From Ginglymostoma cirratum (lineage: Eukaryota): 64,000 bases of DNA. This document shows positions 1-64,000 of this stretch, piece by piece (position 1 is the stretch's first letter; every line of letters begins with the position of its first letter). Under the pieces are notes generated by a model. The model made no database searches, was not told where the DNA came from, and saw only the letters and a program-made list of their open reading frames with translations. The stretch lies in NCBI GenBank assembly GCA_024137785.1, contig JAHRHZ010000139.1:47128652-47192651 (forward strand), given 5' to 3'. The position numbers and the translations under genes were made by a program.

Positions 1-300
1 TGTGGGGTGAGTAGAGGGGGTGGGGGTGGGGGTGTGTGTTGTGGGGTGTGTGTGTGTGTTGGGTGAGAAGAGGGGGTGGGGGTGGGGGTGTGTGTTGTGG
101 GGTGAGTAGAGGGGGTGGGGGTGGGGGTGTGTGTTGTGGGGTGAGTAGAGGTGTTGGGGGTGTGTGTTGTGGGGTGAGAAGAGGGGGTGGGGGTGGGGGT
201 GTGTGTTGGGGGCGGGTGAAGAGGGGGTGGGGGTGGGGGTGTGTGTTGTGGGGTGAGAAGAGGGGGTGGGGGTGGGGGTGTGTGTTGGCCGGGAGAAGAG
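1..300. repeat. G-rich minisatellite, ~39-bp unit (TGTGGGGTGAG(T/A)AGAGGGGGTGGGGGTGGGGGTGTGTGT)
   Basis: About 7 imperfect tandem units are directly visible; the 36..332 ORF is just a translation of the repeat. Confidence 0.9.
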
Positions 301-409
301 GGTGCCTCTTAGATAGGGATGGGAGCAGTTGACCCTCACAGTGTCCACATTGCAGAGCCTGCCATGTGTCTAGGAACTTTTAATGAACCAGTCCGGTGCA
401 AGTCAGATC

Positions 410-810
410 TTGCTTTTATGTAGCACGTTTTACGGCTACAGGATGTTCCAGATGCTTTATAGCCAATGAGCAGTTTTGAAGTGAAGTCATTGTTGTAATG
501 TGAGAAATGTGACAGCTAATTTGACTGCAGCAAGTGCAGTCAAAAAGTGATTAACTAACGACCAGATAATCTGTTTGTGATCTTGGTTGAGCGCTGAATA
601 TTGGTCAGGACCAACACCACCATTCGTTTCGGACATATTGCCATGTAATCGTTTCCATGTACCTGAGAAGGCAGACGGTTAAACATCTTAACAGAAAGAC
701 AGAACATCATACAGAACAGCATATTGCACATGGGGTATTCAATAAGATTATGATTCTGGAGTTATTCTCCACAGTTTTCTGACTTTAAGCTGCCAACTGA
801 GCCCCATATA
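410..810 (-). mobile_element. Deu-domain SINE (SacSINE1/AmnSINE1-like), degraded
   Basis: Reverse complement of the Deu-SINE 3' part (CTTGCTTTTATGTAGCAC...AGCCAATGAGCAGTTTTGAAGTGAAGTCATTGTTGTAATG...CAGCAAG); similar to copies at 10866, 18745, 29010 and 62755. Confidence 0.7.
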
Positions 811-3639
811 ACAATGGGCCTTGGAAATACCATAAAACAGTCATAGCATTGTACGAATGACAACATTTGCAATCTGGGTCCTGACTGGAGCAAAATGAAA
901 TAGTTAAGATCATGCATTTGACAGGTGTGCAGTAGGAAACAATTTTATATTGTCAATTTGCTGAAATGTTCACCTCCAATATCCACATTAAGTGGAGGTG
1001 CAGCTGCTTCTGCTGTATTTCTGACAAATGGATGTAAGTCTTGAAACATATTCTTCTTATAGACAATGAGAGTGCAGCAGGAATTTAATGCCCAGCTGAA
1101 ACGTAACTTTTAATGGGAGCTTGGAGCCTGTATGGCTTGAGGGAGCAAGTGTCGCTTGCAATAAACATTCTGTTTAAGCTTTGTTTTTAAAGTTGAGTCC
1201 AGCCTGTACAGGACTCTTCACCTCTTGTGATTAATGCTGCGTCTGTAACCAGCAGGACCCTGACAAAAGGTAATATAAATGGAGAGAACTGCTTGCTTCC
1301 CTGAGGGAGATTATATCAGATTTTCCCTAGAAGCCTTGAGTTTCAAATCCTGGTTACGTGCTTTGGCCGGCTAGGAATTCAGCGAAATATTTCATGCTGT
1401 GAATTAATTAACAAAGTTTTTAGAATGTGAAGTATTTTGTGTTTTAGGTACCATGTTTTGTAATTGTGCTTCTGATGCATGTCTTTTCATACATACACCA
1501 CCTTGTGTTAGTCCCATCCCTCCCCCTTCCTCCTGAGATCACTTCTAGGTATCTCTTACCATTTAATCACACGGGACCAAAAATAACATCTGAATCATAT
1601 GTAACTGGTGCCCTGCTTTTTTGTGTTGTTGTTGGGAAGGAACCAAAAGTGAACTTGAGGCGATGGTAATTAGTGGCATTTATTCAAAAGAAGGCACTGT
1701 ATCTGATGTGGGAACTGAGATCATTTGTTGAGGATAGGCAAAACTTACTTATTCAACGATAAAAAGCACGTGATTTCTTCCAGATTTGGGGGACTGGGGG
1801 TGGGGCAGGGTGCGTGGAAGGAGCAAATTATTTAAATAAACAATCAATTCAGCTCTTTTTGTAAAGTATTGTGCTGTGTTTGCTGATTATACATATCATC
1901 AGTGCGACTCCTTTTCAGTTCAACTGAACAAAAAATTAACCACTTCTAAATATTTTGAGCCCAAACTGTCATTATGGACTATTTGAGAGAGGTCTTAGTG
2001 AATATTTTGCAATTTTCAAACAAATGCATGCTGTGCTATTTTATACTTTTCTTTCAATGATTTATCAAAGACAAATAGATAAGATTATTCTTCAACCTGG
2101 ATAGCAGATACTGTGCCCAGGCTTAGATAAAACTGAAACTAAGTACTCCAGTCTTGGCATGCTATAAGGGCTGCTCCTCTAACTTGTTTTATAGAGAAGA
2201 CAAGAACAGAAGGAGGGGCTACACAAACCTGCATTGCATTTTTTTTGCTATATAAGTAATGTTTGAATTGCATCTAATTATAGTCCCGCTACAAAGTTGT
2301 ACAGACTTGAAGGAAGGCTTACACTCCAAAGATGTTTAGTCTTTGCAGCATCAAGTTAAATTCGGGATTCTAGCCAAGTCAAATACATTACAAAGGGTTC
2401 TGTGTGTTTTTGAAGCAATTCCATAATTACTTAGAAAATGAGTATTCTGCTTTTTCTAATTACACATCTAGTTGGGGATTTTTTTTCTGTTCCTCTGTAT
2501 ATGATCTCATCTTTCAGTTTTAACAATGCTTGCTACATCTGTGCTCGTACAGCCAGCAATATTGGCATAATTACATCACCTTTTAATGCTGCATTTGCTA
2601 CATGACTACAACAACACTGCCAGGTCTGGGTGAGTCAATAAAAGATTGGTTTGAGAGTTTGCATGTTACACCAAATAAATGCTCTGAATGTCACTTTTCT
2701 ATCGCTCCAAGTGCACTGGGCTTTCTCCAATGTCCAGTTTGGTTTGTACAATATTACAAAATAACTGCATGAAATGAGTAAATGATTTTCCTCCTTGCTT
2801 CCCATAGACTTGTCTCGTCCTGATCAATGGCTTGAATCTGGTTTGTCAAGCCCTCTGCTGTTTGTTTTGGTCGAGACGTGGTGGATTGGCACACCCTGGT
2901 GATGCCACTGAGTTTCTAGCGGGAGCGCAGTTTCCGATATGTGGAGGCGCCCAGAACCCTCCCTTGCCAACACCCGAATGTGGCGTGATGGGGGCCATGC
3001 ACAGCTTTGTACTTATTCTTTTGGGTCCAGTGGGATTCTACACGCTTGAAACCTTCAGGGCCCATCTTTAAATTACTTCTGTTAATATCAGGCCTACTAT
3101 TTCAGTAGGTCACTCCTGGTTGGGCTAGCACTGCCTGTTGAAATGATGGCACACCATGGATAATAGTCTCTGATGCCACCACAACTGAAGCAGAGGTGCA
3201 GCGCTCATGCAAGATGCCCTCTGCTGACCTTTGAATTCCAGTCAATGCCAATGTCTCTGAGTCTTCAGGAATTGGAGGTAAATATCCCAGGCGCTACTAT
3301 AAAGAACCACACTTAAGTAGGGAATTCTCCCAGTGACTATTAAATGGTGAATCAGTTTGGTTTTATTACCTTCTTGTTCCAATTTGAGAAGCTCTAGTCC
3401 AGGCCACTTGAAATGACGTGTTTCCTTGTGGAGCAGGCAGAAAGGTACAAATGACCTACTCCTGCCTTCTGAATCCTATGTTCCTGAGTCCTTCCAGGTC
3501 TCCGTGACTGGTGCTGAGAGGCAATGAGATTTGAGTTGCTCATACCTTTTTAACACTGTTATGTCATAGAATGTCAGCTGCCTATATATACATATCTAAA
3601 TGTGAGTGTTGGGACATCAGGTACTTGGCGTTCACATGG

Positions 3640-3930
3640 GTAGTGGTTTCACAGTTCCTGGGTTCATAATCCAGCTGCTCACACCACCAGTTCAGGGAAT
3701 GTGAAACCACTGAGACCATATTGACTGTGAAGTTGTCATCACGATCAGACCAGCTCAGTAATGGCCCGTAGGAGGCAGAGTTTGATGATCTGGCTGTAGC
3801 TTCACACTGATGTGCTTCGCTCTTAACTATCCACTAAAGGTGGCCTAGAAACCGCTTGCACACCACCTTGTCTGTGCACCTGGGGTTGGGAAAACATGCT
3901 AGCCCCACAGTTCACGAAGGAATAAAGAGA
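3640..3930 (+). mobile_element. degraded tRNA-derived SINE, same family as 38395-38835
   Basis: GGGTTCATAATCC B-box-like motif; ...CTCTTAACT... and tail resemble the better-preserved copy at 38.4-38.8 kb. Confidence 0.45.
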
Positions 3931-6900
3931 AATAAATCCATTTGTAAAATTGATTGGTGCCCATTGATGCCACAATTGATCTATGTGCAGTCTGACATTA
4001 GAAAATTAATTGGAAGGAAGGAAAATTTAAACTTGTGATTGGACACAAATGCAGGTTTAGAAATTTTACATTCAGTAGAGTCACTGTAACTTAAATTTCA
4101 AATTTCAGTTTAAGACTGATGGAATTAAATAATGTTCTGTCTTACCATTTGTATTTCATGGCATCTGGGCTTCAGCTGCAAGGTTTAAAGTATATTGCAA
4201 TAAAATTAGTTGTTCTGACCTCATGCAGGGTCAGTGAAAAAATCCTCCTTTTCACGTTTTTTTTCTTCGAGATAGCTCGGCAGCCGAATTCCTGAAGTGT
4301 AACCTGAAACCTGTTTGAAAAGATATTAATCACGGCATCTGGTATTTTACTTTCTGCGAGTTACAACTGAAGTTTTTGCAAGCAAATGTTAGCTCAAGTG
4401 TTATATACTTAACTGAATCAACAGTGTGATTGGCCTGCCCACTCCAATCACACACAAGCCAAAAAGGGGAAACAATAGACATGGAACCACTGGGTGCAAG
4501 ACTGTGTTCATGTCAGCCCATTAGTGACCATACAAGATCTCTTAGACATTCCTATAGTCCTGAAATCATTTCTTTGTGACACAAGCATGCTTAATAATCA
4601 TTTCTTTGTGAGATTCCAACTGTGACACAACATCTGTAAAATATGTTGTCGAAACAGAGGGAAATCATTTAAAGTCCTGAAACATTTAGCAAAGTTTCAT
4701 TGGCATTTCTCAAATTGCTTTGCAGATGTTTGTAATTGGTGTTTAACCCAGCTAGTGAATAGACTGTATTTGGCTCCATCAAGCATCTATTACAATGAGC
4801 AGATTGTAGCTGCAATAGATGTTGAACCTGGCCAATTTGCAGAATATCCTTCGTAGTAGGTGTTCGGCCAAGCCAGTGAACGGAATGGCTTTGGCCAGGT
4901 AACGAAAGCTGATGGATTCTTTTTTAAAAAATGCCTTTTTGCAGATGCTTAAATTTTGATGAGGCTCCTTTTCTTAACTCAGACCAGTTGTAATTCTGAA
5001 TGCATTGGAAATTAATGCATTTTATGAAAAGAGAACTTTATCTTTTGATTCAACAAGACAGAATGCTTGACTCTCTGCACTGGCTGGAATAGAATTCAAT
5101 TCGATAGCATGTAATTTCCCAAACCCTGTTGATACAAGTAAATTTTGACCACTGACTCGTTTGTGGTGTGAAAGTTGTAGCTTTTTTTTGTTTTTTTTCT
5201 GAGAGTCTGGTCAGAAACACCTCGTGTCCATTTGTAGAAGTAGCAAGCATCAGTTTACTGGAAAGTACACCACTGAGTGACATCAGGGGCAGATCACCCA
5301 CAGTGTGCTGATGTCAGGAGATAGTTTATTTTCCAGTAAGCTAATGTATATAAGTCATTTGTTGATTTTTCTACTGCACTCTCCATTGACCTCGATCGTT
5401 GCCAACAGTTTTTCTTCAGAGAATGAAGTGGAATAATTTGGTGTTACTTTCATTTTAAAACAAAAGGTGTGGTGTAACTTTGAATGCAATTGTAAGGTTC
5501 CCCTTCTTTGATTGTACGTTTTCACTGACTAGTTGAGTCCTGAAAGTTTCCAACCTGTTAAAGTTTCTCAGTGGTCAGTGTAACGTGGTGTAACATATTG
5601 CTAAAGCATTATCTTTCTTTTTTTTAAAAATGTATCGATCTGCTGTGACTTGCCGGGCTTTGATGTGTCCGATCTGTAACCTGCAATGGGATTAGAAATG
5701 TTTCAAGTGGAGGGAAGGTAGAGAGTGAGATTGTTTCTGCATCTGGAGAAAACTGAACACAGTTTTGCTTTAATTTTGTTGAAAAGTGTAAGAATTAGCA
5801 AGAAACAGTTATACTACTCGTGTTCAACAAGGCTGTTCATTAATCTTGCCTCACTCCAAAATGATTTTGGCATTTTCTTTATTTCAATGGGACTTGTGGC
5901 TATTTTGCTTCTGCTGATTTACTTGGGTAAAGGTCAAGAGGTTTCAGGGGTCAACAGAAGGGGCATTGCTTTTGATACAGTAATTGAGGAAAAAACCTTG
6001 GCCTTAGAACTATAATTGAGTGAGGCCATAGCCACAGTGTTTGTTAAAACAGTATTTGAAAAGAGGCTCTAAGAACTGTTAAAGATTAGTCATGTTTTCT
6101 TTTCTAAATCTGTTCCTAAATTGGAGTCTGGAAAGCGACTGAACTTTGTTCCAAGTGATACAGCTTTGTTATGTGAAATTGATAATCTTTATTAATCAGT
6201 TACTAAGGAAATGGTCTTTTTCTGTTGACCGTTTGGAACAGACGCTTGGCTCTGCTCTTTGCTCCCAATGTTAGGCAGACATTCTTCACCTTAGCCTTTT
6301 TACCGAGAATCTAACTCTTGATTAATAGAGAAATCACCAATAATTTGTTTTTTGGGTACATGGGATGGAAGGCTGACACTAGAGGGCAATTGAGAGCTTT
6401 GAACATGTTGAGCTAATTCAGATTTTTCCTTTTAACTGTGACTCTTCAGTATGTATTTGGAATGTTTTTCTGTTCATTGTTTTTGGTCATGGATCTCATT
6501 CTTGCTTTTCCCCTCTCGTGTCACTATAACAAAGAGGCACCATTGTAAGGCCCTGAAATTTCTTTGCTGAGAGGGTGTGTAGTTAGCCAGTTAGGACAGA
6601 AAAGAAGAGAGAAATTCACTCATTTCAAGCTTGTGGACCTTTAGAATTTGAAGAGTGCTCAACTGTCGAACATGTTTGAAGCTGAGATCATTGGTTTATT
6701 GGGAAGTACGCAATTTGAGGAAAGTATATTTGCTGTAGCCAAGATCGTAAATTGTGGAAGAGGGTGATGGGTGCTACAAGCTTTTCCCTCTATTGTAATC
6801 TGTATGTCCTTCCAGGGCAAGTAAGTTCTGTAAAGTGTAGGGGGTTAGGTGGGGGAGCTGGAGAATGGTGAGAGATGCACAGGGGATATGGGAATGGGAG

Positions 6901-8089
6901 ATGGGGATGGAGTAGGAAGGAAGGTTGAAGTGGGATGTTGAATGGGGATATTAGGAAAAGAATAGGTTGAGTTATGGCATGACCTGGATGGGAATTTAAC
7001 AAAATAAAATTGCGATAAACATAACTAACTTAACTTGGATTCATGTCACACCTTTCACATGCTCAGGAAATCCAAAAGTGCTTTGGATCAAATGAAATAC
7101 TTGAAAGGGTACAGACTATTGCACTAAAGGAAAGGCAGCAGTCAGTATGGGTGCAGTCAACTGTGAAATAATTAACTAGGTTAACTCTTCTAATGATGTT
7201 GCTTGCAGGTTAAATGCTGCCTGGATTTTGTGGGGTGGTGGGAGGTGGTGAATCTCTACTGCTATTCTTTTGAGTAGTGCTTTTGGACCTGCTTTCCCCC
7301 AGAGAGCAGGTAGGTATCTTGATTTAATCAGGTCTTGTCCAAATCTTTGATAGTGCATTGATCATCTGAATTCTTTTAAAACTCTGAAGCCAAAAATATA
7401 ACTCTGTGTGTGTCTCTCTCTCTTTCTCTCTGCCTGTCTCCACCTCCACAACGCCCCCACCCAAAAAACTGGACCTCTTTATGTTATAAAAGGATTTCAA
7501 CAAGAAATTAAACTGTAAATGCTTAGTGAAGGCCATATGACAACATCTGGTTACTTAATTGTGTTGAATGCCGCGGTATGAGGAATATTTGATATAAAAT
7601 GGATCTTCTGACTGAATCACAGCAGCTTAGTCATAATACAGGCTGATATTTTAATATTGGAGCCTCATGTGGCCAATTATGATCTAATGGATGAGAAATG
7701 GAGTCTAGGAAATCTTTGCTTCCAAAATTAACTCCAGATTTGTGGTACATAACAACTTATCTCCAGCCAATATCATTAAACTTTAAATTAAAGTAATTAT
7801 TTGACATTAGATTACATACGATAGGAACCAGTCACGACCTCAACTTGGAGGCCAGTGTTCAGCATTCATTTTCTTCCTAAAGCATTGCCAGTGCTTCCAG
7901 GATTGTTCTGGAGTTTCCTGGGATTGAACTGTAATCTCGAGGGACGCAGCTGAAAGCAAGTCAAGGGGGAAAAAAAAAAGGAAGCATTAAAAACAATTGT
8001 TAAGACATTTTCTTTGAACACTTCTTCGCTTCTTAACAAAGACCCAATCCCCAAGCTGAGGCCAAATCAGTTTTACAAGGATTCGTTGT

Positions 8090-8495
8090 AACCCCCTTGC
8101 TGTTGTGCTCTGTCTGTATTTGTAAAACTCAAGATTGCCAGCGTTACCAGCTTTTTAACCACTTCCTCAATCTGTTTAGCCATCTCCTACGATTTGTAAT
8201 CACAAACCCTGGGTCTCTCGGTTCCTGCACCTGCTTTAAAATAAAAGCCTTTAGTTTGTATTGCCTCTCCTTGTTCTTCCACCGAAAATGAATCACTTCA
8301 CAGTTCTCTACATTAAATTTCTTCTGCCATGTATCTGCTGATGCCACCAGCCAATCTGTGTCCTCTTGAAGTGCGTCACTGTCCTCCCAAGCTTTGTGTC
8401 ATCTGCCTATTTTAAACTGATGTCTTGTGCATCCAAGTCTAGGCTGGTGATAAATATAAACACTGGGGCCCGAACGCTGATCCCTGGGGAATCCA
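8090..8495 (-). mobile_element. CR1 LINE RT fragment
   Basis: Minus-strand ORF 8144..8347 contains WQKKFNVENCEVIHF, homologous to WQMEFNVEKCEVIHF in the CR1 at 55.4-56.1 kb. Confidence 0.8.
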
Positions 8496-9517
8496 CCTTT
8501 ATGTCTTATCCCTGCAACACCTTCCCCTCACTCAGCTGACTCTGTAACCATGTGACAACTTTTCCTTTTATTTGAAGGCCAAATATTGGAGTTGGAAGGG
8601 CAAAGAGCATGTGGCTGGATCGGGTAGGAGGTAGATGGTAGTTGGACAAGCCTGTCTTTCTACCTCCATTTAACGATGGGGTATGCGTGAGTTTTGTTTT
8701 TAAACAGCCATCTATTTGTTAAAGTTCGCTTTAACCCAGCACAACCAAGCGTTTGGTTTGTGCGACCTCATCTAATTGGTGTTGCAATTGGTGCACCTAA
8801 TTGGTGTTGCATTTTCCTAGACTTAAATCTTTCACCCATTGGGCAAACTCCAGAATCCCACGCCTAAAGGATGCCTGATTTTTTTACTAAGGATGGAACT
8901 GCAGAAGTGTAACTCCATCACTCACTCGTCAGTATGGAGAGGTTAAGATGGCTTTCAAAGATCTCTCAACCACTTATATAGGTCTTTTTTAAAAATCTTT
9001 GTCTTTGTGGTTATTTCCGGTCAGTTGTAGGTTCGAGGCTACGGGATAGTGTTCTGTACTAGAACAGAATCTAAATTCTACACGTTTTAGATTCCTTTTG
9101 AAGCGATGTTTTGAATACACTCCTGTGGAATGCTATGAGATCTTTATCCATGACAAAGTTTATAGAATGTAAATTCCACTACTTAAATGTGGTTGCAGGT
9201 ATATCTTTATGTCTCATACAAATAAAATAGGTTTTAAATGTGTGTAATTCTGTCGTTGTTTTGGTGACGTGCAGAGCCTGGGGCAGTGCATTGGCCGTCA
9301 TCTGACTACATTTGATCCAAAAGGAAGCAAAAACCTCCTGACCACCTTAGCTTTGGACCAGGAGATCAAAGCATTTATTGTCAGACCTGCTACAATTAGA
9401 ATTATACAGCCCATTAACATTGGCATTGGTAATGCCTGTTCATAATCAAATGCGGAGTACTTGTTGACACCTCCTAAGAAAGGGTTATGGGGGGAAACCC
9501 CCCCCCCCAAGTTATTG

Positions 9518-9682
9518 ATAACACAGGGTGGAGCTGGAGGAGCGCAGAAAATTTTCTGAAGAAGGGTCCTGACCTGAAACGTCAACTTTCCTGCTCCTCT
9601 GATGCTGCCTGGCTTGCTGTGTCCCTCTAGCTCTACACTGTGTTACCTCTGACTCCAGCATTGGCCGTTCTTACTACCCCTT
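9518..9682 (+). mobile_element. Penelope-like terminal fragment with minimal hammerhead core, 9-bp TSD and inverted partial copy
   Basis: CTGAAGA(9556-9562)-AGGGTCCTGACCT-GAAAC-GTC(9581-9583); flanked by AAGTTATTG at 9509-9517 and 9683-9691; 9517-9547 is an inverted copy of ~9618-9648. Confidence 0.7.
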
Positions 9683-10865
9683 AAGTTATTGCTCTGCCCT
9701 ATTACCAGAGATTTAAGTAGTTGTTTTTATCAGGTTAAGTATTGACCATTGGAATACTTTTGACCCAAGTACAGGAGTCCCACCAGAGAGCTCCCTTGGA
9801 GGTTTGCTACAATTCAAGTAAGTTGGTGTACCCTGGCAGTCAGAGTGACAGCAAAACATGGGGGTGGAGGGCATTTAAAACCAAATTTTGAATATCGCAG
9901 AAAAAAGGTGCTCGATGATTCAGAAGTGCTCCTGGGGTTGTCAAGTCTCAACATTTCTAGTGTGTCTCCCCCGCCCCACCAACTCCAATTACTTAAATAC
10001 TGCATATTTGTGCTGTCTTTAAAGTCAATAACACATAATTAATTCTTTTGCTCTATTGCATTTAATGAGCACTTGACCCACTTACAGAACACACAAGCAG
10101 CCTCACGTTGATGTGCGCAGCACAAAATGTATGCTTTAAATTGTGAATGCTGTGTTTACTGAGGTGTTCTTTTCGCTTAGACAAATAAGATACACAATTT
10201 GAGCTAAAATTAGAAATGTCATAATTATTGTGCACAGTAACTTCATCCATCTGTGAGAATGGAGGAAATATTTAGTTGGATTGCCTTTTGGTGAAGGTGC
10301 TTCTAATCATCAAACAGTTTTTAATTTTAAAATATTGGCAGAAATTTTGTTCAGGGAGCCGTAAACACACTCAGTGGCAGATTGTCACCAGTCTTCATTT
10401 AATAAGCAAAGGTTTCCTCCGAAGATGCAATAATCTAAGCGTACAAGATTTATATACAATAACGTTTGAAAATGTGGAAGTGATATTAAAAGAAGACAGT
10501 GCATTTTCTGCAGCATTTTTGCACTTGCCTGGATTGTGCTGTCCAGTATTGAATCATTAATAATTTCTTTTTAGGCGAGACCAAGTATGCAAAGAAAACC
10601 ACCAACTTAAATTTCAGTTAGATGCCAGCCAGTGTAGGGACTCTGTACACTTTTTTCCGCAATTGGGTGACTTGAGTATTGAATTCTCTTATCGTCAGTT
10701 CCATTAGTAAGATTTGCAAACAGACTCTGACGTTTTATTCTCCCTGTCTCCTTTTTATTTGTACTGATATTGAATGGCAGACCCATCCCAAGGGCTGACT
10801 GATCCACTCCCTCTCTCAATTTTTATGTTAGAAACTGAATGGTCTATTATGAAGTCCAAAAGGAA

Positions 10866-11222
10866 ATGGCTTGCATTTATGGAGCAACTCAGGTCAGTAA
10901 AGTACATGAAGTATTTTTAAAGTGTAATCATTGTTATGAAGCAGGGCAATGTGGCAGGAAGACCCCACAAATGGCATTATGATAGTCTGCCTCATGATGT
11001 TAGTTGGAGTATAAAAATTGGAAGGACAGCAGGTCGAACGCTCTTGTTTTAACATCTACTAAAATGGGGTCCTTAGTATCATACAAAAATTGGAAGACCG
11101 CATGCTTCACCATACTACTCCTCAGGAGCCTAGTGATGTCTTTAATCTCAATGACGTGCTCCAGTTTGTGGATTAGACCTTCCATCCAGCTTGGAGGGGA
11201 GAGTGCTACCACTGAGCCAGGG
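10866..11222 (-). mobile_element. Deu-domain SINE, degraded
   Basis: CTTGCATTTAT tail, GAAGTATTTTTAAAGTGTAATCATTGTT Deu segment, and head ending GAGAGTGCTACCACTGAGCCA (reverse complement of tRNA A-box TGGCTCAGTGGTAGCACTC). Confidence 0.7.
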
Positions 11223-11608
11223 CTGATTCTTAAATTGCAAGGATGGTTCAGTCAGACTAAAATTAATGATTGACCTGAACGATATGATACATAAAGGAAA
11301 ACTCAATTAAAGTTGCAAACCTTTAGTTCACCCTCATTAGAGAAGCTAACTTCAAATTATCAAGGATTGTGTTTAGCTTACTTAAATTGAAAATTCAAAA
11401 GAGAAGTTAGACTCTTCATTTTGCACCACAAGTGCCACTTTGCGACATTATGGTACACAGTGTAATTGCACCAGACTCAATCTTCACGCTAGCTGCACAA
11501 ATAAGTGGTTTCACTAATATGGTCAAAAAAAAGGCAGATTCTTCTGTGTCAGAGTCCAGAGAGTGAGGTTTATCTGTGGACAAACTTTAACAAGACTACC
11601 TAATAGTA

Positions 11609-11799
11609 GCAAAATACTGTTGTATTCGAAATCTGGAGCAAACACAGAATGCTGGAGAAACTCAGCAGGTCTGGCAGCGTCTGTGGAGACAGAAATCAAT
11701 TACGTTTCAAGCTCAATTCTTAAGAAGAGTCATGTTTCTCTTTTCACAAATACTGCCAGACTGGCTGAGTTTCTCCGGCATCCTGTGTTTTGCTTTCGA
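11609..11799. mobile_element. palindromic (head-to-head) Penelope-like short element
   Basis: Arm ~11638-11696 (GCAAACACAGAATGCTGGAGAAACTCAGCAGGTCTGGCAG...) is the reverse complement of ~11734-11793; the spacer has degenerate hammerhead pieces (ACGTTTC, CTTAAGAAGAGTCA). Confidence 0.7.
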
Positions 11800-11839
11800 T
11801 GACAGGAGAATTTGACAAGGCTGCTTTTTAAAATAAGGA

Positions 11840-12403
11840 GTTCAGGTAAAAAGTGCAAAATCAAGGAAGTTATGACATAACTTTAGAAATTGCTGGTTAG
11901 TCTGAGCTAGAATTTTGGGCAGCACATTTCTGTAATGATACTGAGCCCTTGGTAAAGGAACAAGGAAAGTTTTACTAGAATGCTACCAGAAGTGAGGACT
12001 TCAGATATTTGGAGAGACTGAAGAATCTGGGATTGTTCTATTCGGGGCAGGAAAAAATGTGGAGCAATTTAGTAGGTGCATTCCAAATTACACAGTACTG
12101 TAAATAAAGAGAACGCTGTTTTCACCGCAGGTGGGTCAGTAACCAGATGAGAGGGTTTCAGATGAGAATGTCGAAACAGCAGGTGAGGAGAAATAATGCA
12201 GAGTTGTTTTGATCTGGAATGTGATACCCAGAAGGATGGTTAAAAAGCTAGGTTCATTAACAACATCCAAAAGGCAATGGAGTAAACACTATGGGACTCT
12301 GGATAAATAGCAGAGGGAGAACTCCAGTCTACTGATTTAAGTTTTGGCTCGCAGAAGTACAGTGGGCTGAATGGCTTCTTTCTGTGCTGAATCATTCTAT
12401 GAA
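11840..12403 (+). mobile_element. CR1 LINE 3' fragment
   Basis: Degenerate CR1 ORF2 C-terminus (TTTACTAGAATGCTACCAG) and typical 3' tail GGGCTGAATGGCTTCTTTCTGTGCTG...TTCTATGA. Confidence 0.7.
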
Positions 12404-13019
12404 TGAAAACATCATTGCTTGGGAAAGAATACAGGGATATCAGTTGCCTCCTTAATGTGTACTGAAGCTAAATAGCTTAGAATTAAAAGAGTTATTCATA
12501 GAATAGTATTGATAAAACGTGGTAACCATAAGAAATGGTAAATTGGGGTGGTATTTCGGGACTTTTTCTATGTCTATCATAGAATATCTAGCATCCTTAC
12601 TTCAATTAATGAGACAGGATGTCCAATTCGGGAAGGGAAATGGATGCAAACTGACCGAACTGCTTGTACTTTGTGTGTTTCGGTCTGTGAACAGAATTAT
12701 AGGAGGAATATAATAACTGCAGTAATGGGATCATGTTGCAGTGATACTAAATTGGATTTTCTTTTGCAGTAATTAAGAGGTTGTTTTGTTCAGAATCTGG
12801 CACCAGCACATGAAACCTAATAGTTAGAGTGTATTTCTATCAGGCTTTGTTGAGTTTGCTGCGGCACTTGACGTACATGCCCTGTTATTTAAACAGGTTT
12901 TAATGTACATCAATAGCATCAAAAGAGATGTTGTGAATTAGTCTAATGACTTTCTTATGATTTAATTTTCTGGATTAATGCTGCCTTTTATAGGCAGAAA
13001 TTTAAAGGGCGCTTTACAA

Positions 13020-14050
13020 TTTTGTGTGCGCGCACACTGTCTCAGCTGACATCTAAATAACACGGGCATAATTCGCCAGAGTTTGGAAATGCAGGTTTGA
13101 AGGCGCTGTGCAGTAAGGAAGGGATGGCGTCAGCGGTTTGCATGACAGAGCGCGGAGCTTGTCTGGTGGACTCTTTTTTTTAAAATTAGAAGCTGGAATT
13201 TTACACTGGAGCTGCGAAAGCAGAGCATTAACAGAGGGAAGTTGTTGAGCACGGCTTCCACACGTAGCCAAGTTAGCAGCTCTGCCAGTGCCCTCTCAAA
13301 GAGTTAATTGCACAGCGGCGATCTTAATGAGTTCATTGATGGAAAAGCGGCAGTCACCACCAATTTACGAAGTGGATTTTGGAAGGGCTGCAATCGCGTT
13401 TAGTAATTTCCTGAAAACCAACAGGATACCCTAATCCTGTTTGCTAATAATGTTGCAAGCGGCTAGCAACAATGTGTCACTTTACAGGCGCAAGTCGCCT
13501 GAAAAGTGTCTGTAAACTTTTTTTTCTCCTAACGCACCGCGCTTCATGTGTAAATGTTGGGGCCAGTGATTGTACGAGCACTAAGATATACAGAACAGGT
13601 TCAACAACAAAAAAAAACCCGAAATATCGAGAGTGCCATAAATCTGGAATGGCAGCAGCCAGTCTTGGCAGTGCCAGCTTGTTGGAGCTGGGCACTGGGG
13701 CCGTGCAGAGAGAGCTGCAGCCAGGGAAATGATTGCTCCGCTGAAAGAGGTGGGGACCAGATGACAGCAAATGGACCGTCAGCAGCTAAAGCTCGCTCGG
13801 GTTTTTTTTTTGCTGTCTCTATACCAGGCAGTCCATCCCACTTTTCTCTCTCTCTCTCTCTGCCCCCCCGGTTGTTTTTGTTTGCTCGCTGCTTCCAGCT
13901 GCTGTTCCAATGAGTAATCGATGTGTTTGAGCAGCCCGGGCGGTAAGAAAGCGCTTGATCGGGAACTGCGTGGTGTGTATCGGGCACTGGGCTCACGGGA
14001 TGGTGTCCCCTACCACAGTCTGCTGAGCCTCTTGGCTCCATTCAAACACA
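13020..14050 (+). promoter_or_regulatory. ARID5B: internal promoter / 5'UTR region of the ARID5B short isoform (CpG-retaining, transposon-free)
   Basis: Many CpGs (GCGCGC, CCCGGGCGG, ATCGCG) compared with the CpG-poor surroundings, a (CT)n tract at ~13845-13860, no transposon debris, and it lies directly upstream of the ATG-G|GT micro coding exon. The TSS cannot be placed from sequence. Confidence 0.6.
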
Positions 14051-14054
14051 ATGG
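14051..14054 (+). CDS. ARID5B: ARID5B short-isoform first coding bases (ATG G|gtaaac)
   Basis: ACACAATGG has a good Kozak context (A at -3, G at +4) and is followed by GTAAAC. The phase-1 donor joins CA CCA AAT at 17869 to give MAPNLKGRPRKKK, the known N-terminus of mammalian ARID5B isoform 2. Confidence 0.75.
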
Positions 14055-14349
14055 GTAAACCGGGGTTTGTGTTCTCTCTGTCTCTGCTTATGCCTGCCTC
14101 CTCTTGTATTTCTTCGGCTGAGTTTGTTAGCCACCCTGACAGTGCGGTGTTAAATGTTCTTTTGTGTGGTTTTACTGTATTAACGTGACTCACAGTGGAC
14201 GTAGTTTTTAGTCAAAGGGCTAAGGTGGGCCAGATATTTTTAGTTGCTTGAAATGGTCTAAATTAGGAAATAGCCACTGCACAATTCCAGGTCCAGTGTG
14301 AAGCTGTCAATGTTTCATATTGCATAAGTTCCATGTGATTTGTTTTTGT

Positions 14350-15450
14350 CAGTCTGAGCGTGTGTGCCTGTCAGTCTGACTGTGTGTCAGTCTGTGTACC
14401 TGTGTCTCTGTGTGTCTGTCGTTCTCTCTCTGCATGGCTCTGTGTGCGCATGCACGCTTCTACATGTGTGCATGTGTATCCATGAATGTGCACATACCTC
14501 TGCCTGTGTGTCTCCGTGTAGGTGTAGGTGCGCCTGTATTGGTCTGTGTGCATACATGCACTTGTGTGTGTGTGTCTGCATGCGTGCCTGCATCTGCACG
14601 TGCACCTGTATGTGTGTGCGTGCATGGATGAGCACAGATGCGCACACGTGCCTGTGTCTGTGTGGATGGAGGGGCTGCGCGTAGACAAATGCAGATGGAG
14701 GCACGCACTCGTGTGCCCATGTGGATGGAGGGACGCACCCGTCTGTGTGGATGGAGGGGCCGCATGTGGATAAGCGCAGATAGAGGCACACGCACGCCTG
14801 TGTGTATATGTATGCGTTTCATTCTGTAGGTCAGTCTGTGCATGTCTCTGTCCATGTGCACTTCTTAGCTGTGTCTGCGTCTCTGTCAGTGTGTTCACGT
14901 GTGTCAGTTTGTGTGCTCTTGTGTGTGCTTGGATCTGTTGTTCTGCACATGTTTGTGTGGCTGTCCGTCAGTGTGTGTGCGTCTTTGTCAGTCTGCATGT
15001 GTTTGTGTCCCCCAATGTCAGTCTTTGCACATATGTGTCTGTCAGTGTATGCAAATCTGTCAGTGTCCCTTTTCTGTCAGTCTGTGTGTGTGCATGTGTA
15101 TATCGGTCAGTCGGCACATGCATGTGAGATGTGTGTCTCCCAGTCAGTCTGTGTGCGCGTTCCCATGTCTTTAGTGGGCACGTATTCATTGGTCTGTCTG
15201 CCGCGCTGTGTGCCATCCTGGTGCTTGCTTGCTGCTTGTCTTGTGCATGTGACACACAGTGTGCCCGCCCATACTATGCTGACACCCTCCTCTCTGCCTG
15301 TCTGTGTGTGCGCCCAACACTCTTGTCTGTGCCCGTCTGCATATGCCCATTTGTGCACATGCCCTGCACATGCTCACTTTGCGTGTGTGCCCGACATACT
15401 CTGTGTCCATCTGATTGTTCCTGCTGTGTGTGTGTATGTTTGTCTCTGCG
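14350..15450. repeat. 1.1-kb degenerate (TG)n / (TGTC)n / (TGCA)n cryptic microsatellite
   Basis: Low-complexity TG-rich tract, with an internal triplication of GTGGATGGAGGG near 14660-14760. It explains the cluster of C/V/H/T-rich ORFs. Confidence 0.9.
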
Positions 15451-17868
15451 TGGGAGGTTGGAGTGATGACTTCACTTTTACTGTAATCTGACAGGATGCC
15501 ATCACACTGCAACAATGCTATAGAAGAATTCTAAATCCAAACCATTTTTGGGCATACTTCGCTGAAATGTAGTTTGTCTAATATTTCAGAATCAGCTCAA
15601 ATTGGATAATTTCCTCTGTCACTGTGATTCATATTTGTTAAGCATGTTTCAAACAATTAGGATGATGCAATGAGGAACCTTTTCTGAAATTAACAGGATA
15701 ACGTTTCTAAGGCCCTCTTTTACACAACAAAACCCAATTGACTAAAGATTAATGTGTCACTTGTATGTTTTGGCTACACACTCAATTACAAATAATAAAC
15801 ACTGTGTAAGGTATCGCAGGGCATTCTTGTAGATGATAAATACTCCAAAGCACTGTATAAAGCTATCTTTACAGTCTTACACAATATTTGTTTGTTTTGT
15901 TCTTAATGGAAGTGTACGTACAAACTAAGTGATACTTTTAAAAATGCCAACACACCGCATTATGATGGGATTTTGCATTTCATCAGCAACTCCGTTGTTT
16001 TGGAGACAGCTTACCAAATCCCAGTGCTCATTACAGTTTACGTCTGAACCCTGTCATTATATCAGTCATCGGCTACTGAACAAATATACAGTAATTAAAT
16101 GGGAATTGTTGCTTATTTCATGTAGCTTTTGATGTCTTGACTGCTCTTTATAGTACAGTATGAAAGAAAGTATGAACTTAGCTTTTGAGTTGTCAAACAC
16201 TGTGCTTAATGGTTGCTAATCTCTCTGATCTTTTGTAACCGGTTCCAAGCACTTCAGCAAAGTGAATTCTCAAATAGTCATGTTCCAAGCAGTTCCTACT
16301 TAACGTCAGAATATTTCACAGCAGTGCAGAGAGTGCTTGAATTCCTCTCAGTGTGGAATTGGTGCGTGACTGATGTGAGTTGTGTTCCCTGGAGCATTGC
16401 TGGCTTGGTATGAACATGTCTGTTGATTGCAATGAAAATGACATGGAGCAGAGTGAGATTTATGGTGCTTTGGGGTCTTCAAGGCCACAATACATTAAAT
16501 AGCGATGTGGCGGTGGTGGTACCGAGTTATGCCCGTCAGTGTCAAGTGATGAAATGGGGTTCTAGACCCTCATGTACCGATGATGAGTGGCTTGGCTTTT
16601 ACTGCCTGCTGTGGGTATGAGACCCCTGCCAGTGTAGAACTACTGCTCTGAGTATTGTATTACAAATACCATTTTGTAAGCAGAGTAACGTCCATGGTTT
16701 TTCTGGATTTTTCTGTTGGTGCGATCGAACAGTTGCAGAGAAGGTCACTGGAAGACAGCAATGTTAGATGAAAATAGCAGTCATCGGTCTGAAGTGATTA
16801 AATCTAGCAAGGTTCACGGTAATGCAGCCCAGTCGCAGGAGATGCCTAAAAAGCAGTGATTCTGTTACCTTTCTGCATGACCTCTTTAACTCTCCATTAC
16901 ATGCCTTCCTCACTCTTTTTAACTCCATTGAAATCGACAAGTGGTGGACCTGATATCACCACCTTTGTGTTCAGTCAAAAATACGTCAGCTCTATTGAGG
17001 GCAAGTTGTTGTGATTGGTGCAGGTTAGTGCCCTGTCAGGGTACAGCAGTGGGCTGAGGGGGTGGCACCAAGTAAAGGTTTGGTTTGCAGTCAGTTATAT
17101 TTTACTGCCACTTAGTTCATCTGTGTTCAGTACTGTAAATTGTGTCCAACCTGTAAACAGGGGATAAGCTGTTTCAAAGTTGTCCTGCCACATATCTGCT
17201 CATTCAGGATCTGTGCTATCAGTGTGGTTTGATCTTTTTAGGGTCAAGGATGAGCAATGGGCCCAGCCCACAGTGAGGTAAAAGTGACTAAACAGCACAT
17301 AGTGGGCAGTGTCTCGGGCCCACTTGAAGCTCGCCAGAGACAGGGCTGCGGCTATACAAAGGAAACCAGTTATTGCTGCACTGTTTTTTATTGGTGCACC
17401 TGGGAAGGGCTGCGAAAAAATTTGGAAGTGAAACAAAATGTCATTGCTGTGAAAACTTTCCTTTTTTATTGCAATTGCAGCTGAAGAAATTGTGCTTAGT
17501 TAAATATTTTGCAGTGAAGTTATTTATAGCAGTGAAACAGTGCAGCTACACAGAATGTACATGCTCATCCTGTAATGTAAGAGCTGGCATCCATATTGGG
17601 CTGTCTGCATTCTCAAAGGGATATTGGGGTGATGGCAACATTTCGCTGGGAATGGACATCAGTGGAGCATTAAGGGCTCCTGTACCCTTTTAGTGGGAAG
17701 GTTTGTTCAGCAATGCTGCTATTTATACAAAATGCTTGATGATCATATTGGTTAGAACAATGTGGGTGTCCCCTTAATATTGGCACAGAATTGTACTTGC
17801 AGTAAACATTCTCTGATGATCGTTGCTCTTTGAGTTCTTGAAATTGTTCCCTGTTCTTTTATTTTCAG

Positions 17869-17987
17869 CACCAAATCTTAAAGGGCGCCCTCGGAAGAAG
17901 AAGCACCCCTCCCAGAAGCGGGACACCCAAGCTGTAAATGGTCAGAGAGATTCCAATGAGGATTCGGATGGAAAAGCCAGTGCCAAA
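17869..17987 (+). CDS. ARID5B: ARID5B exon (equivalent to human exon 5): (A)PNLKGRPRKKKHPSQKRD...DGKASAK, AT-hook-like GRPR/NLS
   Basis: Acceptor TTCTTTTATTTTCAG, donor GTACGG, 119 nt; matches human APNLKGRPRKKKPCPQRRD...SDGKAVAK. Confidence 0.95.
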
Positions 17988-18109
17988 GTACGGTCTAGTT
18001 GAGTTCTTTTCATGCCTGGTATCTTTTGGTAAGGCAGCCTTTTTTTTAAAAAAAATTGATAGCTGCTTGCTTGCAGGATTAAAAGCCAAGTGTCAACACA
18101 GCCCAGCAA

Positions 18110-18990
18110 GGAGCACTATTGCTCAAGTCAGGAGGGTGTGTGTTCAAGTCCCACTCCCGACGATTCGAGCACAGGATTCAAGCTGCTGCCGGGGCAGGAG
18201 GTGCTGCTGTTGGGTGGGGTCTGCCTCCTGAATACAACATAAAACCAAGCCCCCACATCCACCTGTTTCAGATGGCTGGCGCTCAAGTCCAACTCCAGTA
18301 CTCGTAAGGGCCATAAGACCCTGGAGCAATCTAGCGATGATATATTGGAGCTGCTCCCCACTGGGCATAAATAGCACAGTGTGGGTGGAGTTAGTTGGAT
18401 TTATAGATGAAATGAGATTGGATTAGATTGAGAGATGGAAACACTAGTGTTTCAGTGACGTGACAGTAATGTTGGAACCTTGGGTATCTCAGGTTGCCAT
18501 GTATCCCCAGTAGTTTTTATTAACGTACGGGTAGCAGAAGTCTAAGAGTCTGACAACTGTTCTTTGATCTTTCTTTCTCCTTGATGAGAGTTGGATTTGG
18601 CTGTAAATCCCAGCAGCAAAGGAGAAATGTGAGTGCATCAGCTCGACTGGCATTGTCAAAGGGGTAGGTGAGGTGTTACAGTGAGACCCCATCAGATGGA
18701 AGGAAGGATTCCATGACCTCTATCTAGAAAAGGAAGCAGGTGTGTCCTTCCTGGTGTCCTGGCCAGTATTTATCCCCTAGTCAATCACGTTTTGGGGGGG
18801 AAAAAAAAGCCTTGGATGATGTAGTCATTGTCATATTGCTGTTTGTGGGAGCTTGCTGTGCACAGATTGGCTGCTGCCTTTCTGAAAAAACACCAGTGAC
18901 TTGTACCTCCAAAAGTATTTCATTGGCTGCATAGTTCTTTGAATGTCTTGGATGTTGTGAAAGTCTCTAAGTAGGTGAAAGCCTGATCTT
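18110..18990 (+). mobile_element. Deu-domain SINE pieces (head ~18110-18280, body and tail ~18745-18990)
   Basis: GTTCAAGTCCCACTCC B-box head; GCTGTTTGTGGGAGCTTGCTGTGCACAGATTGGCTGC Deu core. Confidence 0.65.
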
Positions 18991-19103
18991 TTGTAACAGT
19001 TACTTGTATTGACCTTTTGAGGATATTAACATAAGGCTCTGTTTGGGTGTGAATTGTCAAGCTGCAGCATTGTTGTAAATTCTGTTCTTGTTTTCCATCT
19101 CAG

Positions 19104-19308
19104 GCAAAATGTGAGCCCAAAGCCACAATGGTGAAACCCAAGAATAACAGCAGCAACTGCAAAAATCTCTCGGCTGACGAAAAATCCAAGGCTGCTGCTG
19201 ATGAAGAATGCAGAGCTGAAGAGCAAACGTTCCTCGTCACTCTCTACAAATACATGAAGGAAAGAAATACACCAATAGAAAGGATACCATACCTTGGGTT
19301 TAAACAGA
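19104..19308 (+). CDS. ARID5B: ARID5B exon 6: AKCEPKATMVKPKNN...ECRAEEQTFLVTLYKYMKERNTPIERIPYLGFKQ (start of ARID domain)
   Basis: Acceptor TTTTCCATCTCAG, donor A|GTAAGT, 205 nt (phase 0 to 1); ARID signature. Confidence 0.97.
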
Positions 19309-21086
19309 GTAAGTGCCACCTCTTGTCCTTTCATGGCATTTAAAAAAGTTCCTTGGAAAATCTGTTCGCACCACTGAATGTGCTAGCCTGCATGTGCTAA
19401 CCTATACATACTATATGAAGGAATTCAAGAGGCTGACTTCATGGTGTTAGAAATCTCAGGTTAGCCAAGTGCTGGTGGGGTATGGTGGGAGCGTGGTAAC
19501 CAGTAGCAGCTAATTTGATGTCTATTGGTGGGGACTGCTGTCCCTATTAAACAGGGAGTGGTAGTCACTGCTGGGACTGCACCTGGAGAATGAGGGAGTG
19601 TCAATGACTCAGTCAGGCAAGTAGGAGTTGTAGACATTCATGCAGGCCCCAGGCTGGGTGATGGTGTAGGCAGGCAGTGCCATTGTTAGGTGGGGAGTGC
19701 CCATAGCTTCCAGGGAGTGCCTGTAAAAGAGGAACCCCCAACCCACCAAGCCAGTTGCTGTGTCACGTGGTGGTGCCCCAGTGGCTGGTAAAGTGCCCGG
19801 GAGGTGCAAAAAAGGCCCTTGTTCCGCCACTTAGGAATTCTGGGAGGGACACCTTTCCTGCCGTTGACAAAATGACAGGGAGATTATAGACCACCTCACC
19901 AGCGTCACTCTCTGCCACCCCCCCATCTTAAAACAAAAATAGGCTGGTACTGTCTAGCCCAGTGGATGAACTCTACTGTCTATAATACATTTAAAGATCA
20001 TGTTGTACTAGGAACTGGCTTTTGTCAGCCAGGATGACACTGAGTAAATGTTAGTGTGATGAGTTTGTCATCTGGGTTTGTGTTCTTGATTGAGCTGCGA
20101 TATTGTTGCAGCCTAGGAGTCTCCCAGAGGCTTTCCCAGTGACGAATGATCGCTAAGATGCTATCTCCCAGTGAATGGTCTCAATTGTGTTTCTTTAAGA
20201 GTGAAATGCCGGACTGTAAATCGCAGGCAGAGAGAAGTTTTGTTGAGGGGCATTGAGATCCTTTCTGTCAGAATATGGAAAAGTTGGAAATATATCCACA
20301 AATAAGGAGTGAGGGTGTGATATAATGTGTTGACAGAATGGTTCCCCGAGTTTAATTCTTGTCTGACAATTTCTGTCTCCTCAGTAATGAGATAAAAATA
20401 TTCTGAGCTAACTGCTGTTGTGTTTCTACAAATGAGAAGTGTTGTTCACTACTTGTTAAAATGTTTTTGAAGGCAGCTCCTGTGAAGTAAATATAGAATT
20501 ACACAGCCATTCCCAATGTGGGTCAGGGTAATGTGTGTGAACAGAATCAGCCCACCCAACCCAGAGGTTTGAATGGCAGAGACTCTGTCTCATTGTAGCC
20601 ATGGCTAACCCCTTTAAATAGAGAAGGCAGGTGAGGAGAGCTTAGAAGCTCAGACTGTTCAGGGCTCACTGCTTGCACCAACATTCTGGCCAGGCGGGAG
20701 ACACAGGATGACCGAATGGGCGCTCTCTCTCTCTTTTGGAAACGGTGTTGTCTGCTCCTTGAAAAGGTTCCTGCCCTCTTGCTGTCACATGAGGGCGTTG
20801 ACATTATGACATGGCAGTGAAAGTCACCAGAGCCCTCACATTTATACGACATGCTCCTCTGAGATCCTAATTTGGGAGGTTCCGGGAGTCAGACGGTTTG
20901 CGCTGTGCCCCTTTATCAGTTGTCAGCCCTGTCATGCTCTGGGCCTGTGAGGAGCCCCTCTACTCCCGTGAGAGAGGAGGCGGAGGCAGGTGGCAGCTTG
21001 CCTAAGCTCTGGAGTGTAAATGACCATCTTCACTCTCCCGCAAACCTGCAGCTTTAACAATGATAGCTGTTTATTGGTGCGCTGTC

Positions 21087-21279
21087 ACCTCCTGCTGTAT
21101 ACATACGCTACCAGTTGAAGGAGTAACCAGTTAGCTAGCGAAATGACTAGCTGTCCTGGCTGCAGGAGGTATAGGATTAACCAGAGACCAAGATCTTCAG
21201 ACAGCTGGTCATGTCAGTAGCTAACTGGTTCCTCCTTCAACCGGTAGAGTATGTATCTCTCTGACTAATCCTATACCTC
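21087..21279. mobile_element. miniature element with DIRS-like ITR / ICR / right-extension architecture
   Basis: 57-bp inverted repeats at 21099-21155 and 21200-21256 (50/57 match); internal 21166-21187 is complementary to 21258-21279 (20/22); ACCTC occurs at both ends. Confidence 0.55.
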
Positions 21280-21799
21280 TGGGTGCATGACTCAGCTGCA
21301 GTGACCACTGGCTCATGGCTTACAGTCAGTCATCAAGTTGGCCAAGTAAAGAGTCTTCATTCACCAGCCTGTCTTGGCTTGTTTGAAGTCACTGATGTGC
21401 CCTGTGATGCTCCCAGGATAGTCTAAGCTGCCACTCACCAAGGCTTAGAGCTTTTGACCTCCGATCCACAATTGAGCCCATTGATGGTCGTCTTGACCAG
21501 CACAACCCACTATAACATCAGCAGTACTAGTTGCCCTGGTCATGTAGCAGGCCCCACTGTGACAAGCTCGCTCAGCTCAGAGATGGCATGGCAGGCTTGA
21601 CTCTTCCACCTGCGGTGACCACCTTATGCTGGTAATGTGCTCTTGTTCCCTGCTATTCTCCAATTCAACGAGGGTTAGTGGTGGTCTTTCACCTCAGCAT
21701 GGAATGAGATTTTTTAAAATTAGGTAAGACATCAAGGATACCAGCCAAAGTTGGGCAATTAAAATAGAGATGCGAATCAGCCATGATGCCAATATCTTT

Positions 21800-21989
21800 G
21801 AGGGAATGTGGGCATCACTGGCAAGGCCAGCATTTGTTACCCAACCTTACTGCAATTGAACTGAATGACTTGCTAGGCCATTTCAGGGGAGAGTTAAGAG
21901 TCATCTGCTATAGGTCAGGAGTCACATGTAGGCCAGACCAGGTAAGGATGGTAGATTTCCTTCTCTAAAGGGCATTAGGGTACCAGATG
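21800..21989 (-). mobile_element. tRNA-derived SINE 3' half (family of 38395-38835)
   Basis: GAGTCACATGTAGGCCAGACCAGGTAAGGATG is identical to 38479-38510; tail GGAATGTGGGCATCACTGGCAAGGCCAGCATTT. Confidence 0.75.
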
Positions 21990-22086
21990 CACAAACAGAA
22001 ATTGCTGGAAAAACTGAGCAGGTCTGGCAGCATCTGCGGACAAAAAGCAAAATTTAACATTTCAGGTCCAGTGACCCTTCTTCAGA
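21990..22086 (-). mobile_element. Penelope-like terminal fragment with hammerhead core (second subfamily)
   Basis: Minus strand reads TCTGAAGA-AGGGTCACTGGACCT-GAAAT-GTTA...GCAGATGCTGCCAGACCTGCTCAGTTTTTCCAGCAATTTCTGTTT. Confidence 0.7.
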
Positions 22087-22592
22087 GTACAGACCCCTTG
22101 TTATTCCCTGCGCACACCCACCCACACCCCACCCCACTTCTCCCCATCACCCTGTCCTCCCTGCACTGACCGTTCCCATCTCAGATGAATGGACTGTCGT
22201 TCACTGTACTAAAGGGATATTCCAAATTGTCCTGGGCTTTGGGAAGTGGCTGACATTTTTGGGTTCCTAACCCACATTTCTTCCCAGTAATGTGATGAGG
22301 TCAAACCACCAAAAATCTAACCCTAGTATCTGGATTTCCTGTCCAATTCTATAACCAATAAACTATCATACCCATAGATAGCATCTTGTCCACAGCTTTC
22401 AACACAATGCTGAGTCTGTACTAGATTGGAATTTAATAAATGGATTGTTAACCATGAGTGTAATTAGCTGTGGAAATCGCTGTCATGCAGGCACACTCTT
22501 TTGGATTATCCTGAAATGCTTCCTTTAGGCTGCAGTTAGGGTACAAAGTGTGATTTGTTTTCTCTTTGATCTGTGAAGCCTCTGAATGGTGG

Positions 22593-24400
22593 TACAAGAG
22601 AACAAAGAACAGAACAGCACAGGAACAGGCCCTTCGGCCCACCAAGACTGCACCAACACATAATGCCTTTCTAAGCTAAAAACCTTTTGCCTCTCCACTG
22701 TCCATATGATTCTATTACCTGCCTATTCGTATATCTGTATGATGCCTCTTAAATGTTGTTGTATTCTCCTCCACCACCTTCTCTTATAGCCCCCCCCCCC
22801 CACCCCCAGTGTGTTCAAAGAAAATGCCTCTCACATCTCCTTGAAACTTACCTCCTTCACCTTAAACCCATGTCCCCAGTAATTGACATTTCTATCCCAG
22901 GAAAAGAATTCGACTATCCATTTTATCCATGCCTGTCATGATTTTGTAAACTTCTGTTAGCTCGTCCCTCATCCTATAACATTCAGGTGAAATCAAACCA
23001 AGTTTTGTCCAATCTCTCCTCATGCCTAACCCTCTCCAATCTAAGCAATATCCTAGTAAACCACTTTTGTAACCCCCTCCAAAGCCACCTCATCCTTCTG
23101 GTATTGTGGTGACCAGAAATGTACAAAATATTCCAAATGTGTCCTAATTAAAGTTCTGTACAGCTGCAACATGGCTTGCCAATTTTTATACTCTGTGTCC
23201 CAACCATTGAAGGCAAGCATGCCATATGCATTCTTGACCACCTTACCAACTTGTGTTGCCACTTTCAGGGAACTGTGGACCTGTACACTGAGTTCCCCTC
23301 TGAATGTTGATGCTAAGGATTCTGCCATTTACTGAATACTTCCCTCCTGCATTAGATCTTCTAAATTGCATCACGTCACATTTATCCAGATTAAATTATC
23401 TCTAGCCTGTCTACATTCTGCTGTATTCTCCTCACTGTCTGCAGGTCTCCCAATCTTTGTCATCTGCAAACTTGCTAATCAGCCCGCCTACATTCTCCTC
23501 CAAATCATATATATATTAAAAATGACAGGATTCCCAGCACTGATCTCTGCAGAACACGACTGGTCACAGGTCTCCAGTCGGAAGAACACCTTTCCACCAC
23601 TACTGTCTTCCATGACCAAGTCAGTTCTGTATCGCTCTTCCCAGCTCACTGCGGATCCCATGTGACTTCACCTTTCATATCAGCCTGCCATGAGGGCCAT
23701 TGTCAAAGGCCCTGCTAAAGTCCATGTAGTCAACATTTAACACCCTGCCATCAACAATTATCTTCGTCACTTCAGAAAGTTCAGTCAAGTGTGTGAGACA
23801 TGACCTTCCCTGCACAAGCTGTGCTGCCAATTGCTAATAAGTCCATATTTTTCCAAATGTGAGCAAATCCTATCCCTAAGAATAATTTCCAATAATTTCC
23901 CTACTACTGACCTAAGGCTCACTGGCCTGTAGTTTCCTGGATTATCCCTGTTGCCCTCCTTAGCAAAGAACAACATTGTCTATTCTCAGGTCCTCTGGGA
24001 TCTCTCCTATGACTAAAGAGGATACAAAGATTTTGTACGAGGCTCCAGCATTTCCTCACCTAACTCTGCCAGCGTTCTGGGATAGATCCCATCAGGCCCT
24101 GGGGACTTGTCTACCTTAATGCTTTTCAAAGCACTCAACACCACCACCTTTTTTATGTTGACATACCCTAAAATATCAACATATCTCTCCCATCCTTGCC
24201 ATCTACCATGTCCTTCTCCTTTCTGAATTACTACTTGCAAAGAATTTAGGGATCTCACCCACTTGCTCCAGATCCCCCCACAAATTCCCTCCTTCGTCCT
24301 TGAGTGGACCTACCCTTTCCCTAGCTATCCTCTTGCACCTTATGTATGTATATAACACCTTAGAATTTTCCTTATCCCGTTTGCCAGAGACATTTCATGG
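22593..24400 (-). mobile_element. CR1 LINE, 5'-truncated and decayed
   Basis: Minus-strand ORFs with KSPGPDGIYPR, PGNYRPVSLRSVVGKLLE and MLQLYRTLIRTHLEY; CR1 3' tail at ~22593-22645. Confidence 0.92.
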
Positions 24401-25627
24401 CAGTTCCTTGTTTGAGATCTCTGCTCATAAATTAAAGCTACCTGAGAACTACTTAGGGGCAGTCCCTAACTGCGGAATATTCATATTGTGCTGTACTCTA
24501 GGCTATACAGAAGATATTGAATAATGTGAATCAAGCAGGTCTTAAGATCATAAGTGCAATAAAATATCATCTCTATGTAATTAATGCCTTCAGAGCTTTT
24601 TCATACTCTCTAAAATTACTCGTACGTCCTTTTTAATTAGCTCGTCAGTAATATAATCTGTAATACAAGTACTTTGTAATATACAGGAACTGCTCGAAAT
24701 TTTAACATGATTGTCTGTTCATATTTGTAGTTCTGCTCTTCTTGGCTGTGCCTCTCTGACTTTTTGTTAAGGATTTGTCCACTGAGGCACTTGTTCCCTT
24801 CCCTTCCATTCGAAACTGTGAATCCACATGTAATCAGGCGTCTCATCAAACAGTCGACACTCTGTGCCTTTGGTTATTGCCCATGTTTGATCAGCTTTTT
24901 TTGTTTTCATTTGTGCTTGACCTCTTCACTGTCAAGCTGCTCGTTTCCTCCCCCCATCACAATCCCAGGTTGAAACATGAGTCAATTCATTGAAGTATTG
25001 CGAGGGGCCCAAATCAGAGTCACCAGAAACAAACTCTTATGACGGAGGCTCCAGCACACTGCCCTGCCTTGCCCTCTACAGCCTGTCCATGCTTTCAGCC
25101 TGTTAGCTACTAGGTTGTCTTTGAGGACACTTTTTCTCCCCCACCAAATCTAAATCCCGATGGTCAACTTTCTCGGTGCTGCCCTTGCAGTTGCCTGCAC
25201 CTTTGTTGTTTCGAAGCAGCCAGCACGCTTATGCCTGCAGTGTTCACTTCTGTCATCCCAGGGTTAGTCAGTGTGCAGTCGACCTGAAAGAATGGCTCTC
25301 TCCCCTCCCAGCAGCTCTCTCCCCCCCCACCCCACCCCCCCAACGCACACACGCGCGCGCACACAGACCAGCTTCCATCGCTAACCTTGGCTTTAGTGTC
25401 ACCAAGTTTTTCATTGAGTAGATTGTGATGAGAAAGGACTCTGTTTTAAAGTAAGAATGGTAATTTACTCAATAGACTTGTTCACAGCTCAAAGGCAAGA
25501 GAAAATCTCAACTTCATATAACCACAGATTGTAATTAAGGAATAATTAAAGTAGACAATTAAGTTAGTGGGATACAGGGAAGTGGTGTACAGGATGTTAA
25601 AAGATGGGATATGGAATTTATTGCTGT

Positions 25628-25700
25628 GCCTTCTTAGCACAGTAGGCAACATGTTAGTCTCATAATCTGAAGGCCCTGAGTTCAATCCTCAGAGAACGCA
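25628..25700 (+). pseudogene. elongator tRNA-Met(CAT) copy, CpG-decayed (probable pseudogene)
   Basis: 73 nt, GCCTTCTTAGCACAGTAGGCAACATGTTAGTCTCATAATCTGAAGGCCCTGAGTTCAATCCTCAGAGAACGCA. Anticodon CAT at 25661-25663 (position 34), colinear with vertebrate tRNA-Met-e, with a C:C mismatch in the acceptor stem. Confidence 0.85.
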
Positions 25701-25711
25701 AGCTTGCAAAA

Positions 25712-26041
25712 GGGGCAGCACAGTGGCTCAGTGGTTAGCACTGCTGTCTCACAGTGCCAGGGACCCGGGTTCGATTCCACCCTCGGGCGACAGTCTGTTT
25801 GGAGTTTGCATGTTCTCCCCGTGTCTGCGTGGGTTCCCTCTGGGTGCTCCAGTTTCCTCCCACACTCCAAAGATGTGCAGGCTAAGTGGATTGGCCATGC
25901 TAAATTGCCCATAGTCTGCAGGGATGTGTAGATTAGGTGGGTTGTAGGGGGATGGGTCTGGGTGGGATGCTCCAAAGTTCGATGTGGACTTTTTGGGCCA
26001 AGGCCCTGTTTCCACACTTCAGGGATTCTATGATTCTATGA
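25712..26041 (+). mobile_element. HE1-type (V-SINE) elasmobranch SINE, full length
   Basis: tRNA head with A box TGGCTCAGTGG and B box GGTTCGATTCC, V-domain GGAGTTTGCATGTTCTCCCCGTGTCTGCGTGGGTT, and a CR1-like tail ending in (GATTCTAT)n. Confidence 0.9.
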
Positions 26042-26509
26042 AAATGATCAAAAAAAAATGAACTGATACATTACAAACTGTGGAGTACACATTGTAGATT
26101 TCTTCATTTAAGTACTCCATTATGGACCTGAACCATATTATGAGTAAGGCTACATCAGTGTCTATGTGCTGCAGGATCGGACTCTGGGAACACACAACCG
26201 CATGGTGTTCGTTCTCTCCACTACCCACCTAAATCTCTGTGCCTGACTCCATTCTTCTGGGGCTGTTTATCCAAGGGCTGAACCAGATGTGATTCACCAT
26301 CAGAATCCTCGTCAGTCCTGAGTTCACCTTTAACCCCTCTTTCGTTCCAGCCACTGGAAATGTTTACTTCAACTTCAGAAACACGGTCCAATTCTATCCC
26401 TTACCCCTCAACCCTCTTTACCATCAAGAACATTCAACACTCTGCCTGTTAAGCCCAAACTTGACTTCTGTAGCAATTGCTTCCCAAAGATCCCATCTGG
26501 AATATCACG

Positions 26510-27480
26510 AAGTAGGTTGGTTATGGTTATTGAAGGCCAGTTACCTCCACTTCAAGACATTTTGGCTGATGGGTGTCCCTCAGGGAAAAATCCTGGGCCA
26601 AGCTGACTTCACCTAAGCTGGCGAGAGGCAGGTTTCCTGAAGTGAGCTGATGATTGCAGAATGTTCAGTGCTATTTGTGACTCCTCAGACATTGAAACAG
26701 CCTATACCCCTGTGCAACATGGAGGTAATATTTGGGCCTGAGCTGGTACCTAGCAATTAACATTCACGTCACACAAGTGCCAGGCAATGATCATCTCCAG
26801 CAAGGCAGAATCAGTCTATCTCGCCATGACATTCAATGGCATTACTATCACTGTCAACATCCTAGGAGCTAGCACTGACCTGAAGTTGAAGTGGACTAGC
26901 CGTATCAATACCAGTTCTACAACAGCAGTTCAGAGGCTGGCAGTTTAGAGCTGAGTAACCCACCTTCTGACTGCCCAAAGCCTTTCCACCATCCTCAAGG
27001 TTAAAGTCAGGAAGGAGATCAAACACTCTCCACTTGCCTGGTTGTGTGCAGCTCCAACAACTTCCAAGAAGCTTGATGCAATCCAACATACGTAGCCAGT
27101 TTTATTGGCACCACATCTGTATTCACACCCTTTATGTTGTAGCAGCAACATATACCATTTTCAATTTGTAGTGCCGGAATTCACCAATTCCTCCTTCAGT
27201 AGCATCTTCCAAGTTTGTGACGTTGACCATTGAGAAGGACATGCACAGCAGTTATATCTAAGCACTACCACCTACATGTTGCACAGAATAGTAAGTTCAA
27301 ACTATGTCACCATTCCTTCACTGTTTTAGGTTAAAGGTCCTGGTGCTCGCTTGCCAATGACATTGTGCATAGACTGCACTGGGCCAGAAAGACAGCTCAC
27401 TGTCAGCTTCTCAAATGCAATTAGGGACTGGCAAGAAATAGCAGTGAGGCCATCGTCCCATGAGTGTATAAAAGCATATC
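26510..27480 (+). mobile_element. CR1/L2-clade LINE RT 3' fragment, old
   Basis: Degenerate GVPQG and ADD motifs (GTCCCTCAGGG, GCTGATGAT); shares sequence with 37960-38370; tail GCAATTAGGGACTGGCAAG...CCCATGAG. Confidence 0.7.
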
Positions 27481-27632
27481 CAAAACCCCACTTCATGCAC
27501 CATTTAGTCTGTCCCATCACTCCATCCCCCAATAAAGCAGATGTAAATGCCTTGCTTGGTTCTACAAATCCACCATGGCTTTGACCCACCCAACATCAGC
27601 AAACCTCCATTCCCCAAATCCTCATCCTCGGT

Positions 27633-28231
27633 GAGTTCTGAATGTTTTGGCAAATATTAACAAAGGTAAAGCAATTGGTGAGTCAATATTCACTCCAGAT
27701 ATCTGGATCATCCACTTGCTGGTGACCTTTTGTCCTAACCTTGCGTTGCCAAATCCCTCAAATTTAGTGGAAGACCCCTCCCTCTGCCCAATTTGGGTTG
27801 TTTGACATTGGATTTCAGACTATGGACCCAGCTTTGACTCAGATCTGACCTGGAACGAAGAGTAAGACTCTACATTTTGTGGTTAAATCCATCAGAACCA
27901 GGAGTAATTTGCCCCAAATGTTCCTATCTGAATATCTCCAGTATCTTTATTGGGTAATCAGGAATTACTTTCCCACTTCAGACAAAAGATGGATTTATGT
28001 TACTTTCAACCTAAGTGTGTACATATTGCTTGCAGTTTGACCCCAGCGTAGAAAAGGTGAAGCGTGTATTCTGATTCCTCATCAGAATTCAGCTCAGGAA
28101 GTGGGGTCTTCACCATTAAATAAACCAAAGTGAAGTGTAGCTGTCATAGTTGGATGATCTGGCGATTTGATCTGAATATCTTTTTACCTTTGGTTTACTT
28201 TCGTTAATATTTGCCAAAATGTTCAGCCCTC
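27633..28231. mobile_element. MITE-like element with ~80-bp imperfect terminal inverted repeats
   Basis: 27633-27714 (CTGAATGTTTTGGCAAATATTAACAAAGGTAAA...GATCATCCA) is the reverse complement of 28151-28231 (TGGATGATC...TTTACTTTCGTTAATATTTGCCAAAATGTTCAG). Confidence 0.6.
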
Positions 28232-29004
28232 CTCTCTCCTTTAGTTCGCTGCAGGGTTGGGTATCTGATAATTATTACATTCCGAAGTGTCTCTTGCTTA
28301 AAGACTGTAAGTTTTTTTTTACCGTAATACAGTACAGTGGCCTTGTTGGGAGTAATTTAGTTCATGGTTGCAGCTTTCTCAGGCAGGAGTATTAGCACCT
28401 GGTGATATGGGCAGTTGGGGGCAACTGTCAGAGCACCAGCTTCCTGTATGCTCTAATAACGAAGCTGCCCCATTGTAACAAACTCTATTTACCACAGTTT
28501 TCTAGAAGAGCTTAGAAATTAAAGGAGAAGGTTAGCGATTGTCAGTAGTTATCAAAAGCCTGAAGGCACCCCTTCAAACAACTGAATGTTACTTCTCTGG
28601 AGATAGCTAAGTATAGTGGTCAGCCTGGAGGACTCTCCAGTGAATGGTGGCCCATCATGGGGAGGGTGGGGATGTGACTGACTGAATAAGACAGAAGGTT
28701 GACCTTGTTGCAGCCCGTTATGAGCAGGCATTGTGGTTCAGAAACCCTGACTCCCATATGTTTTGCACGGAACTCTTTGTGGACTACGCTGTTTGCTTCC
28801 CCAGGAAGCAAATTTACTTTGTTGTTTTGAAATACTATTTTTCACACGCGATGAAAGATGAGTGTGACTGAATAGCTTATCCTTTACACATGACACCATT
28901 AAAGGTGTCCAACCTGGTAACCAGCTTTGGATGAGGATTGTTCCTAATCCATTATTGGTGGATCTGAAATCTTTTCAGTGCCCACAATTCAAGTTTGATG
29001 TTAA

Positions 29005-29410
29005 TTGTGGCTTAGCTGGTGTTATCCTCACCTCTGTCCCAGATTGTCGTCTGTTCTAATCCCTAGACTTGATGTTTATCTGGTGTTGTACTGAGGGCAT
29101 GCTGCACTGCCAGCAATGCTATCTTTGGCTGGGGCATTAAACCAAGGCTTGGATGGTTGGAAGAGAACTCATGGCTCTGTGTTCAAGCAGAAACAGGGAA
29201 GTGTCCATGTGTTCTGTCTGATATGTGTCCCTCAGCCAACACCACCAGAGCAATCTGCCTGCTCACAATGTAACTGCTGTTTGTGAGATTTTGGTGTATG
29301 CAAGTTGGCTGCTATTTCCTCTATCTACAATGGGCACTATCCTTCAAAGGTGCTGGAGAAACTTACAACGCCCAGCAGTGGTGAAATCTGTATAAATGCA
29401 TTTCTTTATT
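29005..29410 (+). mobile_element. Deu-domain SINE
   Basis: TGGCTTAGCTGGT head, GCTGTTTGTGAGATTTTGGTGTATGCAAGTTGGCTGC core, TATAAATGCATTTC tail. Confidence 0.7.
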
Positions 29411-29691
29411 TATTGTGAGCTCTGCCAGTAGGGGCCCACAGTCTTTACCTATGGAGCTGAGAAAGAAAAATCTTGGACACCTCTACACCAGGCAGTTATT
29501 AAACACCGAGGGGTAGCTGGCTTGTTAGCACAGTGGATTGTTCTTAAAGTATTTGTATCTGATAATTTGTTTTTATATATAGTACAAATGGTGCACTTAA
29601 TGCTGGTGCTTGAGCTCTATAAATGAATACAGTTGCGATGTTTCTATTTCCCCATAATTCTTATTTTTGCACATATTGTCCTTTATAACAG

Positions 29692-29744
29692 TTAACCTTT
29701 GGACCATGTTTCAAGCCGCTCAAAATCTCGGAGGATATGAAGCG
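29692..29744 (+). CDS. ARID5B: ARID5B exon 7: (I)NLWTMFQAAQNLGGYEA
   Basis: Acceptor CTTTATAACAG, donor GCG|GTAAGT, 53 nt (phase 1 to 0). Too short for the ORF track; matches human INLWTMFQAAQKLGGYET. Confidence 0.96.
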
Positions 29745-30944
29745 GTAAGTCCAATATTCCCTTGCTAACGATTACCGCTCTGTAACTTTGCCCTTTTCAG
29801 CCTTGTCATTCAGAACCTTGTATAAATAAACAGCGGCTCTGACGAATTCTTAGAATGGCTGTAACCGTTCTGTATGTGTTTATAGAATCATTTTTTTTTT
29901 TGCACAGAGACTAGAGATTAGATCCAGATTTAGAATGGAGCAGATTTATTGTAAAATGCTATAAGTGGAAAACACATGTAACAGCTCCTCTGTCAAGGAA
30001 AAAAAGTGAGCTCTGTAATTTTTTCCCATGTTGCCTCTCAAAGGGGACAATTATAAAACCAAGCCAAAACTGGAGGAAGGAATTTTTAACTTGGCTGCTT
30101 GCTTTGCATCTGTTCATTTGTAATATGGGAAAGTATTAATGGCTGCAAAGTGAGTCAGTAATGGTTGTTAAAGAATTGGAAAGACCATTTGTCAATGGTT
30201 CCTTTGACAAGCTAATGTGGAATATTAAGACCCATCAGTATAATGAGGAAGGAAGTCCACTTCTTTTACATGTCTGGTCAGTCAATATGATTGAGTTACA
30301 GTCTGCGCATTACATAGCCCGTACTTTTTGACATACTGTTAAATGTCTGACAATAACTACTCGTACAGGAACAAGCTGCGTTTTATTTTTTTTTTAAAAA
30401 AGGCTTGACTTCTAACTCATCATTGCTCAGCCTGAGTTTGAAAGTTGTTGGGTCAAGTCCCTCTCCAGGAATTCAAGAACATAACCCAGACTGGCCCCTC
30501 CAACGCAATACTGAGGGAGTGCTGCATGGTCACAGGGTTGTCTTTTGGGTGACATAAGTTGCACTGTGCTAAAACCCATTTTCTCAATGCTGTTTTCATA
30601 CAGGGCTTTTATACAGAACTGGTTGCTGTGTGGCTGGGTTTCCCCATTTGTCAGAGGGTTTTTGTTTGTGATGGTGTAACGGTGTATGTTGTAGTTGTCT
30701 TTCAAGAATGCAATAAGTACATTAATTGGCAACTGTTGTGAATCACAGATGACTCATGAAAAAAAAGCTTTACAATGATCTAGCTATTCCACTCAATTCC
30801 ACTTATGACCGCACCTAGTGCAGAATCTTAGAAACAGTGTTCCAGGTGAATCAGGTGACCACGGGAAGTTCCTTGTGCAGCGGTCACCTGAATGTTAAGT
30901 CTCAGGCTGCCAATTAACACTAGGTTTTACTCTGATTGTAACAG

Positions 30945-31042
30945 ATCACTGCCCGTCGACAATGGAAGCAGATATATGATGAATTGGGCGGCAACCCTGG
31001 AAGTACCAGTGCAGCAACGTGCACTCGCAGGCATTATGAGAG
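30945..31042 (+). CDS. ARID5B: ARID5B exon 8: ITARRQWKQIYDELGGNPGSTSAATCTRRHYE(R)
   Basis: Acceptor TGTAACAG, donor AG|GTAGGA, 98 nt (phase 0 to 2); ARID helix-turn-helix with the GSTS loop. Confidence 0.97.
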
Positions 31043-31139
31043 GTAGGAATCGGATCAGCTTACACGTCACGCAGGCCTTCTTTCTGTTTGACTTTTTGTT
31101 GTAAAGTATATTGTGGGTTTCAGCACCTTCAACACCAGG

Positions 31140-31290
31140 AACGCTGGTTCACCTGGGAATCTGCTCTCAAGCACTGGTTTATCTGGAATACTGATTAACC
31201 TGGATCACTGGTTAATGCTGGGCATCTGATCGGCAGCCTAGTTAGTCGGTATTGCTGGTTAATCTGGAACTCTGGTTAATTCCGGGTGTC
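31140..31290. repeat. degenerate ~17-19-bp minisatellite (CTGGTTAATCTGGAA-like)
   Basis: Repeated CTGGTT(A/C/T)A(T/C)CTGG units; one more unit follows the adjacent CR1 at ~32750. Confidence 0.6.
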
Positions 31291-31304
31291 TGACTAGGAG
31301 TGGG

Positions 31305-32742
31305 TGACAGCCACAGATAAGGCACTGGAAGACTGGAAGGTGGCTAATGTGCCTTTATTTAAGAAAGGCTGCAAGGAAAAGCCAGGGAGCTGTAGACCAG
31401 TGAACATGATATTAGTGGTGGGTAAGCTATTGAAGAGGATTCTGAGGGACAGAGTTAACATGGATTTGGAAAGGCAAGGACTGACTAGGAAATAATGAAC
31501 ATGCTTTCGTGTGTGGGAAATTGTGTCTGACAAACTTGGTTGAGTTTTTTTTTTGAAGAGGTGACAAAGAAGATTGATATAGACAGAGCAGTAGATGTCT
31601 GTATGGACTTCTTCAAAGCGTTCGACAAGGTAGACTGGTGATAAGGTTAGATCGTGTGGGATCCAGGAGAGCTGGCAAATTGAATACAAAATTGGCTTGA
31701 AGGTTGGAGACAGGTGGTGATGGAGGGTTGCATTTCAGACTGGAGGCCTGTGACTCTTGGTGTACCACAAGATTCGGTGCTGGCTCCACTGTTTTGTGTC
31801 ATTTATACAAATGATTTGGATGTGAAATAAGAGGCATGGTTAGTAAGTTTGCAGATGGTACCAAAATAGTGTACTGAACAGTGAAGAAGATTATCCCAGG
31901 GTACAATGGGACCTTGATCAAATGGGCCATTGGGTGGCCGATGGAGATAATTTAGATAAATGTGAGGTGTTGTATTTTGGTAAGGCAAACCAGAGCAGGA
32001 CTTCTACAGTTAATGCTAGAGTCCTGGGGAATGTTGCCAAACAAAGGGACCTGGGGTGCCGGTGCATAGTTCCTTGAAAGTGGAGACACAGGTAGACAGG
32101 GAGATGTCGAAGATAGTTGGCATGCTTGCCTTTATTGGTCAGAATATTTGAGTATAGGAGTGGGGACGCCATGTTGTGGCTGTACAGGATGTTGAGGCCC
32201 CTTTAAGAATACTGCATTCTAAGTTCTGGTCTCTATACTGTTGGAAAGATGTTGTAAGCTTGAGCGGGCACAGAAAAGATTTACAAGAATGTTGCCAGGA
32301 CTGGAGGGTTCCAAGTTACAGGAAGAGGCTGAATAAGCTGGGGCTATTTTCCTTGGAGTGTCAGAGACTGAGTGGTGACCTTATTGAGGTTTATAAAATT
32401 GAGGGGCATGGGTAGGATGAATAGCTAAGGTCTTTTTCCTAGGGTGGGGTAGTCCAAAACTAGACGACATATGTTTAAGGTGATACAGGAAAGATTTAAA
32501 AAGGACCAGAGGAGTAACTCTTTCACATAGAGGGTGGTGCATGTATGGAACAAGTTGCCAGAGGAAATGGTGGAGTCTAGTACAATTACACCATTTTAAA
32601 AGGCACCTGGATGGGTACATGAATGGGAAAGGTTTAGAGGGATATGAGTGAAATACTGGTAAATAGGCCTATATCGGATTGGGATGTCTGGTCAGCATGC
32701 ATGAGTTGTACTGAGGGTCTGTTTCCATGCTGTATGACACAG
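31305..32742 (+). mobile_element. CR1 LINE, 5'-truncated and decayed
   Basis: EDWKVANVPLFKKGCKEKPGSCRPV, decayed RT (TTTGCAGATG), RLNKLGLFSLE, and tail GGGTCTGTTTCCATGCTGTATGAC. Confidence 0.92.
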
Positions 32743-34013
32743 TGGAGTGCTAGTTAATCTTGGGGTGGTAAATTTGAAAGGAGCATCTGGTTTTTGGAAA
32801 GCTTGATACAACACCCATTATTCCGAGTGCGTCTTCAGCATTTGGTACTGAGCTGAATTAATATCAGCCACCTCTTTGATTGTATTTGATTTTATTACTG
32901 CTTTTCTTCTGGCAAGCTGTCAGACTCTAAGATGATCTGCTCGTGGTGGAAGCTGATGGATTGGCCTGATTTAGGGATGTTTTTCTTGGGGGGGGGGGGG
33001 GGGGGCCCAAAAAAAAGCAGTGGCTGGCTCTGTGAAAGCTACTAATTCAGGCTGTGCTACAGCACTTTAAAATGATTAAATGGGGCAGTGGATTGTCGAG
33101 ATGAATTGTACTCAGTTTCAGAACATGCACCAAGCCCTCTGTTTATTTTCACGTGGCTTGTTTTGCATTCACTGCAGAATGAATTCATTTGATTTTTCTT
33201 TCTTGTGATGTGGTCTTTAATGCTGGATGGAAGCTTTTAGTTTAAGCAAAGCAGGAATAAATTAATGCTGATGATTTCACTAATGTCCCTTAGGCTTAAA
33301 CTGGTCCAAGCCTGTCTCTAGTTTGTTTTAATTCAAATCAGCTCTGATACTCTATAAGTAAATGGCTTAGTCAGCCTTAATTTGCTCAAAAGCTATCCAT
33401 CATTGTCAGAATATATTACAAATTACCAGCCACTTGGCTAAAGTTCTTCACTGCTCCAAATTTAATTAGTTGGATTCCTGATGATTAACTGTAAATCAGC
33501 ACTGATGAGGTGCTCTCAGTGAGATGCTGCTAAGAGTATGTTTAACGTTAATTTTATTCAGCCCTGTAATTAGGTTGTAAACATGGATCTGTTTGAGTTA
33601 ATATAAAAAAAGCACAAGTAGTACTGTTGCAAACTATTCAAGGGATCTGTAATAAGCAAATGGACTGCAGAGTGTTGCAAGATCTGAAGAGAAATCTCCT
33701 TTATTTGAATCATTAAGAGATCCATCAGCCTGAGGATTTAATGCTACAATTTCTACAATTTGTAGATAGGATAATTCTCTCTGCATGCCTAGAACTTGGC
33801 ATATGGTCCACCCTGTGTTGGCCAGTCTATCGATCTCCTCCTCTGAGTAATACAGAGGAGTTGGTTCAGATTTCAATGTATTGCCTGGGCCTTATATCAT
33901 CCAATTAACTGCAATGTTAGGTGGCCAGGTCTTTGTAGCAACATGGAACCTCCCTCAAAGAGTTATTCGAAGAGACCATGACAGACTGAAAAGAATGCTT
34001 TCAATTTGCTTCC

Positions 34014-34148
34014 ATTTCTGAAGAAGGGGCCCGACCTGAAATGTCAACTTTCCAGCCTCTCTGATGCTGCCTGGCCTGCTTTGTTCCTGCAGCTCCACAC
34101 TGTGTTATCTTTGACTTCAGCATCTGCAGCTCTTGCAATCACTTTCAA
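34014..34148 (+). mobile_element. Penelope-like terminal fragment with hammerhead core
   Basis: CTGAAGA(34018-34024)-AGGGGCCCGACCT-GAAAT-GTC, followed by the same body as the 9.55 kb and 38.55 kb copies. Confidence 0.7.
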
Positions 34149-34174
34149 CATGCAAAATCTGTTGTGATGAAACA

Positions 34175-34800
34175 ACTTGCCTTTATTGGTTAGTGCAGTG
34201 AGTTTAGGAATTGGGAGGTCATGTTGCAGCTGTACAGGACATTGGTCAGGCCACTTTTGGAATACTGCGTTCAATTCTGGTCTTCCTGCAAAAGGAAAGG
34301 TGTTGTGAAACTCAAAGATTCAGAAAGGATTTACAAGGGCCTTGCCAGGGTTGAAGGGTTTGAGCTACAGGGAGAGGCTGAATTAGCTGGGGCTATTTTC
34401 CCTGGAGCATCAGAGGCTGAGGGGTAACCTTATAGATGTTTATAAAATCATGAGGGACATGGATAGAGTGAATAGTCAAGGTCTTTTCTGCTGAGTGGGG
34501 GAGTCCAAAACTAGAGGGCATAGGTTTAGGGTGAGAGGGGAAAGATTTAAAAGAGACCTAAGGGGCAACTCGTTACACAGAGAATGGTGTGTGTATGGAA
34601 TGAGCTGCCAGAGAAAGTGGTGGAGGCTGGTACAATTGCAACATTTAAAAGGCATCAGGATGGATTTATGAATAGGAAGGGTTTAAAGGGATATGGGCCA
34701 GATGCTGGCAACTGGCGCTGGATTGATTTAGGATATCTGGCCAGCATGGACGAGTTGGACCGAAGGGTCTGTTTTCATTCTGTACAGCTCTAGGACTTTA
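34175..34800 (+). mobile_element. CR1 LINE 3' fragment
   Basis: MLQLYRTLVRPLLEYCVQFWS, VWNELPEKVVEAGTI, and tail GGACCGAAGGGTCTGTTT. Confidence 0.92.
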
Positions 34801-35314
34801 TAAGTGTGAACATTACTGGCAGCCAGGCTGTTGTGCACTACACTGCCAAGTTTGTAATGAATTTTTAAAAATATGTGGAAGTACGGAAGTAGGCGACTTG
34901 GCTCAATAAACCTGAGTGAAATGAGCCCGGCTGTCAGTTGTTACATGGCTTTACTTTGCAGACAGCTACTGAAACACACAGAAACTTATGGACTCAATTC
35001 AATCAGTTTGATTTGTCCTCATGTAAAAATACAAAATAATGAAGCCACTGCCTCTCTCCACATCACAGCCTTGTCTTGATTGAATCAAGATAATCTCTAA
35101 CTACCTTCTTAACATTCACAACCTGGGAGGAAGTCTGCACGAAAAGCTTTCTGGTCCCTATTTCATCATGTCAGTGTCCACAATCTGAGGAGTGAGCCAA
35201 TATCAGGTAGCCCCTGCTAAATGTCTGGCACGGTAGTGGCTGACTTGTTTTACAGAATAGACTGTACATGAACAGACAGATTGATGGTTTGTTTGGCCCA
35301 GCCAGCCCTTAAAG

Positions 35315-35550
35315 CTGCAGAGCAGGAGTAGACCACTCAACCCATTGAGCCTGCTCTGCTATTTAATTCGATCATCTCTGATATTGAATTTCAACTACTT
35401 CATCAGCTTTCCTGCCCGCTTCCCATGTCCCTTGATTTCCCTGAGAGACCAAATGTCTGTCCGTCTCAGCCTGAAATCTGTTCAATAGTGGAACACCCAC
35501 CTCCATCCTGGGTAGAGATTCCAAATACTCAGTTTCAGTCCTCAATGATC
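35315..35550 (-). mobile_element. CR1 3' tail fragment
   Basis: GAGCAGGAGTAGACCACTCAACCCATTGAGCCTGCTC is the reverse complement of a CR1 3' end. Confidence 0.6.
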
Positions 35551-36632
35551 TAAAGTGTTGTCCGAGTTACTGAGACAGGCTGACCAATCCACTATAGCCT
35601 TTGGGGAAAACTACTTCTGGGTCCAAGTCCTTAACATTTTAATCGACTTTCATCTCGGTGCCTTATTAAAACCAAACTTGTGTGAATAAGCTTTCCTTAA
35701 ATAGCAGAATCTGAGAAGTTGCTCCCCACCTGAACCTTTCTGTAGAAAAGTAGTCCCAGCATCTCCCCCATGACTGACAGGTGTTTATACTTTAAAATAA
35801 AATGCATCCATGGTCCGGGGCTCTCATCCCACGTTTACAAGCCTTAAAACTGGGAAGAATAAAACACGGTTTCTGTTCTCTGGCACTCGGAATGATGGTT
35901 TATAGGCTGTTGGCTTGTGGTTGAAAACCCAACCGGTTCATTAATGTCATTCGGGGAAGAGACCCTGATATTGCCACCCAGCTGGACCTACAGGTGACTT
36001 CAGTTTGCTGCTGTGCGGCTAATTCTTAATGCCGTTCTGAGCTGTTCTGTGAACTCACTCACTTATAAAGCAGTTGCCGTACTTTCAACTAGCAATGGGC
36101 AGTGAATCCCAACCTTGCCCACATCACCAGAACAGGTTCTTTTAAAATGAGTCCACAACAGTTTTCTGAAAAAAAAACTGGAATTGTTCAGTGATTGATG
36201 TTTCGCTTGTAGAAAATAATTAACTAGATGAAGAGACTAAATTGTTATTGCAATTTCCACCTAGAAGAAGGTATGTTTTTGCATCGCCCTGAACGGCCTG
36301 TTTTTTTGTTGTTGAGTCGTATTGCTTTTATATGTTGACATCAAGAGCACATTGGTACAAATACTCATCTATTCAGTGCTTTAACTATTTCCTCTCTCAT
36401 CCTGTGAGAAACTTTCACCAGAAGAAAGTAAAACTTGTTTCTGCAAGGTATAATCTTGAGGTAGCATCTGCCAAGGGTGTTTTAAGATAAAACTAATGAT
36501 TTCCTGCAGCAACTTCTTCAAGTTAGATTGACAAAGATTTTTTTCTTGGAAAGGATTCCAAGACTGACTAAAACAGAGGAAGAAAGTAAGTCAGCTCTAA
36601 AACATGAGCTAGGTGACTTTCTTGCCAATGTC

Positions 36633-36822
36633 AGAGCAAAACACTGCGGATGCTGGAAATATGAAACAAACGCAGAGAATGTTGGGGAAACTCAAGAGTT
36701 GGCAGCAAGTGTGATGAGAGAAATGGAGTTAACATTTCCAGTCTGTTTTGAGTCTTCTGGAACTGAAGAAGAGTAATTCTGTTCCTATCACCACAGATGC
36801 TGCCAGACCTGCTGAATTTCTC
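36633..36822. mobile_element. palindromic Penelope-like short element
   Basis: GCAAAACACTGCGGATGCTGGAAAT...TTGGCAGCA on the left arm, CTGAAGAAG at 36763, and the inverted arm CACAGATGCTGCCAGACCTGCTGAATTTCTC. Confidence 0.65.
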
Positions 36823-36966
36823 ATCAATGGACCACGTTAATGGATTAAGTAATGTGATTACCGGTTTTGTCAAAGAAAAATTTGCATACTTAGAGCTAAA
36901 TCATGAGAGATTGTCACTGCAACGAACCTCTGATTTTGAGTCACTGAAGAGACTTTTGTCATTGAT

Positions 36967-37214
36967 TGCCAGGGACCCGGGTTTGATTCCACTGTCTGGC
37001 AACTGTCTGTATGGAGTTTGCACATTCTCCCCGTGTCTGCGTGGGTTTCCTCCCACAGTCCAAAGATGTGCAGGTTAGGTGGATTAGCGATGGAAATGTA
37101 AGGTTACAGGGATAGGGTAAGGGGGTGGGTCTGGGTGGGATGCCATTCGGAGGGTCAGTGTGGACTCGAAGAGCTGAATGGCCTGCTTCCACGCTGTAGG
37201 GATTCTATGATTCT
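36967..37214 (+). mobile_element. HE1-type SINE, 5'-truncated
   Basis: Closely similar to 25755-26040, including the GGGATTCTATGATTCT tail. Confidence 0.88.
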
Positions 37215-37959
37215 GTGTAGGGTTGATGACTGTGATTAAAAATATCCTAGAAAGTTTAATCACATGAACTGCCTTAATCCCAAGCCATGAGTTGGCCAAT
37301 TCTTGCACTGTTCTGATGCCCTGCCTTATTGGAAAGGAAAATGACTCCTCATTCAAAGTCTTTTATTGGGATCTTGCTGTGTACCAAATGGCTGCCTAAT
37401 TCTTGCTAGGTTGCAATGGACCCCCTCCCCGCTCCACCAGCACTTCAGATCAATTTGAACAGGGAGAAACCTACGAAGATCCATATTCCCCCCTGAATAA
37501 GTTATTTTCAGTCTGCCGTGCTGGTAATTATAACTGTGCAGGATTAAAGAATAACAGTGAAGAAGCTACTCATTGTCATCTGTTTCTTTTACGAGTGAGA
37601 TAGGAATTGGCAGATTTCCAAACTGCATGTAGTAACATATTTTGTTGATCTTTGGTTTCGTACTGCAGTGAACAATTCAACAAAACTTAATTTGAATTGC
37701 TGACTACAACAATTCTAGTATTTTGCAGTGTTCAAATTCCAGAATGACGAACAGAAGTAGCTTTGATAAACAATTCCTCTGACTAATTTAAAGCAGAGTG
37801 TGTCACAGTGTCCGACTGCAACTCTACCCCAGTAAGCAGTCAGTACAAAATGGAACATCTCTCTCCATTTCCTCATCATCAAAGACATGTCTCTGAAATG
37901 AGCAAAACTGACAGAATGTACTTTTCTGTCTGTGTTGTTGTTTCTGGTCTGTCCTTATT

Positions 37960-38370
37960 TTCAGTTGTCACGAGTGTGATGGAGTATCGCTCACCTGCCT
38001 GCATGAGTGTAGCTTCAACAACATTCTAGAAGCTCAGCATAATCGAGACACAGCAGCTAGCTTGATTGGCACCACATCCACCACCTTCAGCGTTCACTCT
38101 ATCCACCACTAGTACACAGTGGCAGTAGTGTGTACCATCCACAAGGTGCACTGCAGCAAATGACCAAGACTCCTTCAGTAGTACCTTCCAAACTCTACCA
38201 CCTAGAAGCACAAGGGCAGCTGACTTTAAGAACACACCCACTTGCAAGATCCCCTTCATGTCATATACTCCTTCCCTGTTGTTGGTCATAACCTGGAGCT
38301 CCCTCTCTGACAGCACTGTGGATATATCTACACTACACAGATTGCAGTGGTTCAAGAAGGCACCTTTTCA
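37960..38370 (+). mobile_element. CR1/L2-clade LINE 3' fragment
   Basis: Homologous to 27005-27420 (CTCACCTGCCTGCATGAGTGTAGCTTCAACAACA...GCAGTGGTTCAAGAAGGCA). Confidence 0.7.
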
Positions 38371-38394
38371 CAGGTACTTTGAAATTTGTTTGTG

Positions 38395-38835
38395 CTCGTG
38401 GCATATGGGTGTTGCTGTCTCGTCCAGCATTTAGTGACCATTCCCTGGCACTGAGTTGACTGCATTGCTTTGGGTCTGGAGTCACATGTAGGCCAGACCA
38501 GGTAAGGATGACAGATTTCCTTCCGGAAAGCATATTGATGAACCAATTTCTGAAGAAGGGTCGAGGCCTGAAACGCCAGCCTTCCTGCTCCTCTGATGCT
38601 GCTTGGCCTGCTGTGTTCATCCAGCTCTACACCTTGTTATCTTTGATGAACCAGATGATACTTTATGACAATCGCTGATAATTTCACCGCGGGGTGACTG
38701 AGATCACCTTTATGTTCCAAATTTATTAATTGAATTTAAATTGTACCAACTGTTGTGGTGGGATTTGAACCAGTATCTGCTGAGTATTAGCCTGGTCTTC
38801 TGGATTGCTAATCTGGTGACATTACCACAATGTCG
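38395..38835 (-). mobile_element. tRNA-derived SINE, interrupted by a Penelope-like insert
   Basis: Minus-strand head with B-box GGTTCAAATCCCACC (38757-38771); body shared with 21800-21989. Confidence 0.75.
38546..38642 (+). mobile_element. Penelope-like hammerhead fragment with 11-bp TSD
   Basis: TTGATGAACCA at 38535-38545 and 38643-38653 flanks ATTTCTGAAGAAGGGTCGAGGCCTGAAACGCC... Confidence 0.75.
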
Positions 38836-41039
38836 CACCTCCCTCCCCTAGACAAAAATCCTGACTTTACTCACATCCAGACTGTGAACAAATTTTTTTG
38901 GATTGTTTATATTTGAAGAGACTTTCACGGATGGTCAGAATTTTGTTGGAAGTCTTTCTGAAAATCTCATTAAGGGTTTAGTTGATGGATATTTTGTAAT
39001 GTCATATGCCAAAGAGCAACAGTGTGACTAGTGTATGTCCAAGGGCCAGGTGGGTTCAGCTACTCTCAGTGAATGCTTGCCAACATTGCATGGTTTGCCA
39101 TTAAACAATGGTTTCATTTCATGAGTTATTTTCTCCCCCAGCACCATTCATGATCTCTAGTCATCTTTTGAGCTCAGCTCTTGCTGCAGAAGCAAATTGG
39201 GCCCTGGCACATCAAACACTGTTTTGATGGTGTATTGTATCTGCTGACGGTGTAACACGCTTCTCACTGGCAACCGTGGTTCTTTGATGTCTGAACTTAG
39301 CACCTTTTAATAATGTTTCTGTATCACAACCAACAGTTCACGTTTCACCTGAGGACTTGTATATTTTGCACCTAGCTGGATTAATAAAGCATTGTTTGTA
39401 AAATATGGGTCAAGTATCAGAATACATGGTAGATTTGAGCTTTTGTGTGTATCCATGAAGCCAGGCTGTTGTTAGATATAGTGTTTGCGGAGATTAATCT
39501 CTGCTGTACCTCGCCCTGGTAACTATGCTACTTCTGCTGCAGAATATTGTTTGCGAGATGCTATAAATGGGTTCTACCAGTCCTAACAGTATTCGAAAAT
39601 GTGGAACGTTACACGCCTCAGTTCTTTTAACCGTTCTCTAATTCTAGATGCACATATTTAACCTAAAATACTATTGCTTCTCCAACTAAAACAGTTTTCT
39701 AATGTGTGCCATTTTCATGCTGTCCTCCAATTTTGTTCAGTCTTTAAGAAAAGTATTTCTGGTTTAGTAAGAGCTGTTGAGCAATGTCGATAGAATTCCA
39801 TCCTCGTTGTTTGATTTTGGTTTTAATGTAGTGTTCAGTAGTTCACGCTGAATCAGGTACTAGAGTTTGCCATATAACTGGGTAAAGAGGTGCAGTTCAG
39901 ATACTCCTACAAGGGCACTACATTAACATTTAGACAACATTAAATTCTCCCTTGCACCTCATTCCTTTTGAAATATTTCCCCAGGTATGATGTTATTGTC
40001 TTGTGTATTTAGTTTTTAATTCTGTCTACCACGTTAGTTATAAAGCCAGCAGTCTCTAGTTACCCTTGAGGAGGTGAGAGTGAGCTGCTGCCTTATGGTA
40101 GAAGGTACTTCCACAGTGTTGGCCTGGAATAGGCAAAATTACTCACTGGCAGTTGTGCTTTCCAGCAAACAACTGGTGATCGAAGCCATAACTTAAATTG
40201 TTTGAAAGCTGCACAACATCCAAAAAAAGACAAGGCTGAATTTAGAATTTCCCACTTTCTTCCCCCAAACATGCATCGCAAGCAGAGAAACTGTTTCCTG
40301 CGCCTTGTTTTAAGAATGAAGCCAGATTTGTGCTGAGCCTTTTGTGATCAACAAAAACTTATCTTCCTTTGTATTACTAAAAAGGAAGTCTTTATTTTGA
40401 AGTAGAATTTAATTGATTAACATTGTACATCAGAAAAAGTGCATGTGGTTTTTTTTTGTCCATGTGACAGCTATTAAGTAAAGCCCTTTTGGGGATTGTG
40501 TTTTTATAACTAAATTGCGCAATATTTATTTTGTGAATGTGGCAAGAGTTGAATGTTTTTGAGCATTGCTTTCAAACCAGATTATATTTTTGCTAGAATT
40601 GTTGAAAGAACGTTTTGAGGATGGCAGGCTTGCTCTTGGGAAGAGACATTATTTGAGTGTGCTCTGTAAGGGGTCCGTTACCACCAGAGGTTCCAGGGTA
40701 GGGAGCGAAGTACTGGACTGCAATGTGCTCATAGGAATCAGATTTCATCATAAAACAGGAGAGCCAACCTCAATCAATTTGGACCATGAGTTTTTGACCA
40801 GAGATTATCCTTTTCCAGTGACTGTGTTATAGAGCTGCGCTTCTCAATTGAGCCCAATGTAATTTACCGTTTCAGGGCTTCATCATTAGTTTCATTCCTG
40901 AGTTTAATCATCACAGCTATATTTTTGATTCAACTGTGTATCAAGTAGCAGGAGGACTCAGTGCAAGATTGGGGTTAGATGCCAAGGGAAAGAAGAGCTG
41001 TACTGGCAGATTATTCTTACAAAAGACAGGACATGAGTT

Positions 41040-41430
41040 AGGCAACTATTAGAAAATGATTTGTGTCCTCATAATGCAAAAGTCAGAGCAAGTTAGGGCA
41101 CTTTTCTGTAGAAAGGAGTGAAGTGAGGGAGAAGTAGAGTGGATGGAGTAAATGTAAAAGGAATATTTCTACTTGGGGAGTCCAAAACTAGGCATCATGA
41201 AGGTAGAATGAAGCCACTAAGACATTCAAGAGAAGCCTAACTCATTACCACAGAGAGCGGTTGAGGTGAATCACATGGATGTATTGTAGGGGAAGGTGGA
41301 GAAATGGAAAGAAGGATACACTAATGGCGATAGATGAAAGACTAGGGCAAGCTCATGTGGAGCGTAAACATTGGGATGGATCATTTCGGTGAAATGGGTT
41401 TGTTTCTGTATTGTAAAATTCTCTGTAAAG
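41040..41430 (+). mobile_element. old CR1 3' fragment
   Basis: GGGGAGTCCAAAACTAGG, GCTCATGTGGAGCGTAAACA and TGTTTCTGTATTGTAAAATTCT resemble CR1 3' ends elsewhere in the window. Confidence 0.55.
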
Positions 41431-44400
41431 ACTAACCTTTCTTCCTCCATTTCTACTCCGATAAAGTGATGGCTGATTCCTTTGTATCATTTTACCGTTT
41501 CTGTAACGTGAAGTGAGGCAATTGATTGTATCAAAGTTTTTGAAGGTGGAAAAAAATCTACCAAACAATGCTAACTCACTAAAAGCAAAGACCACATCAA
41601 TGTAGATCAATCCCTGCCTTTCAGGATCTGTTGTTTTTCAAGTTTTCTTTCTATTTAGAAGCTTGCATTGATTGATTTCACAGGCAAGAATGATTTATTT
41701 CTATCCAATTTTATATACGTACTGAACCTGTTACTGTCGCTATTCATGAAATGTCAATGCAAAAAGAGAATTATAGTGCAACGTGACAAGGACACAGCTG
41801 TTGCTGTGTAGTTAAGTTCAAGCGGCAACAAAATAACAGTTGCAAGGACCGGTAGAACAGTAATTTTCACCAAACGGAGAGCTTTGTTGCTAATATTCAG
41901 CAAGAGCTTAAAAAAAACAAAATAATGATATGATGTGTACTGTCAGCATTCTTCGTGTAATGGCTAGTAGAGGGAAAGTTTACGACTGTGGAGAATTTAA
42001 TGAGTGTTTGTGCTATTTCTGTGAAGTAATATATCATGTTTGTTCAGCTGCTGTCACGGTTAGCTGCACAACCGGAAAAATTGATGTTTTGTTTATTCCC
42101 CAACCACTCCCCACCTCTCTCTCTCTCTCTCCACCCCTGCTCCAAATTCCACCACTGCTCTGTGTAATGTTAAAGTAAAACATCATGTCTCAATGAAGGA
42201 AATATCAGGAGTTGAAATCAATTCAGATTCTGTGTTTGCACCTTTGTGAAGGATGTCACTTTTTGATTCCCTGTAACTCACTACATTTGGAATGTAAGAC
42301 TGTGACAAATTCTTTAAAAGAAACTAGAGAAAGAGAGATGCATGCGTAAAATGAATCTCAACCCTTTTGGAATTGTTCTGCTGTTGTTTCCATTGTAACC
42401 TGGCCAATTAGTGTTTAGACTGTTTCCTTCAGTTTCTCAACAAAAAAATGTTTAGCAGAAGCAGAAAAAAAGTTATGTTCACATTCACTTAGAAATCAAG
42501 ACAAAAACTTTATCTCTTTTTAAAAAAAAACTCAGGATGAGTCTGGATTTGCAACTTGGACATCTAAAAACATGAAGTTTTCTTCCCCCTCAAACATCCC
42601 ACCAACTCCCACCCCAAAACCATGACGTGTTTTTATTCAGGGGAAAACCTTCCCAAGTGGATTAATTGGTCCTGATATTTGGAGTAAATTAGCCATCAGT
42701 ACCAAATCTAATAAGTAGAATGAGGCCATCTGTGAAATGGCCCACTTATGTTGCTGTAAGACTTTATTCTGAACCTAATGCAGGGGAAAATAGTCAGGAT
42801 TAATGGTACATGAATGTTTTGTACATTTAAAGCAGTTGGCTCAGGGCTGGTTAAGTTCAATCCTGAGAGCATTGCACTGTTTGTACTTCGTGACTTTTCC
42901 CTTTGTATTGGTGGCGAGTCTTCTGTTCTAACCTGTCTCAGAAGCAGTAGCAGATTGGTCCGGATGTCAAAAACAACACTGATCGCCTGGAACAAGCAAA
43001 TCGTGTGTTTTGATTCTGATTTTTACCTTAGTCATGACTGTACAGATACAAGGAACATTTAATTCTAGATTTCCTGCTGCTGGCAGAAGGCCTCCAGCCC
43101 AGCTGTGCTCAATGTATTTTTACTCTTGTCTCACTGCCAGCTTCTGAGCTCTGTGAAAAATAAAATAAAATTAAATGTTTCACGTTCCAGCTGAACTGTT
43201 AAGAGATTTAAAAGGGAAGCTCCAACCATGGGCGCCTGATTTGCTAACCCTGACATATGAGCAACCTTTCATTTTGAAGATGGCCCTGAATTTCAAAAGG
43301 AAAAAAGGGCGAGAGACATTTTCAGAAATCTCCATACATGGGAAAGAATGTTGGATCATCCGTCTTGTCGAGTCTCATCCCACTGAATTGAAGATTCCCA
43401 GTCTGGCCCACATTTGGCTCAATATTAAAAATGTTTACATGTTGCATACATTTTTATGATATGATCTCTAATTAATTACAAGTGTAATTGTTTCCAAAAA
43501 GGCTGGCTATTCTGTGGTATGAAGGGCAGAGGGAATGCAGAGAGCCTTCTGTAGGGATTGACTTTCTGCAATTTTGCAGGATTGCTATTATTCGGTGAGG
43601 CCATTTGACTCCAGTGTTTATTTGTGAGCTTTCTTTAATATCCTGCAGAACAAAGTTCCACATTTAGCTGTTTTGTGTTGTTCTCCCATCACTTCCTTTT
43701 TAGCCATTAGATTTTCCAAGTGAGCAATGGGTTGTACACCGTACAGGAGAGCATTAGAAGCTATTTTCCTGCTTTTGTATTGTACATTAAATGAACTTAA
43801 AGTCAGCCACATTACTATCTAGTGCAATAATGTGATATTCATTATGTAAATGTTACTGTAACATTACTGCAGGGACCAGGAATTTAGCCGATCCTCATTA
43901 TTCTGGTATTGGTGTGCGCTTTCTGTGTCCAGAGAACTTTTTCCAGCTTTAGCAGCTGTAACATATTTAAGCATTCCTTGTAACGGCATCTAATGATAAA
44001 TATACCCCGTGGTCTAGAACTGAAGCATTATCGTTGGCAAACTGCCATTGCATTGGCAGTAAGAGCTTGCTCATGCCCCTTCCACACAGGGAATGTACAC
44101 TCTGATAATATCTGTGCTCTGAAAATGAAATATTTGCAGAATGCCGTGGTTAGTTTTCATGTTGTCATTGTGATCGATGCTTGGATGCAGTGTTGTTGCA
44201 ATGTTTCATTTCACTGCATGCTGTTTAATGTCACAATGGATTTGTGACTGACTGCTTGGAATACCAGCTCGTATTTAAAACCGTTTCAATTGAGCTTTAA
44301 TCCCCATAAAGACCCGTTAATGATCAACATCCTCACATACTGAGCAGAAATTCTACTACGTCTCTTACCCCCACCACCCCCACATCTTTGTTACGTGTTT

Positions 44401-44720
44401 CTTCCTTTCCCCTGAGTTGAGAAAGACCAAAGAAGAATCTGTCTTGTGGTCTTGAATGTTGATTTTTCACCATCATTTTGCCTCCCATTGACCAAAAGCA
44501 GGAAAACCACAGAGAATGCAAAGTATTTTCCGAGGCCTGTCTGCTTGCTGCTGTCTGGTGTGTTTCTCTGTCTGAACTGCATCTTCTCCTCACCACCCCA
44601 AATCTTGGGAATCCCTTTTGCTTTTACAGACGGTGACCTAGCATTTAGTAAGGACTGTGGGCTGGCTGTATGTTCGCCAAGTCTCTCTCTCTCACCACGT
44701 CTGTTTCATGACTGTTTCAG

Positions 44721-44919
44721 GCTGATCCTGCCGTATGAAAGATATATCAAAGGGGAGGAGGACAAGCCTTTGCCTCCAGTCAAGCCTCGGAAGCAGGAGA
44801 GCAGCCCTCCAGAGAGTGAGAGCAAGGTGAGGGCAGCTGCAGCCAAACGGAAGATGGAACCAAACCGAAAAGTGAAAAGAGACCGAGACGTTGTTCAGAA
44901 AGTGAAAGAATGTTCTGAG
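44721..44919 (+). CDS. ARID5B: ARID5B exon 9: (R)LILPYERYIKGEEDKPLPPVKPRKQE...VKECSE (end of ARID domain)
   Basis: Acceptor CTGTTTCAG, donor GAG|GTTAGT, 199 nt (phase 2 to 0); matches human RLILPYERFIKGEEDKPLPPIKPRKQE. Confidence 0.96.
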
Positions 44920-45629
44920 GTTAGTGCTGCTTTCTCTAAATCTGCTTAAGATCTAAGCAGTAGATGTGCTTCACCTCACTAAGACTTTCTGACTGGGAGA
45001 AATTACAGCTGGGACTTTGCCATTCATTTTATTTCCAGTGAGCTTGCTGACTGCATCATACAAATGCAGCTAAACTGCAGCTACTTTCTGAATGTTTTTA
45101 CATCACATACTCGACATACATTCTTGTTTGATCATAAGAACATTCAGCATATAAGTTGAATACTTTGCCAGTCTTCCCCTTTGGTTTCAGAACAGATAGC
45201 AAAAAAAGAAAGGCTCAGAATCTGTGTTGCTCCATGTTAGTGCCAGGCTGTGTGCTGTATTCTGTGGCTTCATGCGTACTGTAGGTGTCTGAGACAATCA
45301 GTGCTGTGCAGGGATTCTGTGCGTGGTTTTTGCGCCTGTCCCACAGTGCAGTCTCTCAGAGCGGGCAAGAAGGGGCAGCTGTCGGAGTAGGGAGGGACGG
45401 GGGCTCTTGGAGAGGACGGAGTACTTTTGGAGTGAGAGGGGTGGGCGGACTCATGGACCGAGGGCTGACTTGAAGGAGGGGGAGGGGGTGGGGAGAGTGG
45501 AGTCCCGTCGGAGCAATGGGATGGAGGACTCGTGAAGCTGGGGCTCTTGGAGCGAGGATTGAGGGGGTTTCACGGAATGGGGTCTTTCAGAGCGAGGGGG
45601 TTTGCTGACTGAGTGGAGGGTGGGGATGC

Positions 45630-45750
45630 TCAGAGTGGGGCCTCCCAGAGTGAGGAGTGATGGGGTGGGGAGTGGGGCCNNNNNNNNNNGAGTGGGGCCT
45701 CCCAGAGTGAGGAGTGATGGGGTGGGGAGTGGGGCCTCCCAGAGTGAGGG
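45630..45750. repeat. G-rich 37-bp tandem repeat spanning a 10-N assembly gap (45680-45689)
   Basis: GAGTGGGGCCTCCCAGAGTGAGGAGTGATGGGGTGGG occurs on both sides of the gap; true copy number is unknown. Confidence 0.85.
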
Positions 45751-47582
45751 GCTCTCGGATCAGGGAGTGGTGTGGGGGCTTTCAGAATGGGGGCAGTGGG
45801 AGCTCGGTGTGTGCAGTTTAATGCGCACAATTGTGAGGATTTTGTTAGTGCCCCTTCTGAATCACTGACTCTGTGCAGATTCTCCAGACAGTTTGCCATG
45901 TACCATTGCCTGTGTATTAGCAGAATTCACCTACTCTTGTCATTTGTGACATTGCCCTGCAGTTTGGTGACTGCCATCACCATCCAGTTTGCCATGAAGC
46001 ACAGTCGTAAAGTTTGTGAGCTGCTGCAGGTGGAATTCTCAGGGTGTCAAGTTTGAGTGCGTCTCCCTGTCTGTGCCATGCTTGTAGTTCTATTGTGGGA
46101 CACCATTCCCAGGCTGATTCCACAGCAATAGGTGATGATTGTGTAATTAGCTTTCCTGATGCTAGAGTTGTTCTGAATTTACACTGTGCTGGAGGTATCT
46201 CAGTGAAATCATTTGGATTTTCCTCTAATGGATGACCAGACGGAGAACCTTCTCTAATTGTGAAGGTACATTTGGGAAGGTGGAGTTTCCGCTTCGGAAG
46301 ACTTGAGGATAAAGGGCAAAAGGAATATTCAAGGATATGGGGCAAGTGCAGGAAATTGGGATTAGCGCACCTTTAGTGCTCGTTGGTGCAGACTCGATGG
46401 GCCAAAGGGTCATTTCCGTGTTGTATGACTCTGAATCTATGAATGTCCTTATGTTTCCGTCTGAGCAGTGAGATGTTCCTACTTCGTGGTTTGCCTGAGA
46501 GCTGACAAATAAAACAACTGCTGGTGTTGCATGTTCAGCTCTTGATTTAGATGGTTAGAGTCCTTTTTCATTGAGAGCCTTGTCGATGGTCAGAGATCAT
46601 CCCTATTGGTGTTCACAAGAAGCAACATCCAAAAATGTGCCCCTCTCCCCCTCCCAGTCTCGTACATCACCCTGGCAGAGGTCACTTCCATCATTGGCTT
46701 CAGCAGAAAACATGCTTTCCTCTCCTGGTTAGAAATCTGGGGAGCATCCTCGGAAGTAATTGCTCTGGGTGCAATTACAGTCTCTCCACCGCTACCAGGT
46801 AACTCAAACAATTCAGTATTTCTGAATTTGAGGAATTGAGGCCTGGTGAGTCTGGGGTGAGTTAAAATGGAACCCACCACCGTACAGTGGTTCAATACAA
46901 ACGGAAGGTTTGAGCACCATTTGGGAAATGTAGCCTTCCGCTGAAGATGATGTACCCTCTGAAGCCGATACCTAATTGGAGTTAGGTTTGTGATTAATAA
47001 ACATTGCCAGTGCTAGATTTTACCATTGCTGACACTGGCCTGGCTGGAGAGGGCTGTGTTAGTGACTTTGGGTCACATTTCCAGACCACCCCAGGGTGGA
47101 AGATGACCGGGAGGGCTGGCAGTGACTTGAGTTTATTTTTTGGGGAACAGGCTTGCACGGTCACTTTTAAGGACTTCTGATCAGGCTGCTTGATTCCTGG
47201 CATGACCAGGACAAGCCCTGGCAATCTGCATTGGAGTCTTTCAGTTGAGGGCTTTCCCAACCCCATCATCACCCTGCGCACCCATTTTCCAGGGACCCAG
47301 TGTTGGCTATGTGTTGAATTTCTGCATTTGTTATTGTCCTCATGCCAACTTGCAGGTGATCCACCCTGTCCAGTTCTAGTACAATGCCACTGATGCCAGG
47401 AGCTTTTTTTTCTGCTTGTCGGCAAGCTCCTGCTGTCTGGTGACGAGTGGCTAAGAATTGGATTGCAAAGTTTTCACCTTCCTCCTCTACATTGGGAAAA
47501 GTGAAAACATCTTAAAACAATTTTACACTTACTGCTCACGTGACTAAAGTCAGAATGGTGACGGTCAGGTTGTCTGAGGCTT

Positions 47583-47887
47583 GGTGGCTCAGTGGTTAGC
47601 ACTGCTGCTTCACAGCGCCAGGGACCCGGGTTCAGTTCCACCCTCGGGCAACTGTCTGTGTGCAGTTTGTACATTCTCCCCGTGTCTGCGTGGGTTTCCT
47701 CCCACAGTCCAAAGATGTGCAGGCTAGGTGGATTGGCCATGGGAAATTGCCTGTAGTGTTCAGGGATGTGTAGATTAGGTGAGTTATAGGGGGATGGGTC
47801 TGGGTGGGATGCTCTGAGGGTCAGTGTAGACTTGTTGGGCCAAAGGGCCTGTTTCCACACTGTAGGGATTCTATGATGATTCTGTGA
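47583..47887 (+). mobile_element. HE1-type SINE
   Basis: GGTGGCTCAGTGGTTAGCACTGCTG head, V-domain, and CTGTAGGGATTCTATGA tail; close paralog of 25712-26041. Confidence 0.9.
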
Positions 47888-48654
47888 CATGTGCATTCAC
47901 CTGCATCTGAAGGCATCGTTCTCAATGTGGACTGGCTACCAGTGGGCACTGTTTGAGAGTGGCAAAGCACAGCTTGTGAGATCACTTCTCACCGTATAGG
48001 GTTAGGTGTTTGCTCTTATACTTAAGGAATGGAGAGAAGTTCATTGCTGGAAATAATTGCATACTGCAGCAACCCAAATAAAATACGACACAGAGAGAGG
48101 TACCAAGAATGTACACTACAGATGTTAAACATGCCCAGATTTGTGCAATGCACACATACGTTACTGACACGTCTGGACTTCCTCACATTAAACATTAGCT
48201 CCTGTTTAAACATAGTTGAATGTTGTATCACTTTCAGTTAATTCATATCAGATCTAGAGAGAGTTGTTTTCCAGGCAGAAACAGAGGTGACTGTTTAACA
48301 TTGTGGAATATTCCTCAGCACTCTGTAGTTTGCTCATCTGTCTGGTATTTTTCATGCAATTCCATAGGCCCCTGAGAGACAATAATATTTGATTGAAGTG
48401 GGATCACAACTTGACCCCCCCCTTGCCATTTTAACTTGGCAGCAAAAAACGAGACCTGAAACCTGTGCAAAGTCGAAAACTGTAATAATATTTGTAACAT
48501 TACCACCACTTTATGTTTTCCTGAATACTTCTTTGGAGCTTAAGAAGGAAGGTGATGTTTTAAATTTTATGGGGGTCTCCTGCTGTCTTGAGAAATTCTC
48601 ATTTCTTGCAGTTGACACATGACTTGTATCTCTGTGGCAGAGCTTTATTAAGCA

Positions 48655-48850
48655 AATCAGAAACATAACATACAAGAAATTCTCAGCAAGTCTAGCAGCA
48701 CAAACAGAGAGAGAATCCAAGTTAATGTTTCAAGTCAGTGATCTGTCGTCAGAACATTGGGTCATTGACCCAAGACTTTACCTCTGTTTCTCTCTCTGCA
48801 GATGCTGAGTGTTTCCAGATTTGTAGCATCTACAGTATTTTGCTTTTGTT
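48655..48850. mobile_element. palindromic Penelope-like short element, degraded
   Basis: Minus-strand core CTGACGA-CAGATCACTGACTT-GAAACATTA (48722-48752); inverted arms CAGAGAGAGAA / TTCTCTCTCTG; ends CATCTACAGTATTTTGCTTTT. Confidence 0.6.
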
Positions 48851-49636
48851 TTAACAATTCTGTTTTAATAACAGGTTTTCCTTTGGGAAAAACAGGTCAT
48901 AAAGATTTAATTCCATCAGGGGATATGCTACATTAAAAATAAAATTTTGTCCAAATCCTAGCTCTTGCTCCCCAGCACCCCCAATATTGACTTATTGATT
49001 AAACCGAAGGTGTCTGACCCTTTCTGTTGTAATATTACCCAACAAGGAACTTTTTCGTGGGAATTAAGCTACTGTTAACAAGACTGTGGGGCACTTTCAG
49101 CCTCGTACAGTTCTGTGAAAACTGAAAGCCCGACGCAGCAGTGTGCGTTTGTGTAGCTCTGTAAGCAGTGAAACTTTCCAAGGCACTTCTCAGAAAGGTC
49201 ATTGGGCCAAATTTGACACAGTGAGTCTTCTTATCAATGAGCTAAGCTTCAAGCACATCGCTCCTCAGGCAGGTGGGATGGAACTGAGTCCAAATTCCTC
49301 CATGGTTCCCTCCTGTATTTCTGTAACCCCCTCCATGATCAATAAAGTCTGCATTCTTTCCGTGATGGTCTCTTGAGCTCGCCTGATTAGCCCCTCTGTA
49401 CCTAACTGTGCCTTAAGTCATTTCGGACCTGACTCTGGAATGGACTCCTTAAACTTACGCCCCTTGCTCTCTTCCCTTAAGACATTTATTAGTAATAGCC
49501 TCTATGCCTGAGTCATGTTGTAATATTGCCTTTTCTGACTCGGTGTCAGATTTGACCCATTTACCACCCTGGGAATTGTCATGAGATGTTTCACTGCTGC
49601 ATGTGCTGCATATGTTACACAAACGCGCACTTTATA

Positions 49637-49992
49637 GAATCAGAGTTATACAGCGCGGAAACAGAACCTTCGGTCCAACCTGTCCATGTCGACCAGTTAT
49701 CCTAAACTGATCTAGTCCCATTGGCCAGCGTTTAGCCCGTATCCTCTAAACCCTTCCTATTCATATACTCATTTCGGTGCCTATTAAAATGTTGTAATTG
49801 TACCAACCTCCACCATCACCTCTGGCAGCTCGTTCCATACATACAGCACCCTCTGTGTGAAAACATTGCCCATCAGGTCCCTTTCAAATCTTTCCCTCTC
49901 ACCTTAAACCTATGCCCTCAAGTTTTGGACTCCCCCACTCCAGGGAAAAGACCTTGGCTATTCACCCTATCCATGCCCCTCGTGATTTTATA
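49637..49992 (-). mobile_element. CR1 3' fragment
   Basis: Reverse complement of 34440-34790 (GGAAACAGAACCTTCGGTCCAAC...TTTTGGACTCCCCCACTC). Confidence 0.88.
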
Positions 49993-51889
49993 AGTTGTTG
50001 TGAATCTTTGCCCACCTCCAACTTTGGACAATTAAGCCAAGCCTGCCTTGGACAGACAGTGAATGGTGGTTCGGAGTTAACGGAGAAAGTCCTGCCTTCT
50101 CAAGTTCACTACTTGATCTCTGGATGATGATCTGATCTAAGGGAGGTTAAAAAACAAGCAGTACACAAATTAAAGTTTAAAATAAATACTCAGAAGGGTG
50201 AAGTGAAGTTCAAATGTGTGTCAATGAAACTATTAAATGCACTTCTGGCTGAGCAGATTTATAGCTAAAAGGGCCGTCTTAATGTGCTGCTTATCTTGAC
50301 AGTTTACTCGGCAGAACATGAAACTCATGGACAATGCTGCCATTTAGAGTACACAAAAGCACATTGCAACGGAATGACAAAAAGCTCAAAAAGGCCTGTC
50401 ACTCAGCGCTCATACAGGTAGCACCTTGAGAAGGCCCTGCGAGTCAGAGTTCATTATCCTATATAATGCTATAAAAAGGGGAAATTATGCTCACAAATCA
50501 CATTGCAGCCAAATTTGAATCACAATCTCCACAGTGATGGCATTGTGTGCGGTGCCATATGCATATGCAGTGATGCAACTTTAATTACAAGTCCACAAAT
50601 TGGGAGATGTTAAACCATTCACAATATTTCTTTTAAATTTGAAGCTTTTGTGTAAAACAGTAGCCTGATCCACTTGCCCTGTCCCTCGCCCAGTTCTGCT
50701 AGTTTTGCCCACGTGTTGTTTTTTGTAGTCCAAAATCAGGTTTTGTGTTCAGGCCCAGGCTTGTGACACAATGGGAATGTTTGGTTTGTTTGGTTTTCTG
50801 TGCTGCTTTATGGAATAGAGAGAAATTGTGGGAGGCTAACAGCTTAGCAGCTGATTCATGGGCTGACAAGCCCCAAAGTGAACTCTCCTTGCCCTGCTGC
50901 CGCCACCTTTGTATCAGTTGACATTGTGGTTTAGTTTACTGGGCTCCCAGTCCATATACTGAGGGCATCAGGGGGCCACTTGCACTCACTCAGCATTCTG
51001 AAGGCTGTGGAGGTGGGTTGGAGGGAGGGTTTGGAATCTTGCACCCTCCCACTTGGCATTGGGATGCTGCTATTCCCTCTCCCTAGGTAGATGGTAAAGG
51101 GCCAAGGGAGGGACATTAATGACCTGCCAGGTCCTCTCAGCAGAAGCTGGAGGTAGTGTTTCAATCAGGAAGCTTGCCCAGGGCATCAGCTTCAAGAAAG
51201 TACATTTGTCCACTCACTAGCTTGCCCATTGTTGAGCTTCTCTGCTTGTTGTTTGCATCTGCTGTTACCACCACCAACTGCCTTGGTGGTTTTTGTCACG
51301 TGATGATGAGAGGAAAAGGATTTTACAAGAAAGGAAACTGCGTGGTTTGGTCACGTGACTGTAAGAAACAGCTTCATTAACCAAACAAATAGTGTTTTTT
51401 TTTAAAATTGGGATCCTTACTACTTTGACAGATACTATAACAGGATGCTAAGCTTGTTACATAAGTGTGGTATCAGAACTGTGGAAGAGTTTTCAGCTTA
51501 TAAATATATTAATTACATTCATGGATCTAGTTGTACAATATACCAACCTTGAAATTTATTTTGAATTAGTCGTAACTGTCTAATTTTACTCTAACTGTTC
51601 TTTTCCTGTTTTAAAATACAGCCTGAATCATATCCTTTCTGTTTTTCTGTAACCATACTTAAAGCAATTAGGCATTGATAGTTTTTAAAAATATATATCT
51701 ACATTGCAACTCTTTCCTGTGGTGAAGATTACAGTAAGTTTGAACAGATCAAAAGCATTGTTAACTGAAGAGCTGGGAATTGGGCCAGGATTCCTTACGT
51801 CTTTGTGTGGTTTTACTCTTTGGATCAGCAACAATTCTTCTGCATCTGTACCTCTGACATGATGCCAGAACTGAGAGCTCAGAACTGTT

Positions 51890-52270
51890 TGCAAAGACTG
51901 GACAGGCTAGGGCTCTCTCCCTCAAAGAGATGCCTGACAGGTGACTTATGAAGGCCTTTCACATTATAAAAATAGGTCTCATAGGTTAGATATAGAGAAA
52001 ATGTTTGTACTTGAGGGAATCCAACCAGGGACCTTAATATCTGCAGCATCTTAATAAATCCAGTAGTCAGAGTTCTTAGAGTGTGAAACTGCTACCCTAA
52101 GGAAAGGCATAGCATAGATGCATTTAGGAGGAATCTAGATAAACACATGAGGAAGAGAAGAATAGGAAAAATATGCTGATAAGGTCAGGCGGGAAAGGTA
52201 ACAGGAGGTTCATGTGGAGTTTAGACACCAGCATAAACTAGGTGGCACAAAAATCAAATCTCCTGCCATT
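51890..52270 (+). mobile_element. old CR1 3' fragment
   Basis: AGACTGGACAGGCTAGGGCTC...GGTGACTTAT...GGTTCATGTGGAG, which are CR1-like segments. Confidence 0.55.
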
Positions 52271-54562
52271 GTGCAGGGTGAAATTAGGAAGCCCTTAATT
52301 CTCTCTGTGAAGCTGGCTTAATACTTCCTTGTTTGAATATCTTCTGGTTATTGAGGTTTTAGCCTCAGGGAGATGAGCCTATCTGTCCTTCACAGTAAAT
52401 CTTGAACCCCATGAATTCCCACACAACCTTTAGCTCACAAGTCCGGCTTGGCAACAGGAACATGTATTTGGTAAGTTGGCCCATATTATTGGCTGATGCA
52501 ATTATGGAGGACAAATGGGTCTGATCTAGTAAGGTAGCAGCCTAATTGAGTTGGAAGAGGTCGTTAACCATGTTCAAGTAGCTTTGAACTGACTTTTGTA
52601 TGAGATGTTGAACTGAGTCCTGGTCTGACACCTCAATGGACAAGGAAGAGTCCGTGGCATTATTTGAAGGAAACCAACAGGATTCTCCCTGGTCCTGGCC
52701 AGCATTTATCCCTCCCTCAGAAACATTAAGAAAGTCAGAGCAATCACTACAAGGACGCACTAAGGCTTTGCTTAGGAGTTTTGATATTGACTCCCTGTCC
52801 TGGGAGAAGCTCATCCTGCATCGCTACAGCTGGTAAAACCAAATTTAAAACTGTGGTCTCCTTCAAAAACAAGCATGCATCAGAGGCAGAGAGAGAACAT
52901 AAGCAGAGGAAATCCTGGGTCAGCAACTCATCCAAAACCCAAAGGTCTGCGCCATCCTGTCGTATGTATTGCAGACAAGTACAGATTAGCTCGACAAACA
53001 ATTCAGATGCTAAATGTGGTCGTTGCTCCCTCAAAACACCATAAGTAAGTCACTGAGTGGTTCATTGGCTCTAAATCACTGTAAATATCATGTCCTGAGC
53101 TCATGAATGGTACTTCAGGAATCCAGAAGCTTTCCTTCTAATGAGGAACAGGGTTCTATGAACAGCCTGTCCTGTCAGTCTTCAAAAATGAGTCTTTATG
53201 CCTTGGAGTGAGGTGTGGTGCTGGGGGAGTGATGGAAGGGTTTGGTTTTCTGGCTGTGCAATTGCCTCTTAAGCCTTGTCACTGTTCATAACAGCACATC
53301 AGGAGGTAATAAGGAGTGGGGAAGGAGAAGGAGGCGGTGGCTTTGCTTTTGCTTAGCTGTTACAACTTTGGAAAACTTTTGAAGTGTGGCTTAGCCACAA
53401 GTAAGATGACAAAATTGGCTTGAAGGGCTGAATGGCCTCCTCCTGTTCCAGTAACCCCAGCACTTCCGGTCACTCTGCGGGGCCGAAGGCAGGCACTCAC
53501 TCTGTGGGGGGAGTTATTGGCTGATAATTTTAGCAAAACCAAATTCGCAGTTGTTTACCAGGAAGCAATATAGCTAGTGAATATCACGTTCCAGCAACGG
53601 CTTTGTTATAAAATAATCTCACACAATGCCAAAGAAAGTAGGTTATTGTTGTCATGGTAACCTTTTCTGTGATAAATTCAGCAATTATTTATAATGCGAT
53701 GCTCCATTGTGTTAAAAATGGAACTGGTGATAATTGATCATGGAGAATATGGATGACTAGAAAAATAAAACACATTAGTAAAGTTTAAACATTTAAAGTG
53801 ATGGGCATTATTGTTCAGAAATATCAGCGTATTTTTTTTTTCCTCTTGCTGTGGTCTTGTACCCTGGTTTCCCCAGACCACGCACAATACATTGGCTTGT
53901 GCTGGTGACATTCAGAACTGGCTACTAGGGAGCATTGATGGCAATGAGGACATGAAGATCCTTCCTTTGCCCTCTTGGTCTTGCTCTCGTGCACTCTGTC
54001 TGTCTGTCCCTCCCACCCCTTTGACTCTGCTTACAATCTTTCCACAGCAGCATGACTGAGATAGAGAGCTCATTGAAACATGTCTGTCATTGCACCCTCT
54101 ATACTCAAACTGGACTTTTTTAATCTTATTTTAGAAATGGCACTGAGTTATAAAAACACTTGATTTTATGTTTTTAAAAAAACCTGTTTCCACTTTAAGC
54201 AACTGCAGCAGAGCTATTGAAGCTGAAAGAGACAACTTCTGTCTGATACAAAGAACAGATGCAGTCATCGTCAAAAATTAAATAGACAGATAAATGCAAT
54301 TTGAACTAGAAATCTTTATTCTTTCAGGTTTCCCCCCTTCAGTGTTCACGAAGGTTATCATTGTTGTTTCTAAAGAAATTGCATGGTTATTGGGGTGAGG
54401 ATGGTAATGAGTGGGTTGGGGTTGATTGTTTGAGCTGTACACCATATCTTCCCAACCCCTGTCGCCCACTAAATAACTGGTTATCATGCTTTCAGCTGCC
54501 AAGACCCAAAGCTCTGGAATTCCCTCCCTAAACCCTTCCATCGAGACTCTAATGTATTACAA

Positions 54563-57340
54563 GACATGAAGAAGCCATTCGGCCTATTGTATCCATGCTG
54601 GTCATCAAACATCCAGCATTTGACCCATAGCCTTGTATGCCGTGATGTTTCACATGATCATCTACATACTACGCGACTGTTGATGGTTCTCACCTCGACA
54701 GTCTTATCAGGCAGTGAGTTCCAGATACTCTCCACCCTCAGGGTGAAAAGATTTTCCTTAAATCCCCTCTAATACTCATGACCTTCATTGAGATCTATGG
54801 TACTTAGTTATTGACCCTCTACTAGGGGGAAGTGTTTCACATTATCTGCCCTGTCTTTGCCTCTCATAACTTTGTATACCTTAATCAGTTTATCCCCTCA
54901 GCCTTCCCTGCTTTAAGGAAAACAACCCCGTCATCTCTAGTATCCCTTCACAGCAAAATCACTCCAGCCCAGGCAACATCTTGCTGGATCTCCTCTGAAC
55001 CCTCCCTAGTGCAGTCACATCCTTCCTATAGTGTGGTAACTAGAACTCCTCACAGCAGTCTGGGTGTGGCCCAAATAATGCTGTATACATATCTATCATA
55101 ACCTCCCTGCTCTTGTATTCAAGGCTTTCACTTCAGTTGTGGGTAAAGTGTTGGAAAGGATTATAAGAGATAGGATTTATAATCATCTAGAAAGGAATAA
55201 TTTGATTAGGGATAGTCAACACGGTTTTGTGAAGGGTAGGTCATGTCTCACAAGCCTTATTGAATTCTTTGAGAAGGTGACTAAACAGGTGGATGAGGGT
55301 AAAGCGGTTGATGTGTATATGGATTTCAGTAAAGCGTTTGATAAGGTTCCCCATGGTAGGCGATTGCAGAAAATTTGGAGGCATGGGATTGAGGGTGATT
55401 TAGCGGTTTAGATCAGAAATTGGCTCGCTGTAAGAAGACAGAGGGTGGTGGTTAATGGGAAATGTTCATCCTGGAGTTCAGTTACTAGTGGTGTACCACA
55501 AGGATCTGTTTTGGGGCCACTGCTGTTTGTCATTTTTATAAATGACCTGGATGAAGGTGTAGAAGGATGGGTTAGTAAATTTGCGGATGACACTAAAGTC
55601 GGTGGAGTTGTGGATAGTGCAGAAGGATGTTGCAGGTTACAGAGGGACATAGATAAGCTGCAGAGCTGGGCTGAGAGGTGGCAAATGGAGTTTAATGTGG
55701 AAAAGTGTGAGGTGATTCACTTTGGAAGGAGTAACAGGAATACAGAGTACTGGGCCAATGGTAAGATTCTTGTTAGTGTGGACGAACAGAGAGATCTCGG
55801 TGTTCATGTGCATAGATCCCTGAAAGCTGCCACCCAAATTGATAGGGTTGTTAAGAAGGCGTACGGTGTGTTAGGTTTTATTGGTAGAGGGATTGAGTTT
55901 TGGAGCCATGAGGTCATGTTGCAGCTGTACAAAACTCTGGTGTGGCCGCACTTGGAGTATTGCGTACAGTTCTGGTCACCGCATTATAGGATGTGGAAGC
56001 ATTGGAAAGGGTGCAGAGGAGATTTACCAGGATGTTGCCTGGTATGGAGGGAAGGTCTTATGAGGAAAGGCTGAGGGACTTGAGGCTGTTTTCGTTAGAG
56101 AGAAGGTTAAGAGGTGACTTAATAGAGACATACAAGATGATCAGAGGATTAGATAGGGTGGACTGTGAGAGTGTTTTTCCTCAGATGGTGGCGGCTAGCA
56201 CGAGGGGGCATAGCTTTAAATTGAGGGGTGATAGATATAGGACAGATGTCAGAGGTAGATTCTTTACTCAGCGTAGTAAGGGCATGGATTGCCTTGCCTG
56301 CAGCAGTAGTCACCAACATTAAGGGCATTTAAATGGTCGTTGGATAAACATATGGATGATAATGGAATAGTGTAGGTTAGATTGGCTTCAGATTGGTTTC
56401 ACAGGTCGGCGCAACATCGAGGCCGAAGGGCTTGTACTGCGCTGTAATGTTCTATGTTCACTATTAAAGTCAAGTATCCCATATGCCTCCTTAACCATTT
56501 TATCCACCTGCCCTGTTGCCTTCAGGAATCTATGGACGTGCATATTAATCTGTGCACTTCCTAAGGTCCTACCATTCATTAAGTACTCCCTAGATTTGTC
56601 CTCACAAAAGCATCACCTCACACTTACCAAAATTGAACTCTATTTGCAACTGCTCTGCCCATCTTATCAGCCTGTCTATATCATCCTGTAGTCTAAGGCT
56701 TTCTTTCTGTCTATTTACCACACCATCAGTTTTCATGTTATCTGTGAATCTGTTGATCGTACGTCTGACATTCATGTCTGGATCACTAATGTACACGACA
56801 AACAGCAAAGAAACTAACTCTGAACCTGTGGTATGCCACCGTGTGTGAACTTCCAGTCTCAAGAACAACCATCACTCTAACCTCTGCCATTAGGCCAACT
56901 TTGGGTCTGATTTGCTAAATTGCCTTGGATCCCATGGACTCATAGATTCTTAAGTTCTGCATGGTAGACTAGTTATCAAAACCTTTAATGAATTTCATGT
57001 AGATTACACCAACTGCACTACCTTCATCGACACACCTAGTCACCTTCTCGAGAAATTCACTCAGATTTGTTCATGCGGTATCTCTTTGACAAAGCCATGT
57101 CCACTATCTCAGATTAATCCTTGCCTCTCCAAGTGAAAATTAATTCTATCCCTCAGAATTTTTGTAGTAATTTCCCTACCATGGATGATAGACTCACTGG
57201 TCCATAGTTTCCCTTTTGATCCCTACCACCTCCTGGAATAATGGTACCAACATCAGCTGCCTACCCCTTCTGTGACCAGAGTGGATTTGAAAATTAATTT
57301 CAGGGCCCTGCAGTCTCCTCCCTTGCCTCCCACAGCAGCC
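54563..57340 (-). mobile_element. CR1 LINE (host) in two parts: 54563-55126 and 56463-57340
   Basis: Minus-strand CR1 peptides LQDDIDRLIRWAEQLQIEFNFGKCEVM and KATGQVDKMVKEAYGIL; 3' tail near 54565-54600. Confidence 0.85.
55133..56458 (+). mobile_element. young CR1 (HER1-like) LINE, 5'-truncated, RT domain nearly intact
   Basis: QHGFVKGRSCLTSL, YMDFSKAFDKV, GVPQGSVLGPLLF and FADD (55580-55591); one in-frame TAG at 55409-55411 and a later frameshift; (TGTTCTA)n tail; TTCACT at both ends. Confidence 0.95.
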
Positions 57341-57585
57341 CCTTTCTCCTTTAAGACACATCATTAAACCTATTTTCTCGACCAAGGTTTAGATAACCTG
57401 TTCTAATGGCTGTCTCTGGGTCAACTCTTGTGGAGTGCCTAAGCATGTTTTAACACAGTAGAATCACTACAGAGATGCAGTTGTTGCAAGCTCTGACTAC
57501 AGAGTATCGCTAGGCCTAGGGACTAGGTCTGTGCTCTTTTTATGTAAGTTTTGTATCAGTAATTGTATTTCTTTTTGTTGCTTAG

Positions 57586-59766
57586 GCAATTGCGGCCACA
57601 GAGGGAAGCCGAGAAATGGACAAATGGAGAGCAGACATGGCCCTGTCAAGGGATGGGGTGGTGACACAGACTGAGACTGGAGAAAAGGAGCAGGACAAGT
57701 GTGATATCTCAGAAGGTTCAGTCGGCAAAGGGACGCAAGCCAAGGACAAAGTCAGCAAGGCAAACGGTGAGCAGTCGAATGGAAAGGAGGCTGAACTGCT
57801 ATCTTTGCACCAGGGCCTCACGGCCCATTCGACAGACATAGTGGTACAGAGCCAGGCAGAATGCAAGGCCACCTTGGCATCCTGTCGGAATCACGAATCA
57901 CCACAACAGCCCGTGGACAGGCTGGCAAATGATCTTCAGGAGAAACTTGCCAGTGCAGTAGCTGTGACAGAGAAGGAAGCGGAGAAAGGATACCTGTCTG
58001 ATCAGGGCTCGAATGCAGTGTCACCAGGAGCTGCCAACAGCTCCGTTCATTCCGATCATTCGTCGAAGGATGAGGTTGAGAATTGGCCAGGGGGCCTCCG
58101 GCCCGAAAGCGGCCAGAGACTGCCACCAGGGCAGGCAGGGAAGGGTAACCCGAATCTCTCACCTGGACCCCTCAAAGAAAAGGAGGAATTGCTTGTTACA
58201 ACAAAAACTGAGGCTTGCCCCAGCTACTTGCCCCTGGTCTACTCCAGGGGTCACCCTGGCATCATGTCACCACTTGCCAAGAAGAAGTTCTTGTCTCAGG
58301 TCAGTGGGTCTTTGCCCAACAACTATCCAATTGGAGCCCCACCTCCGCTGGTTAGTAGTAAAAAATGTGGTGAGGATGCTGAAGAAATGGTTACAGCGGA
58401 GAGTAATTTTTTACAAGGCTCCACGCCAGAACAGCTGGCCATCAATCGACCTTCTGTGATTCAACATGCACATAGTTTTCAGAGAAGAAACACTGATGAG
58501 CGAGGGGATGCATTGAAACATGATGGCTTGAATAAATTGTCTGATTCTGAGGCAGCCTATCTTTCTAAGCATCACCTCAATTGCTCAGAATCATTCAAAA
58601 GCCGCGCTTCTTACCCTTTCACCTCTGACCCTATAGACAATGAAAATAAAGGTTCTGAGAAGAAAGGTTGCCAACCATCACAAGTGTCAAGTTTTCTAGC
58701 AGACTTCTACTCCTCCCCCCACCTACACAATCTTTACAGACACACAGAACATCATCTTATTAATGAGCACACGTCAAAGTACCTGAGCACGATCATGAAA
58801 GATAAAAATTCTTCGCTTTTGCAGAATAAAAACCAGGATGCGGTCTATTTAAGGCATCTTTCAACACTGCACCGGTCAGAAAAGAAATGTGCAGTGAAAC
58901 ATTCTACAGAGGAGCAGCCCACCGACTTGAGTCTTCCAAAGTTAAAGAAAACGCTACCCAAGAGCTCATCAAATAGTGCCGTTCATTTACCATCACCACT
59001 AGACATCAAGAGCACAACAGCAAGTACACAGCCAGCACATACTGACTGCAACCCCAAAGCTTGCCGTGTCCCTCCAATGCCAATACCAACAACCACCAAG
59101 AGTGGTGAAGCTGCCCTACCCGCCTCGACAAAGCTGGAGGAAGGGGTCAGACCCGCGATCAGCTCCAAAGGAGGTTCACAGATCATCGGGAGCTCTAAAC
59201 CCATCAAGAGGAACCGAGAGGGCACGGACAATGGCAGCAACCAGAGCCCGGAGAAGAAACTCCGGGCAGTGTCTCCCATGCCACTGGCAAAGGAGTTGGC
59301 ATTGAAGGAAAAGCCAGCTGATTTGGAAGGGGAGAGCAGCAAAAACCAGAGTTCTGGGATTATCCTAGAGGGCCACAAGTTTCCATTGCCAACCCCGATA
59401 TTCCCAGGCGTGTATCCTGGAGCCTTCGTATCTCAGGTTCAAGATATGTGCGATGGCCTGGGCTCAGCATTTCCAGTTGACTATGCTCATCCCTTACAAT
59501 ACTTGAAGAATCAGGCTGTGCTGTCACCTCTTATGCAACCATTGGCCATCCATTCCTTCATGATTCCAGCGATGCAGAGACAGATTCTTGCTTCAACCGG
59601 TGCCTCCCCACAATTGTACAGACATCTGTCCGCAGCTGCTGCCCCAGTCGCAGCCTCTTACGGGGATCTTTTGCACCATAGCCTTTATCCTTTAGCTTCT
59701 CTGAACCCACAGGTCGCCTATTCCACATCACCAATATCTTCTCTACATCCCAGCACAAAACTATAA
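57586..59766 (+). CDS. ARID5B: ARID5B terminal exon 10 (726 aa + stop), with PTDLS CtBP-type motif and conserved C-terminus
   Basis: Acceptor TTTCTTTTTGTTGCTTAG, in frame with ORF 57616..59766; blocks GIMSPLAKKK, RPSVIQH, FLADFYSSPHLH, QPTDLSLPK, PKACRV, LQYLKNQ.VLSPLMQP and HPSTKL* match human ARID5B. Confidence 0.98.
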   Translation, partial: AIAATEGSREMDKWRADMALSRDGVVTQTETGEKEQDKCDISEGSVGKGTQAKDKVSKANGEQSNGKEAELLSLHQGLTAHSTDIVVQSQAECKATLASCRNHESPQQPVDRLANDLQEKLASAVAVTEKEAEKGYLSDQGSNAVSPGAANSSVHSDHSSKDEVENWPGGLRPESGQRLPPGQAGKGNPNLSPGPLKEKEELLVTTKTEACPSYLPLVYSRGHPGIMSPLAKKKFLSQVSGSLPNNYPIGAPPPLVSSKKCGEDAEEMVTAESNFLQGSTPEQLAINRPSVIQHAHSFQRRNTDERGDALKHDGLNKLSDSEAAYLSKHHLNCSESFKSRASYPFTSDPIDNENKGSEKKGCQPSQVSSFLADFYSSPHLHNLYRHTEHHLINEHTSKYLSTIMKDKNSSLLQNKNQDAVYLRHLSTLHRSEKKCAVKHSTEEQPTDLSLPKLKKTLPKSSSNSAVHLPSPLDIKSTTASTQPAHTDCNPKACRVPPMPIPTTTKSGEAALPASTKLEEGVRPAISSKGGSQIIGSSKPIKRNREGTDNGSNQSPEKKLRAVSPMPLAKELALKEKPADLEGESSKNQSSGIILEGHKFPLPTPIFPGVYPGAFVSQVQDMCDGLGSAFPVDYAHPLQYLKNQAVLSPLMQPLAIHSFMIPAMQRQILASTGASPQLYRHLSAAAAPVAASYGDLLHHSLYPLASLNPQVAYSTSPISSLHPSTKL

Positions 59767-61890
59767 ACATTTAATTCTGTGAACATTTCATGAAATGGAG
59801 ATGTAGCGTAACAGCCTGATGTTTCATGTTACATCGTAAGACTTTGTGATTGCAAGCTACCAGCAACTGGTTTATGTATTTCTTGCATTCACTTTTAGAT
59901 GTCCTTTCCATCTACAAATTAAGATTTGTAATTTTTTTATGTACGTTGAATACAAAGTAATTTGTTCTTGTACATAAATTTTTTTGGCTGCAGCCTAACA
60001 CTATCACTTGCAATATTAGCACGTTAAAAGGCTGTAAATATTCACTACAAACATTTACATCTAAATTAATTTATGCAGCTGTAGTCAGGTTTTACTTCCA
60101 GCTTGTGGTGTTTTGGTGTGCATTTCTCGCGGTCTCAGTTGATGGATGTGTTGAATATTGTGTTCTTGTTCCAGAACAGGATAGAAGTAATAACTACAGG
60201 AAGTTCTCTGCAGCTGTAAATGTCTGTTTGGATTCTTTTGAATCCTTTCCGTAGAATGCGTATGTGGTGGTTAATTTCTGTACTATGTAATAGTGCACCA
60301 CTGGGCTTTTTTTTTCTGACTTTTTTTGGACATAATTACCGCTCTTGCAGTTGTTAGGAGCTTGACTTTCACATCGATTAAAAGCAGAATCATTTACAAA
60401 GAATAAAGTAACTGTAGCTTGAAAAGCCCTTCCCAAGCTTTTAATATTTCAAAATAAATGTAAATATTCAAGTTTTCATACTTTGAGTGCGATCCCTGGC
60501 TTCAGACCTATTGCTGTTAAACCGCTACTAAACTCACAAGCTAAAGATTTGTATATAAGATATGCTAGCTGTAGTTTGCAGATGCTACATTGCAGGAACA
60601 AAAAAAAACGATAATTTTATATTTAGATCTTGTCTGCCTTTCGTTTAAGGTCACAAAAGTATAGCTGCAAGGGTTCTTTCTGTGGTTCCACATAATGTTT
60701 TGTCAATCAAATGTTTGAACCGTTAGTCTCTTTAATGTAAACAAGGCAGATTTTGAAAAGAAGCAAAAGTGAAGCTAAATAATAAAATGAAGAAAAACGA
60801 GATTCCACTTTGGCACTGGCGAGCATTCTGCTGGTTTTCTAATAAAGCCCCTTCAGTCTATTCCCCTTGTCTCTGCAGCTGTTGGTGAAGCTTTAATAAG
60901 ATTTGTGTTGAAATGCAGTTCTGGCTCTTTGTTCAACTCCTGTGCTTGGCTCAATCTGCAGCAGCCTTTTGGAGCTTGGAAAATTTCACTTTTCGTTTAA
61001 AAGTGCCGTCATGCTAAGCAAGTTAAACATGGGCGAAATACTTTCAAAGAAAGTCTTTCTTAAACTTATTAGAACATTTGCTTCAAGAGAACTTGACATT
61101 TGGTTACAATAATTTCCTTTCAGTTCCACACTAAACATGTTTAACTGATGCCTGAGTATTGCATGTGGCCTTCTGGCAACTCCACTGCAACATCAAGAAC
61201 TAACTGTGCCTTTTCATTTCAACAACACATTAAAACTTCAGTACTTAACCGCACATGTTTGTCAATGGTATACAGTGGTCACATCTGGTCTAGCTTTGCA
61301 AAGAGCATTATGATCATAAGTATTGTGAAATCAGGATATATTATTTTTGTTGGTTTCCATGCTCGTAATGATTATAATGGGCACTTACGAGATTGTTTGT
61401 CTGATTGTGGCTATATTAGTTACAGAGAATGTTGTTCTCAAATGGTCGTTTTATTCACCAAGACACATTGCTTAAATATTTTCAGTCTGTATCTTATCAG
61501 CAAGATGTTTATACTGACATGTTCTTATTATAAAACTTGTATTTTGTAAATAATGAACACATTTTTCTTTTTGCATTTTTTTGTTTTGTTCTATAGCACA
61601 TTTTTCATGTATTGTGATTTGTACATAGTTAAAGTGAAGACTGGTAACATTAAGATGGGTCCTGATAGTTTAAGGTTATTGAGTAACCTTACATTAGGTT
61701 CAAACTTTAAATCTAATGTTGCTGAGCCAAATGTAAACACTAAAAGTTTTGTTTTTGTATGTTCTCAAAGTGTACTTGGCAAATGCTTTTGATACTTTGT
61801 GCCAATAGTTTATCAATCACATAGCTGGCAAAATATTTTGTACTTTCTGATCCACTGTTATATTTAATAAAAGTTTTACTACTTAAAAGG
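59767..61890 (+). other. ARID5B: ARID5B 3'UTR (probable)
   Basis: AU-rich and transposon-free; ends at AATAAA 61866-61871 followed by the GU/U-rich GGTGTGCATTTTTTCTTTGGTT. Confidence 0.65.
61866..61871 (+). terminator. distal polyadenylation signal AATAAA
   Basis: Canonical hexamer with a downstream GU/U-rich element ~20-40 nt later and upstream UGUA motifs. Alternative hexamers are at 60402, 60453, 60781 and 60841. Confidence 0.6.
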
Positions 61891-62754
61891 TGTGCATTTT
61901 TTCTTTGGTTCAGATGAGTCATTTAGTTTTAAATGTTAGAAGCCTTTCTGATTTCACTAAAAATTAGTATGCTATTTTAAGCAACAACCCAGCCTCCTAC
62001 TCCCAAAAGTGGTATTATTGTTTTGGAAACTATGTACAGCTATGATATGAAGAGGTACAAGCTAATGTAATATGAAAAAATAAATGCTTGAAGGCAATTA
62101 AAGTGTTCTGACATCTTACCTTAAAGTCTGTGACAAAATGTTACATTTTTTTAAACTCTCAACTAACCTTATGACAAAACCATTCTAACCCAGCTATTAG
62201 AGAGTAAGCCAGCAGCCATTTGAGACCTCTGACCTTTGTTCCCTGTATCCCACAACACAGCTAAGATAGGGAATTCATTAAAATATGCCTGACCTTGCAC
62301 CATCTGTTCTTAAACGAATCATTTTAATTGTAGTCCAGACGTTTTGAACATCAGAATTTTATTCAAGATTTTTAAACCCAACATTATATTTATTATAGTA
62401 TTTTTAAATCTGTTTCCACTAATCTCGCAACTTTCAGCTTTTACAGACTGTATTGCTTCAGGTCCCAGCTCAGCTCAATTTCCTAGTGAAAGAACGTAAC
62501 ATGGGGTCTTATTTGAGGAAAACAATACAAGAAAGTTGATTATTTATTAATTTGTTAATTCAAGTCAAATACATGATTTGTTTGTTTTAAGTCCACTGTT
62601 AAAGTTTTATAAATTCAGTACAAGTCTCTGTCATTGACAAGACTAGCCCCCTGAAATCGGCACTGAGAGATTTGGGGTTAATCATTCGTGGCCTGTTTCA
62701 GTTCTAGATAAATAGTCGAAAGGGCACTGTGGGTGTGAAAGATGTTTATGTATT

Positions 62755-62970
62755 TAATGTCTTTTACTTTCTCATGATATACCAAAATGTCTTATAGCCA
62801 ATAAATTATTTTGGAACAACCAAAAAACTACTTTTGATGTGGACTCACTGTCATTTTGTAGGCAAACATGGCAGCCAATTGGCACCCAACCACACGAACA
62901 GGAAAAAAATCATTTACTGACTAATCTGTTCTTTGTACTATTGGTTGAGGGTTGAATGTTGCCCAGGAGA
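62755..62970 (-). mobile_element. Deu-domain SINE fragment
   Basis: TATAGCCAAT...GACTCACTGTCATTTTGTAGGCAAACATGGCAGCCAATT, homologous to 410-600. Confidence 0.6.
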
Positions 62971-64000
62971 AAAACAGGATAGATCAAACCACAATTAAGC
63001 ACAAGTAACACACCCAGGCAAGAAGGGATATTGCTACCGAAAACAAGAACATGTTGGATGATCTGTTTTACTGTCTTGTCATTTCAGTTCTCTGCCAATG
63101 ATCTTATAGGCCAGGTATTGCATTATGTGTTACTGGTATTCCCCATCTTGATGAGGGGAGTCAGTCAAATTTTTTTAGTGAAGGCAATAACAACAAAACC
63201 TGAGTGGAATCTTCTGATGGTTCTAGAGATCAAGCACAATTCAATTAATCTTTCGTTGAATGTTTTCGAAGGAATATGTGCTCCACACGCAAAGCAATTA
63301 AGTGAATATTTGAGTTACCCAAGAACCTACTTAATTGATCAATCGTAGGAGATAAATAAATTGCATGTACACAATTATAAAATAAGTAAAGGCTAACAAT
63401 TTGTGCATGTGTGTGTGTGTGATGTTATGTGTTTACTGAGAGAATAGCATGTCTTAACAACGTTATAGTATGTAATTTCTAGGCTGTTGTTGCATAATAT
63501 ATTTTATAGCTTAAAGTTTCTTCCTGAGTTTTGACATCAGGTGAGCATGGTTAGTGTTCAGTAGTCAAAACTAATACTGTTTAACAACTTGCATTTCTAT
63601 AGCCCTTCCCACATCCTGGAAGATGTATGATATTTCATTACACGTTGAAGGGGAATTGGTGAGGAGTTTGAACATAGTCATTTCCATTCCTATCAAATTC
63701 ATTCTGTAAAGCTGCATCATTTCAACATTACTCAAATTCAACACGAGTCAATATAATGATGGGCTGCAGAATTAGTACTGCACTTTGCTTGAGGTTACTG
63801 CCCATGATGATTTGTAAGCTCCTGCTTGCTGGTCAGGGGTTGTTTCCCTAATTAACTGCATATACTTTTGCATAACACCTTTAAACATAATGTTAGTTCT
63901 TACCTGAGCCGGCTCTCTCAGACAACCGTGATCTTGCCAGTATATGGAGCAAAGAATGAAAAATACTTTGAGGAACTAGGCACGACAACAAAATAGAACC

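Follow-up and report, generated by a model that had tools for sequence, protein, structure and literature searches.

Minimal type-I hammerhead ribozymes (min-HHRs) in the pLTRs of metazoan Penelope-like elements (PLEs) were described by Cervera and De la Pena (2014, PMC4209133), whose text presents them mostly as single dispersed motifs of truncated PLEs, including fish Neptune and Poseidon, and does not make an Rfam match part of their definition. EN+ Neptune-type PLEs, as set out in the main accounts (Craig et al. 2021, PMC8557442; Arkhipova et al. 2013, PMC3846280), have one ORF with reverse transcriptase (RT), a CX2-5CxxC linker and, at the C-terminus, a GIY-YIG domain, together with pLTRs from partial tandems, an inverted 5'-truncated arm, solo pLTRs, a 30-40-bp tail on one end and 8-10-bp target-site duplications (TSDs). 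The linker separating RT from EN is given as a mark of Neptune and Nematis (PMC8557442). For Poseidon of Anolis carolinensis (PAc), the published results report two internal RT start sites bounding the tail, a hammerhead near the unit 5' end whose cleavage is not needed for insertion, and uncleaved RNA as the dominant substrate in vitro (Frangieh et al. 2024, PMC11167929). Metazoan non-LTR retrozymes are described as short, non-coding and pLTR-related, with type-I, mostly canonical hammerheads in tandem 150-450-bp units that are expressed as circles (Cervera and de la Pena 2020, PMC7229834; Li et al. 2026 preprint).

The elements reported here share all of the listed traits of the Neptune-type PLEs. 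With PAc they share the paired, here predicted, RT start sites, the hammerhead position and an apparent independence of insertion from cleavage. PAc belongs to a different clade from our families A and B; its ORF is reported to start inside stem II and its RT sites to lie in the ORF (PMC11167929), whereas here both classes of 3' end lie before the ATG. With retrozymes they share the type-I hammerhead, the short non-coding form and the relation to pLTRs, but they are dispersed monomers or head-to-head pairs, unlike the tandem retrozymes.

We analysed a 64,000-nucleotide window of the Ginglymostoma cirratum genome (contig stretch 47128652-47192651; assembly size 4.36 Gb). A first-pass annotation had reported seven related short elements in at least two subfamilies, three plus-strand copies with a common start, and a location in ARID5B introns with some copies in sense, and each of these claims was borne out. 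All seven loci were matched by profiles made from copies elsewhere in the genome, and they split into family A (9518, 34014 and 38546) and family B (11609, 21990, 36633 and 48655), which are related to each other. The sequence TTTCTGAAGAAGG occurred exactly three times in the window, at 9553, 34015 and 38547. The gene was recognised as ARID5B from a match to the MRF-2/ARID5B structure and from homologues of the last exon that carry this name; a search of the last exon against solved structures returned no match. Exon matches run from 19092 to 59763 on the plus strand, and three earlier ARID5B exons were located 78-116 kb upstream of the window, which makes every one of the seven elements intronic; the three family A copies are in sense orientation. 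Element density was one per 9 kb in the window versus one per 5.2 kb in sampled DNA elsewhere. The 9-bp TSD and the inverted partial arm proposed for the copy at 9509-9691 (family A, hereafter the focal copy) were also confirmed in the sequence. The features are listed below, with units numbered from +1, the A four bases before CUGA.

9509-9517, plus strand: left TSD of the focal copy, AAGTTATTG (sequence, TSD test)
9518-9547, minus strand: inverted tail-less partial arm of the focal copy, corresponding to about +69 to +98 of the unit in reverse complement (sequence)
9552-9682, plus strand: family A main arm of the focal copy, pLTR from predicted +1 through a tail of about 30 nt (unit search; profile match 9553-9679)
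9552-9587, plus strand: minimal type-I hammerhead motif (sequence; descriptor passed)
9552-9555, plus strand: 5' strand of stem I (sequence)
9556-9562, plus strand: CUGAAGA, followed by one extra A (sequence)
9564-9575, plus strand: stem II of 4 bp, with a G10.1-U11.1 wobble from CpG decay (sequence)
9576-9580, plus strand: GAAAC (sequence)
9581-9583, plus strand: GUC, predicted cut after 9583 (sequence)
9584-9587, plus strand: 3' strand of stem I (sequence)
9683-9691, plus strand: right TSD of the focal copy, AAGTTATTG (sequence, TSD test)
11609-11794: family B head-to-head pair with the core lost; arms 11627-11709 (minus) and 11734-11794 (plus) (profile match)
21990-22086, minus strand: single tail-less family B arm, inserted in another repeat (profile match)
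22085-22056, minus strand: hammerhead core of the 21990 copy; passes the descriptor, with G-U replacing G10.1-C11.1
34014-34141, plus strand: family A arm with tail and a stem II mismatch (profile match 34011-34141)
33998-34004 and 34142-34148: candidate 7-bp TSD of the 34014 copy (TSD test)
36639-36822: family B head-to-head pair, decayed, core lost; arms 36639-36766 (minus) and 36757-36822 (plus) (profile match)
38546-38642, plus strand: tail-less family A arm whose cut triplet is GCC (profile match 38543-38646)
38535-38545 and 38643-38653: 11-bp TSD of the 38546 copy, inside a host repeat (TSD test)
48652-48849: family B head-to-head pair with a decayed minus-strand core (reads ACAT); arms 48652-48756 (minus) and 48759-48849 (plus) (profile match)
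19092-19307, 29676-29750, 30945-31043, 44719-44916 and 58033-59763, plus strand: ARID5B exon matches (sequence match)

The inverted arm at 9518-9547 is the head-to-head arm typical of PLE insertions, and it paired with the main arm in the computed fold (z -3.5). At the four family B window copies, the TSD test found no duplication longer than 5 bp.

To place the unit within an element, we searched the genome with the family A unit, which gave 2297 candidates; 40 were scored and 30 fetched. Nine of these 30 loci had common upstream sequence, and in three of the 30 (L004, L009 and L010, which are L031-L033) a broken ORF lay directly upstream of the unit, with remnants of RT, linker and GIY-YIG. 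Among the 30 top family B loci, the ORF end lay just upstream of the unit in six and the ORF start lay downstream in four, and RT, linker and GIY-YIG remnants directly preceded 17 of the 137 insertions in the genome sample described below. In other copies the unit continued into the ORF start, with the ATG at +160 to +175, and it was thus found both at the 3' end and before the ORF start, the arrangement of a pLTR. Since the unit follows an ORF with RT and GIY-YIG and also leads into the ORF start, the 100-135-bp unit is the pLTR/tail of autonomous Neptune-type PLEs, and the PLE origin that had been suggested held for both families.

The RT and EN assignment of the broken ORFs is a prediction from homologues. 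A 384-aa ORF piece had 19 protein matches (best E 5e-100, 48% identity); the four of these that were scanned all carried RVT_1 and GIY-YIG, both curated cut-offs being passed by one, and residues 205-929 of an RVT_1 + GIY-YIG homologue aligned along the fetched copies. The ESM Atlas returned RT-domain clusters at 0.97, and a direct Pfam scan of eight stop-free PLE ORF pieces returned no match. The L032 and L033 translations contained a Cys-x4-Cys-x2-Cys linker before the predicted endonuclease, which would assign them to the Neptune clade, a mark shared with Nematis. In one long PLE copy (L031:1033-5043) the inverted arm was 5'-truncated, measured 1.4 kb and ended at unit position 96, which is the stub architecture at a larger scale.

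We then compared the motif with the published min-HHR. The elements here share with it, in the features given by PMC4209133, CUGANGA, one extra nucleotide before stem II, G10.1-C11.1, GAAAC-GUH, palindromic 15/16, the lack of helix III and what appears to be a short stem I; stem II is 4-5 bp here versus 7-8 bp in the Schistosoma families. The host, families A and B and a pile-up of 5' ends at the motif front are not described in the text of that paper. A minimal-hammerhead descriptor that requires no stem I matched at 30 sites in the 718,367 unmasked bases of the sample; 28 of these sites belonged to families A and B, and each of five shuffles had none. The motif is therefore not due to chance. 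In the window, the hits at 9556 (plus) and 22085 (minus) passed, both with G-U for G10.1-C11.1, and the other five of the seven copies failed. A scan of the window with Rfam at E<=5 gave five matches, none of them a hammerhead. Single-strand folds of five window motifs and two others were no better than shuffles (z -0.14 to +1.45), and the focal hammerhead at 9552-9587 was not the minimum-energy fold.

Conservation was assessed in 95 aligned motifs of 98, three with N, a deletion or a truncation being left out. All 12 core nucleotides were kept in 56 of the 95 arms, and G10.1-C11.1 and C15.2-G16.2 were kept as well in 25, so the reading as a minimal type-I hammerhead was upheld at family level; in the window, the focal motif at 9556 has all 12. 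Core positions outside CpG were kept at 0.88-0.98, similar to the flank, while G12, a core CpG position, survived in 48 of 59 family A arms and 24 of 40 family B arms; the core thus does not stand out from its surroundings, and its CpG positions decay. The GAAA(C/T) variation that had been noted is present and is mostly CpG decay. Subfamilies differed within the motif at N7, loop II, a stem II U-A/U-G pair and stem I. Helix pairs formed in 80.9% of cells versus at most 45% when slid, and copy-level covariation was not above shuffles, its score being reached by 46 of 500. The earlier caveat that stem I is unconvincing applies to the window copies, where it is weak, but at family level stem I appears to be present: it reads AGUU/AACU (4 bp) in B, forms three of four pairs in the focal A subfamily and is paired in 72% of cells overall. 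The family-level core, the extra nucleotide, G10.1-C11.1 and the palindromic 15-16 fit the published minimal type-I hammerhead. Paired helices and a core kept at family level, together with CpG decay, point to source elements that carried the published min-HHR and inserted copies that drift neutrally. The lone mutated hammerheads in the ARID5B introns are probably inert.

Two descriptor hits lay outside families A and B, at L056:9173 (plus) and L146:8694 (minus); the former looks like a putative third minimal-hammerhead family with a different stem II. An older subfamily (L148:4956, L059:901, L066:7131, L200 and L213) starts AGTCCTGATGA and has GACT after the cut site; in it a stem I C-G pair replaces U-A (3 cells), and the start edge of its L213 copy is the same as in families A and B.

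For the wider genome we took 100 stretches of 10 kb at arbitrary places, of which 26 were wholly N, leaving 718,367 bases. This sample, not strictly random since a second batch was placed near readable stretches, held 182 arms in 137 insertions (one per 5.2 kb), from which a copy number of about 8e5 is extrapolated. Head-to-head pairs made up 45 of the 137 insertions, with a tail on exactly one arm in 39 of the 45, and arm 3' ends formed two clusters at about +95-110 and +126-137. TSDs of at least 8 bp, some of them up to 21 nt from the mapped element end, were found at 31 of 127 testable insertions versus 2.5 in shuffled pairings; by class, they were found at 22 of 44 pairs, 7 of 31 sharp singles and 2 of 52 other singles. 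The inverted 5'-truncated arm, the tail on one end and the TSDs are structures known for PLEs (PMC8557442, PMC3846280, as far as described there). Solo units are here far more numerous than ORF copies, and a TSD of their own (8-16 bp) flanks many of them, unlike some A. vaga solos that those papers suggest to be recombination leftovers; the solo units here are therefore insertions and not such leftovers.

The arm starts were sharply placed. We found that 64 of 182 arms started at -4 to +5 and 6 of 182 at +28 to +38, where a cleaved template would end, and 10-nt windows around +1 held 8, 67 and 20 starts. The element boundary, previously put at the hammerhead core, is thus the front of stem I and not the cleavage site. 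Counted per insertion, 57 of 137 started at -10 to +5, 43 further upstream and 37 later; given the 43 that reach upstream of -10, read-through, tandem or circular templates must also exist. The DNA before the 64 sharp arms was an inverted arm in 36 and unrelated flank in 28, and a promoter in none. Since this upstream DNA resembles neither promoter sequence nor the corresponding DNA of other copies, elements were truly inserted with this edge as their boundary.

Long copies showed what precedes the edge. In family B, 12 of 16 had TATAAA at -29, then TCAGTT, and in family A, 7 of 9 had a TATTTA-like word at -31 to -33 and CCAAT near -100. These words have the textbook readings of TATA, Inr and CCAAT boxes; each family supplies a single observation of them, and the box of family A departs from the canonical form. 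The A. vaga Pen2a pLTR is likewise reported to have a putative TATA plus Inr (PMC8557442, PMC3846280). We also gathered copies of the ORF start, using queries that lie entirely downstream of the unit and leaving out the query's own copy. In this set, 12 of 29 A and 5 of 29 B copies began at -10 to +5 without a promoter; the others began further upstream (5 A, 12 B) or later (10 A, 6 B) or had no unit in front (2 A, 6 B). Two of the 17 edge-starting ORF copies stayed shared to the end of the fetched flank and the others ended after 196-1566 bases, which suggests priming inside the ORF, an outcome that later insertions could mimic. Because starts pile up at the front edge of the hammerhead, ORF copies stop there and a TATA-like box lies about 30 nt upstream, this edge is likely the transcription start and the copied RNA was likely uncleaved. 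A cap-derived extra G at -1 was not enriched (12 of 49 versus a 21% background, p=0.34). Contigs from presumed RNA runs had loose ends at the genomic boundaries, where they would not reveal a start, and were left out of the evidence. Among family A copies starting at +2, 26 of 33, the focal copy included, had an extra T replacing A+1, perhaps by junction microhomology. We considered and rejected a 3' splice site at +1, which D. virilis Penelope has: no common upstream exon precedes the sharp copies, and the AG is part of many B copies.

We favour the reading, with a probability of roughly 0.8, that the elements are separately inserted, decaying end-pieces (the pLTR with or without its tail) of two autonomous Neptune-type PLE families, likely produced by RT that initiated within the 5' portion of an uncleaved mRNA and copied to the predicted 5' end of that mRNA at the hammerhead front. 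The steps from transcription start onward we infer as follows. The 3' UTR of one unit would likely drive transcription from +1 into the next unit. By analogy with PAc in vitro, the element protein would nick DNA and prime RT internally, and the two 3' end classes would mark the places where RT starts, like those mapped in vitro for PAc. Priming near +100 or +130 of the 5' copy would leave a stub ending at +1, and a second priming would add the inverted arm; copies with upstream sequence would need read-through, tandem or circular templates. Stubs, which have no upstream promoter, would be dead on arrival. In D. virilis, however, the Penelope promoter is reported to be internal and to have no TATA box (PMC2377424), and some promoter activity could thus persist in stubs.

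A more specific proposal, which we put forward tentatively and at a little under even odds, is that the mRNA starts at the first base of stem I, with the ribozyme in its cap-proximal 36-38 nt. Internally primed RT, from the 5' tail sites or further into the ORF, would run off the cap and paste hundreds of thousands of TSD-flanked stubs, and the hammerhead would not make template ends but serve as a switch, gated by protein or by dimer formation, that takes the cap off the element's own mRNA. Work on dimer cleavage by Lunse et al. (2016/2017) is cited in PMC6765202. If the proposal is true, the genome is an in vivo record of uncleaved integrated templates.

The best of the alternatives, although we consider it unlikely, is that the stubs arose as ordinary 5'-truncated copies, with priming at the 3' tail of full-length RNA, and that the pile-up at +1 was caused by RT pausing or template switching at the folded hammerhead or at an A/T run and not by a transcription start. 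Most PLE insertions are indeed described as 5'-truncated (PMC8557442; preprint discussion), and the inverted junction at the edge in 36 of 64 sharp arms and the missing cap-G signal are compatible with pausing. RT would however meet the structure from its 3' side (about +27 to +37), where few ends lie, and the edge coincides with TATA/Inr spacing in both families. The ORF-start copies, which approach the motif from the side of the ORF, also end at this edge; since pausing there would affect them as well, their edge separates the two readings only in part.

Still less probable is a dedicated non-autonomous retrozyme- or SINE-like family, in which transcripts of short master copies would be cleaved as dimers by the hammerhead, form circles and be moved in trans by the PLE protein. 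The very high copy number and the copies' own TSDs would suit such a family, and the preprint traces animal retrozymes back to pLTRs and reports that one chondrichthyan has some (10.64898/2026.07.22.740005, as far as its text goes). Against it, head-to-tail tandem repeats with a hammerhead per unit were found neither in the window nor in the sample: the 182 sampled arms held three same-strand neighbours, none a head-to-tail full-unit array, in 0.7 Mb, which is compatible with rare tandem retrozyme loci elsewhere. Ends do not lie at the cleavage site, and the stubs have no upstream promoter. Short and long copies interleave on trees (92 columns, few supported forks), where short copies did not form their own lineage; label changes numbered 17 in A versus 18.0 shuffled and 12 in B versus 10.6 shuffled, and family A similarity was 0.82 between short copies and 0.83 between short and long. 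The separate non-coding retrozyme-like family of the first-pass annotation accordingly gave way to terminal repeats of autonomous PLEs. That the intronic copies are functional ribozymes cutting or regulating ARID5B pre-mRNA is very improbable: three A copies are in sense and the 9556 core is complete, but this motif has the G10.1-U11.1 wobble, a weak stem I and no stem III, is not the predicted fold and has its nearest sense partner 24 kb away and defective, the core is unprotected among copies, and minimal hammerheads are described as not cleaving as monomers (PMC4209133).

Minimal hammerheads in PLE pLTRs have been described before, as have solo copies, inverted arms and tails, and in these respects the finding is ordinary. 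A literature search, which covered neither Repbase/Dfam nor paper supplements, found no report of families A and B or of stubs starting at the transcription start; such supplements, for example the chondrichthyan families of the preprint, may already contain A and B consensus sequences. The insertion ends bear on the PLE hammerhead's role, in that across hundreds of thousands of copies they avoid the cut site and pile up at the predicted start. They give genome-level support to the in vitro finding of an uncleaved RNA template, and exact positions for 5'-end mapping.

Other repeats in the window were also recorded. The 21990 (B) and 38546 (A) copies lie at a nearly identical position in one host repeat, 21906-21985 matching 38466-38545, and similar flanks occur at locus L015 and in the TSD of L063; the shared site may be a preferred target or merely an abundant repeat. 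A SINE-like repeat has three window copies, at 25628-26034, 36968-37211 and 47617-47877, with a tRNA-like sequence (Rfam 34.7 bits) directly before it, and we take it to resemble the shark HE1 SINE. LINE-type RT fragments, presumably CR1-like, lie at 55412-56071 (Pfam RVT_1) and 31700-34800 (repeats), and an inverted repeat with 57-nt arms lies at 21099-21256.
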